This document shows positions 1 through 52,752 of a stretch of DNA of 52,752 nt, piece after piece. Within the stretch, counting starts at the first letter, position 1; each line of letters begins with the position of its first letter. The notes beneath the pieces are model-generated. The model was not told the origin of the DNA and ran no database searches. It was given only the letters and a program-made list of their open reading frames with translations. This DNA comes from a virus (lineage: Duplodnaviria; Caudoviricetes): positions 1 to 52,752 of the IMG/VR virus record IMGVR_UViG_3300029985_000054; one strand, 5' to 3'. The position numbers were made by a program, and so were the translations under genes.

Positions 1-120
1 AATGTAGTTATGGTGTCACCAGCTAAAATTGCTGTATTTGTAGGGACTAATGGAGTGCCAACAAATGGTTGTTCAGCTACTAAATTTCCACTTCCATCTA
101 CTGCATTGAAAAATGCATTC
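1..120. repeat. Terminal direct repeat (circular assembly overlap) with 52632-52751
   Basis: 1-120 is identical to 52632-52751; only the final base 52752 differs from position 121. An ORF reads through the junction in frame. Confidence 0.95.
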
Positions 121-599
121 TGCACCTCGGCAACAGTCGTTAATGTAATATTATTGCCAGTTTTAGTTATGCCACCAGTTGCTTCAAAATTACCCTCTGA
201 AGCATTTAAAAATAATAAATTAGTGACATCAATAGTTCCTCCAGGCTGTGCTGATGATGCCCATGGAATATTTTTTTGTCCTCCGTTCCCCACAAGAACA
301 GTTAATCCAACAAAATTAATCCATACTGTATATTGAGGATTCCTAGTTAAAGGATTTCCCACTCCATTAAAATTATATATACCATCTGCTGGATTGCCAC
401 TCCCTGAATCAGGTGTTTGGTTTTTTACTAGTATAGTATCGTTTAATACTAAAGTATAACCGTCTATCGTTGTAGGTGCAGATGTTAGACTAATATTAGC
501 CGTAGTTGCTACAGTTACAGGGAATGTATTGCCAGAGCTTCCTCCAGACCCTCCACTACTAAGAGGGGTGTATCCTATTCCGCCAGTAAATCCAGACAT
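1..599 (-). CDS. N-terminal part of the large tail fibre/tailspike; continues across the origin into 52631..49523 (1235 aa total)
   Basis: ATG at 599 with AGGAG RBS at 606-610. Open to base 1 (MSGFTGGIG...VATTANISLTSAPTTIDGYTLVLNDTILVKNQT..., a common virion-fibre N-terminal motif) and joins in frame to LADKTQGQFN...MRYDANG. Missing from the ORF track. Confidence 0.85.
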   Translation of the reverse strand, partial: MSGFTGGIGYTPLSSGGSGGSSGNTFPVTVATTANISLTSAPTTIDGYTLVLNDTILVKNQTPDSGSGNPADGIYNFNGVGNPLTRNPQYTVWINFVGLTVLVGNGGQKNIPWASSAQPGGTIDVTNLLFLNASEGNFEATGGITKTGNNITLTTVAEVQNAFFNAVDGSGNLVAEQPFVGTPLVPTNTAILAGDTITT

Positions 600-608
600 A
601 ATAATCTC

Positions 609-962
609 CTAAGTTGATTTTGTGCTATCTAAAATTATATTTACAAAGTTTGTATTAGCAAGTGTATTTGTTATAATCTGAAGTTGATAAACAGCTTGAT
701 TCACTGATAATGATAATGCGTTTGCTACATCAATTGTAGTTGGTACACTACTATTTGGAATATTCTGCCAAATAGAATTAGCAGACATTTTACCATTTAC
801 AGTTATTGAACCTGTCATCCCAGTTGATGGAATAGTTAACGCTGCATCATTATAAAACTCAAAAGTAATTATATTACCAAAAGTATCTAGTGTATTTATA
901 TTTTTATTTATAGGACTAGTATATGTGCCATTTGCTGCCGCAATTACAAAATTTGCCCTCAT
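609..962 (-). CDS. Putative virion structural protein (beta-rich, 117 aa)
   Basis: Lies between the fibre genes; T/N/I-rich; tightly packed in the operon. Confidence 0.5.
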   Translation of the reverse strand: MRANFVIAAANGTYTSPINKNINTLDTFGNIITFEFYNDAALTIPSTGMTGSITVNGKMSANSIWQNIPNSSVPTTIDVANALSLSVNQAVYQLQIITNTLANTNFVNIILDSTKST

Positions 963-1181
963 TTATTTGTCCTTTAACTTATATCTTGTTTGTGGATTAC
1001 CATCGGCATCAATATAGATTTCTTTTTTATCTTTCAATGCTTGTATGTATATATTGTAATCTTCTTGCGTGATTTTTAGTCTATACCAGCTATTGTCCTC
1101 TGCGTTTAATGGTTCTTTATCATGACTCATTAAAACATATATTTCATTATTTATTATTGTTAAATAGTATCCTGATTGCAT
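963..1181 (-). CDS. Tail fibre assembly chaperone-like protein
   Basis: KITQEDYNIYIQALKDKKEIYIDADGNP resembles the Tfa motif; directly downstream of a fibre gene. Confidence 0.55.
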   Translation of the reverse strand: MQSGYYLTIINNEIYVLMSHDKEPLNAEDNSWYRLKITQEDYNIYIQALKDKKEIYIDADGNPQTRYKLKDK

Positions 1182-1191
1182 ATTGTTTCCC

Positions 1192-2400
1192 TTATGTTAT
1201 AGATGTGGCGGTAAATGCAAAGTTGAAGTATGCTCTTAAAGCTCCTGCTCCACTAGTAGCAGCAGAAAAAGAAAGCGTAAAAGATGCTATACTAGATGCA
1301 CATATTATAACTTGATCGTTAATTGAGGGCAACGATACGGGGAAATTTGCAGTACTATATGAAAACCCTCCCACCCCAGTCGCCCCAGTTATTCCAAGTG
1401 TGGAGTTTAGATCAATGCTAAAATTATAAGTGCTTACATCTATTCCAGCTAAATCAATAACCCCTCCTACATTCCCATTCCATGTAGAACCATTGAAAGT
1501 AGCATTCATGTATATATTTTGATCCCCAACTACTGCTACCTTTCCTCTAATATTATTAGTCACCACAGGCAATTCCGATATATAGGCAAATGTCAATGCA
1601 GGGTCAGTTACTGTAGCGCTACCACCAGTATAATACGCTCTAGTGCTACCATTAGCAGTTATTGATATTGGGGCAGGTAGGATAGGCAAATCAGCTAATG
1701 TGGCGTATGTAGCACTACCGCCAATTTGCGCACCACTCGGATTACCTGAATATGCCCTACCATTAGGTGGCTGTATCATATGACCAGTACCTGCGATTAA
1801 ATTACATCCTGTTGATGTAGCATTAACTGTATATATATTGCCACTTGCATCAGAATTAACTAATGAGGTAACTCCGTAATTTAACCCATAATTCTGCGCA
1901 CAATTAGAATCAATAAATACTGTATATACCCCTGAGGTATTAGTTATTGCACATATTGGCATATAAGCCAATGGATTTGATGCTGCTGCTATTTGTGCCA
2001 ATGTCATTGCTGTGCCTAATATTGCTACCGATGTTTGGCTATTGTATGTATCTAACGCAGTAAATGTTACATTAGCCACAATATAATACTGAGATCCAGG
2101 GGAGCTTGGGGACGTTACCGTAACTGATGCTGAATTATAAGTGGCAAAGCATGGAGCTATTGTTGTCAATACTGGAATAGTCTGATCTGGGAATCTAACT
2201 ACACCATTTGTAAATGCAAATACATTACTAGTTCCAACTTGCCCAAAATTATTAATAATATTCCCTACTCCATTACATATACATGGTGTAATTGGGAAAA
2301 ATGAAGTTAGTTCTTGTGGAGTGTTATTATAAAATGTAGTCATATTATCTGCATTTACATTTTCTAAGTTCCTAAATGCTTGTATTTTAAAATTTGACAT
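1192..2400 (-). CDS. Baseplate-attached tail fibre protein
   Basis: Follows the J/gp48-like genes; G/T/S/N-rich beta composition. Confidence 0.65.
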   Translation of the reverse strand: MSNFKIQAFRNLENVNADNMTTFYNNTPQELTSFFPITPCICNGVGNIINNFGQVGTSNVFAFTNGVVRFPDQTIPVLTTIAPCFATYNSASVTVTSPSSPGSQYYIVANVTFTALDTYNSQTSVAILGTAMTLAQIAAASNPLAYMPICAITNTSGVYTVFIDSNCAQNYGLNYGVTSLVNSDASGNIYTVNATSTGCNLIAGTGHMIQPPNGRAYSGNPSGAQIGGSATYATLADLPILPAPISITANGSTRAYYTGGSATVTDPALTFAYISELPVVTNNIRGKVAVVGDQNIYMNATFNGSTWNGNVGGVIDLAGIDVSTYNFSIDLNSTLGITGATGVGGFSYSTANFPVSLPSINDQVIICASSIASFTLSFSAATSGAGALRAYFNFAFTATSIT

Positions 2401-2409
2401 ATTTATCCT

Positions 2410-3780
2410 TTAAATAATTGTGTAAGTAATATTTTTATATATTACTCCTAGATATATATTAATTTCAACCGTTCCCGTAGTATTCGCCACGAAATGTTCA
2501 TTTGTACCGTCAAAGTACGTGCTTAATAAAATAGAATCTTGGGTATAAAATTGGGTATAATATACTATAGGTTCTGGTAATACTATAGGTTCAGCAGATA
2601 TGGGTGTTATTGTAACCGTATAATCTGTTCCATGTGTTAAGGTGTTTCCACTTGGAATAGGACTTAAGGATACTATAAAGTCTGTAATATCACCACTACT
2701 AGAAATACCACTATATCCCAATGCTTGAGCTAATTTATTAGGATTATACTGAATACATGCCACATTATTTTGTCTTGGGTCTCCAAGATAAGTGTCTGCA
2801 ATATAAGCCAAATGTAGGTCATCAGCTGTATATGTGTAATATACATTTAATAATAAATAAGGAGGAACTAGTCTTCTTATAAACCAATTTAGTTCTGTCT
2901 TAAATTCATTTGATAACACATTACTATCGGCTAATATAAATATTGAAATAGTATAATCATTTACCCCAGGGAAATCATTACCTCCATTAAATATACATTG
3001 CCCTAATTTATTTAAATTTAAAATAAAAGAGGCGCTAATATTATTAATTGTAGATTCCCCTATTAATACAAACTTTTTTACTCCTAGTCTAAAATTTATA
3101 TATTGAGAGATATTATAAGCTAAAAAATATGGATTGGTGTTATTATTTATATTGGTTTGATATAATAATTGTAATAACGCAGGATAATTTGTATTACTCT
3201 GGTAATATAAAGCATTAGTTCCTAATAATGCTTGTTCCCATGCTGGATTACCACTGTTGGGAAATAAATTAGCAGATACTGTAGTTAAATCAGTAAATGC
3301 GACACTCTGAGTATCAGATAGTATAGTTTGCAGCAAAGAGCTATCGTATATCTGCGCTAATGTAGTAGCAGTAGCTGTATTATCACAAAATACTGGAGAG
3401 TTAGGATTATTAGAGGTGGTATAAACACCTTTGGGTAAGTAACTTATAAAGTTTCTATATAAATTATTTATAGTGGGCAATGATAAATTCTGCACAAAAC
3501 ATAAAGAAAAATATTGCGGAGGATTATTTAAATATGTGATTTTTAAATATACTGTTATATTTTGAGTGCTGCCCTGCACAAATAAACTTGCAGTATTAGT
3601 AGCGCTGTCTATATCTATAATAGATGCGCCTACTGTAGGTTGTAATATTTGAATTGCTGCATCAAGAGTAACATTAATTATACTATAATCATTAGCAATC
3701 CAACCAATTTGAAATGGGGATAATGTTCCTATATATGATGGGTTAGGAAATAAATAAAATACTAATTTATTGTTTCCCAT
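2410..3780 (-). CDS. Baseplate wedge protein (Mu gp48-like position) with extensions
   Basis: Follows baseplate J; contains YLPKGVY, PAWEQALLG and FIRRLVPPY motifs. Confidence 0.55.
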   Translation of the reverse strand: MGNNKLVFYLFPNPSYIGTLSPFQIGWIANDYSIINVTLDAAIQILQPTVGASIIDIDSATNTASLFVQGSTQNITVYLKITYLNNPPQYFSLCFVQNLSLPTINNLYRNFISYLPKGVYTTSNNPNSPVFCDNTATATTLAQIYDSSLLQTILSDTQSVAFTDLTTVSANLFPNSGNPAWEQALLGTNALYYQSNTNYPALLQLLYQTNINNNTNPYFLAYNISQYINFRLGVKKFVLIGESTINNISASFILNLNKLGQCIFNGGNDFPGVNDYTISIFILADSNVLSNEFKTELNWFIRRLVPPYLLLNVYYTYTADDLHLAYIADTYLGDPRQNNVACIQYNPNKLAQALGYSGISSSGDITDFIVSLSPIPSGNTLTHGTDYTVTITPISAEPIVLPEPIVYYTQFYTQDSILLSTYFDGTNEHFVANTTGTVEINIYLGVIYKNITYTII

Positions 3781-5198
3781 TATGTACCTGCCAATATAAC
3801 ATTTAAAATGCTTACATCTATATCATACACTATTAATGCTTCATAAGTTCCTAGTGTTGGGATAAAGACAAACTCGTTAGAATCTTGTAAGCTTGGAACT
3901 GATATATAACCAGTAGTAGGATTAGATATTCCACCAGGAAAGTATGCAATTTGAATCCCCAACAATAAAGATGCAAAATTACCCTGCAAATTGCTATTAT
4001 TAGCTAGCCCTTGCATAATGGTATCTTCAATAAAGCTTATTGGGATTCTTTGATCAGTGACTCCGTTATAAGGAATAGCAGAACCCCCAAGAGGGGATGA
4101 TATTATTGCTCTTCTAAATTCTCTTTGAATAATTGCTTCAACTGTAATATACCCAGGAGAAGGTAAATTTGGCAATGTAAGCTGTGTAGATAATGTTAAT
4201 CCTGCACTAAGGCTCACATACACATTAAAATAAGTACCAGCCTCTGGAATGGTAGCATTAAACTCATAAGTAGCTGCGGTTAAGACATCTGGGTTGGCAT
4301 TAACTGGATTTACATTGTCAATATAAGATTGTACACTTGCAATATCTATTAATGATGCATTACGCTGTATAGGAGCCACAGCTTCTGCAAACCCATTAGA
4401 TATATTGCCATCAATATAGTAATTAGGATCTGGGTTACCCTCTAATATTATAGGGAAAACGATATTATTGGTTCCAATAGAATTTGTAGTAAATATCTGC
4501 ACTTGAGTTACATTTGGAGAGCCAAGGAAGCACCATGCATAATAATCTCCAATACTTCCACCACCTCTTGGATTCAATGAATAATTAAATATTCTAGCTG
4601 CAAAAGTATTATCATTTTCCACATTTGATCCAAGCACCATTCCTGTAGCAGGAACTGCGCACGATGTTATGGTTTGCATACTACTAATTACTATAGGGGT
4701 TGTAAAAGTTAAAACATCATTAGGGGGGCTTTCAGTTCCAGTCCCCAAATTTACTGATATTATTGGTAATAGTGTATCTACAATAGTATCTCCTATTGCG
4801 ACCTCAACATCAACAGTAGTTATATATTGATTATTGGTAATTGCATCTTGCATAGTTGTGCCAGCTAATATAGTATAGTTAGCAAGGAATGTAGAACCCC
4901 CAGTTCCAACTTGTAAAGGTGCTGAACATTGAGATGGCAATCCCCCCATACGTGGTGTCATCCCTAATGCTCCTGCATGTTTATCTAAGTATACTCCACT
5001 TGAACTCGCAGCAAATATATTATTAGCTACAAGTTGTATATCTTGAATTATATTAGCTCCAATTTGTGATGTGGCATTAGCTTTAAAATATAAATCAGAA
5101 CCTTGTATTGCAGGTGCTAAATTAGGGTTTAATGTTGTTATAGCATTATCATATACTTGTACTAATTGTGCCTGACTTTGTGGTATATTTGGATTCAT
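3780..5198 (-). CDS. Baseplate J / Mu gp47-like protein
   Basis: GSDLY...SSSGVYLDKHA..LGMTPR and GSNVENDNTFAARI...PRGGGSIGDYYAW motifs. Confidence 0.9.
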   Translation of the reverse strand: MNPNIPQSQAQLVQVYDNAITTLNPNLAPAIQGSDLYFKANATSQIGANIIQDIQLVANNIFAASSSGVYLDKHAGALGMTPRMGGLPSQCSAPLQVGTGGSTFLANYTILAGTTMQDAITNNQYITTVDVEVAIGDTIVDTLLPIISVNLGTGTESPPNDVLTFTTPIVISSMQTITSCAVPATGMVLGSNVENDNTFAARIFNYSLNPRGGGSIGDYYAWCFLGSPNVTQVQIFTTNSIGTNNIVFPIILEGNPDPNYYIDGNISNGFAEAVAPIQRNASLIDIASVQSYIDNVNPVNANPDVLTAATYEFNATIPEAGTYFNVYVSLSAGLTLSTQLTLPNLPSPGYITVEAIIQREFRRAIISSPLGGSAIPYNGVTDQRIPISFIEDTIMQGLANNSNLQGNFASLLLGIQIAYFPGGISNPTTGYISVPSLQDSNEFVFIPTLGTYEALIVYDIDVSILNVILAGT

Positions 5199-5199
5199 A

Positions 5200-5574
5200 T
5201 TATCTCGTTATAAATGATAAAGGCAATGAATAAGTATTTTGATTATTATCTAAAATGTCACAATTTATAAATGCTTTATTGTTAGTTATAGTAGTTACCG
5301 AAGTTGTTATAGCCAACACTCTTCCTGAATCTATCATGGGTTTTAAACATGCATTTTGCATGGTAGTTAATATTTTAGAGGTTATCAATACGGTCCTATT
5401 ATTAATTAGTAGAGGTATTTCACTTCCAAATGTAGTATCAAATTGATAACTACCTAACGGAGTAACTGATCTAGTATATGCTTCTGTTAATACTGCCAAC
5501 CTTTGTTGTAGTATACCATTCTCTGCCACATAATCATGTGTTTTAAAACTTATAAATGTTGCTAATTGGCTCAT
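5200..5574 (-). CDS. Baseplate protein, Mu gp46/gp25-like
   Basis: TPLGSYQFDTTFGSEI and CLKPMIDSGR motifs; size and position fit. Confidence 0.8.
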   Translation of the reverse strand: MSQLATFISFKTHDYVAENGILQQRLAVLTEAYTRSVTPLGSYQFDTTFGSEIPLLINNRTVLITSKILTTMQNACLKPMIDSGRVLAITTSVTTITNNKAFINCDILDNNQNTYSLPLSFITR

Positions 5575-6206
5575 GATATTATCTCACCATTGGTATCTAC
5601 AAACATTTTGCTGGGAGATTGATTAACAAATGTTTGGTCTCTTGTGTAATTAGTGGTGGGGATATAAGCAGGAATTGGCGTTGTACTTGTAGATGCTAAG
5701 GTTCCTCCCACTCCTGCCTGTAATGTGGGGATTGTATTAACTAATTGATTAATAACCCCAATCATAACATTTACTTTCGTTTCTAATGCTGCAATCTCTG
5801 CTATAGTATCTATGGATAGAGTATTAACATTCTCATCTATAGCTACACGTGTGCTTACAACATCCATTGCCGCATTAGTAAATACCATATATAATTTATC
5901 ATTCTTTATTTGGAATGTATAATTACCTTTACTTAGTAGTGCCACTTCACCCTTTAATAATCCCGCTACATTCCTATCTTCTGATAATTGATTAGTATAT
6001 CCTGTAACCGCTGATGCATTAAAATCACCCATTCCATTATATATGCAAGTAGAATTATCATCAGGAATAGCTATATAACCATAAGGGGTCGGTACTGGAA
6101 CAGATTTAGCATAGCCATTAACGGTGCTATAATTCACTGTAACTGTTACCGCAGGAGATGGAGCATAATTTAATGTTCCATTAGTAGTATAGCCAGCATA
6201 TATCAT
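5571..6206 (-). CDS. Baseplate spike (Mu gp45-like)
   Basis: PYGYIAIP...DR...LLKGEVAL motif; position after the hub gene. Confidence 0.7.
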   Translation of the reverse strand: MIYAGYTTNGTLNYAPSPAVTVTVNYSTVNGYAKSVPVPTPYGYIAIPDDNSTCIYNGMGDFNASAVTGYTNQLSEDRNVAGLLKGEVALLSKGNYTFQIKNDKLYMVFTNAAMDVVSTRVAIDENVNTLSIDTIAEIAALETKVNVMIGVINQLVNTIPTLQAGVGGTLASTSTTPIPAYIPTTNYTRDQTFVNQSPSKMFVDTNGEIIS

Positions 6207-7870
6207 TATGTAATCTCCTGTAATTGGTCAGCCCATAATGCAGTAAATACATAAGGCTTGCATAAATTTAATGTAGTAACTGATCCAGTTTCTAAACTCC
6301 ACTCAATGGAGAAGCCATAACAAAACAATTCTGTTAATCCATCAAAATTATCATTTTGTACATTAAACATTTGCACCATCTGATTCAAGGGTAAAATCCT
6401 CAACCTTCCTAATTCTTCATTAAAAGTAGATACTGTAGGCATTGTAACATTTACTAGCATATCTTGCAATAAACTTTCGGCTAACTTCCTACTTGCATAA
6501 AGAGACATTAAAAATTTAATCCATTCTAAGTTGGTATTACTATTGGTTAAATGTATATTTTGATTATCAATGTTCAACATAGACTTCATTCCTACAACCC
6601 CACTTGTACCATCAACGCCGTTAGCTATATTAATTGCAGTATTTAATAAACCACTATTTTGTAGTATGGCATCTCCATCTATTGCTTCAATATCAAATAG
6701 AGTTTGCAAAGCTAAACCACTTTGTACAAAATCATAAGCTCTAGGAAATATATTATGCGGAGGTGTTGCAATAGAGAATGGCGCATTAGATGCATTATTA
6801 CCTGCATTAGTTGACAAATTAAACTCAGTGAATAATTGATTAAATGTACAATATGCTCTATTTTGGATAACTGCTGTATTTTTCTCTAAATATACTCCTG
6901 TTATACCTATCCCACTTGGTATCCTATCATTATCAAAATTCAAGCTCCAATCTTCATCAGTGTCAAAAAATGTACTTAGTGGGGTAATAGTAAAATCCCC
7001 AGCAGGACTAACATAAAATACACGCTGATATGGGTATAATAACTGCAATATACAGTCTAATTTTGACCCTGTTGGTGGGGTAGTAGCCAAAACCCAAGAA
7101 TTTGCTCCTATAGCACTTCCTGAGGTAGATTGCGGAGTTTTAGTATCTGGTTTTCCAGTAGCAATCTTTTCTGATACAGTATCTGTATATCCCGCAAAAT
7201 ATCTAGTATTGGTTACTGTTTGGCTAATATAGGTCTCTTCAATTAATTGTGTTAATAAATTACCAAATTGAAAATTCTGAGTAAGTATACTGGTTAATTG
7301 TGTACCTTGACTTTTTGAATCTGATTGTGTTTGTACTAATTGACTTCTAGCTAATATATTTGGTAAATAACCTATAGGTATTCTTAACAATGTCCCATCT
7401 ATGTCACTATTAATTTTAATAGGGGCTTCTATAGTTCCAACAATTAATTGTGGGTTATAACTATCGTTTATAAATCCATTTTCAGTGGTATAACTAATAC
7501 GTATTATGTCATTGGCTCTAAATAAATTGCATAATGGATTACTAAATACATACTTACCTCGATTAGAATTAATCTTAACTTCTATAAAACATTGTCCAAT
7601 TGGGCTAAATATATTATTTGATACATTAATCTTGGTAATCGCTATGGGATTATACACATTAATTAGATCAGAATAACTTAAATCATTTTCACCATAATAC
7701 CTAACTTCATCTCCCATATATTGTAATGTGGTTTGTTGTATCCCATTTAATATTTCAAATATAATAGTATCTACCCGTTGACCGTCTCCAAGGGTAAGGT
7801 ATTTACCTAAGTCATTATCTCCATTCGTCATGATAGGTTCTATTGTTATAGTATAGTTTACATTTGCCAT
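6206..7870 (-). CDS. Baseplate hub (Mu gpP/gp44-like)
   Basis: Between the N-like gene and the spike; FYVSPAGDFTI and WSLETGSVTTLNL motifs. Confidence 0.65.
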   Translation of the reverse strand: MANVNYTITIEPIMTNGDNDLGKYLTLGDGQRVDTIIFEILNGIQQTTLQYMGDEVRYYGENDLSYSDLINVYNPIAITKINVSNNIFSPIGQCFIEVKINSNRGKYVFSNPLCNLFRANDIIRISYTTENGFINDSYNPQLIVGTIEAPIKINSDIDGTLLRIPIGYLPNILARSQLVQTQSDSKSQGTQLTSILTQNFQFGNLLTQLIEETYISQTVTNTRYFAGYTDTVSEKIATGKPDTKTPQSTSGSAIGANSWVLATTPPTGSKLDCILQLLYPYQRVFYVSPAGDFTITPLSTFFDTDEDWSLNFDNDRIPSGIGITGVYLEKNTAVIQNRAYCTFNQLFTEFNLSTNAGNNASNAPFSIATPPHNIFPRAYDFVQSGLALQTLFDIEAIDGDAILQNSGLLNTAINIANGVDGTSGVVGMKSMLNIDNQNIHLTNSNTNLEWIKFLMSLYASRKLAESLLQDMLVNVTMPTVSTFNEELGRLRILPLNQMVQMFNVQNDNFDGLTELFCYGFSIEWSLETGSVTTLNLCKPYVFTALWADQLQEIT

Positions 7871-9147
7871 TATTGTCTAATCTTCTTATTCGGTGAAATT
7901 GGTAATATGAGAGGCGTATTTTTAGCTATATAGTTTGTACTAAAAATAACGCTTTTATTTAATTGTAATATAGAATTTGATTGACTAAAATAATCTAAGT
8001 TATTTAAAAAACATATATCAAATAAATTACTATCATACGGAACAATAAATTGTTTAGTAGTACCATAAAACCCATTTAGTAAAGATAAAGACAATTTATT
8101 CATCTGTGATTGTAGGGCAATTAAACTTGTAATAGAATCATATATCGCATTAACATTTATCTGATTAAGTATAGTCATGCAGCTTTCAATGTTAGCATTA
8201 TTGAAAGTTAATATAGTATTTACATCTGTGGGGGTCATGTTGCTATTAAAGTAATATAAAGATGGAATATCATTTGTTGGAGTGGTTATAGTATTATTTA
8301 ATGGAACACTATTAAATCCTGCTGGTTTTAGATTAGACACTAATAATTTAGTAACCACTAAAGAAGTATTAACTGTACTCAATACTGATTTCTGACTATT
8401 CTGGATAGATTGTCTAACACTATTAGTATTACCTTTTGAACCAAAAGCATTTAATAATGCACTAGCTTCTCCCCATATAGTTGCCAGAGAGCTAGTAATC
8501 GTTAGTATTGCAGTAATAGCACCAACTAATGTTATTCCTCCTTGAACCACATTACTAGTATTATAACTTAAGGGCTGTGTACTCATAAAGTTAAACTGAT
8601 ACTGACAAGATCTCCATAATTTAGGATTATGCATTTTCTGTAATGACAATAGTCTTACATTCTGGATAGTCCCTAATATTGGATGCACTAATACATATCT
8701 ATCATCTTCTGATGCTGCTGCTGGATTAGTTATAACATTTAATAAATTATCTAATGCTTGGGTATATGACCCTCCCCAAATAATACCTTGGATACTAAAT
8801 GTTTCTCCATGCCATCCCATATCTTCAAATACATCCGCACCATTTGGGATGCTATGCGTAATAATCTTACTTCTCATGCCATCAGAGATTGCCGTACTTA
8901 CGGTATTAGTACCATAAGGCAATTTCATATTGTCTTGTTGGTTATTGGTAACTCCGAGCAATGATTCTGTTGCCCCAACTAAAGCATCAATATTGAGTAA
9001 CTCATTGCCTAACCTTTTTAAGGTAGATGGCACGGTGTGGAATGCTACACCATTATAAGAACCTGTTTGTATCTGCCAGCTATCTAGCCCAAGGGCGGTA
9101 GCTAATTGTTCAACTGCTGAAGTAATACCTAATACTGATAAAGCCAT
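7870..9147 (-). CDS. Mu gpN-like 'DNA circularization'/tail protein
   Basis: GSYNGVAF...HSIPNGADVFEDMG...FSIQG...LVHPILG matches the DNA_circ_N pattern; follows the tape measure. Confidence 0.8.
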   Translation of the reverse strand: MALSVLGITSAVEQLATALGLDSWQIQTGSYNGVAFHTVPSTLKRLGNELLNIDALVGATESLLGVTNNQQDNMKLPYGTNTVSTAISDGMRSKIITHSIPNGADVFEDMGWHGETFSIQGIIWGGSYTQALDNLLNVITNPAAASEDDRYVLVHPILGTIQNVRLLSLQKMHNPKLWRSCQYQFNFMSTQPLSYNTSNVVQGGITLVGAITAILTITSSLATIWGEASALLNAFGSKGNTNSVRQSIQNSQKSVLSTVNTSLVVTKLLVSNLKPAGFNSVPLNNTITTPTNDIPSLYYFNSNMTPTDVNTILTFNNANIESCMTILNQINVNAIYDSITSLIALQSQMNKLSLSLLNGFYGTTKQFIVPYDSNLFDICFLNNLDYFSQSNSILQLNKSVIFSTNYIAKNTPLILPISPNKKIRQ

Positions 9148-9148
9148 A

Positions 9149-11329
9149 TTATAAAGATCCTCCTACAGATACCTTAGGTCTAGTATACATACTGCCAGTA
9201 GTACCACTCTTAGGCTTAGGCATCTGATTTGTTGATGAAGAAACTGATGTGCTACCATTATTTTTACTCATTCTTCCTATAACTGAACTTAGCAAGTCTA
9301 CCTGAGTGGTTGCATGAATTAAGGATTGGGCTAAATCTTTAAGGCTAAATGAAGTATGAGTTGCTTCTTCATTTACCATAGCAAACCCTTTGCCTATTGT
9401 AAAATCTTTTGAATTTTCTGCTGTTAATGCATTGGTAGCGGCTATAAATCCACGTTGTGTTTTAGTTGATGTTACATTACCATTTACTGATGTTGGTGCT
9501 TCTGCTTCCTGATAATTAGATAAATTATGTTTCCTATCAAACCACATCGCCGTTATGCCACCACCAAATGGGTTTTTATCTTTTTGAGCCTGTAATAAAT
9601 TTTTTCTGTATTCTGCTGCTTTTGGATCCCCTTTACCTGACATTAGATTGGGTAGATCAACTCCAGCTAAAGTCTTAGCCAAATAGTTGTCCATGGTTCT
9701 TCCAGATATTGTATCTCCATAATAAGCAGCCTGCATACTTTGCATTCCTGGATTCAAACCAGTTGAACGTGCAATGGTATCAATTGCAGCACTAGAACTC
9801 ATTCCCGATTGTTTAAGTGTAATTGCATTAACTGCTGCTGCTGCTGGGTCAGATACTCCATAAGCACTAAACTTGCTCGTCATATTGTTAACAAAATCTT
9901 TAGATTGAGAAGTGTTCATTCCTTTAGTTAAAAATGCTGTTGATGCCGCCATGCTAGTGGATTGTTGCATAGTAAGTTGTGCTGCAATAGTATAATCAGT
10001 TAATTGGTCTATAGCCTTAAAATTCTTATTATACGCTCCAGCTGCTTTCTTCATTGCAGTAACTAATGGATATTGCGCATCTGTAACTGAATATCCACCA
10101 CCAGATAAGTTAGAAGCTCTTTGATTGGTTGCTCCTAATGCCTCACCACTCATGGTATTATTAGTAGCAGTTTCCCATGCTTGTGATTTTAATGCATTAC
10201 CAGCACTATTATAAGACGCATAAGCTTGACCAGCTGCCATTACCCCAACCCCAGTAACTGGTGCAAACTTACCAACAACTCCGCCAACTCCTGCACTTAT
10301 TCCCTCAACATATGCATTTTTACGTTGTGTATCAGCATTCATTACACCACTTACCTGTGAGCCATAGTTGAACCCGTTTGTTATTGGGTTTTGCATCATA
10401 GCACTACCAGCGGTTACATCAGCTCCCATTAGTTTATCAAATGCTCTACCTGCAATTGGTATAGAGCTAAGAGCGACAATCTGGGATAGTTTACTCGTAG
10501 CGGATTTTTTAATCGCACCATTTAAGTCTGTAGATATATTACGCAACAATTCTTTGGCAAACTTAGAATCACCTGATTTTTCATATTCATTGGCTTTATC
10601 CATTAATGCTGAAAGGTTATCTTGTTTTTTTAATAATGCTTGATTTTTATCAGCATTAGAACCTGCCGAAATATTTCTGGATTGAGCATTTAAAGTTGCA
10701 TTAGCTAATACCTCTGGAGAATTAAGATGTGATATTTTAGCAGCGTTGTTTGCATTTTTAGCAGCATCATTAGCTATTCTATCAGGATTAAGCAATATTG
10801 AGGCTCTTGCTTGTGTATTCTGTAATCTTGTACCCGCTACTTGGTTTTGTAATCCAAGACGTTGAGTTATTCCTTGATTAGCTAATGCTAGATAATCAGT
10901 TTTTCTCTTATAGTTCGCTGCATCTGAACCATTTCTATTATTTTGTATTGCAATCTGATGGTCTCTATTTTTTTGAGCTTCTGATGCTTGACGGTCTGCT
11001 TTATATTTATCAGCGGCTGTTTTTATTTGTAAATCTGCAGTTTTTTGATTTGCTGCAAATCTAGCAGTTTCAGCAACTAATTGTTGAGCTGGGATTTTTG
11101 TTTGAACGTTTAATCGGGATGTCTCCTGAGCATAAGACCTAGGCATGTGAGTATTTTTGTCTTTATTATAATTGTTGCTTTTAGTTATGAATTCTTTCAT
11201 ACTTCCACTAAAAGAACCCATTTGAGATGCAAGACTATCAATAGCAGATATTAGTTTATCATTATTAACCGCATGTTCTCCACCACCTGAAGATGTTGCA
11301 TCTAATTGAAATACTAATTTTTCTTGCAT
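9149..11329 (-). CDS. Tape measure protein
   Basis: 726 aa, Ala/Gln-rich and helical; follows the chaperone genes. Confidence 0.8.
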   Translation of the reverse strand: MQEKLVFQLDATSSGGGEHAVNNDKLISAIDSLASQMGSFSGSMKEFITKSNNYNKDKNTHMPRSYAQETSRLNVQTKIPAQQLVAETARFAANQKTADLQIKTAADKYKADRQASEAQKNRDHQIAIQNNRNGSDAANYKRKTDYLALANQGITQRLGLQNQVAGTRLQNTQARASILLNPDRIANDAAKNANNAAKISHLNSPEVLANATLNAQSRNISAGSNADKNQALLKKQDNLSALMDKANEYEKSGDSKFAKELLRNISTDLNGAIKKSATSKLSQIVALSSIPIAGRAFDKLMGADVTAGSAMMQNPITNGFNYGSQVSGVMNADTQRKNAYVEGISAGVGGVVGKFAPVTGVGVMAAGQAYASYNSAGNALKSQAWETATNNTMSGEALGATNQRASNLSGGGYSVTDAQYPLVTAMKKAAGAYNKNFKAIDQLTDYTIAAQLTMQQSTSMAASTAFLTKGMNTSQSKDFVNNMTSKFSAYGVSDPAAAAVNAITLKQSGMSSSAAIDTIARSTGLNPGMQSMQAAYYGDTISGRTMDNYLAKTLAGVDLPNLMSGKGDPKAAEYRKNLLQAQKDKNPFGGGITAMWFDRKHNLSNYQEAEAPTSVNGNVTSTKTQRGFIAATNALTAENSKDFTIGKGFAMVNEEATHTSFSLKDLAQSLIHATTQVDLLSSVIGRMSKNNGSTSVSSSTNQMPKPKSGTTGSMYTRPKVSVGGSL

Positions 11330-11334
11330 CTTAT

Positions 11335-11559
11335 TTACCTATTATTGTTAGTCATTGCATCTTTTAAAGATATAGTGTTATTACCAAATGATTTTAATTG
11401 CTGTTTAGTGTCTTCTCGTCCTCGTTTATGGATAACATATCTTGTAAGGATTTGATGATAGACGTATTCTCCTCTAGTTTTATCAGCATTTCGTATGTTT
11501 TCTCCAATACTTTTGACATCTGAGCAGAAGTCAATCCAGCTATAGTAATTGACTTTTTT
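11335..11559 (-). CDS. -1 frameshift extension of the tail chaperone (gpGT-like C-terminus)
   Basis: The -1 frame is open from the A AAA AAG slip site to a stop 5 nt before the TMP start. Confidence 0.6.
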   Translation of the reverse strand, partial: KKVNYYSWIDFCSDVKSIGENIRNADKTRGEYVYHQILTRYVIHKRGREDTKQQLKSFGNNTISLKDAMTNNNR

Positions 11560-12086
11560 TCTGGGTCGCATAATTCCTCCATGAGTTGAACTATAGACTC
11601 TTCACTAATTTCGTCAATCACTGGATTATAATCAGCTTCTAATTTTATATATGCATTTAATAAAGAGGCAAATTCAACCGCCGTCATTCCACTAATTTCA
11701 TCTTCTGTAAAATATCTAGTATCAGGTATTTCTTTACAATTAGCGGATTCTTTACAAACTGTAGTAGCTCTACTAATCTGTTTAATATTAAATATTCTCT
11801 CAAAGTTCAGATTATATAACAATCCTTTAAACTCAGGGTATTTAGTTTTCATATCAATTATAGTCTGGTGTTGGAGTTTTGCTGTTTCTTCCATAGATAA
11901 TAGACGCATAGGAACATCTATACCGTTTATATTTACTTGATGAATAGTACGAGTACCTTTACCAATCTTAACTACACGTTCAAAATCTAATCCATGATTA
12001 GCTATTAATTCAGCTTTCACCCCTGGTTGGTTAAATCTCTCATCTTGAGAGGTGTATTCATCTATATATGATTTTCCATTATTCAT
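11394..12086 (-). CDS. Tail assembly chaperone (gpG-like)
   Basis: Between tube and TMP; contains a slippery heptamer. Confidence 0.7.
   Translation of the reverse strand: MNNGKSYIDEYTSQDERFNQPGVKAELIANHGLDFERVVKIGKGTRTIHQVNINGIDVPMRLLSMEETAKLQHQTIIDMKTKYPEFKGLLYNLNFERIFNIKQISRATTVCKESANCKEIPDTRYFTEDEISGMTAVEFASLLNAYIKLEADYNPVIDEISEESIVQLMEELCDPEKKSITIAGLTSAQMSKVLEKTYEMLIKLEENTSIIKSLQDMLSINEDEKTLNSN
11553..11559 (-). other. Programmed -1 frameshift slippery site A AAA AAG
   Basis: GAA AAA AAG is in the chaperone frame; canonical X XXY YYZ. Confidence 0.65.
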
Positions 12087-12530
12087 TTATACTCCACCAA
12101 TCCAATCGGTATCACCACGCACATAAAACACTAAATCCTCTTTAACATTAATTCCTGAAGAAGCTGTTATGTCATCAGAAGCCCACGCTATATTAGTTAA
12201 TAGATATACATTACCACCAGCATATACATTACTTGCATAATTACCAGCAGCAGCTATTAATGTCATATTGTAAGATGAAGAATCATAATCTAATGAGCTG
12301 AAGTCTACAGGCAAAGAGTCCGCTTGTAAATTACCTGATATTCTAAGTATAGTATGTTTATTGCCTAAAATAGTTCCTGATGAGTAATGGTCTTCACTAA
12401 AACCATCCACCCATGAAATACCCCCATCACGAGATATTGCTACCGATACTATATTGCCTGGTTTACCAAGTATAGAGTTTGCCCCTAAAAGTACATTAAA
12501 CCTATCGAAATAAATTCCTTTTGCAGCCAT
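12087..12530 (-). CDS. Tail tube protein
   Basis: 147 aa, directly after the sheath gene. Confidence 0.7.
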   Translation of the reverse strand: MAAKGIYFDRFNVLLGANSILGKPGNIVSVAISRDGGISWVDGFSEDHYSSGTILGNKHTILRISGNLQADSLPVDFSSLDYDSSSYNMTLIAAAGNYASNVYAGGNVYLLTNIAWASDDITASSGINVKEDLVFYVRGDTDWIGGV

Positions 12531-12542
12531 AATTTAACTCCT

Positions 12543-14738
12543 TTATGCAGCTTGTTGAAGGTTAACTGTGCTACTAAATATATTAATTGTGTAAAATATA
12601 TTTTCTAATCCTGGGATAATTTGCATAGGAATTACAATATCAACTCCTAATGGATTATTAGGGTCTTGCACTATAGTTACGAATGCTTGATTTTGAATTA
12701 CATTTAATAACATCCCTGCATTCTGCATAGTTAACATAAATGCAATAATATTACTTTTGAGTTTAGTTAATATTGTAGTATTCTGCCTAACTTGCCCCAA
12801 ACCTATAGTAGAACAAATTAAGTATAATCCTAATTTTAAATAATCTACAGTTTGCCACACATAAATAGGATAATTTTCTCTATCAGGAGTTGGTAATCCA
12901 GGAAAAGTTATTTGTCCTGTTATTGGGTTAATTACGTAAGCTTGAGTATTATTATTCACCGCTATCACATTCCAGCCAATTTGTAATATTGAATCTGCTG
13001 GACCAGATATAGACACATCAATATATGTGTTATTATTAGCAGAAGTAGGTAGACCATTTATGATAACGCCACCTTGTGGATTCAATGGAGATACATTACT
13101 ACCAATTACCATAGCAAAGGCTGCTGATAATTGACCAGCACTACATGGCAATTCCCCAATTGATGGGTTATAAGGGTAGTAAATAGGCTCAAATTGGTAA
13201 TTATTAACATTACTAGGCAAACTCATAACTGCTGTATTAACTGGGATTGTTAAATTAGCAAAACATATAAAGCACACTCCTTGACCATTTTGAGTAGCCG
13301 CAGGTAAGTTTAAAGTTGCAACATAATCAAATGCAGGCTTATATGTAGTAGTAATGTCTGTATTCGTATTAATTTGATATGGCAAAGAAAATTGTTGTAA
13401 TGATATTTTTTTATAAGCGAATAACTTTTGCTGAAAAGTAAATATTGTTTGTAATGCATCCAACTGTAGTGTACATAAATTGGTTGTATTAAATGTGCCA
13501 GTTACATTAGATAATGTTACATTTAAAACCCCACCATTCACTACTGCACTTACCACTGTTCCTACAGCTAAACTTGTTGCTTGCGTTATTGTAGTATTAC
13601 CCAATGCCGATAATGGAATATATGCCACATTCAATGATGGGATTGCAAAAGTAACAACTGACCCAGATACAACAGTTGGAACAGTTAAAGTTAATGCATT
13701 AGATGTGGGTCCAAATAATCCACTATCTGTTGCATTAGGTAAAAATGAAAAGTATACATTTGGAGTTGCAACAGTTGAATTCTGGTTTAATGGAATTAAA
13801 CTTGCTGCAATACCTTGATAAATATTCATAATAAAAGGTTCTGTATAATTTGCATCTGGAACTAATAAATTACTATTAACAAAACTAATTTGTAGGACAT
13901 CAGCTGCGGCTACACTTGCAAATCCGTTTGATTGTAGAATTATATAACTATCGTATGTCACACTACTAATCACGGTTGTAGCCACTGTTGCGCTGATAAA
14001 TGCTCCAGTAATAGATGCAGTGGTATCATTAAATGTACCACTTATCCCAGCCCCTACCAAGGGCTGAATTAGTGAAGCACTACTGGTGAAGTATACAATT
14101 ACTTTACTTTGAGATGCTAAAGTTGTTGTATCTACATGAGCCGAACCTAACAAGGTTTCTGTAGCGCTGTAACCTGTTTGTACAGTAAATCCACAGGATA
14201 CAAAATATTCTAATGTGCCTGCAGCATCATTTAGGTATTGAGTCGGCAATTGATAGCAATTATAATATTGATACATTGGAAACCCAGATTGTGGCTTTAA
14301 TATAGGTAGTCCCATATTTGCATAAGTTACTGCAATAATATCACCAGTAGTAATAGTAGCAAATGCTGTAGCTTGTAAAATTATATAACTATCATAAGTT
14401 ACTGAACTTACTACAAATGAACCAACTGCTGCACTAACAAATGTACCTGTAACGGTAGCTGTACTATCATCAAATGTACCAGAAACTTCAACACTAAGCA
14501 AAGGGTTTACTAATGTAGCGCCCTCAGAGTAATATACGATAGCTTGATTTTTAGCAGCTAGAGTAATTACATCAACATGTGAAGCCGCACCAAAGGTTAC
14601 AGTTCCGCTATTTGGAGTATCTAAGGGCTTTCTATTACCAAAAAGATAAATGTTATTTTGTGAATTTGGGAGTCCTGGTGATGCAATTTGAAATTGCTGT
14701 CCCTGTACACTGGGGATCCTAGTATTAAGATTAATCAT
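12543..14738 (-). CDS. Contractile tail sheath protein with inserted beta domains
   Basis: Sheath-like C-terminus (TVDYLK...TIVQDPNNPLGVDIVIPMQIIPGL); position before the tube. Confidence 0.85.
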   Translation of the reverse strand: MINLNTRIPSVQGQQFQIASPGLPNSQNNIYLFGNRKPLDTPNSGTVTFGAASHVDVITLAAKNQAIVYYSEGATLVNPLLSVEVSGTFDDSTATVTGTFVSAAVGSFVVSSVTYDSYIILQATAFATITTGDIIAVTYANMGLPILKPQSGFPMYQYYNCYQLPTQYLNDAAGTLEYFVSCGFTVQTGYSATETLLGSAHVDTTTLASQSKVIVYFTSSASLIQPLVGAGISGTFNDTTASITGAFISATVATTVISSVTYDSYIILQSNGFASVAAADVLQISFVNSNLLVPDANYTEPFIMNIYQGIAASLIPLNQNSTVATPNVYFSFLPNATDSGLFGPTSNALTLTVPTVVSGSVVTFAIPSLNVAYIPLSALGNTTITQATSLAVGTVVSAVVNGGVLNVTLSNVTGTFNTTNLCTLQLDALQTIFTFQQKLFAYKKISLQQFSLPYQINTNTDITTTYKPAFDYVATLNLPAATQNGQGVCFICFANLTIPVNTAVMSLPSNVNNYQFEPIYYPYNPSIGELPCSAGQLSAAFAMVIGSNVSPLNPQGGVIINGLPTSANNNTYIDVSISGPADSILQIGWNVIAVNNNTQAYVINPITGQITFPGLPTPDRENYPIYVWQTVDYLKLGLYLICSTIGLGQVRQNTTILTKLKSNIIAFMLTMQNAGMLLNVIQNQAFVTIVQDPNNPLGVDIVIPMQIIPGLENIFYTINIFSSTVNLQQAA

Positions 14739-14750
14739 TTTGTTCCTCTC

Positions 14751-15458
14751 TTATGAGAATAAATAAGGTTTAGGATAAGCGTAATCAGAAAAATATTGAA
14801 ATAAATTATATATAATTTTATTAGGATCTACTTGACCCTCTACACCTATTCTTTGTAACATATCATAATAATTTGACATATCAAATTGATAGTTAGTTCT
14901 AATCTCTAATTTCCAAGCATCACCAATTTCAGATAATTTATATCTAGTAGGAAATACAATGTCTATTTGTTTGCCAAATTCCACTAATGGACTACCAAAC
15001 TCTTCTTTATATCTAACTATATCATCGTAATTATCTGCATTTGGATTTGGCAAAGGAACCATTGCATCATTCAAAATAGTCCAAAATGGAATACTTTGTA
15101 GTATATTTTTAAATGCATGACCTAGAGTAACTAATACTGAAGTGCTATCTTCTCTGTCTAATCTAATCGGTAAGAATATATCTATACATATTTGTCCCAC
15201 ATCTGAGTAGAATCTACTAGATGTCTTTGCTGATGGCTCATATATTACCATTGCGGGTAACGAGGTAATTGTAAAGTCATCACGCTTATAACTTGTTATT
15301 GATGCTTCATTTCCGAATGCTTGTAAAATATATGGATTAGCTAGAAGAGCCTGCTTAATAGCAGGGCATATCCTATTTGTACCTAGATAAGTTATCCAAG
15401 TAAAATCTGCCATTGATAGTAATGCAGCACTACTATCGTTATCTAAAGGACTCTGCAA
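14751..15458 (-). CDS. Tail terminator/completion protein
   Basis: Position before the sheath; LPAMVIYE motif. Confidence 0.55.
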   Translation of the reverse strand: MQSPLDNDSSAALLSMADFTWITYLGTNRICPAIKQALLANPYILQAFGNEASITSYKRDDFTITSLPAMVIYEPSAKTSSRFYSDVGQICIDIFLPIRLDREDSTSVLVTLGHAFKNILQSIPFWTILNDAMVPLPNPNADNYDDIVRYKEEFGSPLVEFGKQIDIVFPTRYKLSEIGDAWKLEIRTNYQFDMSNYYDMLQRIGVEGQVDPNKIIYNLFQYFSDYAYPKPYLFS

Positions 15459-15849
15459 TTAATTCTCGCAATCTTCTAACTATAAAAGCTATTTCTTTTT
15501 CATCAAAGTTGAAAAAATCTCTACCATAATCATAAATCAATCTGTTAATAGCCCCATCTCCCTCACGATGGTTAGCTGTTACAATTATTTCTATCTCATT
15601 TTGAGATAACTGATAATCAATATTGATTGAATTTCTTAAATATCCATACTCTAAGTTAAAACTATTTGCATGATTAGGTGATCTTCTGTTTTTTCTCTTA
15701 ACTGTGTTTTCTTTTAATGGTTGCCAACCTTCTTTACCTTGAGGACTGAAATATGACTTTTTCATATCTTCTAACTCTTGGCATACTATAGGTAAAGCAA
15801 CATCCAATTCAGCAACTAATCGTTCTTTAAATTTATCTAGTACGTCCAT
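15439..15849 (-). CDS. Virion morphogenesis/neck protein (Mu G / P2 gpS-like)
   Basis: WQPLKENTVKRK...GYLRNSI...RDFF motif. Confidence 0.75.
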   Translation of the reverse strand: MDVLDKFKERLVAELDVALPIVCQELEDMKKSYFSPQGKEGWQPLKENTVKRKNRRSPNHANSFNLEYGYLRNSINIDYQLSQNEIEIIVTANHREGDGAINRLIYDYGRDFFNFDEKEIAFIVRRLRELIAESFR

Positions 15850-16441
15850 ATCTGCCCATATTATTGTAAAACCAATTTCTAAATGGGTTTATCTGTCCTT
15901 GTATTGCGCGCTCGTTTAATCTGCCATTTTCTGTAACTGGTCTTGACCCTACTCCAACCACCATTGGTCTTGCGACACCTTTTTGATAAAAAGATGACTG
16001 AGGGTCTAGCATTAACCCTGGGAATGGAGGGAATAAGTATTGGTCACTTTTTGGGTCTTTACCCAATATATCATGTTCTAAACGTTCAAAGCGTTGTATG
16101 TAGTTCTCTAAGTATGACTCTCCACGTGTACCCTCACTTTTACCAAATTCGGTTTCCATGATATATATACACGCTTGAAGTACACATAATTTTTGGATAG
16201 CTTTGGAAGTAGACGGAGGAACTATCTCATTAAATGGCTCTCCATTTACTCCCATTAGTGCAGGATTTATAATATATTGACGACTTAATATCCTCTCTAC
16301 CCAAGATTCAGCATCTTCAATATTATCTAATACTTGATTATCGGATAGATACTTAGTATTAGTATTGCTAAATGTTACCTTACCATCAAGACTAGACTTG
16401 ACCATTTGTAAGGTTATATATTTAGGGGTATAGAAACTCAT
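15833..16441 (-). CDS. Head-tail adaptor (Mu gp36/DUF1320-like)
   Basis: YIT...IEDAESWVERILSRQY..P...IQKLC pattern. Confidence 0.7.
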   Translation of the reverse strand: MSFYTPKYITLQMVKSSLDGKVTFSNTNTKYLSDNQVLDNIEDAESWVERILSRQYIINPALMGVNGEPFNEIVPPSTSKAIQKLCVLQACIYIMETEFGKSEGTRGESYLENYIQRFERLEHDILGKDPKSDQYLFPPFPGLMLDPQSSFYQKGVARPMVVGVGSRPVTENGRLNERAIQGQINPFRNWFYNNMGRYGRTR

Positions 16442-16920
16442 TAATCTACAATCTCAGCTAGAGGTATTTTAAGACAATCACGCTTAAAGTCTTGTTCGTA
16501 TTTATAAACTCTAATAGTGTCATCTCTAGGAACCGTTTTAGTTTGTGCTGGGTCTATATAAAATAAAGCATCTTCCATTGACATTTCATAAAATGGCAAT
16601 CCAGATCTTTCTTTATCTGTCATTTCTCTAATTTCATCAAGTGTATATGCTATACCATTAATTCTAGTAGCTCTATTAAATACATATGGTTGACCATATT
16701 TTTGCACTAACATATTCTGGATTACAGAGTCTTCATTAGGTACAAATTTATACATTCCACCAAACATTGGGTTCTTTATGAAATTAGCAATATATTCTTC
16801 TCTTGCCTCATCCCATAAAGATTTTCCACTATCATTCTTTTTAAGATACTTTTGATTAACCGAAATTTGGTTAAACTTTAATTTAACCATTTTACTTGGT
16901 TTTGCTTTATCTTGGGTCAT
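16441..16920 (-). CDS. Hypothetical protein in head module
   Basis: RBS present; tightly coupled after the capsid gene. Confidence 0.5.
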   Translation of the reverse strand: MTQDKAKPSKMVKLKFNQISVNQKYLKKNDSGKSLWDEAREEYIANFIKNPMFGGMYKFVPNEDSVIQNMLVQKYGQPYVFNRATRINGIAYTLDEIREMTDKERSGLPFYEMSMEDALFYIDPAQTKTVPRDDTIRVYKYEQDFKRDCLKIPLAEIVD

Positions 16921-16929
16921 TTAATATCC

Positions 16930-18327
16930 TTATGACAATACATTAAAAGTAAAAACGTCGAAGTAACGAGGTAATCTAACACCACCACGCCATCCATTCA
17001 TCAATGCAATCATTGGTTGGGTAACCCCCTGAATTGTATTAGATGCCATACTATCAATAATTTGGAAGAATTTACCAGGTCTTGCATTTTGCATTCCACC
17101 ATTTTGAGCTGCTAAACTATAAGCATACTCTCCATATGGCGCACCGAATGCATTAGTGTCAACTTTAATCCAAATTTGACCAGTAGGAAGTAAATAATTA
17201 GTTGTTCCTGCTGCATGACCATTAGGGTCATTAACATCAGCAATATAAGCACTTGCATCATACATAACATCAATATCTAAATCAGCACCTAAATAATATG
17301 ATAAAACACTTTTTACGCTATTAGGATTGTTATCTCCATGTTTTTGCATAATTCTATCTGAATATTGCGTATTTACACGATTAATAACTGTAGGATTCTG
17401 GTTAAATAATGATCCAGTTATTGGATTCATAATTAAAGTAACATTTAAATTCTTATAAAGAATTAACAATAAGTTACGAATAGTGATTAAATCTAATATT
17501 GGGTTTGAGTTAGCATTAGGAACTATATTACTTCCTGATACACTACCCCATACTCCATTCAATGCACCAGCTGTAAATCTGTTACCTGAGGGGATACCAT
17601 AGCTAATGGATTGATCTTGCCAAGTATAACTACCAGTAAAGATAGCTTGGTAAATATCATTCATACGTCTTGTTCCGCCACGATGCGTTAACTGTGCTGA
17701 CCATTTAGACATACAAGCCGCTAATCCACGAATCGCCAGATTTTGATTCCCTGGGTCACGTAAGTTTAATGCTTCATTTTGGTTAATCTGAATCATTTCT
17801 ATCGCAAATGGAGGCAGCCATTCTTCTGTTTGGAATCCTCTTTTTTGAACTACTTGTACGGGTGTGTCCATAGCATTCTGATGCGTCATACCAGTAATTG
17901 GTTGCCATACATCCATAAATAACTTATTAGCTTCATATTCACCTTCTGGGAACATTTTAGCTATAACTTCATTTTCCACCACAGGAGTAACCTGTTCAAT
18001 TACACCAGTAATCAAACTAGTACCATCTAAATAATCACTTCCAGTAGTTCCTAATTTAACACTAGAAAAGCTATTTTGAGAAAATTTAGATTTTTCCGCT
18101 AATTTTGAGCCTTCTTTAAAAGCAAATTTAATATTGCTAGGAATTTTCCCATTTTTGCTTTCTTCATGGGTAATGGGAGCAATAATATCTCCAATTGTTT
18201 TAACTCCAACCCTTAGAAACACTTCTTCAATAGCTGCTTCTTTTTCAGACTCAGACTTAAACATTACCGATTCCAACATTGGGATCTTAGGTTTGTTAAC
18301 TTTCAAATGTAACATTGAGTTATTCAT
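16930..18327 (-). CDS. Major capsid protein (lambda GpE-like) with N-terminal extension
   Basis: GFQTEEWLPP, LNLRDPG, ISYGIP, W...ANSNPILDL and GGVRLPR motifs. Confidence 0.85.
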   Translation of the reverse strand: MNNSMLHLKVNKPKIPMLESVMFKSESEKEAAIEEVFLRVGVKTIGDIIAPITHEESKNGKIPSNIKFAFKEGSKLAEKSKFSQNSFSSVKLGTTGSDYLDGTSLITGVIEQVTPVVENEVIAKMFPEGEYEANKLFMDVWQPITGMTHQNAMDTPVQVVQKRGFQTEEWLPPFAIEMIQINQNEALNLRDPGNQNLAIRGLAACMSKWSAQLTHRGGTRRMNDIYQAIFTGSYTWQDQSISYGIPSGNRFTAGALNGVWGSVSGSNIVPNANSNPILDLITIRNLLLILYKNLNVTLIMNPITGSLFNQNPTVINRVNTQYSDRIMQKHGDNNPNSVKSVLSYYLGADLDIDVMYDASAYIADVNDPNGHAAGTTNYLLPTGQIWIKVDTNAFGAPYGEYAYSLAAQNGGMQNARPGKFFQIIDSMASNTIQGVTQPMIALMNGWRGGVRLPRYFDVFTFNVLS

Positions 18328-18330
18328 CTA

Positions 18331-18819
18331 TTATGCTCCTGTAATCATGTTAGTAAATTGTACCCATTTTACAGGCACTCCGCCCTCAACTATAGTCTGC
18401 ACTGATGCATAACCATTAGTTATTAAATAATCAATGTCTGTAGTTCCTGAATTAAAACCAGTTAATGCAAGATAATTAAATAATGTACCAATATTCATCT
18501 GCGTAGCAATTTCGAAGAATCCAGAAGTTATCTCTCCACTTACAGGAACAAATGCATCTGAACTTGCTGCTTCATCGAAGAAAACTCCAGCAAAAGCACG
18601 AGTAGACTGTAGTGTACTATCGAATATTTGCAAATTAGAAGTAGTCGCATACGTAGAAGATTTAGCCATTAAAGTACCAACAACATATTTTGTTACGTCA
18701 GTTTGTTTAGTTAAATCAATTTGGTTTGATGATACAACAGGCACTGGTCCTCTAATACTATTAGGGATGCCAAAAGTAGCGCCAGCATAATTATTATTAA
18801 TCTGAGGGTATAGCTTCAT
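18331..18819 (-). CDS. Head decoration protein
   Basis: 162 aa between scaffold and MCP; YVVGTLMAK motif. Confidence 0.65.
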   Translation of the reverse strand: MKLYPQINNNYAGATFGIPNSIRGPVPVVSSNQIDLTKQTDVTKYVVGTLMAKSSTYATTSNLQIFDSTLQSTRAFAGVFFDEAASSDAFVPVSGEITSGFFEIATQMNIGTLFNYLALTGFNSGTTDIDYLITNGYASVQTIVEGGVPVKWVQFTNMITGA

Positions 18820-20225
18820 TATTTACTCTCTTTCATTTTAGATATTTCAGACAAAAGAACTTTTATATCTGAACTATTAAATTCTCCACTTAGCTTCTCA
18901 GTAAAACTTGACAATACAGCCATTTGCTCATCTTTAAATTTACCTAAAGCGATATTCTGTTCATCTTTGTTTTTAGCTAATGCCGTGGTTAATTCTGCAA
19001 TCTGAGCCGACATTTTTTTAACTTCATCAGATTTCTTGCTATCTTCTTCAACTTCATATGCGCTTAAATTATACATGCCATCAGCACAATCTTCTGATAA
19101 TTTACTAGCTTTTTCATGATATTTTTTAGCCATCTCAACATCGCCTTTTTCATAAGACTCTGCCATTTTAGACATCAACTCTTTATGCTTTAAGGAATGC
19201 TCTTTACTATATTTTTCGGTTTTTTCTTTTTCTTCAGATAATTTCTTCTCTTCTTTTTCGTCTTCTTCTTTACCTAGTTTCTTTTTATCTTCTTTAGATA
19301 AACAAACAGATGCAAGAAAATCATGTACGTTGTATGGAGTATTTTGCTCACTCATAACTGTATCTTCCTTATTATTTTTAAGTTTATAATATTGAGGTTT
19401 AAATTTATCATGAGGCAAAATAGACTCCATAAGTCTTACAACTTCTATAGGATTATCTATTTTTTTAACCTCTATTTCATGTTCTACAAAATCAGCAGTA
19501 GCTCTATTAATTTTTCCATTTACACATAATGCAACTAGATATTTCTTTAAAGCTAACTTTTTCTCTAATTCTTGCTTTTGAAACAATAATTTATGCTCGG
19601 TTTGTTGTATTATATCATAATCATGTCTCATTTTGTCAAGTTTTTCTTTCATTTTGATAGAAAAATTATTATCCAAAGTGAGAGAATTTTGTGGCTTAGA
19701 CAGCATGGCTCTAGCTTCTACAGCAGCTCCCTTTACCACCCAAGATATTTCCACAAACTCATAAGTCTCTGGATTATATTGAACGGACACATTGCGTCTA
19801 CGCTTATCTTTTACTGGTAGTACATTCTCAGTGCCTTTTACCCTAACTTTCATAAACAAATGAGGAGTTTCGTTTATATCTTGCACTTCCATAAATCCAA
19901 TGATATTACCAACTGTCTTAAGAACAGTTCCATCATCATGGTCTAATTGATTAGGCGCATTGCGATTATCAAATGACTCTATGCCAACTTTTTCTATATC
20001 AGGGGTTAGAATCTTATCATTTTCAAATAATTGTTTTACATGTTCGTTATATGTATCACAAATGCTATGAATGGTTTTAGAATCTACAATAACCTCTGTT
20101 CCATTCATATCATAATAAGTACCAGGCCTTAACCCCATAACTCTTACATCTAATTCAGAATTATCAGAACTTGATTTACCTAATGAAGTTGAAAATCCAC
20201 AATTCATTAATTTTATATTAGACAT
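18819..20225 (-). CDS. Prohead protease-scaffold fusion (Mu gpI-like)
   Basis: PGTYYDMNG, PNQLDH, RNVSVQY and EISWVVKGA protease-like N-terminus; K/E-rich coiled-coil C-terminus. Confidence 0.8.
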   Translation of the reverse strand: MSNIKLMNCGFSTSLGKSSSDNSELDVRVMGLRPGTYYDMNGTEVIVDSKTIHSICDTYNEHVKQLFENDKILTPDIEKVGIESFDNRNAPNQLDHDDGTVLKTVGNIIGFMEVQDINETPHLFMKVRVKGTENVLPVKDKRRRNVSVQYNPETYEFVEISWVVKGAAVEARAMLSKPQNSLTLDNNFSIKMKEKLDKMRHDYDIIQQTEHKLLFQKQELEKKLALKKYLVALCVNGKINRATADFVEHEIEVKKIDNPIEVVRLMESILPHDKFKPQYYKLKNNKEDTVMSEQNTPYNVHDFLASVCLSKEDKKKLGKEEDEKEEKKLSEEKEKTEKYSKEHSLKHKELMSKMAESYEKGDVEMAKKYHEKASKLSEDCADGMYNLSAYEVEEDSKKSDEVKKMSAQIAELTTALAKNKDEQNIALGKFKDEQMAVLSSFTEKLSGEFNSSDIKVLLSEISKMKESK

Positions 20226-21897
20226 CAGCTATACTCCTTTTTGTATAATGGTCGCCAGATTCTTTGGCGTTATTCTTTTTACTATTATCATTTTTCTCAG
20301 TGAGTTCTTTTTCTTTATTTTGTTTAATCAATTCTTCTAATTCTTTACCCTCAATGGTTGATTCACCAAGAGTCTTGCGAACTTTATTAATATCTTCACC
20401 ATTAGTATTACTCATATATCCATCTAAAGTCATCCCTTGATATAATTTCTGATACTTAAGCTTATCATCAATATTTTGCAATTGTGATTCGAAATAGCCT
20501 AAATCATATTTTGTGCCAAAATTTTCATGAATTAAAAATTTTACTACTTGGTTAATCATTACGTGAGATACCATTTCAGTAGATATCCCAGCCATTAATT
20601 TAGTAAATATACTATTTTGTGCTGTAGCTCCTGCAAATGTAGTTGCTGTACTAAAAATACCTTCTGGAATTAAATGACCTTTTTCTAAACTAGCATCAAG
20701 AGCTTTCAAAGCTGTATCATAAACAGTAAAATTCCCTTTATTATCTACTACATCAATATCATATATTTCACCTTTACGTCCAGGTAATATAATAGCAGAA
20801 TCTTCACTATAGCTCGCCATTACATCATACGCAGCCTCTACAGCATTTAAATCCCCTTGTCCTAGGTTATATATAGCTTTCTGAGCATCGGCGTATACAA
20901 CCACCATAGGATTAGCACATCTACCCATAGCTGATTGTTGGAGTCGAATACATATTGTTTTTCTTAACCAAATATAATAGAGTGCCTGCTCTATAGATTC
21001 TCCGTATGGGCTTATCTTGCCATTTAAAGATCCATATGCAAAATGTAATGTTTTTTCTCTCTCTAATTGAATCAAGCCAAAAGTATTTATGAAATTGGTT
21101 CTAAATGGATAATCCATATTGCCTAATGATGATGCGTTATCTAATCCAAACCCTACTCCACCATTCCAACTATCAACTCCACCTGCTAATCCTCCAAATC
21201 CAAAACCTGTACTCAATGCATTTTGAGTGCCTGTATAAGGGTAGTTGTATACATATTGCCATATGTTTTCTATATCACCTTGTAAGGTCGCTGTAAATTG
21301 TATAGAAACTTGAGGTAGATGACGGATATTGTCAATAACTGTATAACCGTTTTTATCTCGTGAATCTTCTATAACTCCAACCCAGAAACCAGCCCAGATA
21401 GAGGTACAGATTTTTCTAATTAACTCATCTTTACCGCCATTCATGTGTTTAAATGCGTAACGAACAAAATCTTGTACTTTCCTATCTGCATTATAGTATT
21501 CGCCGACTCTATTAACAATATCTGATACCATCAAAGTTAATCCACGTTGGATAGTGTCATCTGTTTGCGACATCTTTTGAAAAGTAGATATATTAATAGG
21601 GCATGGGTTAACTAAGAAATTCCCAGCAATTGTAGATATAAAAGGTATAGTTGTTCCCTTTTTAGCCTTTACTAAGTCTCCAATCCCTATAAAATTAGCG
21701 AATACTTCTCTGTTCGTATCATCAAGTAATTTCTCACCACTAGTAACTAAGTTTTTTAACTGTTCTTTAAATGATATACCTTTATGTGCAGGTATAACTA
21801 TTCTTCCCCCTTTTTCAACCCTAGGTACATTATTACTAGTAACCTGTACGGATGGATTTTTGTCTATACGGGGAGTTTGTTTTTTTCTTTTGCTCAT
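20218..21897 (-). CDS. Portal protein (DUF935/Mu gp29-like)
   Basis: Follows TerL; SIWAGFWVGVIE and SPYGESIEQALYYIW motifs. Confidence 0.85.
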   Translation of the reverse strand: MSKRKKQTPRIDKNPSVQVTSNNVPRVEKGGRIVIPAHKGISFKEQLKNLVTSGEKLLDDTNREVFANFIGIGDLVKAKKGTTIPFISTIAGNFLVNPCPINISTFQKMSQTDDTIQRGLTLMVSDIVNRVGEYYNADRKVQDFVRYAFKHMNGGKDELIRKICTSIWAGFWVGVIEDSRDKNGYTVIDNIRHLPQVSIQFTATLQGDIENIWQYVYNYPYTGTQNALSTGFGFGGLAGGVDSWNGGVGFGLDNASSLGNMDYPFRTNFINTFGLIQLEREKTLHFAYGSLNGKISPYGESIEQALYYIWLRKTICIRLQQSAMGRCANPMVVVYADAQKAIYNLGQGDLNAVEAAYDVMASYSEDSAIILPGRKGEIYDIDVVDNKGNFTVYDTALKALDASLEKGHLIPEGIFSTATTFAGATAQNSIFTKLMAGISTEMVSHVMINQVVKFLIHENFGTKYDLGYFESQLQNIDDKLKYQKLYQGMTLDGYMSNTNGEDINKVRKTLGESTIEGKELEELIKQNKEKELTEKNDNSKKNNAKESGDHYTKRSIADV

Positions 21898-23512
21898 TAT
21901 TTCCTACCAAAAAAGGTCTACTAATTTTAGTTAATCCTTTACCTAAACTGAATGGATTCTTCACATTATAATCTGTTTTTTCTAATTTTATTGGTTCTAG
22001 TAGATAATTAAACTCAATAAATGCCTGTGAACATGCATCAACAATATTATCTTTTAAACCATCTTGACCTGTAAATGTCATAAATTCATTTACTACTCTT
22101 TGTATGTCTGGGCATATTAATTTTCCATCTCTGTCTTTAGCTTGGGGAGTAGGTAAATAAAATTGACCAGCTCTACAATATGGAATCATTGTTTGCGCTC
22201 TATATATTTTACTTTGTATAGGGATATAGTCTATTATTTTACTAATCCCATTGCGCTGCATAATAGTTTTAATATCCTCCCCCTGTGCTTTATTCTCTAT
22301 AACTACAGAGTAATAATTAGGATATTTATGTATAAATGCCATTATTCGATTAATATTATCAATAATATCCACTTTATTAACGGATGAAAAGTCTAACAAA
22401 TATACTTTATTACTTTTAAATCCTAATACAACAATAGCACTTTCATCCCCTTTTTTACTTTCTTTTTTATAATTAGGGTCAACACTAATTATAACACGCA
22501 TATTATTTGGGTCTTCCCAAGTATCATACCATCTAAAGCAAGTTGCGTCAAATACAACTCCACTACTACTAGGAGGCATATTTTGATAAGTTGTTTGCCA
22601 TCCTATAGGGTCAATTACTTTACCCTCTAAGTATACATCTAGTCTCTCCTCTGGCCAGAGGTATTCACCAATCTTTCTATGATCGTATGGATAATCTCTT
22701 TCATCTTTTTCTGCATTAAATACTATTACTTCCCAATCAGGAGCATTTGGATCTTTAATCTCTATATATTTCTTTAATCTACCAATAATATCATCTTCAT
22801 GCCATTGTGTAGACATAATTAGAATAATTGTGTCTTTTTGTTGACGTTTTAGGATATTCTCAGTAAATATCTTCCAACGCTTCTCTCTAATAATTGGGCT
22901 ATTATATTCTGCTGGTCCACTAAAGAAATCATCTAATATAATTAAATTGGCATCATAACCAGATGTGGAACCCTCAATACCTACCCCTTTAAATTCTCCA
23001 CGTTTACTATTAACGTTAGTAAAATTGCTAATAGAGAGTTTATTGCTGCGTTTAGTAGCGGTTCTAACTTCTTCTTTAATATTATCTTTTAATACCACAT
23101 TAGGGAATAGCTTATTATAATTATCATCGGCTATGAGGCTCAATATATCTGCGGATACTTCTTTCGCTCTATCATCACTAAAAGTGACATACATTATTTT
23201 CCACTCAGGACATTTGCCAAAAATGTATGGAACCATTAATCTACCCATTAGCTCACTCTTGGAGTGCTGCTGCGGCATTTGGCACATGATACGACCATTC
23301 TTTTTATTTACCGCTGAATTTATTTGTTGAATTATATAATCTTGAAACCACGCCCATTTATAAGTTGGTCTCATTGCTCTACAAAATGAAGCATAGTCTT
23401 GAGTTTTAAGTTGACGAGTAATCTTGTTAAAATCTTGAATATCTAAAGGGGATAGTTTTTGTCCACTATCCTTTTTAGTTAATATTTGATTTAAACGAGA
23501 ATGATTAATCAT
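21836..23512 (-). CDS. terL: Terminase large subunit
   Basis: MPQQHSKS (Walker A variant), LIILDD, STQWHEDD, LWPE, YQNMP, ISVDP, VIENKAQG and DNIVDACSQA motifs. Confidence 0.95.
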   Translation of the reverse strand: MINHSRLNQILTKKDSGQKLSPLDIQDFNKITRQLKTQDYASFCRAMRPTYKWAWFQDYIIQQINSAVNKKNGRIMCQMPQQHSKSELMGRLMVPYIFGKCPEWKIMYVTFSDDRAKEVSADILSLIADDNYNKLFPNVVLKDNIKEEVRTATKRSNKLSISNFTNVNSKRGEFKGVGIEGSTSGYDANLIILDDFFSGPAEYNSPIIREKRWKIFTENILKRQQKDTIILIMSTQWHEDDIIGRLKKYIEIKDPNAPDWEVIVFNAEKDERDYPYDHRKIGEYLWPEERLDVYLEGKVIDPIGWQTTYQNMPPSSSGVVFDATCFRWYDTWEDPNNMRVIISVDPNYKKESKKGDESAIVVLGFKSNKVYLLDFSSVNKVDIIDNINRIMAFIHKYPNYYSVVIENKAQGEDIKTIMQRNGISKIIDYIPIQSKIYRAQTMIPYCRAGQFYLPTPQAKDRDGKLICPDIQRVVNEFMTFTGQDGLKDNIVDACSQAFIEFNYLLEPIKLEKTDYNVKNPFSLGKGLTKISRPFLVGNNEQKKKTNSPYRQKSIRTGY

Positions 23513-23985
23513 GTTGATGGAGAAGTTGACATATGCAATGTACTACCAACTAAAGTAATAGTAGATGGATTACTAAGTACATAAGTTCCAGCACTCCCGC
23601 TAACAACTGTGGTTCCTAATGGGATTCCATAACCTGAGATAAATTCACCGGCAGTTAATGTAATACTCGCATTAGTTATTGTTGCACTTCCTAAAACCAG
23701 ATCAGCTGTAAAGTTATATATTATCTGATTTAATACAATCCAATCATTGGCTGTATAAAGGTCATTCATGGTAAAGCTTAAATCTTGGGTATTACCAATG
23801 GTAACTTGACCTGTAACTGTATTAAAGTAGAATATTGGCACATATAGTTGAGGGTTTACATCAGCCACATAAGGGGTGTAGTATTCTTGTCGAGTAAGTT
23901 GAGCATTAATTCCACTTTGTAACAAAATTGTTGCTGGGGTAGATAATAATAATTCATTAAGTGCCGTTTCTAATATTAGTGACAT
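23509..23985 (-). CDS. Putative virion accessory protein
   Basis: C-terminal GEFISGYGIPLGTTV...YVLSNPST beta motif, typical of virion proteins. Confidence 0.45.
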   Translation of the reverse strand: MSLILETALNELLLSTPATILLQSGINAQLTRQEYYTPYVADVNPQLYVPIFYFNTVTGQVTIGNTQDLSFTMNDLYTANDWIVLNQIIYNFTADLVLGSATITNASITLTAGEFISGYGIPLGTTVVSGSAGTYVLSNPSTITLVGSTLHMSTSPST

Positions 23986-24320
23986 GGTAATCCTTTCATA
24001 TGAGGTAATTTACCTGTAAATAAATATTTAAGACGAGTTAAAAATGAATATTCAAAATAACCTAATTTCATTTCTAATCCTTTGGCAAATTTTATAAAAT
24101 ATTTGACATCCCCATTTATATCTAATAACCAGTGATAATTCTTATAATCAACATTAAATACCCCAATATCATAAGTCATAAAGTCAGGATCAATTTGATA
24201 TTGGATTAAACTTTCATCATTATTGGATAAAGTTTTAACAAATTTATTATCTTTAAATACTGCATATGTCATTTTTTGTCTTTCATCATACTTTTGAATA
24301 TAGACATAACTTCTGCCCAA
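23976..24320 (-). CDS. Hypothetical protein
   Basis: ORF in the late operon; start uncertain. Confidence 0.45.
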   Translation of the reverse strand: MGRSYVYIQKYDERQKMTYAVFKDNKFVKTLSNNDESLIQYQIDPDFMTYDIGVFNVDYKNYHWLLDINGDVKYFIKFAKGLEMKLGYFEYSFLTRLKYLFTGKLPHMKGLPCH

Positions 24321-24447
24321 TACTCACTATTTTTTTCTTTTCCATACTCTTTATCAGCTTGGGATTTTGCTTTTTCCCACATTGACTCGGTATGTTCTTT
24401 TGAAACTCCGTGTTTTTCAGCTTCTTTTTTAATAACTGGAACTGGCA

Positions 24448-24915
24448 TTATAGATTTTCCTTATATTTATTCATGAAATCCCGTGCAGAATCTTCATCAT
24501 CTGCATCCATACTTAGATCTGATGAATCTTTAGCCATTTTATTGGTACGAGCTTTATCTTTAATATCACCAGATTCTTTACCTGTTCTGAACTGAAAATC
24601 TATCATTTTAAGCATAATTTGGGTAATTGTTTTAATATCTCCATGTGCAGCTGCACCCTCTAACACTTTTTTTACTCCTTGATTAAGTACATCAATAGTA
24701 ATATTAGGGATTAGAGCTACAGCTTTCTTGAAGTCTGGATATTCTTTAATCCAAATTTCTTTCATGGATTCATCGATATTATATTTACCCCAGAATCCAT
24801 CGGGATTAATAAATTCACGAGCATATTCTATATACAAATCACAAAATATAGGCTCATAATCAGTTTTAATCTTACTACTTTGTTTAGACTTAGAATATGC
24901 TTGTATATTACTCAT
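24448..24915 (-). CDS. terS: Terminase small subunit (probable)
   Basis: YEPIFC...WIKEYPDFKKA HTH-like pattern typical of TerS; lies upstream of terL. Confidence 0.65.
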   Translation of the reverse strand: MSNIQAYSKSKQSSKIKTDYEPIFCDLYIEYAREFINPDGFWGKYNIDESMKEIWIKEYPDFKKAVALIPNITIDVLNQGVKKVLEGAAAHGDIKTITQIMLKMIDFQFRTGKESGDIKDKARTNKMAKDSSDLSMDADDEDSARDFMNKYKENL

Positions 24916-24917
24916 TT

Positions 24918-25877
24918 TTAACCATTTATTAGTATAGCAATATTAGTTGATAACAAAGTACCAGTTACAGCAGAGCTATTGATAGAAATTGTAGGGGTTC
25001 CTCCAGTAGTCGTCACAGTTGCTATTAAAGTAATCGGGTAATTAGTTGTGTTTGGCGATATACTCATCGCTACTGTACCAGACACTACAGCATTTGTTGA
25101 CCCTGTAATTGTAAAAGTAGCCATAGACCCAGCGTCGCTACTTACTAAGAGGTTAGCCATTACTGTAAGGGTTTTGTTAACTGGTAATGTAATAATCCCA
25201 GTACTAGTAACTACACTAATATTACTAGAAGTGCTAGGAACTGCTCCAGTAAAGATTAATGGTGAATTTACTGGAATTGATATAATACTTGCTGTTGCGA
25301 TAGTTGCATAAGTTTTATAAGTTAAATATCCCATTGCTTGTAAAATAGTAGATGCAGCAATTGGAGTTCCTGATGCAACAGTTAACCCTGTTAGTGGAGT
25401 AGCTAAAGTGCTTGCCGCCATATTAGTTTGACTATAAACCAAATTATTAAAGGCTCCTAAGATTGTACTAGCTGATGTCGGTGTACCTGACGCTGGAACT
25501 AGTCCAGTTAATGTAGTTGCTAGGGTGCTTGCTGGTAAATTGGTTTGGCTATATACTAAGTTGTTGAAAGCTCCTAGAATAGTACTAGTTGCAGTAGGAG
25601 TTCCTGATGCAGGTACTAATCCTGTTAATGGCGTTGCTAAAACAGCTGCTCCAGATTCAGTGGTTGCAACGATAGTCCAAGCTGTATCACTTGATGGAAC
25701 CATCCCTAATGTTGGGTTTGCAGAATTATTACCTACATATAAAGCACCTAAATAGGTAACTGATGGAGTAAGTCCAGTTTCAACAACTGGAGTTAATATA
25801 ATATCGCCTAGATCTAGATAAGAGTAGTTTGTAGTATTGCTCCATGTACCTAGAAAGTTAACCATTAAATTTTGCAT
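24918..25877 (-). CDS. Fibre-like virion protein with 39-aa repeats
   Basis: N-terminal FLGTWSNTTNY motif; three LATPLTGL...TILGAF repeats; beta-rich C-terminus. Confidence 0.6.
   Translation of the reverse strand: MQNLMVNFLGTWSNTTNYSYLDLGDIILTPVVETGLTPSVTYLGALYVGNNSANPTLGMVPSSDTAWTIVATTESGAAVLATPLTGLVPASGTPTATSTILGAFNNLVYSQTNLPASTLATTLTGLVPASGTPTSASTILGAFNNLVYSQTNMAASTLATPLTGLTVASGTPIAASTILQAMGYLTYKTYATIATASIISIPVNSPLIFTGAVPSTSSNISVVTSTGIITLPVNKTLTVMANLLVSSDAGSMATFTITGSTNAVVSGTVAMSISPNTTNYPITLIATVTTTGGTPTISINSSAVTGTLLSTNIAILING
25320..25640 (-). repeat. About 3 x 117-bp in-frame tandem repeat
   Basis: Units start at 25640, 25523 and 25406. Confidence 0.85.
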
Positions 25878-25889
25878 ATTAGTTTCCTT

Positions 25890-27215
25890 TTATATTTTAG
25901 TTTTAATGAGTCCATTTGACTGCATTAATTGTTGGTAATCTATTGAGGCTTGCTTCATAAATTCTGGGAACTCTTTTTTAAGTAATCTATTATGAGTTTG
26001 GGTATCCATATCCCATGTTTTGCGAGATTGTTCAATAAGTGATTCATCCATTTTTAAATGTATCATTCTAGTAGCCTCGTGAGCTATTTTATCACTATAA
26101 TTGGGTGCTATGTTACTATTTATCATAATTTTTACTAATAATTTTTTATTTTCTGGGTCATGATAGAGTTTTTTTATCTGAGTATAGTCATTACCTGTCA
26201 GCACCATTATTTCTTTTCTGGTCATCAAATTAGGATCTAATTGATTAGATAGGACAGCGAATCTACAGCGATCAAAATTAACTAAGTTTATTTTTTCAAA
26301 CGGTTGTACTTCTATGCTATTAAATAATAATTGGTTATATTCAGCCAATATTTCACCTATTACCGAGGCTATTGTAGATTTACCTGTATGTCCTTCTCCT
26401 TCAACCCACAACATCTGTCTGCCTTTATCTTTAGCGACAAATATGCTATAAATCCAAGCTCTAAATATTTTACGTTCTAACTCAGTTTTAAATAAGGATA
26501 GGAATTTATCCCATGACGGGGCATAATAAGCATTATCTGGTGATTGATGAGAGGGCAATTTAAAATATGCTAGACAATAAGTTTCTTTATCATTAGCTAT
26601 TTGCTCAACTTTATTATTAGATATTAGGTTACCTTTGTTAAGTTCTATTTTAATGTTGCGCATTATTTTATTATCTGGGAGGTTTACAATGCTTTTAAGG
26701 TTAGAGAAATACCTAAGATAGGATACTATGGAATTTTCAAATAGGACTTTATTATTAGATGACGCTATAAACTTAACTTGTTTAGACTGTTTAACATTAT
26801 CTATTCCGTAGCAATCTAAGAAGATACCATTTCTAATAAATATTAGGTTAAACTCTTTATCATCATGTACGGATGGTTGGTTAGTTACTTTATTAGATGT
26901 CAAGTCAAATCTTCTTTTTTCACACCATGCACTAAAATTATCGGTATTATTATATCTTTCTATGATATATGCTTCAAACTTACGTTTTTTAGGCATATTC
27001 CAAGTAGGGTCATTATAAATTGAGGTAAAAGCATCCAGAGTCATCATTTTTTTAATCTTACCATCGTACTGTATTCTTGTAGAGTTGCCCACTCTTTGGA
27101 TAACTATGGTATTAATTAATCTATCGAAATAAGACCTATCTCCGTCACTTAATGTTTCTAGTTGTAGTGATGCTTTTTCGTTATCGTATATTATATCGGC
27201 ATTAAACATTTTCAT
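25890..27215 (-). CDS. SF3/D5-like helicase-type P-loop NTPase
   Basis: QMLWVEGEGHTGKST Walker A; KIMINSN motif C; Walker B degenerate. Confidence 0.7.
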   Translation of the reverse strand: MKMFNADIIYDNEKASLQLETLSDGDRSYFDRLINTIVIQRVGNSTRIQYDGKIKKMMTLDAFTSIYNDPTWNMPKKRKFEAYIIERYNNTDNFSAWCEKRRFDLTSNKVTNQPSVHDDKEFNLIFIRNGIFLDCYGIDNVKQSKQVKFIASSNNKVLFENSIVSYLRYFSNLKSIVNLPDNKIMRNIKIELNKGNLISNNKVEQIANDKETYCLAYFKLPSHQSPDNAYYAPSWDKFLSLFKTELERKIFRAWIYSIFVAKDKGRQMLWVEGEGHTGKSTIASVIGEILAEYNQLLFNSIEVQPFEKINLVNFDRCRFAVLSNQLDPNLMTRKEIMVLTGNDYTQIKKLYHDPENKKLLVKIMINSNIAPNYSDKIAHEATRMIHLKMDESLIEQSRKTWDMDTQTHNRLLKKEFPEFMKQASIDYQQLMQSNGLIKTKI

Positions 27216-27570
27216 ACTTTGCTATTATACGTTTATTTTTTATTTTCTGAACTGGCTTCCCTCTATATTTGTCTGGCACTTCCTCCATATTAATAAACAT
27301 TTCGGCGGTACTAATCCCTGTAGTAGCATCATATATTTCATAATGACCTTTGGTGTATTCCACATAGTAACCAAATGATTGCCAATAAAATATAACTTTA
27401 AACAATTTTCCTTTAAACTTATGCATATGACTAATTAATAGAGTATTAGATAATCCAAGCGGATTAATTTCAGGTAACCCAAATGAAACTTTATTACTAC
27501 GTCTATCGATAAAGTTAAATTCTTCTTTAGAAGGGTTATAGTCTTGGTATTTAACTAATGTAAAATTCAT
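27202..27570 (-). CDS. Hypothetical protein
   Basis: Translationally coupled ORF. Confidence 0.5.
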   Translation of the reverse strand: MNFTLVKYQDYNPSKEEFNFIDRRSNKVSFGLPEINPLGLSNTLLISHMHKFKGKLFKVIFYWQSFGYYVEYTKGHYEIYDATTGISTAEMFINMEEVPDKYRGKPVQKIKNKRIIAKYENV

Positions 27571-27884
27571 TATTCAAAGGTCTTTGCTGACTGTTTAATT
27601 AATTTAACTAACGCATCTAACTTTCCCATTTGTTCTAACTGACAAAGTAATTCAAAATCAGATTTACTTAGGCTTTCCACAAATGGTACTACTGTATTAT
27701 AATACTGAGCCAGATTAGGAATAGGCAGTATATCATAAAGGTAATCTATCATATTTCTATAGAACTTATAATCAGAGCTATAGTATGCATGTCTAACTTT
27801 TTCAGTTTGGAATCCGAAGTTATCGTATACAACTTTAATTTTACCGAATAGTTTTTTAGGTTTTTGCGATATTATTGCTGCCAT
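27570..27884 (-). CDS. Hypothetical protein
   Basis: Translationally coupled ORF. Confidence 0.5.
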   Translation of the reverse strand: MAAIISQKPKKLFGKIKVVYDNFGFQTEKVRHAYYSSDYKFYRNMIDYLYDILPIPNLAQYYNTVVPFVESLSKSDFELLCQLEQMGKLDALVKLIKQSAKTFE

Positions 27885-28036
27885 TATAGTTTCACTGTTT
27901 CCTCTTTAACTTTGATTTTACCAGTTCCATTACATTTATAGCATGTAGCTGGAGTTAATCGTTTCTTAACAACCTCTCTTATCTCCCCTACCCCATCACA
28001 TCTGGGGCAAGTGATTTGTTTAAAGTTAGTTTTCAT
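27884..28036 (-). CDS. Small DnaJ-type zinc-finger protein (50 aa; not in ORF track)
   Basis: MKTNFKQITCPRCDGVG...TCYKCNGTG: two CxxCxGxG motifs; start and stop overlap the neighbours. Confidence 0.75.
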   Translation of the reverse strand: MKTNFKQITCPRCDGVGEIREVVKKRLTPATCYKCNGTGKIKVKEETVKL

Positions 28037-28452
28037 TAATTAACTTCTGTTACTGTTGCAAGTCTAAGGTTAGACTCATGGAACGTTCTACATAGTCGAC
28101 CAGAATGACCAATGATTGATTTATTAACTGGGTAACTCATGCCATGAATAGCGTAGGTAAAGTTTTCTAATACTTTATACACTTTGCCATACATCATGTA
28201 GTTAACACATTCTGGTAATCCGTGAACTTCAACCATGTCACCCTCTTTGTATTTAGAGTATAGTGGTGTAGTTTCTGGGAATTTAGATGCATCCATCATT
28301 TTAGGAATATCAAGTTCATCATTCTGTTTCTTTTTAGGGAATGTAACATTCGTAATCTCACCATTAGAATCAGTTTCAACATCAACTTGAACGTATACAT
28401 CAATCTGTTGTTTATCTTCTGCGAGTTCCATTATCTTTTTTGGTTTAGACAT
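28036..28452 (-). CDS. Hypothetical protein (SH3/KOW-like C-terminus)
   Basis: KYKEGDMVEV...GKVYKV...FHESNL pattern. Confidence 0.5.
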   Translation of the reverse strand: MSKPKKIMELAEDKQQIDVYVQVDVETDSNGEITNVTFPKKKQNDELDIPKMMDASKFPETTPLYSKYKEGDMVEVHGLPECVNYMMYGKVYKVLENFTYAIHGMSYPVNKSIIGHSGRLCRTFHESNLRLATVTEVN

Positions 28453-28795
28453 GATTTATATCTCCATTAATTGTTCTACATTTACCATTTATTTGCATAG
28501 CATTGACATTTCCATTAGTTATGGTTACATCACCTCCTATCCCATTTACATGAATCTTATCTACATTAACGCATTCCACATTACGAACAACATCACCTTG
28601 TACTTGTATGGTATCACAACAATCCACTTCTATATTATTGCAATTTCCAGTAACAACTATGGATATATTCTTTTCAACAATATCATTAGTATTATAGGAT
28701 TTACCATTAATTGTGATATTATTCCCCTTGATGGTTATTGAGGAAATACTACTTCCCACTGATGCAGAATTATGCTTGATATTAAATATGTCCAT
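28445..28795 (-). CDS. Small beta-solenoid protein
   Basis: Repeating I-x-I-x-G-N/D units. Confidence 0.55.
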   Translation of the reverse strand: MDIFNIKHNSASVGSSISSITIKGNNITINGKSYNTNDIVEKNISIVVTGNCNNIEVDCCDTIQVQGDVVRNVECVNVDKIHVNGIGGDVTITNGNVNAMQINGKCRTINGDINHV

Positions 28796-29307
28796 TATTT
28801 ATCTCCTTTATGTTGAGTCAGCCCAGGTACTAATTCAGTCCAGCCATTAACGCTTAACGCTACTTCATCACATAAATTATTTGCGTGATATTTATACATG
28901 TTATCGCCCTCTAGTGGAGGTCTTAAGTTAATAACATCATCATCAATAATCGGTGACATATCTTTATTAGTGAATGGAGTGGATATATCTAGTTTATAGG
29001 TATTACCATTATCAATACATATTATTGCTATTCCATCCTCAAGTAACATTTCTAACATATTTCGTAAATAAAAAGGATGAGGTAATATAGGAGGTCTATC
29101 ATTACTGTATACCATTATTTCAGATGCTAGTTCTAAGTTATTAATAGAACCACCTATTTTAAATAACGCAAATCCTCTACCATTTCTTAAGTCGTTTAAT
29201 TCTCCACCACTCACCAATAACTGAAGTGCTGGTTCATCACCCTGTGAAGATAATAATAAACTATCTCTTACTTGATTTTTAAACTTCATAACTCTTCTCT
29301 TTCTCAA
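28795..29307 (-). CDS. Hypothetical protein
   Basis: Coupled ORF. Confidence 0.45.
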   Translation of the reverse strand: MRKRRVMKFKNQVRDSLLLSSQGDEPALQLLVSGGELNDLRNGRGFALFKIGGSINNLELASEIMVYSNDRPPILPHPFYLRNMLEMLLEDGIAIICIDNGNTYKLDISTPFTNKDMSPIIDDDVINLRPPLEGDNMYKYHANNLCDEVALSVNGWTELVPGLTQHKGDK

Positions 29308-29632
29308 AACTACTTATTTTAAACTTAGTATCAATACCCATTATAGTTAAATGAATATCTTGATTCAACTGATGCCACCATGTATACATCATATCAGCAT
29401 ATATCTGCGCATTACTTATATTGTTACTATCATTAGCAAATATAGTTGTAGACGATATATGATGATAAGTATCCCTATACATATTACGTAACTCCATCAT
29501 CCTAAATAACTTAATCGGTATAGCATCTAATCTGGGAATAACATTTGCAAATACCCTGTATTGTGATTTCATCCGTGTCACCTTTAACATATCTATGGCG
29601 TGAGTATAACATAGTAATTCATATATTGTCAA
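29279..29632 (-). CDS. Hypothetical protein
   Basis: ORF with TTG start; start uncertain. Confidence 0.4.
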   Translation of the reverse strand: MTIYELLCYTHAIDMLKVTRMKSQYRVFANVIPRLDAIPIKLFRMMELRNMYRDTYHHISSTTIFANDSNNISNAQIYADMMYTWWHQLNQDIHLTIMGIDTKFKISSFEKEKSYEV

Positions 29633-29995
29633 TAGTTCAGGAATTCTAGCGCAGCTTGCTTTAAACAGTTGCTTTGGAAAAATAGGTTATTTTTGGGAGG
29701 GGTTCGATGCTTGCGCTGGAACTAAAGCGTTAAGATTAGGACGCTTGACTAAGTGGTGGGAAATTGTGTCAACTCTAGCATAGTATTTGTTGTTAGAGTA
29801 AGAGTTCCGCGTTATTCAAACCCCAAGGTTAATTCACTATTATAAGAGTAATAGTGAATGAAATAATAGCTGATTATACATCAATATGACATATGAGTAT
29901 AAATATTGGCGTTTAGGTCAATAATGTTGCCATTATTAACCCCAGTGGTAACGCCAAAAGCATTGCGGCAGTAGTGTATACGCAATATCATTGTA

Positions 29996-30008
29996 AATCA
30001 GTAACTTA
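29996..30008. promoter_or_regulatory. IHF consensus site (copy 1)
   Basis: AATCAGTAACTTA matches WATCARNNNNTTR; identical 13-mer at 30743-30755. Confidence 0.5.
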
Positions 30009-30391
30009 ACTAATTTAACTACAACCCCAAGTTTGACATTTACTGATTTTCTATGTTAGCTTCACACCATAGTTTCCACCAAGAGGCGCAATCCACTAGT
30101 CCCAAGTGTGAAAATCAAGCTAAAAAATAGTTTAAAATAAACTTGACAAATCACCCTAAAGTGTGCTATGTGAAATATGCGGCAGGTATAAAAAAAGACT
30201 AACGAATTAACATCAGTCTTTGATTTTATCTGTACACATAACATGTTGCTGACCAGTACGCCAATACTAATCAGCAGTATAAGCCAACCAAGCAATAAAT
30301 ATAAGGCTTTAGGTAATTATTATAGCACATTAATTAGTATTAATGCTTGTTTTTTTTGAGGATTTTCTTGAATTTTATTAATTATCATTTG

Positions 30392-30559
30392 TTAAACTCT
30401 ATCAATCATACACTCTATAGATATAGTGATTATACTTATAAAATAAGCTAATGATGCTATACTAATTAAAATACTGTCACGATGTGCTACAACTGCAACA
30501 ATCCATATTGCAAATGCTAACATTATCAAATTCACTAATAACAAACCAAATCTAATCAT
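30392..30559 (-). CDS. Small 2-TM membrane protein (55 aa; not in ORF track)
   Basis: GGGGAG RBS; MIRFGLLLVNLIMLAFAIWIVAVVAHRDSILISIASLAYFISIITISIECMIDRV. Confidence 0.6.
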   Translation of the reverse strand: MIRFGLLLVNLIMLAFAIWIVAVVAHRDSILISIASLAYFISIITISIECMIDRV

Positions 30560-30608
30560 AATTATATACTCCCCATTATAACTATGCTGATTATAACATA
30601 GTTATAAA

Positions 30609-30624
30609 CGTTTCATGTGAAACA
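30609..30624. promoter_or_regulatory. parS-like site
   Basis: CGTTTCATGTGAAACA; 14/16 match to TGTTTCACGTGAAACA; intergenic. Confidence 0.65.
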
Positions 30625-30742
30625 ATATATATCTCATTTTGAGAGATAGTACAAGCTGCGCTATCTTAGTTTTTTTATATATATGCAATATAATACAAAA
30701 TATACGATATTGCCAAAATATCTCAAAAATAGTTATCAATAT

Positions 30743-30783
30743 AATCAGTAACTTACAACATATCTATTAATATTATGTTAAAT
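30743..30783. promoter_or_regulatory. IHF site (copy 2) followed by a XerD arm of dif
   Basis: AATCAGTAACTTA at 30743-30755; TTATGTTAAAT at 30773-30783; the XerC-side arm is degenerate. Confidence 0.45.
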
Positions 30784-30860
30784 AACTACACGTGTAATAC
30801 TACACATGTTATAATACATTACTTAGATAAAGAAACGAAACAATTTAAAAAGGATAATAA

Positions 30861-31083
30861 AATGAGCATACAAAGTCAATTAGATAACGGATCAATAGCA
30901 ATGTTACCAAGAATTGTGGCTATAATAGAGCGTGCAAAATCTTATGAAGCTAATCAAATGAGATGTCGCACATTACGAGAAATAGGAGACAGTAAAATAG
31001 CTATTGATAACATGAATCCAGCACAATTATATGAATTTCAAGAGGAATTAATAGAGACGTTTAACTGTTTTGACTGGATTTAA
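30861..31083 (+). CDS. Early hypothetical protein
   Basis: AAGGA RBS favours the ATG at 30861 (MSIQSQ...) over 30775. Confidence 0.55.
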
Positions 31084-31410
31084 TTAAGTCAATATATAGA
31101 TATAAATACAACTATGCTTAAGCAACTATTGATAAATCCAACACCAAACAGTTTGAGTGTTGGTGGACTCTGTCCCCAAACCCCTGCCACTCGTGCCGAG
31201 CTGAAGCTCTGGCCGTGGAGGCCGTAAAATATTTTTTTAGGGGGTAAGTACAAATGAGCAATTGCAGATGCGTCTATTGTTGCATAACTTTAGTTAGGCA
31301 TCTATAGCTACGCTAATATAGTAATGTAACTCTAATAAACACGGCTTGTCAAGTGCTAATTTTTAACATACTGTAATTACTTATAACTATTTTTTAAAAA
31401 GGTACAATTT

Positions 31411-31677
31411 ATGAACTTAAAAACAGCATTACTACAAATGCATACTTTTAATGAAGACAACATTAAATATCATATACTAGTTGCTGATAAGAAAGCTCAA
31501 TATCAGCCGTTAACTAATCGTAAAAATAATAAAATGTTGCAAGGTGATACTAATACATGCTTAGCAATGAGAAAATCAACTACTGTAAGATTTGAAAGCC
31601 TTAGAGGTGATTTAACACGTGACCAATTTATGAATCAATTATTAAATGATTTTGAAAGTAAACAAAATGTCAAATAA
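31411..31677 (+). CDS. Early hypothetical protein
   Basis: AAGG RBS; part of a small-ORF cluster. Confidence 0.55.
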   Translation: MNLKTALLQMHTFNEDNIKYHILVADKKAQYQPLTNRKNNKMLQGDTNTCLAMRKSTTVRFESLRGDLTRDQFMNQLLNDFESKQNVK

Positions 31678-31939
31678 GTATACAATAGTCTGTAAACAAG
31701 ATAAAAGCTTAAAACTACCTTTCTATAAAAGTAGTGTTGCAGCTCTGAAAGATTGTAGACGATTAAATAAAATTAACGATAAAAAACAATTTAGCGTTAC
31801 TTACATACGTTGCACAGACGCAATACTAAAAGCTTATAATAAAAATGCTAGAGCTGACCTAATCGCATTAGCACTTAAAAGCGGTGGACTTAAACGTCAA
31901 ACTATAGACACAATACTATATACAAATTATAATATTTAA
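31646..31939 (+). CDS. Early hypothetical protein
   Basis: Coupled ORF; the start may be MSNK. Confidence 0.5.
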   Translation: MILKVNKMSNKYTIVCKQDKSLKLPFYKSSVAALKDCRRLNKINDKKQFSVTYIRCTDAILKAYNKNARADLIALALKSGGLKRQTIDTILYTNYNI

Positions 31940-31953
31940 AGAAAGAAACTAAT

Positions 31954-32172
31954 ATGCTAAACTTAATAAAAAACTATCGCTCAAATAAACAACTTAGTAA
32001 ATATCTAAAATCAATCCCGATTGCTATTGATGTTACACAGTATCAAATTGACACGCACCGTAAAATAATTAAATTTGGGTTTGATTTTAAAGTAAATGCT
32101 ATTAACCAACTAAGAATTGAAATGCTAATAACTAAAGTACACAGCGATGTATTTACAATAAATTATAATTAA
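31954..32172 (+). CDS. Early hypothetical protein
   Basis: ORF in the cluster. Confidence 0.5.
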   Translation: MLNLIKNYRSNKQLSKYLKSIPIAIDVTQYQIDTHRKIIKFGFDFKVNAINQLRIEMLITKVHSDVFTINYN

Positions 32173-32183
32173 AGGATTAAACT

Positions 32184-32360
32184 ATGTGGACTCTAATAAT
32201 ATTTATACATGCATCTATCTTATCCAGCGATGATAGTGTCGCACTTACAAATATACCTAAGTTTAAAACTGAACAATCATGCATAAATGCAGGTAATGAA
32301 GCACATAAATTAACAGAGTTAACTGTTAAAGTTCTTAAATTTACATGCGTACAACAATAA
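32184..32360 (+). CDS. Small exported-type phage protein with two Cys (58 aa; not in ORF track)
   Basis: AAGGA RBS; MWTLIIFIHAS...FKTEQSCINAG...FTCVQQ. Confidence 0.65.
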   Translation: MWTLIIFIHASILSSDDSVALTNIPKFKTEQSCINAGNEAHKLTELTVKVLKFTCVQQ

Positions 32361-32378
32361 TTTTTAGGATTAAACTAA

Positions 32379-32633
32379 ATGAATGATACAGAAAAATTAC
32401 AAGAAACAGTAAACTTGCTAGACAATGCAATGGCTAAATTAGAGAAACTTAAACTCCAAAATAAAAAAAACTGCACTAAATATCAACAAAAACTCAAAGG
32501 AATTGTTACAAAAGTTGATATATATTGCACAGATAAAGAAGATGCAGACTTTTTAAGAGGTGATCTATCTTATAAAGCATTTTTCCACAAATTAATTACA
32601 TCTTATAAAGAAAAAGGAGGCGTAAATGCTTAA
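32379..32633 (+). CDS. Possible ribbon-helix-helix regulator
   Basis: KYQQKL..TKVDIY..DKEDADFL..SYKAFFHKLI pattern. Confidence 0.4.
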   Translation: MNDTEKLQETVNLLDNAMAKLEKLKLQNKKNCTKYQQKLKGIVTKVDIYCTDKEDADFLRGDLSYKAFFHKLITSYKEKGGVNA

Positions 32634-32701
32634 AACAATAAAAATGTAATCATTATCGTGTCGGTCTGCGTCAATTAATGTATATTCTTTAATCTCAATC
32701 A

Positions 32702-33049
32702 TTAAACGACAATCTCCCAATCTACAGCTAATATGTCATGAGGTGTCAATATGCACGGAACTATACCACCTAATTCTTTATAACATAGAGTATGTTCACC
32801 ACACGCAAATATTAATGGCTCTTTAGAATTCTTTCTTTTAAAAGTTATAGCCTTTTCACCATGTGGGGAATTTTTAGATATTTCTGCAATCTCAAATAAT
32901 GTATAATATTTTTTAGTTTCTTTTGGCTTTGCTTTTTCTTTTTTAATATTTTCTTTTTTTGGTGAGCAGTCTGCACATGGGCACTCTGTTGAAAACTCCT
33001 CTAGAAACTCCATAAATTCCGCAAATGCTAACATTTCTTTAGTAATCAT
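32702..33049 (-). CDS. Divergent DUF2829/Tad2-like protein with N-terminal CxCxxC
   Basis: YTLFEIAE...FKRKN...PCILTPHDILAVDWEIVV resembles the Tad2 C-terminal motif. Confidence 0.5.
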   Translation of the reverse strand: MITKEMLAFAEFMEFLEEFSTECPCADCSPKKENIKKEKAKPKETKKYYTLFEIAEISKNSPHGEKAITFKRKNSKEPLIFACGEHTLCYKELGGIVPCILTPHDILAVDWEIVV

Positions 33050-33068
33050 TTTAATACCTTTCTAATTG

Positions 33069-33697
33069 TTAATAATATTTCGGTAATTTACACGTTTTTA
33101 TTTCAATTTAGCTTTTTTTCACTGTAGTAGTACTTGAGTTACTAAATATTTTTACTAAATTTACTCTAAAACTATACAGTATTGCACGGGTTTACTACAT
33201 GTGGCACAATATCCCGTATAAACTACCGAAATATTATTAAGTTGGTGGAGAGAGAAGGATTCGAACCTTCGAGATCATCCATAATAAAAATAAAACCCAC
33301 TAGAAGTGGGGTTCACAGTGGGTTAATGTGCTGTACTAACTTAGCATAACGTAAGTGCTTAATGTGCTGTGCTTAAGAAAGTCCCGAGCTGTGCCAAAAT
33401 GTAACTTAAAAGAGTTTTACACTAGTTATCCCATTAACCTACCATAGTTATTTATAATATTATTATAATTCGCAAAACTCTTAAAGAAGTTAGGAGGTCT
33501 ATTGTCCTAGCTTCTTTAAAAGCTCTGGGGGACGGAAGAGGATAATAAATACACTTCCGTCAGTGCCGTACAGTGCTTATATTTAATAGAACATTAACAC
33601 TTAAAAAAAATCTAACACACCCAAACAAACCTAACAATATTTGTGTGCGCTGTCAGCAGTTAAGAAGAAGGATTCAGCAAACTTCCTAACCACTGAC
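33069..33697 (-). ncRNA. Putative structured non-coding transcript/leader
   Basis: Consensus promoter upstream; at least six stems; no ORF of 60 aa or more. Confidence 0.45.
33243..33272 (-). tRNA. tRNA 3' fragment (T-arm + acceptor 3' strand + CCA; Tyr-like); possible attP core
   Basis: TCGAAGGTTCGAATCCTTCTCTCTCCACCA; no matching 5' half found. Confidence 0.7.
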
Positions 33698-33700
33698 GAT

Positions 33701-33730
33701 ATTATACAATACTTGGGGTTGGAGTGTCAA
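33701..33730 (-). promoter_or_regulatory. Sigma70 promoter, leftward
   Basis: TTGACA-18 nt-TATAAT. Confidence 0.8.
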
Positions 33731-33962
33731 CTTTATTTGCAATTATTTTGTAATTAATTTATAAACTCAATAATCGCAATGTTTTATCACTGCAACTATG
33801 AGGTTTTTATAGTCAAAAAGCGACGTTTACGGAGCGAAAACACTCACTGAGAATAAGTCGCCTTTACCATTCTTATGTTAACAAAACTCTAAAATCTTAA
33901 CACATACTAATGCATATGTTAAGATTATGCTACCATTTTCGCCGTGTGGGAAAAATGGTTAA

Positions 33963-34700
33963 TTATTTGTTAAATTTCTTAGTAATTCGATAATCATTCC
34001 ACGTGCAACTTTCTATAGCATAATTTTCTTTTACTCTGCTGTAAAGTGGTGCTGAGATAAGCGACCTAAACGCATCAGTTCCTAAGTTACTGATTAACAC
34101 AGTGTGAAGCATATTATCGTAACGATAGTCAATAATTTCAAACAATAATCCTTGCTTAAATTCTGTCGTGTTGGTCCCGATTTCATCAATTACTAAAATT
34201 TCAGAGTTCAAAAGTTCAATATATTTATTTTTTTCTTCCACTTTTATTTGAGCAATTTCATAATATTTAACATAAGAGCAGGGGCTAGTAACTCTGTGCT
34301 TAAAATTAAAATTCTCAATATAATCATCATCAAAACTCATATTTAAAATATAGTTTTTAATCATTGCACAAGCTAAATGCGTTTTACCTGTACCAGTTGT
34401 GCCAAGCAATAATAAATTAGTTTTCCCCGAGTAGGTTTTTAATAGTTTAATTATTTCAGTTTGCTTAAAATCAGTTATTTTATAATTATCAAAAGTAGAA
34501 TTGTTATAACGCTTAGGTATTGTAGATGCTGATAATATCTCGTTTTTTATTTTTGTTATTTTGTCAGCTTTTTCTTTGTCTTTTTCTAACTGTCTACATT
34601 GTCTGCAACTACCATTAAGAAGTGATTCTACATTTTCTCCGTGTATTTCACAGTTAGTTATAAAATTATTTGATGGTTTTAAATTTGGTAAATTCTCCAT
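33963..34700 (-). CDS. DnaC/IstB-like helicase loader ATPase
   Basis: CEIHG..CRQC zinc motif; IPKRY..STFDNY; GTTGTGKTHLA; LVIDEIG; EIIDYRY; ISN. Confidence 0.9.
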   Translation of the reverse strand: MENLPNLKPSNNFITNCEIHGENVESLLNGSCRQCRQLEKDKEKADKITKIKNEILSASTIPKRYNNSTFDNYKITDFKQTEIIKLLKTYSGKTNLLLLGTTGTGKTHLACAMIKNYILNMSFDDDYIENFNFKHRVTSPCSYVKYYEIAQIKVEEKNKYIELLNSEILVIDEIGTNTTEFKQGLLFEIIDYRYDNMLHTVLISNLGTDAFRSLISAPLYSRVKENYAIESCTWNDYRITKKFNK

Positions 34701-34701
34701 T

Positions 34702-35526
34702 TTAAAAATCTCCTCCTACAAAATTTGCGTTACAATCTTTTAAAGTCTGTTGTATTGTTTTAGATGTGTTATTATTAAATTGCTTTTTGGGTTCAAACAA
34801 TCCCAAATAATTTCTACTTATTGATGTTTTAATTATTTCAATAATTGAATAACCCTTCAATTTAAATTCAAGCAATTGTTCATGCAATCCTTCTAATCCA
34901 GTTTTAGTATAAGATTGTTTTCTTTCTTTTTTATACTTTAAAAATTTATTAATTTGGGTTATTTCATCATTAGTAAAATCTTGTTCATTAAAAATATTAT
35001 CTTGATTAATAGTAGAAGGGATAATATTAGGTTGGATAATAGTAATAGGATTATTATTTATATATGTCTCCGATTTTACCTCATTTCCACTACGATTTTT
35101 CTTACTATCCACTACGATTTTTTCTCCAGCCACTACGATTGAATCGTCGTGCAAAACATCATTTTCGGCAGAGGGTATATAATTATTTACGTTAGAACTG
35201 CTAAGAGATAAAAATTTGTCGGTAAGCATAATGTATGTAAAAACCCCAAGAGGTGTTCTATCTGGCTCTAATTTTATTAATCCCTTCACTTGCAATTGTT
35301 TTACATATACTCCAACTTGCTTAGAATTTGGTATATCTAAAAATGGGTATTCGTTTAAAAATCCATCGTATTTAACCCACGTATATGACATATCGTTAAA
35401 AATTTTTCTATGCATTTTAGATACTGAACAACACGTTTGAATGTACTTAAGTAATAAAACATGTTTATAATTTAATCCATATTCTAATAATTTTACTTGG
35501 CTAAACCCCTCAATTGTATATTTCAT
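34702..35526 (-). CDS. Replication initiator (lambda O / replisome organiser type)
   Basis: wHTH-like N-terminus; FLKYKKERK...SISRNYLGLF C-terminus; upstream of the loader; internal iterons. Confidence 0.85.
   Translation of the reverse strand: MKYTIEGFSQVKLLEYGLNYKHVLLLKYIQTCCSVSKMHRKIFNDMSYTWVKYDGFLNEYPFLDIPNSKQVGVYVKQLQVKGLIKLEPDRTPLGVFTYIMLTDKFLSLSSSNVNNYIPSAENDVLHDDSIVVAGEKIVVDSKKNRSGNEVKSETYINNNPITIIQPNIIPSTINQDNIFNEQDFTNDEITQINKFLKYKKERKQSYTKTGLEGLHEQLLEFKLKGYSIIEIIKTSISRNYLGLFEPKKQFNNNTSKTIQQTLKDCNANFVGGDF
35087..35151. repeat. Iterons / probable replication origin
   Basis: CCACTACGATT at 35087, 35109 and 35130, plus an inverted variant at 35142-35151; flanked by AT-rich sequence. 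Confidence 0.75.
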
Positions 35527-36047
35527 AATTTACACCTTTCTTCACTTTTTTTTATTTTTTCTATCATATGAAGTGAAAATTTTTTATTTTTTATTTTTTC
35601 TACGTCTTCATCTAAAATATAACTTTTTAAATTATATGAATATATTTTTAAATCTAATTCTTTAATTATCTTTTTTAAAAAAGGTTTATTAAAATATTTA
35701 TTTGATAATTTTTTATTATCTATTTCTATATTTTTAATAAAACTTTGAATTGTTGAGAGACTTTTAAAAGTCATATTATTGGCTTTATTATATATGGGAT
35801 TATATTTCATGATATATAAGCCTTCTAATAAATTTAATGATTCCTCTTTACATTCAAAATAATAATATTTATTAAATATTTTATCTTTTAAGTGAGAACA
35901 TAATCTATTATTAATATCATGGGTTTTACCAACATAAACTACTTTATCATTATTAATTAAAAAATATACACATGCTTTTCTTTCAAATGTAATTGCATTA
36001 TTTAATATATCTTCTATATTAAGCAATTCTTTTATATTCATTTTCAT
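35523..36047 (-). CDS. GIY-YIG nuclease-family protein
   Basis: CVYFL...VYVGKT...RL..H...LE..YI.KYNPIYN. Confidence 0.85.
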   Translation of the reverse strand: MKMNIKELLNIEDILNNAITFERKACVYFLINNDKVVYVGKTHDINNRLCSHLKDKIFNKYYYFECKEESLNLLEGLYIMKYNPIYNKANNMTFKSLSTIQSFIKNIEIDNKKLSNKYFNKPFLKKIIKELDLKIYSYNLKSYILDEDVEKIKNKKFSLHMIEKIKKSEERCKL

Positions 36048-36063
36048 ATCCTTAAAAAGAAAA

Positions 36064-36148
36064 AGCCTGTAATAAACTCAGAACGACTATAAATTGGTAA
36101 TACTATGAATAAACGCATAGCTTTGTCATCCTAAGCCTATTACAGGCT
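36064..36148 (-). promoter_or_regulatory. Structured leader/attenuator upstream of the replication operon
   Basis: 11-bp inverted repeat AGCCTGTAATA/TATTACAGGCT followed by a U-tract on the minus strand. Confidence 0.55.
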
Positions 36149-36213
36149 CTGTTTATTATATGTAATGCTTATAACCGGATACCAAACCTCTTATCGCACA
36201 TTCCGTTATTGTA

Positions 36214-36423
36214 CTACAAAATATCTAATGCTTTTGCAATTATTTTAATCCGTGTTTCATAATCTTCGCTAGGTAAGTTTAATGATTGTAGATATTGCTT
36301 GCAGTTCTCATAATTTATATACTTCACATCCATTAACAATTGTGGTCTAGGGTATTCTTCAGTTTCTATCTGTAATACCTCATCATCTGTAGGATAAGGT
36401 TTGCCAGTTATGTAATTATTCAT
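36214..36423 (-). CDS. Hypothetical protein
   Basis: AAGGAG RBS. Confidence 0.55.
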   Translation of the reverse strand: MNNYITGKPYPTDDEVLQIETEEYPRPQLLMDVKYINYENCKQYLQSLNLPSEDYETRIKIIAKALDIL

Positions 36424-36604
36424 TACTATTCTCCTTATGAAATTTTATTAAATATTCAGCCACTTCTGTTTGATTATTAAGACCCAAAAACAACTTTAAG
36501 TCAGAAAATTGCTTAATAGACTCTTTTTTTATTTTCATGGTTCCCATTCCGTGCTTATCATTGTAAGTTTTAGACCATTTTTGCTGTGCTTTTTGCTTTG
36601 ACAT
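36416..36604 (-). CDS. Small DNA-binding regulator candidate (RHH-like)
   Basis: First gene after the promoter; basic, with beta-helix-helix pattern. Confidence 0.45.
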   Translation of the reverse strand: MSKQKAQQKWSKTYNDKHGMGTMKIKKESIKQFSDLKLFLGLNNQTEVAEYLIKFHKENSNE

Positions 36605-36632
36605 GTGCGTCCTTTGTATTATTTAAGGATGT

Positions 36633-36661
36633 AGTATATCACATTGGGGTTGGAGTGTAAA
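36633..36661 (-). promoter_or_regulatory. Sigma70 promoter, leftward
   Basis: TTTACA-17 nt-TATACT; shares 15 bp with the promoter at 33701-33730. Confidence 0.75.
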
Positions 36662-36970
36662 ATATATTTCAATTACCCCTTGAATTACCCATGTTTAAAT
36701 AAAATAGTTACTATGCATTACAGTTATTTACCTCACACATGCAAAAATAGTTACCCCTTGAGTTATCCAACAGGTTATAATACGGCATGGCTTGAGAAAA
36801 AGACCAAAAATAGTTCTTTAACAATTTAAAACCAATTAATAATATGCAGTTTAACTATCTAGATATACAACGTGCGCTATAGTATGAGTCTATAGTCGTT
36901 GTGTTTGATGTTCTTTGGATTGCATTAAAAAGTGGTTATTGACAATAAATTTAATTGTAAGGAAGCTATA

Positions 36971-37516
36971 ATGATTAAAAAATACGAATTAATAAAAACA
37001 GATACAAAAATTTGTCTTGGTAAAACTTTATTCAGAATTAAAGCTTTAGTATCTTTTGGTGATGTGACAATTGGTGAGCTTGGGGGATATGTTAGCGACG
37101 AAAATTGCTTACAAAATGAGTTTAAAGGAAAAGTTACGGATAACAGCGTGCTGAATAACAGCATCGTGGATAACAGCATCGTGAATAACAGCGTGGTGGA
37201 TAACAGCGTGGTGAATAACAGCGTGGTGGATAACAGCGTGGTGGATAACAGCGTGGTGAATAAAAAAAGTGAAAAAAATGATGGAGAAATTGCTATGGAA
37301 GATGCGATTGAATTTACTTTTAGTAAAGCATTGAAACTTATTAAAAAAGGATATAGGATATACCGCAAAGGTTGGAATGGTAAAAATATGTATTTAGAAT
37401 TGCAAACTCCTGATGAAAATTCTAAAATGTCATTACCGTATATTTATATGAAAACAGCATGTGGTAATAAAGTGCCGTGGATAGCCTCACAAACTGATTT
37501 ATTAGCAACTGATTAG
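36971..37516 (+). CDS. Pentapeptide-repeat phage protein fused to a DUF2829/Tad2-like domain
   Basis: N-terminal KKYEL...LFRIKAL.SFGDV..GELGGYV; (D/N)NS(V/I)V repeats; C-terminal FSKALK.IKKG.RIYRKGWNGKNMY...PYIYMKT...VPWIASQTDLLATD; internal GGAG RBS with ATG at 37295. Confidence 0.8.
   Translation: MIKKYELIKTDTKICLGKTLFRIKALVSFGDVTIGELGGYVSDENCLQNEFKGKVTDNSVLNNSIVDNSIVNNSVVDNSVVNNSVVDNSVVDNSVVNKKSEKNDGEIAMEDAIEFTFSKALKLIKKGYRIYRKGWNGKNMYLELQTPDENSKMSLPYIYMKTACGNKVPWIASQTDLLATD
37138..37257. repeat. 8 x 15-bp tandem repeat, G(G/A)ATAACAGC(G/A)T(G/C)(G/C)T
   Basis: Directly visible; in frame. Confidence 0.95.
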
Positions 37517-37604
37517 CATGTTCTTGAGTAAGAAATATTGTATAAGTTGCCTATGTTTTGTAGGCAACTGGTGACAAAATGTAACCGTTTGAAAGGAATA
37601 AATT

Positions 37605-37748
37605 ATGTTGTACGATGATTATATTGATAATAAAATGGACAAGTGGAATTGTCGAAACGATGGCAGATGTCAACGTTGTGGTACTGCTGAGTTCGAGTGG
37701 GACATTTATGTTGGTCGTGATGAACAAATTTGTGGAGATTGTGAATGA
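37605..37748 (+). CDS. Small Cys4 zinc-finger protein (47 aa; not in ORF track)
   Basis: AAGGA RBS; MLYDD...CQRCG...ICGDCE. Confidence 0.65.
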   Translation: MLYDDYIDNKMDKWNCRNDGRCQRCGTAEFEWDIYVGRDEQICGDCE

Positions 37749-37968
37749 CATTAGTAACATATTATGCAATTATGAGAGAAGTTTAAAAGCGATTGACACC
37801 CTCAAATTATATATTGATGGGATTGCAACTTTTGAAGAGTTAACCAATGCTGCTGATGCTGCTGATGCTGCTGCTTATGCTGCTGCTTATGCTGCTGATG
37901 CTGCTGCTAAAGAAATGCAAACTAATTTGCAATTAGATAAATTAGTCGAGATTTTGGAGGGTAAATAA
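37741..37968 (+). CDS. Ala-rich repeat phage protein (possibly truncated)
   Basis: RSLKAID...GIATFEEL.NAADAADAAAYAAAY...QLDKLVEIL; the longer track start overlaps the zinc-finger ORF. Confidence 0.5.
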   Translation: MNDISNILCNYERSLKAIDTLKLYIDGIATFEELTNAADAADAAAYAAAYAADAAAKEMQTNLQLDKLVEILEGK

Positions 37969-38228
37969 TGGACTTTATAAATATGACTAGCACAGGTAAA
38001 GCGACTATTGAGGTTGATGTGAAAAAGTATAACCAAATGTTGTTGGATTGCCACAAATTAAATTTATTAGAATGTGGAGGGGTAGATAATTGGGAGGGGT
38101 ACGCTGTGTCATTTTTCCCAGATTATTTTCTAGATTATGATTCAAGATTTGAAGTAGATGGTGAGGTCTACTTTGGATTTTATTCTTATAAAAAACAAAT
38201 GGAACGTGCAAATAATTTTAAGGAGTGA
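37968..38228 (+). CDS. Conserved phage hypothetical protein
   Basis: LE.GGVDNWEGY motif; GGAGG RBS. Confidence 0.6.
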   Translation: MDFINMTSTGKATIEVDVKKYNQMLLDCHKLNLLECGGVDNWEGYAVSFFPDYFLDYDSRFEVDGEVYFGFYSYKKQMERANNFKE

Positions 38229-38234
38229 GGAGGT

Positions 38235-39125
38235 ATGGAACTACAAACAATAGAGAACTTAGATATAGTAGTCAATTATCAACAGGCATTGATTGATTTT
38301 GATAATGCTGAATTAATTAGATTAACTACACAAACCGTGGGTAAATATAAAGATTTAGTGGTTACTGAAGATATTGTAACAGATATTACAAAAGAGGTTG
38401 CTAATCTTAATAAACTATTTAAAAAACTCGATGATAAACGAAAGGATATTAAAAGAGATTATACTAAGCCATTAACTGTGTTTGAAGATAAGATTAAATT
38501 AGCTACTGGCATGATTACTGATGTTGTTGATAAATTGAAAAATCAATTGCAGGGATTTGAAGATAAACGCAAGGATAATATGCGTTTACAGATTGTAGAA
38601 TTTATAAAAGAGATAGTCATAGAACATAAGTTATTACCAAAATATGCTTCTCAAATGCAGATACATGATCAATATTTAAACAAAACAGCCAAGAATAAGG
38701 ATATTATAGATTCATTAGAACAACAAGCTATATTACTATCACAAGCACAAGAACTTGAAGAGTTAAAAGTTAATCAAGAAAAAGAACGTATTGAACGTGA
38801 AAAAGCAGAACATGCCAAACACGTTGCTCAACGTTGTGAGTTAGTTAATAAACTTAATTTAGATTATGGATTAAATTTTACATATGATAAATTTGTGGGA
38901 TACTCTGATGTTGCAGTTATAGATTTTTATAATAAGACTCAAGAAAAAGAAGAGCCAAAAGTTGCAGTTATCAATAAAGTAGAAATAAAAGTAACTACCG
39001 ATATTAACGACACCCCTAAATATATTTTACAAATTAAAGGTTTAAACTTAGATGAGATTAAACGCATTACTAATGGTTTAGACAGCAAACTACCGCATGC
39101 AATTTATAACACAATAAAGGAGTAA
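38235..39125 (+). CDS. DUF1351-family coiled-coil protein
   Basis: Y.DLVVTED...ANLNKL.K.LDDKRKDIKRDY.KPL..FE. Confidence 0.8.
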   Translation: MELQTIENLDIVVNYQQALIDFDNAELIRLTTQTVGKYKDLVVTEDIVTDITKEVANLNKLFKKLDDKRKDIKRDYTKPLTVFEDKIKLATGMITDVVDKLKNQLQGFEDKRKDNMRLQIVEFIKEIVIEHKLLPKYASQMQIHDQYLNKTAKNKDIIDSLEQQAILLSQAQELEELKVNQEKERIEREKAEHAKHVAQRCELVNKLNLDYGLNFTYDKFVGYSDVAVIDFYNKTQEKEEPKVAVINKVEIKVTTDINDTPKYILQIKGLNLDEIKRITNGLDSKLPHAIYNTIKE

Positions 39126-39128
39126 GAA

Positions 39129-40079
39129 ATGGCTATTACAATAATTAAGAAAAACGAAGTTATTAAAACTGAGAACATGATTGTTACTTTGTATGGACAA
39201 CCAGGAATTGGTAAAACATCATATGCTCTAACATCTAAAAATCCAATTCTATTTGATTTTGATAAGGGTATGCAACGTAGTTTACTAAGAGCAGATTGTT
39301 TATCAATAGAAAATTGGCAACAAATAGAGAACTTAATGGAAAGTGACTTACAAGCATATGACACAATAGTAATAGATACTGTAGGTCGTTTATTAGAGGT
39401 TTTAGCGTTGTATTTAATCAAAGGTAATGCAAAGCTAGGTCGTGGCACTGGGGAGTTAACATTGCAGGGGTATGGGGCTTTAAATGCAGCATTCAAAGCT
39501 TGGATGGGTAAAATAAAGTCTTATAAAAAGAATATTATTTTAATCGGACATGCCAAGGAAAGTACAAAGAATGATAATACTATAGTTAGAATTGATGCAG
39601 TTGGTAGTTCTAAAGATGAGATTTTTAAGATTAGTGACTTAATGGGGTACATGGAGTTTAAAGATGGTAACAGAGTTATTACTTTTGACCCAACAGAGCA
39701 TAGTTTAGGTAAAAATTGTGCTGGAATTAAACCAATAGTTGTGCCTTATATTTCAACAGGTGATACATTTATGGGTGATGAAGTTGCTAAAACACTCGGA
39801 TATATGAATGCGTTAAGTGCAGAACAAACAGAGTTGCTTAATCAAATATCAGTATTTAAAGAGCAGTTAAACAATACTTCAAAACTTGAGGATATAAACT
39901 CATTAGTTGAAAGCTTAAAACTTGATGCTTCTAATCCAAATATTCGTGAGTTAAAGGGTTTATTGCATAATCATGCTATTAACTTAGGGTTTATTGCTGA
40001 TAAAGAGAAAGGTTGTTATGTAGCTAAAGTAATTGAACCCGTAAAACCTCCTACATTACCTACTGATGAGATATTTTAA
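39129..40079 (+). CDS. Sak4-like AAA ATPase (phage recombinase)
   Basis: LYGQPGIGKTS, LFDFDKG, TIVIDT, ILIGH and DLMGY motifs. Confidence 0.85.
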   Translation: MAITIIKKNEVIKTENMIVTLYGQPGIGKTSYALTSKNPILFDFDKGMQRSLLRADCLSIENWQQIENLMESDLQAYDTIVIDTVGRLLEVLALYLIKGNAKLGRGTGELTLQGYGALNAAFKAWMGKIKSYKKNIILIGHAKESTKNDNTIVRIDAVGSSKDEIFKISDLMGYMEFKDGNRVITFDPTEHSLGKNCAGIKPIVVPYISTGDTFMGDEVAKTLGYMNALSAEQTELLNQISVFKEQLNNTSKLEDINSLVESLKLDASNPNIRELKGLLHNHAINLGFIADKEKGCYVAKVIEPVKPPTLPTDEIF

Positions 40080-40081
40080 TC

Positions 40082-40735
40082 ATGAGTGCTTATCACTGGA
40101 TTAATAGATATATAACCCCATCACGTATAGATAGTTATATTTATCATAGAGACACGGAGGATAATACAACCCAAGACTTTATCAATAATCTTTTGAAATT
40201 AGATACTCGCTTTGCCATCAATATGGAAGCGGGTAATGTAGTACATAGTTATATAGAACATGCTAACTACGGTACTGTGCCAAATGTATTTGTTAAAGAT
40301 GGTTGGACTGTACAAACCAGTCCATATTTAGATTGTCGGGTTGCGTTACCTCCTATGCGTGAGATGAAAATATCTAAAGAATATAAACAATATAATATGT
40401 TTGGTAAAGTGGATTGTATAGATGGTATGGTTGTGCATGATATTAAAACTACTAGACAGATTAAACTAGAAAAATACGCAGAATCTATGCAGTGGAAACT
40501 ATATCTTTGGATGACTGGATTATCTATATTTGAGTATAATATATTTGAGATTAAGATTGAGGAGTTAACAAAATCAATCCTGATTAACAAATATCAAGAA
40601 CTCAAGATGTACAGATATTATGGCATGGAACAAGATATATGTCATGTGTTAGATGAGTATATTGGGTATCTATACCAAATTAAAGAACAGATAATGGATA
40701 CAGCACGATTAAACAATATATTATTAAAGTTGTAG
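40082..40735 (+). CDS. PD-(D/E)XK exonuclease
   Basis: G..VH..IE...E...GKVD......DIKTT...QWKLYL. Confidence 0.8.
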   Translation: MSAYHWINRYITPSRIDSYIYHRDTEDNTTQDFINNLLKLDTRFAINMEAGNVVHSYIEHANYGTVPNVFVKDGWTVQTSPYLDCRVALPPMREMKISKEYKQYNMFGKVDCIDGMVVHDIKTTRQIKLEKYAESMQWKLYLWMTGLSIFEYNIFEIKIEELTKSILINKYQELKMYRYYGMEQDICHVLDEYIGYLYQIKEQIMDTARLNNILLKL

Positions 40736-40744
40736 GAGCTTAAT

Positions 40745-41017
40745 ATGCTAATGAAAATAACGCTAAATTCTATAGTTCAAGCTACAGATGAAGCGGTTTG
40801 TTTTAAATTAATTAAAAAAAACAATTTAAATATTGTGTACTATTGGATTCCAAAATCTCAAATTATTGAGACAAATTTAAAAATTTCAAAAGATTTTTTA
40901 TATAAAGTGCAGAGTACAACTGGTGATACATTGATAAGTGGAGATGCTTTATTTAGTTACTATGAATTAATAAGAGAATCACATTTAATTAGTTTAATGT
41001 GCAAAAATAACAAATAA
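40745..41017 (+). CDS. Hypothetical protein
   Basis: TDEAV...WIPKSQI phage motif; AGGAG RBS. Confidence 0.55.
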   Translation: MLMKITLNSIVQATDEAVCFKLIKKNNLNIVYYWIPKSQIIETNLKISKDFLYKVQSTTGDTLISGDALFSYYELIRESHLISLMCKNNK

Positions 41018-41043
41018 ATTTAAAGAACCATAGAAGGAAGAAA

Positions 41044-41244
41044 ATGCTAACAAACATATTACAATATAAGTTAGATATGTCTATATTTGGGTACGCAACA
41101 ATTGATATTGAAAAAGCAAAGATAGAATTATCAAATGCATATTATCACCCAGATTCAGGGGTAATGAACCGCATTAAAAAATTAATTCTTGACATACCAA
41201 ATAATGAGTTTAGTAAATATATTGAGGAATTAATTAAATTATAA
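41044..41244 (+). CDS. Hypothetical protein
   Basis: RBS; in the operon. Confidence 0.5.
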   Translation: MLTNILQYKLDMSIFGYATIDIEKAKIELSNAYYHPDSGVMNRIKKLILDIPNNEFSKYIEELIKL

Positions 41245-41255
41245 AGGAGTAAATA

Positions 41256-41618
41256 ATGATTAACGAATTACCAATAAAAGTTGGAGATATAATTGTAAAT
41301 ATTGAGGGTATGAAGAAGGGTAGTGAGCAGGTTATTTTTACCTTATCTACAGGAATAAAATATAAAATGTATCATGACCAAGATTGTTGCGAATCTGTAG
41401 AATTAGAAGATGTAGTGGGAGACTTTATAGATTTATTAAATTCTCCGTTAATTATATCTGAATCTTCAGATAATTGTGGAGAATATAACGATGGCAACAG
41501 ATATACGTATACTTATTATAAATTTGCCACAATAAAAGGGTATATTGATTTACGTTGGTATGGTATATCAAATGGTTATTACAGCGAAAGCGTGGATTGG
41601 GAGTTGCTAAATGACTGA
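41256..41618 (+). CDS. Conserved phage protein
   Basis: MYHDQDCCESV...YKFATIKG...RWYG.SNGYYSE motif, widespread in phages. Confidence 0.7.
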   Translation: MINELPIKVGDIIVNIEGMKKGSEQVIFTLSTGIKYKMYHDQDCCESVELEDVVGDFIDLLNSPLIISESSDNCGEYNDGNRYTYTYYKFATIKGYIDLRWYGISNGYYSESVDWELLND

Positions 41619-41886
41619 TGTTACAAAAGAGTGGCTGTTGGAACAGGGGTTTAAATTTAAAAAGGAAGAATGTTACTACGTATATAAAAATAAATATTTT
41701 GAAATCACGATTTGCTTAGAAAATTCAGAGTATAACGAGCAACCATTTCTATCAGTAAATTTGTGTCCTTTTTGTGATGATGAATATTGTTCTTTTATAA
41801 AAAATGAAATAGTTAAATTAACTCAAAAAAATATAATTAATTTAATTCAAATAAATAAACTTAAACAATTAATAACTAAGGAGTAA
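41611..41886 (+). CDS. Hypothetical protein
   Basis: TKEWLLEQGF phage motif. Confidence 0.55.
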   Translation: MTDVTKEWLLEQGFKFKKEECYYVYKNKYFEITICLENSEYNEQPFLSVNLCPFCDDEYCSFIKNEIVKLTQKNIINLIQINKLKQLITKE

Positions 41887-41889
41887 ATT

Positions 41890-42279
41890 ATGCTACATGA
41901 AATTACAACAATTGGGTACGTTGGACGTGACCCAGAATTAAGAAACACTAAAGAGGGAAAATCATTTTATACATTTAGTTTAGGAGTAAACATTGGTAAA
42001 GATAAAACTGAGTGGCTAGATGTTACTGTCAATGCTGACAATAAGATAATGCCTTATGTTCAAAAAGGAACTAAAATGCTAATAAGAGGTAAGCCGTCAA
42101 CTAGGGTTGTTAAGCCAAAAGATGGTGGGGAACCTTACGCTACACAAGGTGTCTGGGCTAATACAATTGAGTTATTAAGTTCTAAGAGTGACGCAAAGTC
42201 ACAGAATGAGTCAGCATATGAGCCAATGAGTATGCCTGCTGCTGGTAGTAGCTTGCAGAGTGATGATATACCTTTTTAA
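41890..42279 (+). CDS. ssb: Single-stranded DNA-binding protein
   Basis: IGYVGRDPELR, TEW and KG motifs; C-terminal DDIPF. Confidence 0.95.
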   Translation: MLHEITTIGYVGRDPELRNTKEGKSFYTFSLGVNIGKDKTEWLDVTVNADNKIMPYVQKGTKMLIRGKPSTRVVKPKDGGEPYATQGVWANTIELLSSKSDAKSQNESAYEPMSMPAAGSSLQSDDIPF

Positions 42280-42490
42280 AAGGGATTATAATGGACAATT
42301 TAATACTATATGGATTTTTAATAATTATTTACTTACCTATTTTTGCATTAAGCATAGGTGTAAGTATAGGGTTTGGATTTTGTATGTACAAAATGATAAA
42401 AGATTATTAAACGAATTTATAAAAGGAAGTGTAAATATTGTAATAAAATCAATAGCATTTTCTTTTATAAATGTATTTTGGATGTAAAGA

Positions 42491-42754
42491 ATGAAAATTA
42501 AACAACTTGAATGGACAGATGCGAGCTTTATGCATGGAAGCTGTAGATCTATTGCTAAAATAAATCAAAGGATGTATATTATACAAAACTTTATAATGAC
42601 ACCCATTAGAAATGCCAATGAGATTTATAAAGAAAGATATGATTGTTATCGCGATACCTTTTATTTTGGTACATGTAATACTTTAGAACAAGCAAAAGAA
42701 GTATGTGTCAAACATTGTGAAGATTATGTAAAGGGATACTTAGAAAATGAATAA
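42491..42754 (+). CDS. Hypothetical protein
   Basis: MKIKQLEW...TLEQAK..C.KH phage motif. Confidence 0.6.
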   Translation: MKIKQLEWTDASFMHGSCRSIAKINQRMYIIQNFIMTPIRNANEIYKERYDCYRDTFYFGTCNTLEQAKEVCVKHCEDYVKGYLENE

Positions 42755-43067
42755 TCTAATCTTAGGTGCAATTGCTGGAATTGGGTCTTTATGCTTGATT
42801 GTAGTTATGTCTTATGAGTCAGGTGTGCATGATGAAAGGGTTAGACAAGAAGTATTAGCTGGTAAACAGATGGCTAAAAATCAGGTAATTACTCAAAACA
42901 ATGATACAGATAGCAATAATATTGCTAGTGTAGTAATGGGTGCTAATAAATTAATGTATAACAGTTTAATTACTAATACTGAAACTGTTGTGCAATTAGT
43001 ACCGATCAATACCAAATGTGATTTTGAAAGTAATGTTGTTACTGATATTAATAAAAGGGGGAAATAA
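42747..43067 (+). CDS. Inner-membrane spanin (Rz-like)
   Basis: N-terminal TM, Y..G, helical periplasmic part with a C-terminal Cys. Confidence 0.55.
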   Translation: MNNLILGAIAGIGSLCLIVVMSYESGVHDERVRQEVLAGKQMAKNQVITQNNDTDSNNIASVVMGANKLMYNSLITNTETVVQLVPINTKCDFESNVVTDINKRGK

Positions 43068-43069
43068 TC

Positions 43070-43249
43070 ATGCAAAAAAAGCTAATAAAAGTAAGAATTG
43101 AGTGCGACGAATTATATCCGTGTTACTACTTTGACCCAAATGGAGAAGAAGTGGAAATATCTGAAATAACCCTCAAGCGTTGGGAATGTGTTATTTCAGA
43201 ATTTAATGTTGTCCAAAAAGAAATGGATTACTTATTGAGGAGTTCTTAA
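43070..43249 (+). CDS. Hypothetical protein (59 aa; not in ORF track)
   Basis: MQKKLIKVRIECDELYP...; overlaps the o-spanin start. Confidence 0.55.
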   Translation: MQKKLIKVRIECDELYPCYYFDPNGEEVEISEITLKRWECVISEFNVVQKEMDYLLRSS

Positions 43250-43533
43250 TGCAGAAACTAATTGACAATATACTTATCATAGCGTTGCTGTCAACGATGA
43301 GATTGTTGCAGGGATGCTCTACAGTGCAATATGTAGATAAACCACACTTACCCACCATACCATCATATTTTATGCAGCCATGCGAAGATTTGCCTACTTT
43401 AAACAATGGTTCTCAACGTGAGGTTGTGAAGGTGTTGTTTGCAGATGCTGTAGTTTATAAAGATTGTGCAAATAGGTATAAAGGTCTACAAGATATATTA
43501 ATTAAATTTAAACAAAATATGGAGGGTAAATAA
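43249..43533 (+). CDS. Outer-membrane spanin lipoprotein (Rz1-like)
   Basis: Lipobox LQGC; P-rich IPSYFMQPC..LP; Y.DC..R. Confidence 0.7.
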   Translation: MQKLIDNILIIALLSTMRLLQGCSTVQYVDKPHLPTIPSYFMQPCEDLPTLNNGSQREVVKVLFADAVVYKDCANRYKGLQDILIKFKQNMEGK

Positions 43534-44720
43534 TGAAATATATAAATTCTGGTAAGAATCTAGTAAAAATATGGACTAATGATATAGAAAAAGAAGCAGA
43601 AGAACAGTTGTTAAATTTAAGCAATTTGCCATTTATATACAAACATATTGCTGTAATGCCAGATGTACATGCGGGAAAAGGGTCAACAATAGGTACAGTG
43701 ATAGCTACCAAGGGAGCTGTATGCCCTGCTACAGTTGGGGTTGATTTAGGGTGTGGAATGACTGCATTAAAATTACCTTTTAAGGTTGATGTTATTATGG
43801 ATAAACTTTTATTAATAAGGCATTCTATCGAAAGGGCTGTACCTGTTGGATTTAATAAACATAGTATGATAGACACTAATAGAGGTTCTATTTTAACTGA
43901 TATTCTGGGAGATGATTTAACATGCTTTGACAAAGATAGGGGTAAATTATTAACTAATGCTGGTTTGCAATTAGGAACTTTAGGAGGAGGAAATCATTTT
44001 ATTGAAATTTGTTTTGATGAAAATGCAGATGCTTGGATAGTCTTACATACTGGTAGTAGAAATATAGGTAAAATGATTGCAGAAGTTCATATAAATAAAG
44101 CTAAGGGTTTAATGAAATCTTATTTTATAGATTTACCAGACCCAGATTTATCTTATCTTGTCCAGAATACTTTAGAATTTGATAATTATATACATGATAT
44201 AAATTGGGCTCAAAAATATGCTTATGAAAATAGAGAACATATGCTAAAAAATATTTTAGCAGAAATAGCTTATTATGCGTATGGAGATAAAGATATATCA
44301 AGATTTGACACTTGTTTAAAAATTAGCTGTCACCACAATTATACTACAATGGAAAATCATTTTAATAAGAATGTTTTAGTTACAAGAAAGGGTGCTGTAT
44401 CTGCAAAATTAGGTCAATTAGGTATTATCCCTGGTAGCATGGGTGATAAAAGCTATATCGTTGAGGGATTGGGTAATATTGAGTCTTTTTGCTCCTGTTC
44501 TCATGGAGCAGGTAGAAGAATGTCTAGGAATAAAGCAAAATCAATATTTACTATTGATGATTTAATTAAGCAAACATCTAATGTGGAATGCAGAAAAGAT
44601 GCAGATATAATTGATGAGATTCCTGGAGCATATAAAAATATTGATGAAGTTATGGACAACCAAAAAGATTTAGTAAAAATATTACATACATTAAAACAAA
44701 TTATTTGTATTAAAGGGTAA
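43533..44720 (+). CDS. rtcB: RtcB RNA ligase
   Basis: MPDVHAG, GVDLGCG, GTLGGGNHF, HTGSR, HHNY, RKGA, IPGSMG, SHGAGR and DEIPGAYK motifs. Confidence 0.97.
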   Translation: MKYINSGKNLVKIWTNDIEKEAEEQLLNLSNLPFIYKHIAVMPDVHAGKGSTIGTVIATKGAVCPATVGVDLGCGMTALKLPFKVDVIMDKLLLIRHSIERAVPVGFNKHSMIDTNRGSILTDILGDDLTCFDKDRGKLLTNAGLQLGTLGGGNHFIEICFDENADAWIVLHTGSRNIGKMIAEVHINKAKGLMKSYFIDLPDPDLSYLVQNTLEFDNYIHDINWAQKYAYENREHMLKNILAEIAYYAYGDKDISRFDTCLKISCHHNYTTMENHFNKNVLVTRKGAVSAKLGQLGIIPGSMGDKSYIVEGLGNIESFCSCSHGAGRRMSRNKAKSIFTIDDLIKQTSNVECRKDADIIDEIPGAYKNIDEVMDNQKDLVKILHTLKQIICIKG

Positions 44721-44909
44721 ATGATGATGGATGAACAATTGAAAGATGAAGTTACATGCCTACAGTGTAATCAAATAATAAAAGGAAAGCTATATGGAAC
44801 ACCTATTTACAATTATAAAGAGTTACATATACCAATCCAATGCAATCATTGTAAGACGGAATTGATAGCTATTGTAAAAACGATTATAGAAGTAGAGAGG
44901 AAGCAATGA
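44721..44909 (+). CDS. Zinc-ribbon protein
   Basis: CLQC...CNHC. Confidence 0.55.
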   Translation: MMMDEQLKDEVTCLQCNQIIKGKLYGTPIYNYKELHIPIQCNHCKTELIAIVKTIIEVERKQ

Positions 44910-45097
44910 CTAAGACTAGCGTAGAAACATGGATGCCACGAGATGAGTTTTTAAAACATGCTGACATGAATATCAAAAAGCTTTATAAGCTTATTTATAT
45001 CCACGGATGGCTTAAAAAAGGCATTATCAGAAAAAAAGGTAATGAAATTAAAGATGTTTATTTAGAAAAATATAATAAATGGTTAGAAGAAAGGTAA
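44906..45097 (+). CDS. Excisionase-like winged-helix protein
   Basis: W.PRDEF...W.K.G...YNKWLE pattern; size fits. Confidence 0.45.
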   Translation: MTKTSVETWMPRDEFLKHADMNIKKLYKLIYIHGWLKKGIIRKKGNEIKDVYLEKYNKWLEER

Positions 45098-45101
45098 GGA
45101 A

Positions 45102-45461
45102 ATGGAGTTTAAGTTGCCTTATCCAATAAGCGCTAATACTTATTGGCGCAAGACTAATCGTGGAATTGTATACTTGAGTCCAGCAGGAAGGAAATATAAA
45201 GACACTGTTATAAAAAATTATGGATTTATTAACAAACCTGTCGATGCTTTATTAGCAATGGAAATAACTATACATCCAGCATTAACTAAAAAAGGAGTTG
45301 CTAGTAAGAGACTAATAGATATAGACAATGGAAATAAATGTATACTTGATAGCTTGATTGGTATTGCGTATGTTGACGATAAACAAATAAAAGAACTACA
45401 TATTAAATATGGTTATCCTGTGCTTAATGGTGCAGTAACTATCAAAATAAATAATTTTTAA
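45102..45461 (+). CDS. rusA: RusA Holliday junction resolvase
   Basis: LPYPISANTYWR and DIDN..K..LDSL.G....DDKQI motifs. Confidence 0.92.
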   Translation: MEFKLPYPISANTYWRKTNRGIVYLSPAGRKYKDTVIKNYGFINKPVDALLAMEITIHPALTKKGVASKRLIDIDNGNKCILDSLIGIAYVDDKQIKELHIKYGYPVLNGAVTIKINNF

Positions 45462-45472
45462 AGGATTAATTC

Positions 45473-46042
45473 ATGAAAAAACTACTATTAAGTACATTAA
45501 TTGGAACTGTTACACTGTGTCATGCTTTTGGAATTGAAACAGGTGTTGGGGTTGCAGGTTATGGAATTGGTGTTACTTTACCAATCCAACAATCTGATTT
45601 TAGTATTAAACTTAATGCTAATAAATTACAATTTGATTTATCAAATACTAACGCTGATATAAATTCTTTTGGACTATTGCTTGATTATAAATTGTGGAGA
45701 GGTTTATCAGTTAATGGAGGATTATATTATTTAAATGGCAACGCAAATGAGAATCAACCGTTGGTAGTGAATAATGCCCAACAAGTGCAGATATCTAATA
45801 CAGTAACTATGAATATTGATACATTCTCACCATACCTTGGGCTGAGTTATAAAGCTGATATTTATAAAGGTTGGTATCTTAATACTGACTTAGGAGTGAT
45901 GCAAGTAAAATCCCAAAAAACACAACATATAGTTACAGACATGATAAATGATGGACAATTAGCACAGTCTAATTATAACAATGTAACAAATATGAGTAGC
46001 GTTATACCAGTTGCTAAAATAAGCATAGGTTTTGACTTTTAA
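45473..46042 (+). CDS. Outer-membrane beta-barrel protein
   Basis: Signal peptide; amphipathic strands (SPYLGLSY); C-terminal ISIGFDF. Confidence 0.8.
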   Translation: MKKLLLSTLIGTVTLCHAFGIETGVGVAGYGIGVTLPIQQSDFSIKLNANKLQFDLSNTNADINSFGLLLDYKLWRGLSVNGGLYYLNGNANENQPLVVNNAQQVQISNTVTMNIDTFSPYLGLSYKADIYKGWYLNTDLGVMQVKSQKTQHIVTDMINDGQLAQSNYNNVTNMSSVIPVAKISIGFDF

Positions 46043-46139
46043 CATCTATCAAACACAATTTTAACAATTAACACTTTTATGTTGTTGAGTCAATAATACC
46101 AATGGTATAAGAGTGTTGATATTTTTAAGGAATTAACAA

Positions 46140-46595
46140 ATGAAGATTAACATACCATTTATAAATCAAGAAGGATTTATATTTTTATTGGCTCATGAAG
46201 GGTTGCGCTTATCTCCTTATCTCGATAGTAACAGAGTCCCTACAATTGGATTAGGTACTACATTCTTGCCAAATGGTGATAAGGTAACAATGAATACACC
46301 ACCAATTACCAAATTACAGGCTATACAATATGCTAATCATTACTTAAAACATCTCCAACAATGGATGCAAGATAATCTAAAGTGGCAACCTAATGCTAAT
46401 CAACTTATAGCGTTGTATTCATTCTTATATAACACAGGTGTAGGAAGTAGATTTGATAGGTACGTTAATACTAAGAAAGCAATAATCAATGGTGATATGC
46501 CAAATATTATAATTGGCATGAAGTCTATTAGAAATGATGGATTGTTAGATTTTCGTAGAAAATTAGAATGTGCAATGTTTGAAAGAAGTATGTAA
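46140..46595 (+). CDS. Endolysin, GH24 lysozyme
   Basis: HEGLRLSPYLDS..VPTIGLGT (E-D-T triad); ALYSFLYN.G; GL..RR..E. Confidence 0.92.
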   Translation: MKINIPFINQEGFIFLLAHEGLRLSPYLDSNRVPTIGLGTTFLPNGDKVTMNTPPITKLQAIQYANHYLKHLQQWMQDNLKWQPNANQLIALYSFLYNTGVGSRFDRYVNTKKAIINGDMPNIIIGMKSIRNDGLLDFRRKLECAMFERSM

Positions 46596-46597
46596 AT

Positions 46598-46891
46598 ATG
46601 AAAACATACAAATATTTGAAAAGAGACCTTACAAGAATAGATCTTAATAAAGAACTTAAAACAACTAATAATGACTATGTAGAATACCCTGATGAATTAT
46701 GGCGGCATATGAGTTATATGACGAGTACTAAGTTTGAACGTCCTGTATATTTAGGTCAGGATGATAACGGTAACATTATGTCTTATTGTAAAAAAACCAA
46801 TCTGGATGGTTCAGAGCAAGAAGTTATATTGGTGCAACCAGTAGTTTGTAATAATAATTTTTATGGTACGATATTTCACATAGAAAGATAA
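46598..46891 (+). CDS. Hypothetical protein
   Basis: Last ORF of the rightward operon. Confidence 0.5.
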   Translation: MKTYKYLKRDLTRIDLNKELKTTNNDYVEYPDELWRHMSYMTSTKFERPVYLGQDDNGNIMSYCKKTNLDGSEQEVILVQPVVCNNNFYGTIFHIER

Positions 46892-46899
46892 TCATAAAA

Positions 46900-46939
46900 A
46901 TCCTTAGTCAGATTTGAAACGTTAAACTTGACTAAGGAT
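46900..46939. terminator. Hairpin between convergent operons
   Basis: ATCCTTAGTCA/TGACTAAGGAT 11-bp inverted repeat. Confidence 0.65.
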
Positions 46940-46985
46940 AATTAACAGTAAAATAATTATAAAAGAAAGAAGTGCAATAATTACT

Positions 46986-48029
46986 TTATGCAACAACAAC
47001 CGCGGGAGTTTGTGCAGGAAGTAAACTAGCACGCAAATTAGCAAAGTTCAATTTGTCTTTAGTATCAGATAATTCTCTAGCTAAAGTGTCAATTTTCATA
47101 GAGCGGATTAATTCTCTAGTAGCATCACCCTCAGCCATAATTAGCTTTTCAGTTTTGCAACAACATGCAGCAGCATCAGCTAAAATCTTAGCAGTATTAG
47201 CATCAGCTTGACGTTGAGATTCTAAATGGATAACATCTCTATCATGTTGCGCATCTTTTGCATTCTCAACAGATTTGATTTGTATTTGGTAGAAATTGTT
47301 ATCGCCTTTACCTTCTAGTGCAGCTAATTTATCTTTAAGCGCAATGTTGCTAACTAATATTTCTTTTTCTACAGCACAAAATCCAGATGCCATTTTAGAT
47401 TGAGTATCATTGCCAATCATAGAAGCTTGTAATGTACCAGCAGCTCCGATTTTCTCAGCTTGTACACCAATTGCAGCAGCATTAAGATTTGCATTAATCA
47501 CGCCGTCTTTATAACCAAGAGTTTGGCTTAATAAAATATTACTAGTGTTTGTTGCATCACGTAATGCACTTTCATAAGAGCTACCAGTTACTTTATCAAC
47601 AATTTGTGATGTTTGATAAGCCCCAGATGTAGCAGCACGAGTAAACCCATCAGATGTTGCACCAATTACACTAGCAGTACCAGATGTAACTGTAGATACA
47701 GTATCAGCATAATGGTCTGCACCAGAATTAATAATGCGCATTGTATCGTCAGATGCTTGTACCAATATTTCTTTTTCAGCATTTTTAGTAGCTGCAAAAT
47801 TAGCTCGGTTCCCATTTAATGATTCACCTGCAAAATATCTAGCTTGGTCTGCGCCATCTTTACTGGTTGAATAAACGCTATCTTGAGTGCGAGCGCTAGT
47901 TCCATTAGTTGTGTTATAACCCTCAATAGCTAAACGCTCAACTTGACCTGTTGTTGCGCAATGTTCTTCATTATTATGATGACCGTGGTGTTTTAATGTA
48001 TTAACTGCATTGTCTGTGATTTGATTCAT
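46986..48029 (-). CDS. Long coiled-coil protein with a CCC motif
   Basis: A/S/T-rich helical repeats; AACCCKTEKLIMAEGDATRELI; has its own extended -10 promoter near 48157-48165. Confidence 0.65.
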   Translation of the reverse strand: MNQITDNAVNTLKHHGHHNNEEHCATTGQVERLAIEGYNTTNGTSARTQDSVYSTSKDGADQARYFAGESLNGNRANFAATKNAEKEILVQASDDTMRIINSGADHYADTVSTVTSGTASVIGATSDGFTRAATSGAYQTSQIVDKVTGSSYESALRDATNTSNILLSQTLGYKDGVINANLNAAAIGVQAEKIGAAGTLQASMIGNDTQSKMASGFCAVEKEILVSNIALKDKLAALEGKGDNNFYQIQIKSVENAKDAQHDRDVIHLESQRQADANTAKILADAAACCCKTEKLIMAEGDATRELIRSMKIDTLARELSDTKDKLNFANLRASLLPAQTPAVVVA

Positions 48030-48541
48030 GATATATGTGTCTTTTTAATATATCCTTGTCTCGATAAGAATTGATATAATCTCTGGAATAGTGCGAACGT
48101 TTTCGAGACTTAAACTTTTCGGGAATGACCCTATCCGCACTAATTTAATATTAGTACATTATAACAGTTAGTAAAGTTAATAATATTTATATATTTTAAG
48201 TAGCTGATTATGCTGGAATGATTTATTTTTTATATGTTATTGAAGAGATGAGATAGGAGATAGTCGCACCAACTTGGGACTATCCATGCAAGTTGGCACT
48301 GTTGGGTCTACGTGACGGTCAGGATTATATCATAGTTAGTTAAGTAATTTCTGAATTAATTTATAATATTTTCCGTTACGGGTTTTTCCGCTTCCAGAAT
48401 TAAATATGGAGTATTTGCAGATATAATGACATGGCTGTCAGCCATGTGGTATAATTATATTTTAACACATATTATAAAGGCGAATTAATATTCCCCACAT
48501 GGAGAAAATGGTTAACTTAGGGTATAAAATCTACAAGTTAA

Positions 48542-48793
48542 TTATTTATTAATCCACTGCCACAATTTAGAGATTCCTTTTGTAATAACTGGTACTAATC
48601 CCACAGCCAGAGCTTCTACTAATCTTTCATTATTAAATATATTTGTCATTAGCTCTTTCATGGTAACTAATATAAAATAATTAACTAATTCAAAAATAGC
48701 TTTATGCCACACACTTACTAATATAAAACCAATTAATAAGCTTATTATCAAATGAGAATGTTTTATAATAAAATCAAGCAGTTTTTTTGGCAT
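48542..48793 (-). CDS. Holin-like membrane protein
   Basis: 83 aa with hydrophobic segments; end of the late operon. Confidence 0.45.
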   Translation of the reverse strand: MPKKLLDFIIKHSHLIISLLIGFILVSVWHKAIFELVNYFILVTMKELMTNIFNNERLVEALAVGLVPVITKGISKLWQWINK

Positions 48794-49043
48794 AAACTTT
48801 CTCCAAGTCTCTTATTCTTTCTCCATGGTCTTTTATAAAGTCTTTAATATGAGGTAATTCTGCATTGATAGTAGCTTTTATTTCTTTAACTTCAATTTTA
48901 GTTTCCACACCTGTATCTTTTACTTCTTTTAGTTCGGTGATAATTACGTTGAATTTGCCAATTATCTTACCAACACCAAACACAAGAACAACACCAAATA
49001 CAAAGATCTCCCACCAAGGCAAATCAGTAGACATATTAATCAC
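48774..49043 (-). CDS. Holin-like protein (single TM + coiled coil)
   Basis: N-terminal TM; DHGERIRDLE C-terminus. Confidence 0.5.
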   Translation of the reverse strand: MINMSTDLPWWEIFVFGVVLVFGVGKIIGKFNVIITELKEVKDTGVETKIEVKEIKATINAELPHIKDFIKDHGERIRDLEKVYAKKTA

Positions 49044-49539
49044 TTTCTAAAATACCTTTTAATTTCTTATGTACATATTGTAGATATTTATAGATAAATA
49101 TTCCAGTATAACCCACCATCATTAAGTCTACGATTATATAAAACGTTTGCTTAGCATAATTTGTCGGTAAATCTACAAAATCTTCCCATGTGTAATATAT
49201 ATTGCGATAAAATAGGAACATACCCAAAAAGAAAAAGAATAAGCCACCAATCATATATGCGCAAAAATGTTTTTTATCTAAATAATCATGAACGACTTTT
49301 ATTTTGAATAATGTAGGAACAATAAAAATTATAGAAGCAATCGCAGTAATCATATTTATAGGTTCATATGCCCACCAATACGTTGTGTGATTAGCAAACA
49401 TTGTCCACCTAATTGCAGAATACCATCCGAACATTGTTGCGCCGAGAATATTATATATAATTGAAATCATTGTGTACCTTTTAAAAATTATGGACTGCCA
49501 AGAATTACTTGACAGCTTCTTATTATGGTATATATCCAC
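49036..49539 (-). CDS. 4-TM membrane protein
   Basis: Four hydrophobic segments. Confidence 0.55.
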   Translation of the reverse strand: MDIYHNKKLSSNSWQSIIFKRYTMISIIYNILGATMFGWYSAIRWTMFANHTTYWWAYEPINMITAIASIIFIVPTLFKIKVVHDYLDKKHFCAYMIGGLFFFFLGMFLFYRNIYYTWEDFVDLPTNYAKQTFYIIVDLMMVGYTGIFIYKYLQYVHKKLKGILESD

Positions 49540-52500
49540 TATTAATTAGCACTTTTAATCCACTTAATTGCGCATTAGTAACAGCTACACCTGTAGTAGC
49601 ATTGAATATATTAAGGGTTGTGCCAGATAATCCCCCATAAACTTCCAGAGTGCCGTTCGTATCCATCGGTATTACAACTGTAGTTCCCCCTGTAGTACCG
49701 ACAGGAAATCCGCTAATCATAGCAGAGTTAGTATTGGCCGTAGTAGGATATAAGATATTTGCTTGTACTTGCACTGTAGAGCCAGTACTTACATACCTAT
49801 TATTGTCAAATGTTAGAGTTAAAGATGCTCCACTACCATCAGCAGGTGTCCAACTACCAGATGTTGGTATAGGTGCAGTTGCTATTGGTACAAAACTAGC
49901 CCCATTATAAATAACAGACAACGAACTACCTACTGCTATTGTTGACCATAACGACCCAGTTGATGTTAAAAATATTTGAGCAATCCCTGAAGATGTTGGG
50001 AGATTAACAATTTTAAGAGATTGTCCTGTATAAGGTTGACCTACTGTATTTTGTAAATTAATACGAGTTGTGTTGCCTACTAAGTTAAGCGCAAATTCTC
50101 CATTATCTCCTCCCCCAAAAGTAAATACCTGTGTCCCAGTCAGAGTAATAATAGGGGTAGTAGGTGTATTAACTTCCCACGCAGTATTAGCAGTATTTCT
50201 TACAAAAGTTATAGGCATTCCTGTATTCGGTAGTAAATTAGCTAATAAGAATGGAGCTCCTGTTGTGTTAGGGTCTTCAATTGTTATTGCAGCAGTACCT
50301 TGATTATAGATACTATACATCTGCCCTGGGTGTGGCGCAGTAGAGTTATCAGGTAGATATACAACTTGAGGTGCTGTTGCAGATAAATATATAACTGGTG
50401 AAGAAGCTAGTGGTAAAGCTAATGCTGTAGTTAAAGCTATAATTTCATAATTTTGTATAATATTAGCCGTTGTAACATTAATATGTATATTTAAGTCATT
50501 ATCAATTAAAATATCAGCTGACTGTCCGCCATATAATTTTGCTATTTGGCTATCGTCAAATGCATTTAGTATAGAGCAACTAGCTCCAGCATCGCAGTTT
50601 ATCGTAGTTTTAAAATTTGGGCAGATTTTAGTAGTATCAACATATAGTAAATTATTTAATAGCGGTACATTGATAGTACCTCCACTATCATTTAGCATTA
50701 ATAAATAATCACCAGTTAAAATATTTGGGTGATTATTTAATACAATTTGCTTAGTAGTAGCTCCCTCAGAACAAAATATATCAGGCAGTGGGTAACAGTT
50801 ATAAAATCTCACATTCATTTTATTGCCGTACAATTCCATGTTTATAGTAGAGTCTAGCCCAAAAATACAGCTATTAAATGTGTCGAATATATTTGTGGTT
50901 TGAGACGCAAATCCAGCCTGAAAATATCTAATATCAGAGATAACATTGACATTAGTATAATTACCCCCTGTTTGAAATCCTGAAGTTCCACCGCTTATAT
51001 CGTAAAGTATGCCATTCGTAATGCATCCATTAAAAATTAATGTGTTAATACTGTCCCTGAAACTATAAATACTAAGCCCTGAATTTATTAGTGCATTATT
51101 GATGCTTATCTCTTCACCTCCTCCATGTTCATCTGTAATCTGCAAACTTCCAAGTTGGGAGTTTAGACCCTGAAAATTTACCGTTAGTACACTTGCAGAG
51201 TCTAATGTTAAATCTGTATAGCCAGAAACGTTAGGTCCCACATTGATTGTATCCCCTAATGTTGCAGAATTAGCAGCAGCTTGGAGTGTGGCAAATGGCA
51301 GAAATTGGTTATACGGTTGCGCTGTTGTATCATTTCCAGATACTTGTACATATATTTCAGCATCAGTTGTGACATTAGTTGATATAATTTTTATATCAGT
51401 AGAGCCATCGCATTGATAATCAACATATTGCCCTTTTGTATTAAGAGTAATACCTCCAGTTGTGTTACCATTAATAGTGTTGCCACCTTGCGTAAGAGTA
51501 AAAATAGGACTCTCATTGCTATCTACTTTTATTATTCTTATAATCCCTGGGATAGCTCCAGATGATGGCGGCAAAGTAGCATTTATAGAAGTTGAAATAG
51601 TACTAGCTTCTACGCATACTCCCCAAGATGTAAGAGTGGTATTAGAAGTTATTGCCTGGATTGTTAAAGCTCCGAATATCGTATTGCTTGTAGCCTTTTG
51701 AGTTGGTACATTATTCCCAATCCATACTCCTGCGGTAGTACCTGCGGTTTGCAATATCTCAGTAACTTGCCAGTATGGTAATAAATTATTAATAGTTGTG
51801 CCTGTATTATTTTTAATAATAACAGGATTGCCACTGTTCTCAATAATTTGAAATTCTTTAAATTGAGATATTGCCGTTCCGCTGGGCAATGTTAATGTAG
51901 TTGCCCCAGAACCTCCAGATATTTGGATAATGACATCTGTGGTACTTATAGTAGTTGTAGTGCCAGCAGCTATAGTTCTAACTGTTGGCGTTATCACTTC
52001 CGCAATAATAGCATTTATTTGTCCCTGAACTTTACCAAATGCCACTCCCTCAGCATCATTGTTAGCAAGAGCTGTATTAGTTAAACTCAAAGCTCCTATA
52101 GTTGTCAATGAGCTGTCTATAGATGGCAATTGAGCAGTGCCATTTAATTGTACTAATTGATTAGCACCATTGAAATTATTACCCTGAATAGTTAAATTTA
52201 CTGCGTCAGTTGGGAATTTATATACTTCCCAATCATTCTGAAATTCTTCATATACCCCAATCCAGCCGTATGTTATGGGAGCACCCTCTTGGTCTGTTTC
52301 TGAATTCTGCACAATTATGTCACTATATACTGATAAATTAAATATGGAATAACTAACATCATTGTCCTGAGGCAACGAATCTACAGTAGGTAAAGTAATT
52401 GTTACATTATAATTGGTTGTATCACTCTGGAATATAGTAATAAATCCTGGGCTATTACTTGGTAAAGTAATATTCACTACTCCACCAACTTGTTCGACAG

Positions 52501-52631
52501 TTAAATCATATTCAATATGTGCTATACCAATTGTGTTTACTGTTACATTACCATTGGCATCATAACGCATTAATGCATTAGCTGTTGGGAAGTTAGTTGC
52601 AGCATTAAATTGACCTTGAGTTTTATCTGCT
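49523..52631 (-). CDS. Large tail fibre/tailspike, C-terminal part (starts at 599 across the junction)
   Basis: Multiple TLP beta modules; YVQVSGND...PFATLQAA beta-helix cap; open frame through to the terminal repeat. Confidence 0.85.
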
Positions 52632-52752
52632 AATGTAGTTATGGTGTCACCAGCTAAAATTGCTGTATTTGTAGGGACTAATGGAGTGCCAACAAATGGT
52701 TGTTCAGCTACTAAATTTCCACTTCCATCTACTGCATTGAAAAATGCATTCA

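Follow-up and report, generated by a model that had tools for sequence, protein, structure and literature searches.

Palindromes at the border of a Tad2-like gene cassette in a phage genome resemble palindromes carried inside RhuM and Bro-N genes

The stretch of DNA analyzed here, hereafter the window, is an entire IMG/VR virus record of 52,752 bp, assigned to the linear class, with a CheckV completeness of 100 and a G+C content of 32%. Structural genes, a replication module and an early operon follow one another along it as listed in Table 1, and a tRNA/tmRNA scan of the window found none of either. Behind its first gene, which encodes a Tad2-like (anti-Thoeris) protein, the early operon continues with genes assigned by Pfam to a gp5.9-like RecBCD inhibitor, a DUF1351 protein and an AAA_24 protein. 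The gap that follows the Tad2-like gene contains two palindromes, P1 and P2, which had been pointed out in an earlier, sequence-only reading of the window.

Table 1. Coordinates of the genes, palindromes and cassette borders discussed in the text (strand "." = no strand assigned)
Feature	Position	Strand	Description
Structural genes	to about 29.6 kb	minus	
Replication module	33.9-36.6 kb	leftward	includes an IstB/DnaC-like gene
DinD-type palindrome	33932..33959	.	ACCATTTT-N12-AAAATGGT; model R2 33.6 bits, E 7.7e-8 (33929-33962)
Early operon	from about 36.9 kb	rightward	first gene Tad2-like
Imperfect 8-nt direct repeat, left copy	36930..36937		AAGTGGTT; cassette border
Indel cassette	36938..37573	plus	636 bp; Tad2-like gene, its own ribosome-binding site and P1
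Weak imperfect palindrome	36940..36960		TGACAAT-N7-ATTGTAA, 6/7; left end of cassette; read by eye
Tad2-like ORF	36971..37516	plus	probable ATG at 36971 after AAGGAAG
P1	37545..37569	.	AGTTGCCTA-N7-TAGGCAACT; perfect 9-bp inverted repeat, 7-nt spacer
Imperfect 8-nt direct repeat, right copy	37566-37573		AACTGGTG; cassette border
P2 as first drawn	37566..37590	.	8/11 complementary
P2 core	37570-37586		GGTGACA-AAA-TGTAACC; 6/7 pairs
Cys-rich ORF	37605..37748	plus	47 aa; zinc-ribbon-like
Marginal DinD-type-like site	48488..48509	minus	partial match; model R2 11.1 bits, E 0.54
Second-best RhuM-type-like palindrome	49495..49515	minus	model R1 13.9 bits, E 0.53

The Tad2-like ORF matches PF11195 with 77 bits (E 1.7e-21; gathering cut-off 25) over residues 129-194 and profile positions 2-69 of 73. 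The GTG at 36932, from which the ORF listing starts this gene, falls outside the cassette described below, and a tandem repeat of eight 15-nt units occupies 37123-37287 within the ORF. Relatives share the C-terminal domain only, as seen in the best 80 of 95 viral contigs, in 17 genome contigs and in the best 80 of 147 metagenome contigs. The TAG stop replaces the last conserved Trp codon; at this position ten other Tad2-like genes have the Trp codon and three to five further codons. Because TAG ends 6 of the 67 long ORFs of the window, it is a real stop here, and a TGG-to-TAG change has probably shortened the gene product by its last five residues. No promoter-like site of at least 10/12 was found at 36.9-37.6 kb, which leaves the cassette with no detected promoter of its own; the sole promoter-like match near P1 and P2 scores 9/12 and lies at 37589-37616.

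P1 proved to be the perfect 9+7+9 palindrome that the sequence-only reading had drawn. It is intergenic, with a stop in its frame, and lies 28 nt after the TAG stop of the Tad2-like ORF and 13 nt after the probable ancestral TAA; on its right side, the cassette ends 4 nt beyond P1. Inward of the 9-bp arms, two further pairs follow on the + strand, T-G and G-T. With three mismatches allowed, P1 is present as a single copy in the window (0.01 expected), and its half-sites occur there at chance (14 vs. 13.8 expected). Perfect hairpins in general are not strikingly over-represented in this genome, which has 10 perfect stems of at least 9 bp (nested counts) compared to 6.3 +/- 3.0 in Markov shuffles. 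The local fold at P1 is moderately unusual, with z = -2.46 on the + strand and -2.98 on the - strand; the + strand fold has an MFE of -26.2 kcal/mol over 121 nt, and 2 of 200 shuffles were equally stable.

Two conventional explanations of P1, a terminator and an operator of a phage-encoded regulator, had been named in the sequence-only reading as ones that would undo its own. P1 is not a canonical intrinsic terminator: a U-tract is absent, the sequence 3' of the stem being GGTGACAAAATG on the + strand and TATACAATATTT on the - strand, and P1 is missing among the eight terminator-like sites at 32-50 kb. A repeated operator of a phage-encoded regulator was likewise rejected, given the single copy, the half-sites at chance and the lack of overlap with a strong promoter. 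Rfam yielded no family at the gathering score across the whole window, or by E-value across 33-38 kb. A blastn search with 60 nt returned two matches, at chance level only, and exact P1 was found in no viral contig. Close relatives usable for P1 covariation were found neither among viral, genome and metagenome contigs nor in a phage collection, where the search gave two records with 8% cover. Exact P1 does occur at 17 loci in bacterial genomes, of which 15 represent a divergent-promoter site of actinobacteria, one a terminator-like hairpin in Flavobacteriaceae and one a site in an Anaerolineae MAG; we take these matches to be coincidence.

P1 might instead function at the RNA level, as a stem-loop that closes the Tad2 message at its 3' end and either protects it from 3' exonucleases or serves as a processing site, with read-through preserved, much as inter-cistronic hairpins do in the early operons of other phages; its likeness to RhuM palindromes (see below) would then be accidental. 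The strong sense-strand hairpin and its location shortly past both the present and the probable ancestral stop codon are consistent with this idea, as are the two non-Watson-Crick inner pairs, which are G-U-compatible on the sense strand only, and the lack of a U-tract, which fits the need for non-polarity on the early genes. We nevertheless consider such a role quite unlikely: the ten other Tad2-like genes have no comparable downstream hairpin, no Rfam family matches, and, among the public runs searched, none of RNA type contains the region.

We compared public contigs over 36600-38300 of the window and rebuilt the joint by script from the contig coordinates. One contig each from two lake-water runs of a single study (X3 and X4) joins position 36937 to 37574, skipping 636 nt, and the flanks of these cassette-less contigs have 1-2 differing letters and are about 98-99% identical. 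The right junction of the cassette type is present in a peat run (X2) and in a second lake-water study (X6). Thus, P1 and the Tad2-like gene with its ribosome-binding site constitute an indel cassette, whose right border, 37573|37574, splits the left arm of P2, 4 nt past P1. In the window, P2 is found where the sequence-only reading had placed it, albeit as an imperfect palindrome with the pairing given in Table 1; a search of the core pattern gave five matches with up to three mismatches, which is at chance (3.1 expected). In the joined form, all seven pairs next to the spacer match, making P2 a perfect 7+3+7 palindrome, one pair of which is broken in the window. The cassette therefore sits within the left arm of P2. 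By our own estimate, a deletion would make such a palindrome by chance in ~1/256 of cases; hence, insertion is the likelier direction. An imperfect 8-nt direct repeat marks the two borders, and a weak imperfect palindrome lies at the left end. In relatives without the cassette, the first gene 3' of P2 is the Cys-rich ORF. A more distant relative (L082) shares the genes from this ORF rightwards, with homology starting just upstream of it; other genes lie upstream, and neither a Tad2 gene nor a hairpin was found there.

Other known kinds of element were considered for this region and rejected. A Bro-N gene relic around P2 is at odds with the lack of any Bro-N signal in the record and with an in-frame stop directly upstream. 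An IS200/IS605-type or other hairpin-dependent transposable element, considered in cis only, is contradicted by a left-end palindrome unlike P1 and by the cassette's sole ORF being Tad2-like; size, end structure and gene content are a misfit for an IS200/IS605-type element as well as for an integron attC site. Whatever the mechanism, an anti-Thoeris gene is seen here as a cassette that some of a set of near-identical phages carry and others lack. Its borders are located to the base, and it is a clean example of the movement of a counter-defense gene.

The sequence-only reading had likened the palindromes of the window to ones of RhuM, Bro-N and DinD genes. The family members that we examined bear this out in part, in that a co-varying 25-35-bp palindrome lies at a homologous place in RhuM genes, in DinD-like Bro-N genes and in a "TNC" subgroup of Bro-N genes; the match of P2 to the general Bro-N model is not significant. 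RhuM (PF13310) was found in 59/151 genomes of one phylum sample, and all 30 loci examined carry the palindrome, which encodes the S/A-V/T-V...T-T/V-A/Q segment just before a conserved ..DGK. In an alignment of the palindromes of 27 RhuM genes (A1), 90.1% of cells are paired, 11 of 12 pairs have changed on both sides, and none of 500 shuffles reaches the observed covariation. We define the RhuM-type class from this alignment as a dyad of 25-27 bp that has a single nucleotide at its center, 11-12 co-varying pairs and outer arms of the form (C)AGTT..AACT(G) or its swapped form. Bro-N (PF02498) was found in 27/121 and 39/151 genomes of two phylum samples, and 15 of the first 30 loci have arms of at least 10 at nt 110-150 of the domain. 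The DinD-like subgroup carries the arms ACCATTTT...AAAATGGT. The "TNC" subgroup has a ACAAATTGT core within CAGTTG/CAACTG-type outer arms, forming a dyad of roughly 31 bp; in its alignment (A3), 82.5% of cells are paired and 13 of 14 pairs have changed on both sides. A sequence search returned no solved structure of the DinD-like N-domain. In the accessible parts of the published literature, we found no description that links the palindromes of Bro-N, RhuM or DinD genes to free-standing copies in phages.

We scored the sites of the window against models of the gene-borne palindromes. The RhuM model R1 matches P1 at full length and in register (37543-37572) with 20.0 bits and an E value of 0.013, the top match in the window, and no match of 20 bits or more was obtained on 874 kb of unrelated phage DNA. 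The RhuM geometry that had been attributed to P1 is thus borne out. For P1 to be an RNA element with an accidental likeness, this in-register match would have to have arisen by chance, for which we estimate roughly 1-5%. Compared with the RhuM-type class, P1 has nine Watson-Crick pairs and two G-T pairs, with the outermost pair mismatched, and it lies outside any RhuM frame, the record having no PF13310 match. Judged on this likeness, P1 would at most be a free-standing RhuM-type look-alike. The second-best RhuM-type-like palindrome of the window is at the junction of two minus-strand genes and was also flagged as terminator-like.

Three DinD-type copies had been claimed, at 33932, 48490 and 32853, and these fared differently. 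The first is a strong match (E 7.7e-8) to model R2, in which the arms are fixed by construction, since the model and its alignment (A2) were selected by exact outer arms. This site lies 4 nt 3' of the stop of the IstB/DnaC-like gene and adjoins an A+T-rich hairpin at 33893-33926; its interior is partly symmetric only. The copy at 48490 is marginal (E 0.54), and that at 32853 finds no support, being absent from the R2 matches at E <= 10. Any test of the three-copy pattern is circular, as the pattern was derived from those same copies. The supposed arrays at 33.8-33.96 and 48.35-48.54 kb are not repeats of one motif. The former consists of two adjacent, different hairpins (33893-33926 and 33932-59), and the latter of one 8+3+8 palindrome (48429-47).

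P2 comes close to single Bro-N palindromes and scores weakly against the model of the "TNC" subgroup. The general model R3 ranks it fourth, with 12.2 bits and an E value of 2.2 (37561-37595), whereas the 17-nt core of the cassette-less P2 is identical at 16/17 positions to the palindrome in one Bro-N gene, L589. A 35-nt stretch around P2 is identical at 23-24/35 positions to another, L254. The left arm of P2 in the window is of the GTGACA type found in L583, and the right arm is of the GTAAC type found in L589, L254 and L606; a mixture of arm types from different Bro-N palindromes would be expected after a crossover between two of them. Family resemblance is thus strong for the site at 33932, moderate for P1 and member-specific for P2. 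As the sequence-only reading had stated, the phage has none of the corresponding genes: neither PF02498 nor PF13310 matches the record at E <= 1.

Palindromes of this class also stand free in phage DNA. The DinD-type arms, separated by a 10-14-nt interior, occur in at least 113 viral contigs, compared to 88 contigs in the whole collection for a shuffled-arm control. Among the matches listed, 86/113 have a 12-nt interior, and at least 4/6 interior pairs form in 63/113, vs. 7/88 in the control. Enrichment over shuffles, which the sequence-only reading had proposed as a check, was therefore found, and the class of free-standing palindromes is real. Only four of the 113 listed sites lie in DinD-like ORFs; none of these ORFs occurs within 900 nt of the remaining 109, and a Bro-N gene is present in 3/50 records with DinD-type sites. 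Free-standing sites are mostly in short gaps between co-directional genes, and some are grouped in tandem, with two to four 28-bp palindromes that differ from one another. No conserved neighbor gene was found among the 94 neighbor ORFs scanned, of which four are RadC-like, four are recombinases or integrases and the rest are diverse. For 12 DinD-type loci, Rfam gave only sub-threshold, miRNA-like matches on the hairpins. A phage scan for RhuM-type arms was noisier, with at least three consecutive interior pairs in 23/119 matches, some of them in RhuM-like ORFs and some free-standing.

The symmetry of these sites often reaches the center, and paired changes, including the central pair, are seen between related phages (L278 vs. 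L306; L298 vs. L320 vs. L365). Among 30 orphan sites that could be oriented by their flanking genes (36 without clear orientation were left out), G-U-type mismatches number 15 sense vs. 15 antisense, and in RhuM genes the count is 4 vs. 4. This lack of a sense-strand G-U bias in the class argues against an RNA stem-loop for P1 as well, and the observations together point to symmetry that arises at the level of duplex DNA or by templated symmetrization, rather than in RNA pairing. In one respect P1 departs from the class: the two inner pairs that are not Watson-Crick are both G-U-compatible on the sense strand.

Templated correction of quasi-palindromes yields symmetry that reaches the center and paired changes without strand bias, which is the pattern just described. 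P1 and P2 might accordingly be neutral, either scars of former Bro-N-type genes or chance palindromes, kept symmetric only by such correction during replication and with a family resemblance that is partly post hoc. It is true that the resemblances were sought after the fact, that P2 is already degraded and that perfect stems of 9 bp or more are not rare in the window. We regard a neutral origin as improbable, however, for no DinD-like remnant adjoins any of the 109 listed DinD-type sites that stand free, free-standing sites far outnumber gene-borne ones (109 vs. 4 among the matches listed) and are enriched over the control, and tandem arrays of different palindromes exist. The missing remnants, the free-standing excess and the arrays argue for maintained elements over decaying scars.

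The sequence-only reading had interpreted the palindromes as operator-like sites that titrate or sense DNA-binding proteins of host defense islands or prophages. In a broader form, P1, P2 and their kin would be candidate sites for Bro-N-superfamily proteins (RhuM, DinD or Bro-N type) supplied in trans by the host, its defense islands or resident prophages, serving as decoys, sensors or borrowed operators, with the gene-borne copy acting as the gene's own operator. Several features of the class are consistent with this possibility, which on the sequence patterns we hold to be rather doubtful. The genes of each subfamily contain outer arms that are conserved and peculiar to that subfamily, and the same arm types are found free-standing in phage DNA, far above the shuffled-arm control. 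Such sites mostly lack a DinD-like ORF nearby, and the rarity of Bro-N genes in the records means that any partner acts in trans. Their symmetry indicates duplex DNA over RNA. The window, moreover, holds three site types and none of the genes, and the sites are located among anti-defense genes, Tad2-like and gp5.9-like. Finally, the accessible part of one report describes RhuM genes as enriched beside phase-variable Type I restriction loci (PMC9881135).

Other features fit a binding site poorly. A dimeric binder leaves the symmetry of the variable inner arms, down to the central pair, unexplained, and no partner gene recurs beside the orphan sites, whose neighbors are diverse. A disrupted P2 and a single copy of P1 would make a weak sponge, and a P2 broken by the insertion of a cassette is unlike a maintained decoy site. 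The poor score of P2 against the general Bro-N model, the marginal site at 48490 and the undetected one at 32853 also weigh against it. Binding, titration and sensing, the steps that would make the sites decoys, are purely conjectural. Still less probable, in our view, is the full scheme in which Bro-N-superfamily genes carry the putative site of their own product, and phages without these genes scatter copies to capture, mislead or listen to host or prophage proteins. Were it true, P1 would count as a RhuM-type site, P2 as a Bro-type site and 33932 as a DinD-type site, and with these three types at least, the phage would possess a nucleic-acid layer of counter-defense beside the Tad2 protein sponge. 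A common binder, if it exists, would provide a testable link from the genes of restriction and defense islands to the intergenic DNA of phages.

The location of P1 and P2 on the border of an indel, which the sequence-only reading had missed, offers a simpler account of their presence there. Starting from what was observed, namely the indel with its borders, the palindrome restored at the joint and the likeness to gene-borne palindromes, we tentatively favor the view that P1 and P2 are dyad-symmetric elements of double-stranded DNA at joints between phage gene modules, a reading to which we give appreciable weight but stop short of calling probable. Originally, the leader of the rightward early operon would have contained P2 as a perfect 7+3+7 palindrome. 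The 636-bp cassette, comprising the Tad2-like anti-Thoeris gene and its 3' palindrome P1, would then have recombined into the left arm of P2, leaving the hybrid, imperfect P2 of the window. Both palindromes would belong to a wider class of 25-35 bp, which has a fixed place in Bro-N, RhuM and DinD-type genes and also stands free between genes. Short sequences that are shared and free of orientation might be preferred crossover points for the gain and loss of cassettes; the palindromes may thereby cause the recombination and may be kept for that reason. Because P1 lacks a U-tract, the inserted cassette would not shut off the early genes downstream of it.

The reading of the palindromes as joints rests on one recombination event, in which the left crossover lies at no convincing palindrome of the same type, the local one being 6/7. 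Elsewhere, homology between related phages runs straight through DinD-type palindromes (L267/L276/L317, L278/L306, L305/L342 and L310/L348), so these are not regular breakpoints. In the radC-linked group only, homology ends about 20 nt past the palindrome, in comparisons that are not independent of one another. A crossover role also leaves the match of the outer arms to Bro-N-superfamily genes unexplained, and the G-U-compatible inner pairs of P1 lean towards an RNA role for P1 itself. If the palindromes are self-symmetrizing recombination joints and nothing else, they would still help to explain phage mosaicism.

Several known systems share features with the locus described here. The 15 actinobacterial loci with exact P1 arms and a 7-nt spacer lie between divergent genes and appear to be a TetR-type operator of Streptomyces; they differ from P1 in belonging to unrelated, high-G+C organisms and in having arms of 10+5+10, the regulator being TetR-like as judged by eye from its ORF. 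Morons of lambdoid phages are accessory genes flanked by a promoter and a factor-independent terminator. Like them, the Tad2-like cassette brings one accessory gene into a conserved operon, equipped with a ribosome-binding site of its own and followed by a hairpin; unlike them, it has a hairpin that is no canonical terminator and no detected promoter of its own. The origin iterons of phage lambda lie inside gene O, whose protein binds them, and they are a precedent for what an operator within a gene would require, namely a protein's site within its own coding sequence. Binding is demonstrated for lambda O; here the sites are putative, with free-standing copies in genomes without the gene.

Palindromes of phages and plasmids also trigger Lamassu/DdmABC defense (Robins et al. 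2024, PMC11707656). There, as might be the case here, short phage palindromes matter to host defense at the DNA level, as single-strand hairpins. The two cases differ in that, with Lamassu/DdmABC, the host senses the palindromes and carrying them is a liability, and the accessible parts of that paper describe no sequence class shared with Bro-N genes (PMC11707656).

Closest to the joints proposed here are the promoter-early stem-loop (PeSL) cassettes of T4-type phages (Arbiol et al. 2010, PMC2839356; follow-up, PMC4122927), as described in the accessible part of the former paper. In both cases, short conserved stem-loop motifs lie between accessory genes, and indels between near-identical phages end there; recombination between PeSL motifs shuffles small gene cassettes, as we read the history of P1 and P2. 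A stem-loop at an indel border is found here too, 4 nt from the border for P1 and spanning it for P2. The PeSL promoter and terminator have no counterpart: a PeSL combines a strong sigma-70 promoter with an efficiently terminating stem-loop, whereas P1 and P2 have no promoter and P1 has no U-tract. Conversely, the motifs of P1 and P2 match palindromes in ORFs of the Bro-N superfamily, a match that this part of the paper does not report for PeSLs. On the published descriptions consulted, phage cassettes bordered by stem-loops are already known; what we did not find in that literature is the link to co-varying palindromes inside Bro-N, RhuM and DinD-type genes, together with the abundance of free-standing copies.

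Within the N-terminal domain of Bro-N-superfamily genes we found a palindrome of 25-35 bp that occupies a homologous place in RhuM genes (loci L200 and L203-L231) and Bro-N genes (L232-L261 and L579-L608). The arms of these palindromes co-vary, and the residue pairs that they encode track the symmetry (R-R, K-L, A-A, E-S and S-E). No description of such an in-gene palindrome was found in the literature searched. Free-standing palindromes of the DinD type, a class also found in DinD-like Bro-N genes, were enriched in phage DNA relative to a shuffled-arm control, as judged from the 28-bp form ACCATTTT-N12-AAAATGGT among the matches listed in viral contigs (L262-L374). The majority of those listed matches lie outside DinD-like genes. 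Differing 28-bp palindromes also form tandem arrays, at 8128-8251 of contig L351, 1655-1746 of L350 and 5941-6065 of L291, and in L278/L306. The L351 array begins ca. 230 nt downstream of a small ORF (7676-7897) with a Tad2-like match of 19.9 bits (E 0.0011), and the window carries another small ORF with such a match on its minus strand (32702-33049; 14.8 bits, E 0.043); both scores are below the 25-bit cut-off.

The Tad2-like gene of the window shares only its C-terminal domain with the relatives found by search. Upstream of that domain, its 15-nt tandem repeat encodes a V/I-V-D/N-N-S pentapeptide repeat. At the 3' end of the gene (window 37514-37531), a TAG stop stands where ten relatives have a Trp codon (TGG) and three to five more codons after it, and the next in-frame stop in the window is a TAA at 37529-31. 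TAG also serves as the stop codon of 6 out of 67 other long ORFs in this record, so the stop here looks like a nonsense change that would have cost the domain its last five residues.

Repeats and palindromes in the window
Feature	Window position	Remark
Inverted repeat, 26 nt, 92% complementary, 120 nt apart	33069-33240	Adjoins tRNA-like stretch
Direct repeat TTACCCCTTGA[A/G]TTA[C/T]CCA, two copies	36673-36691, 36751-36769	
Direct repeat AAAATAGTT(AC), three copies	36701-36711, 36744-36754, 36805-36815	
Tandem repeat, 15-nt unit x eight	37123-37287	Inside Tad2-like gene
Perfect 8+3+8 palindrome	48429-48447	Overlaps region's best plus-strand promoter-like site

A minus-strand stretch at 33243-33285 resembles a T-arm, an acceptor strand and CCA, as at the 3' side of a tRNA, but ARAGORN called no tRNA there. 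Together with the adjoining inverted repeat it lies in a 900-bp non-coding region. The feature may be what is left of an attachment site, or else a small RNA; the ORFs that were scanned with Pfam gave no integrase match. The window also encodes an RtcB RNA ligase (43533-44720; PF01139, E 3e-117), which suggests repair of tRNA or RNA cleavage inflicted by the host.

Both direct-repeat sets lie within a divergent control region, with leftward and rightward early operons on either side. They may be sites for the small protein encoded at 36416-36604, ribbon-helix-helix-like in fold as judged by eye only. The promoter-like site at 48426-48455 has 11/12 matches and an extended -10, and the perfect palindrome overlapping it looks like an operator at a promoter. 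The exact arms of P1, the 9+7+9 palindrome 3' of the Tad2-like gene, recur in 15 actinobacterial genomes (loci L087-L102), where they form a palindrome of 10+5+10 in the gap between two divergent genes. That palindrome probably serves as operator for the regulator next to it, TetR-like by eye.
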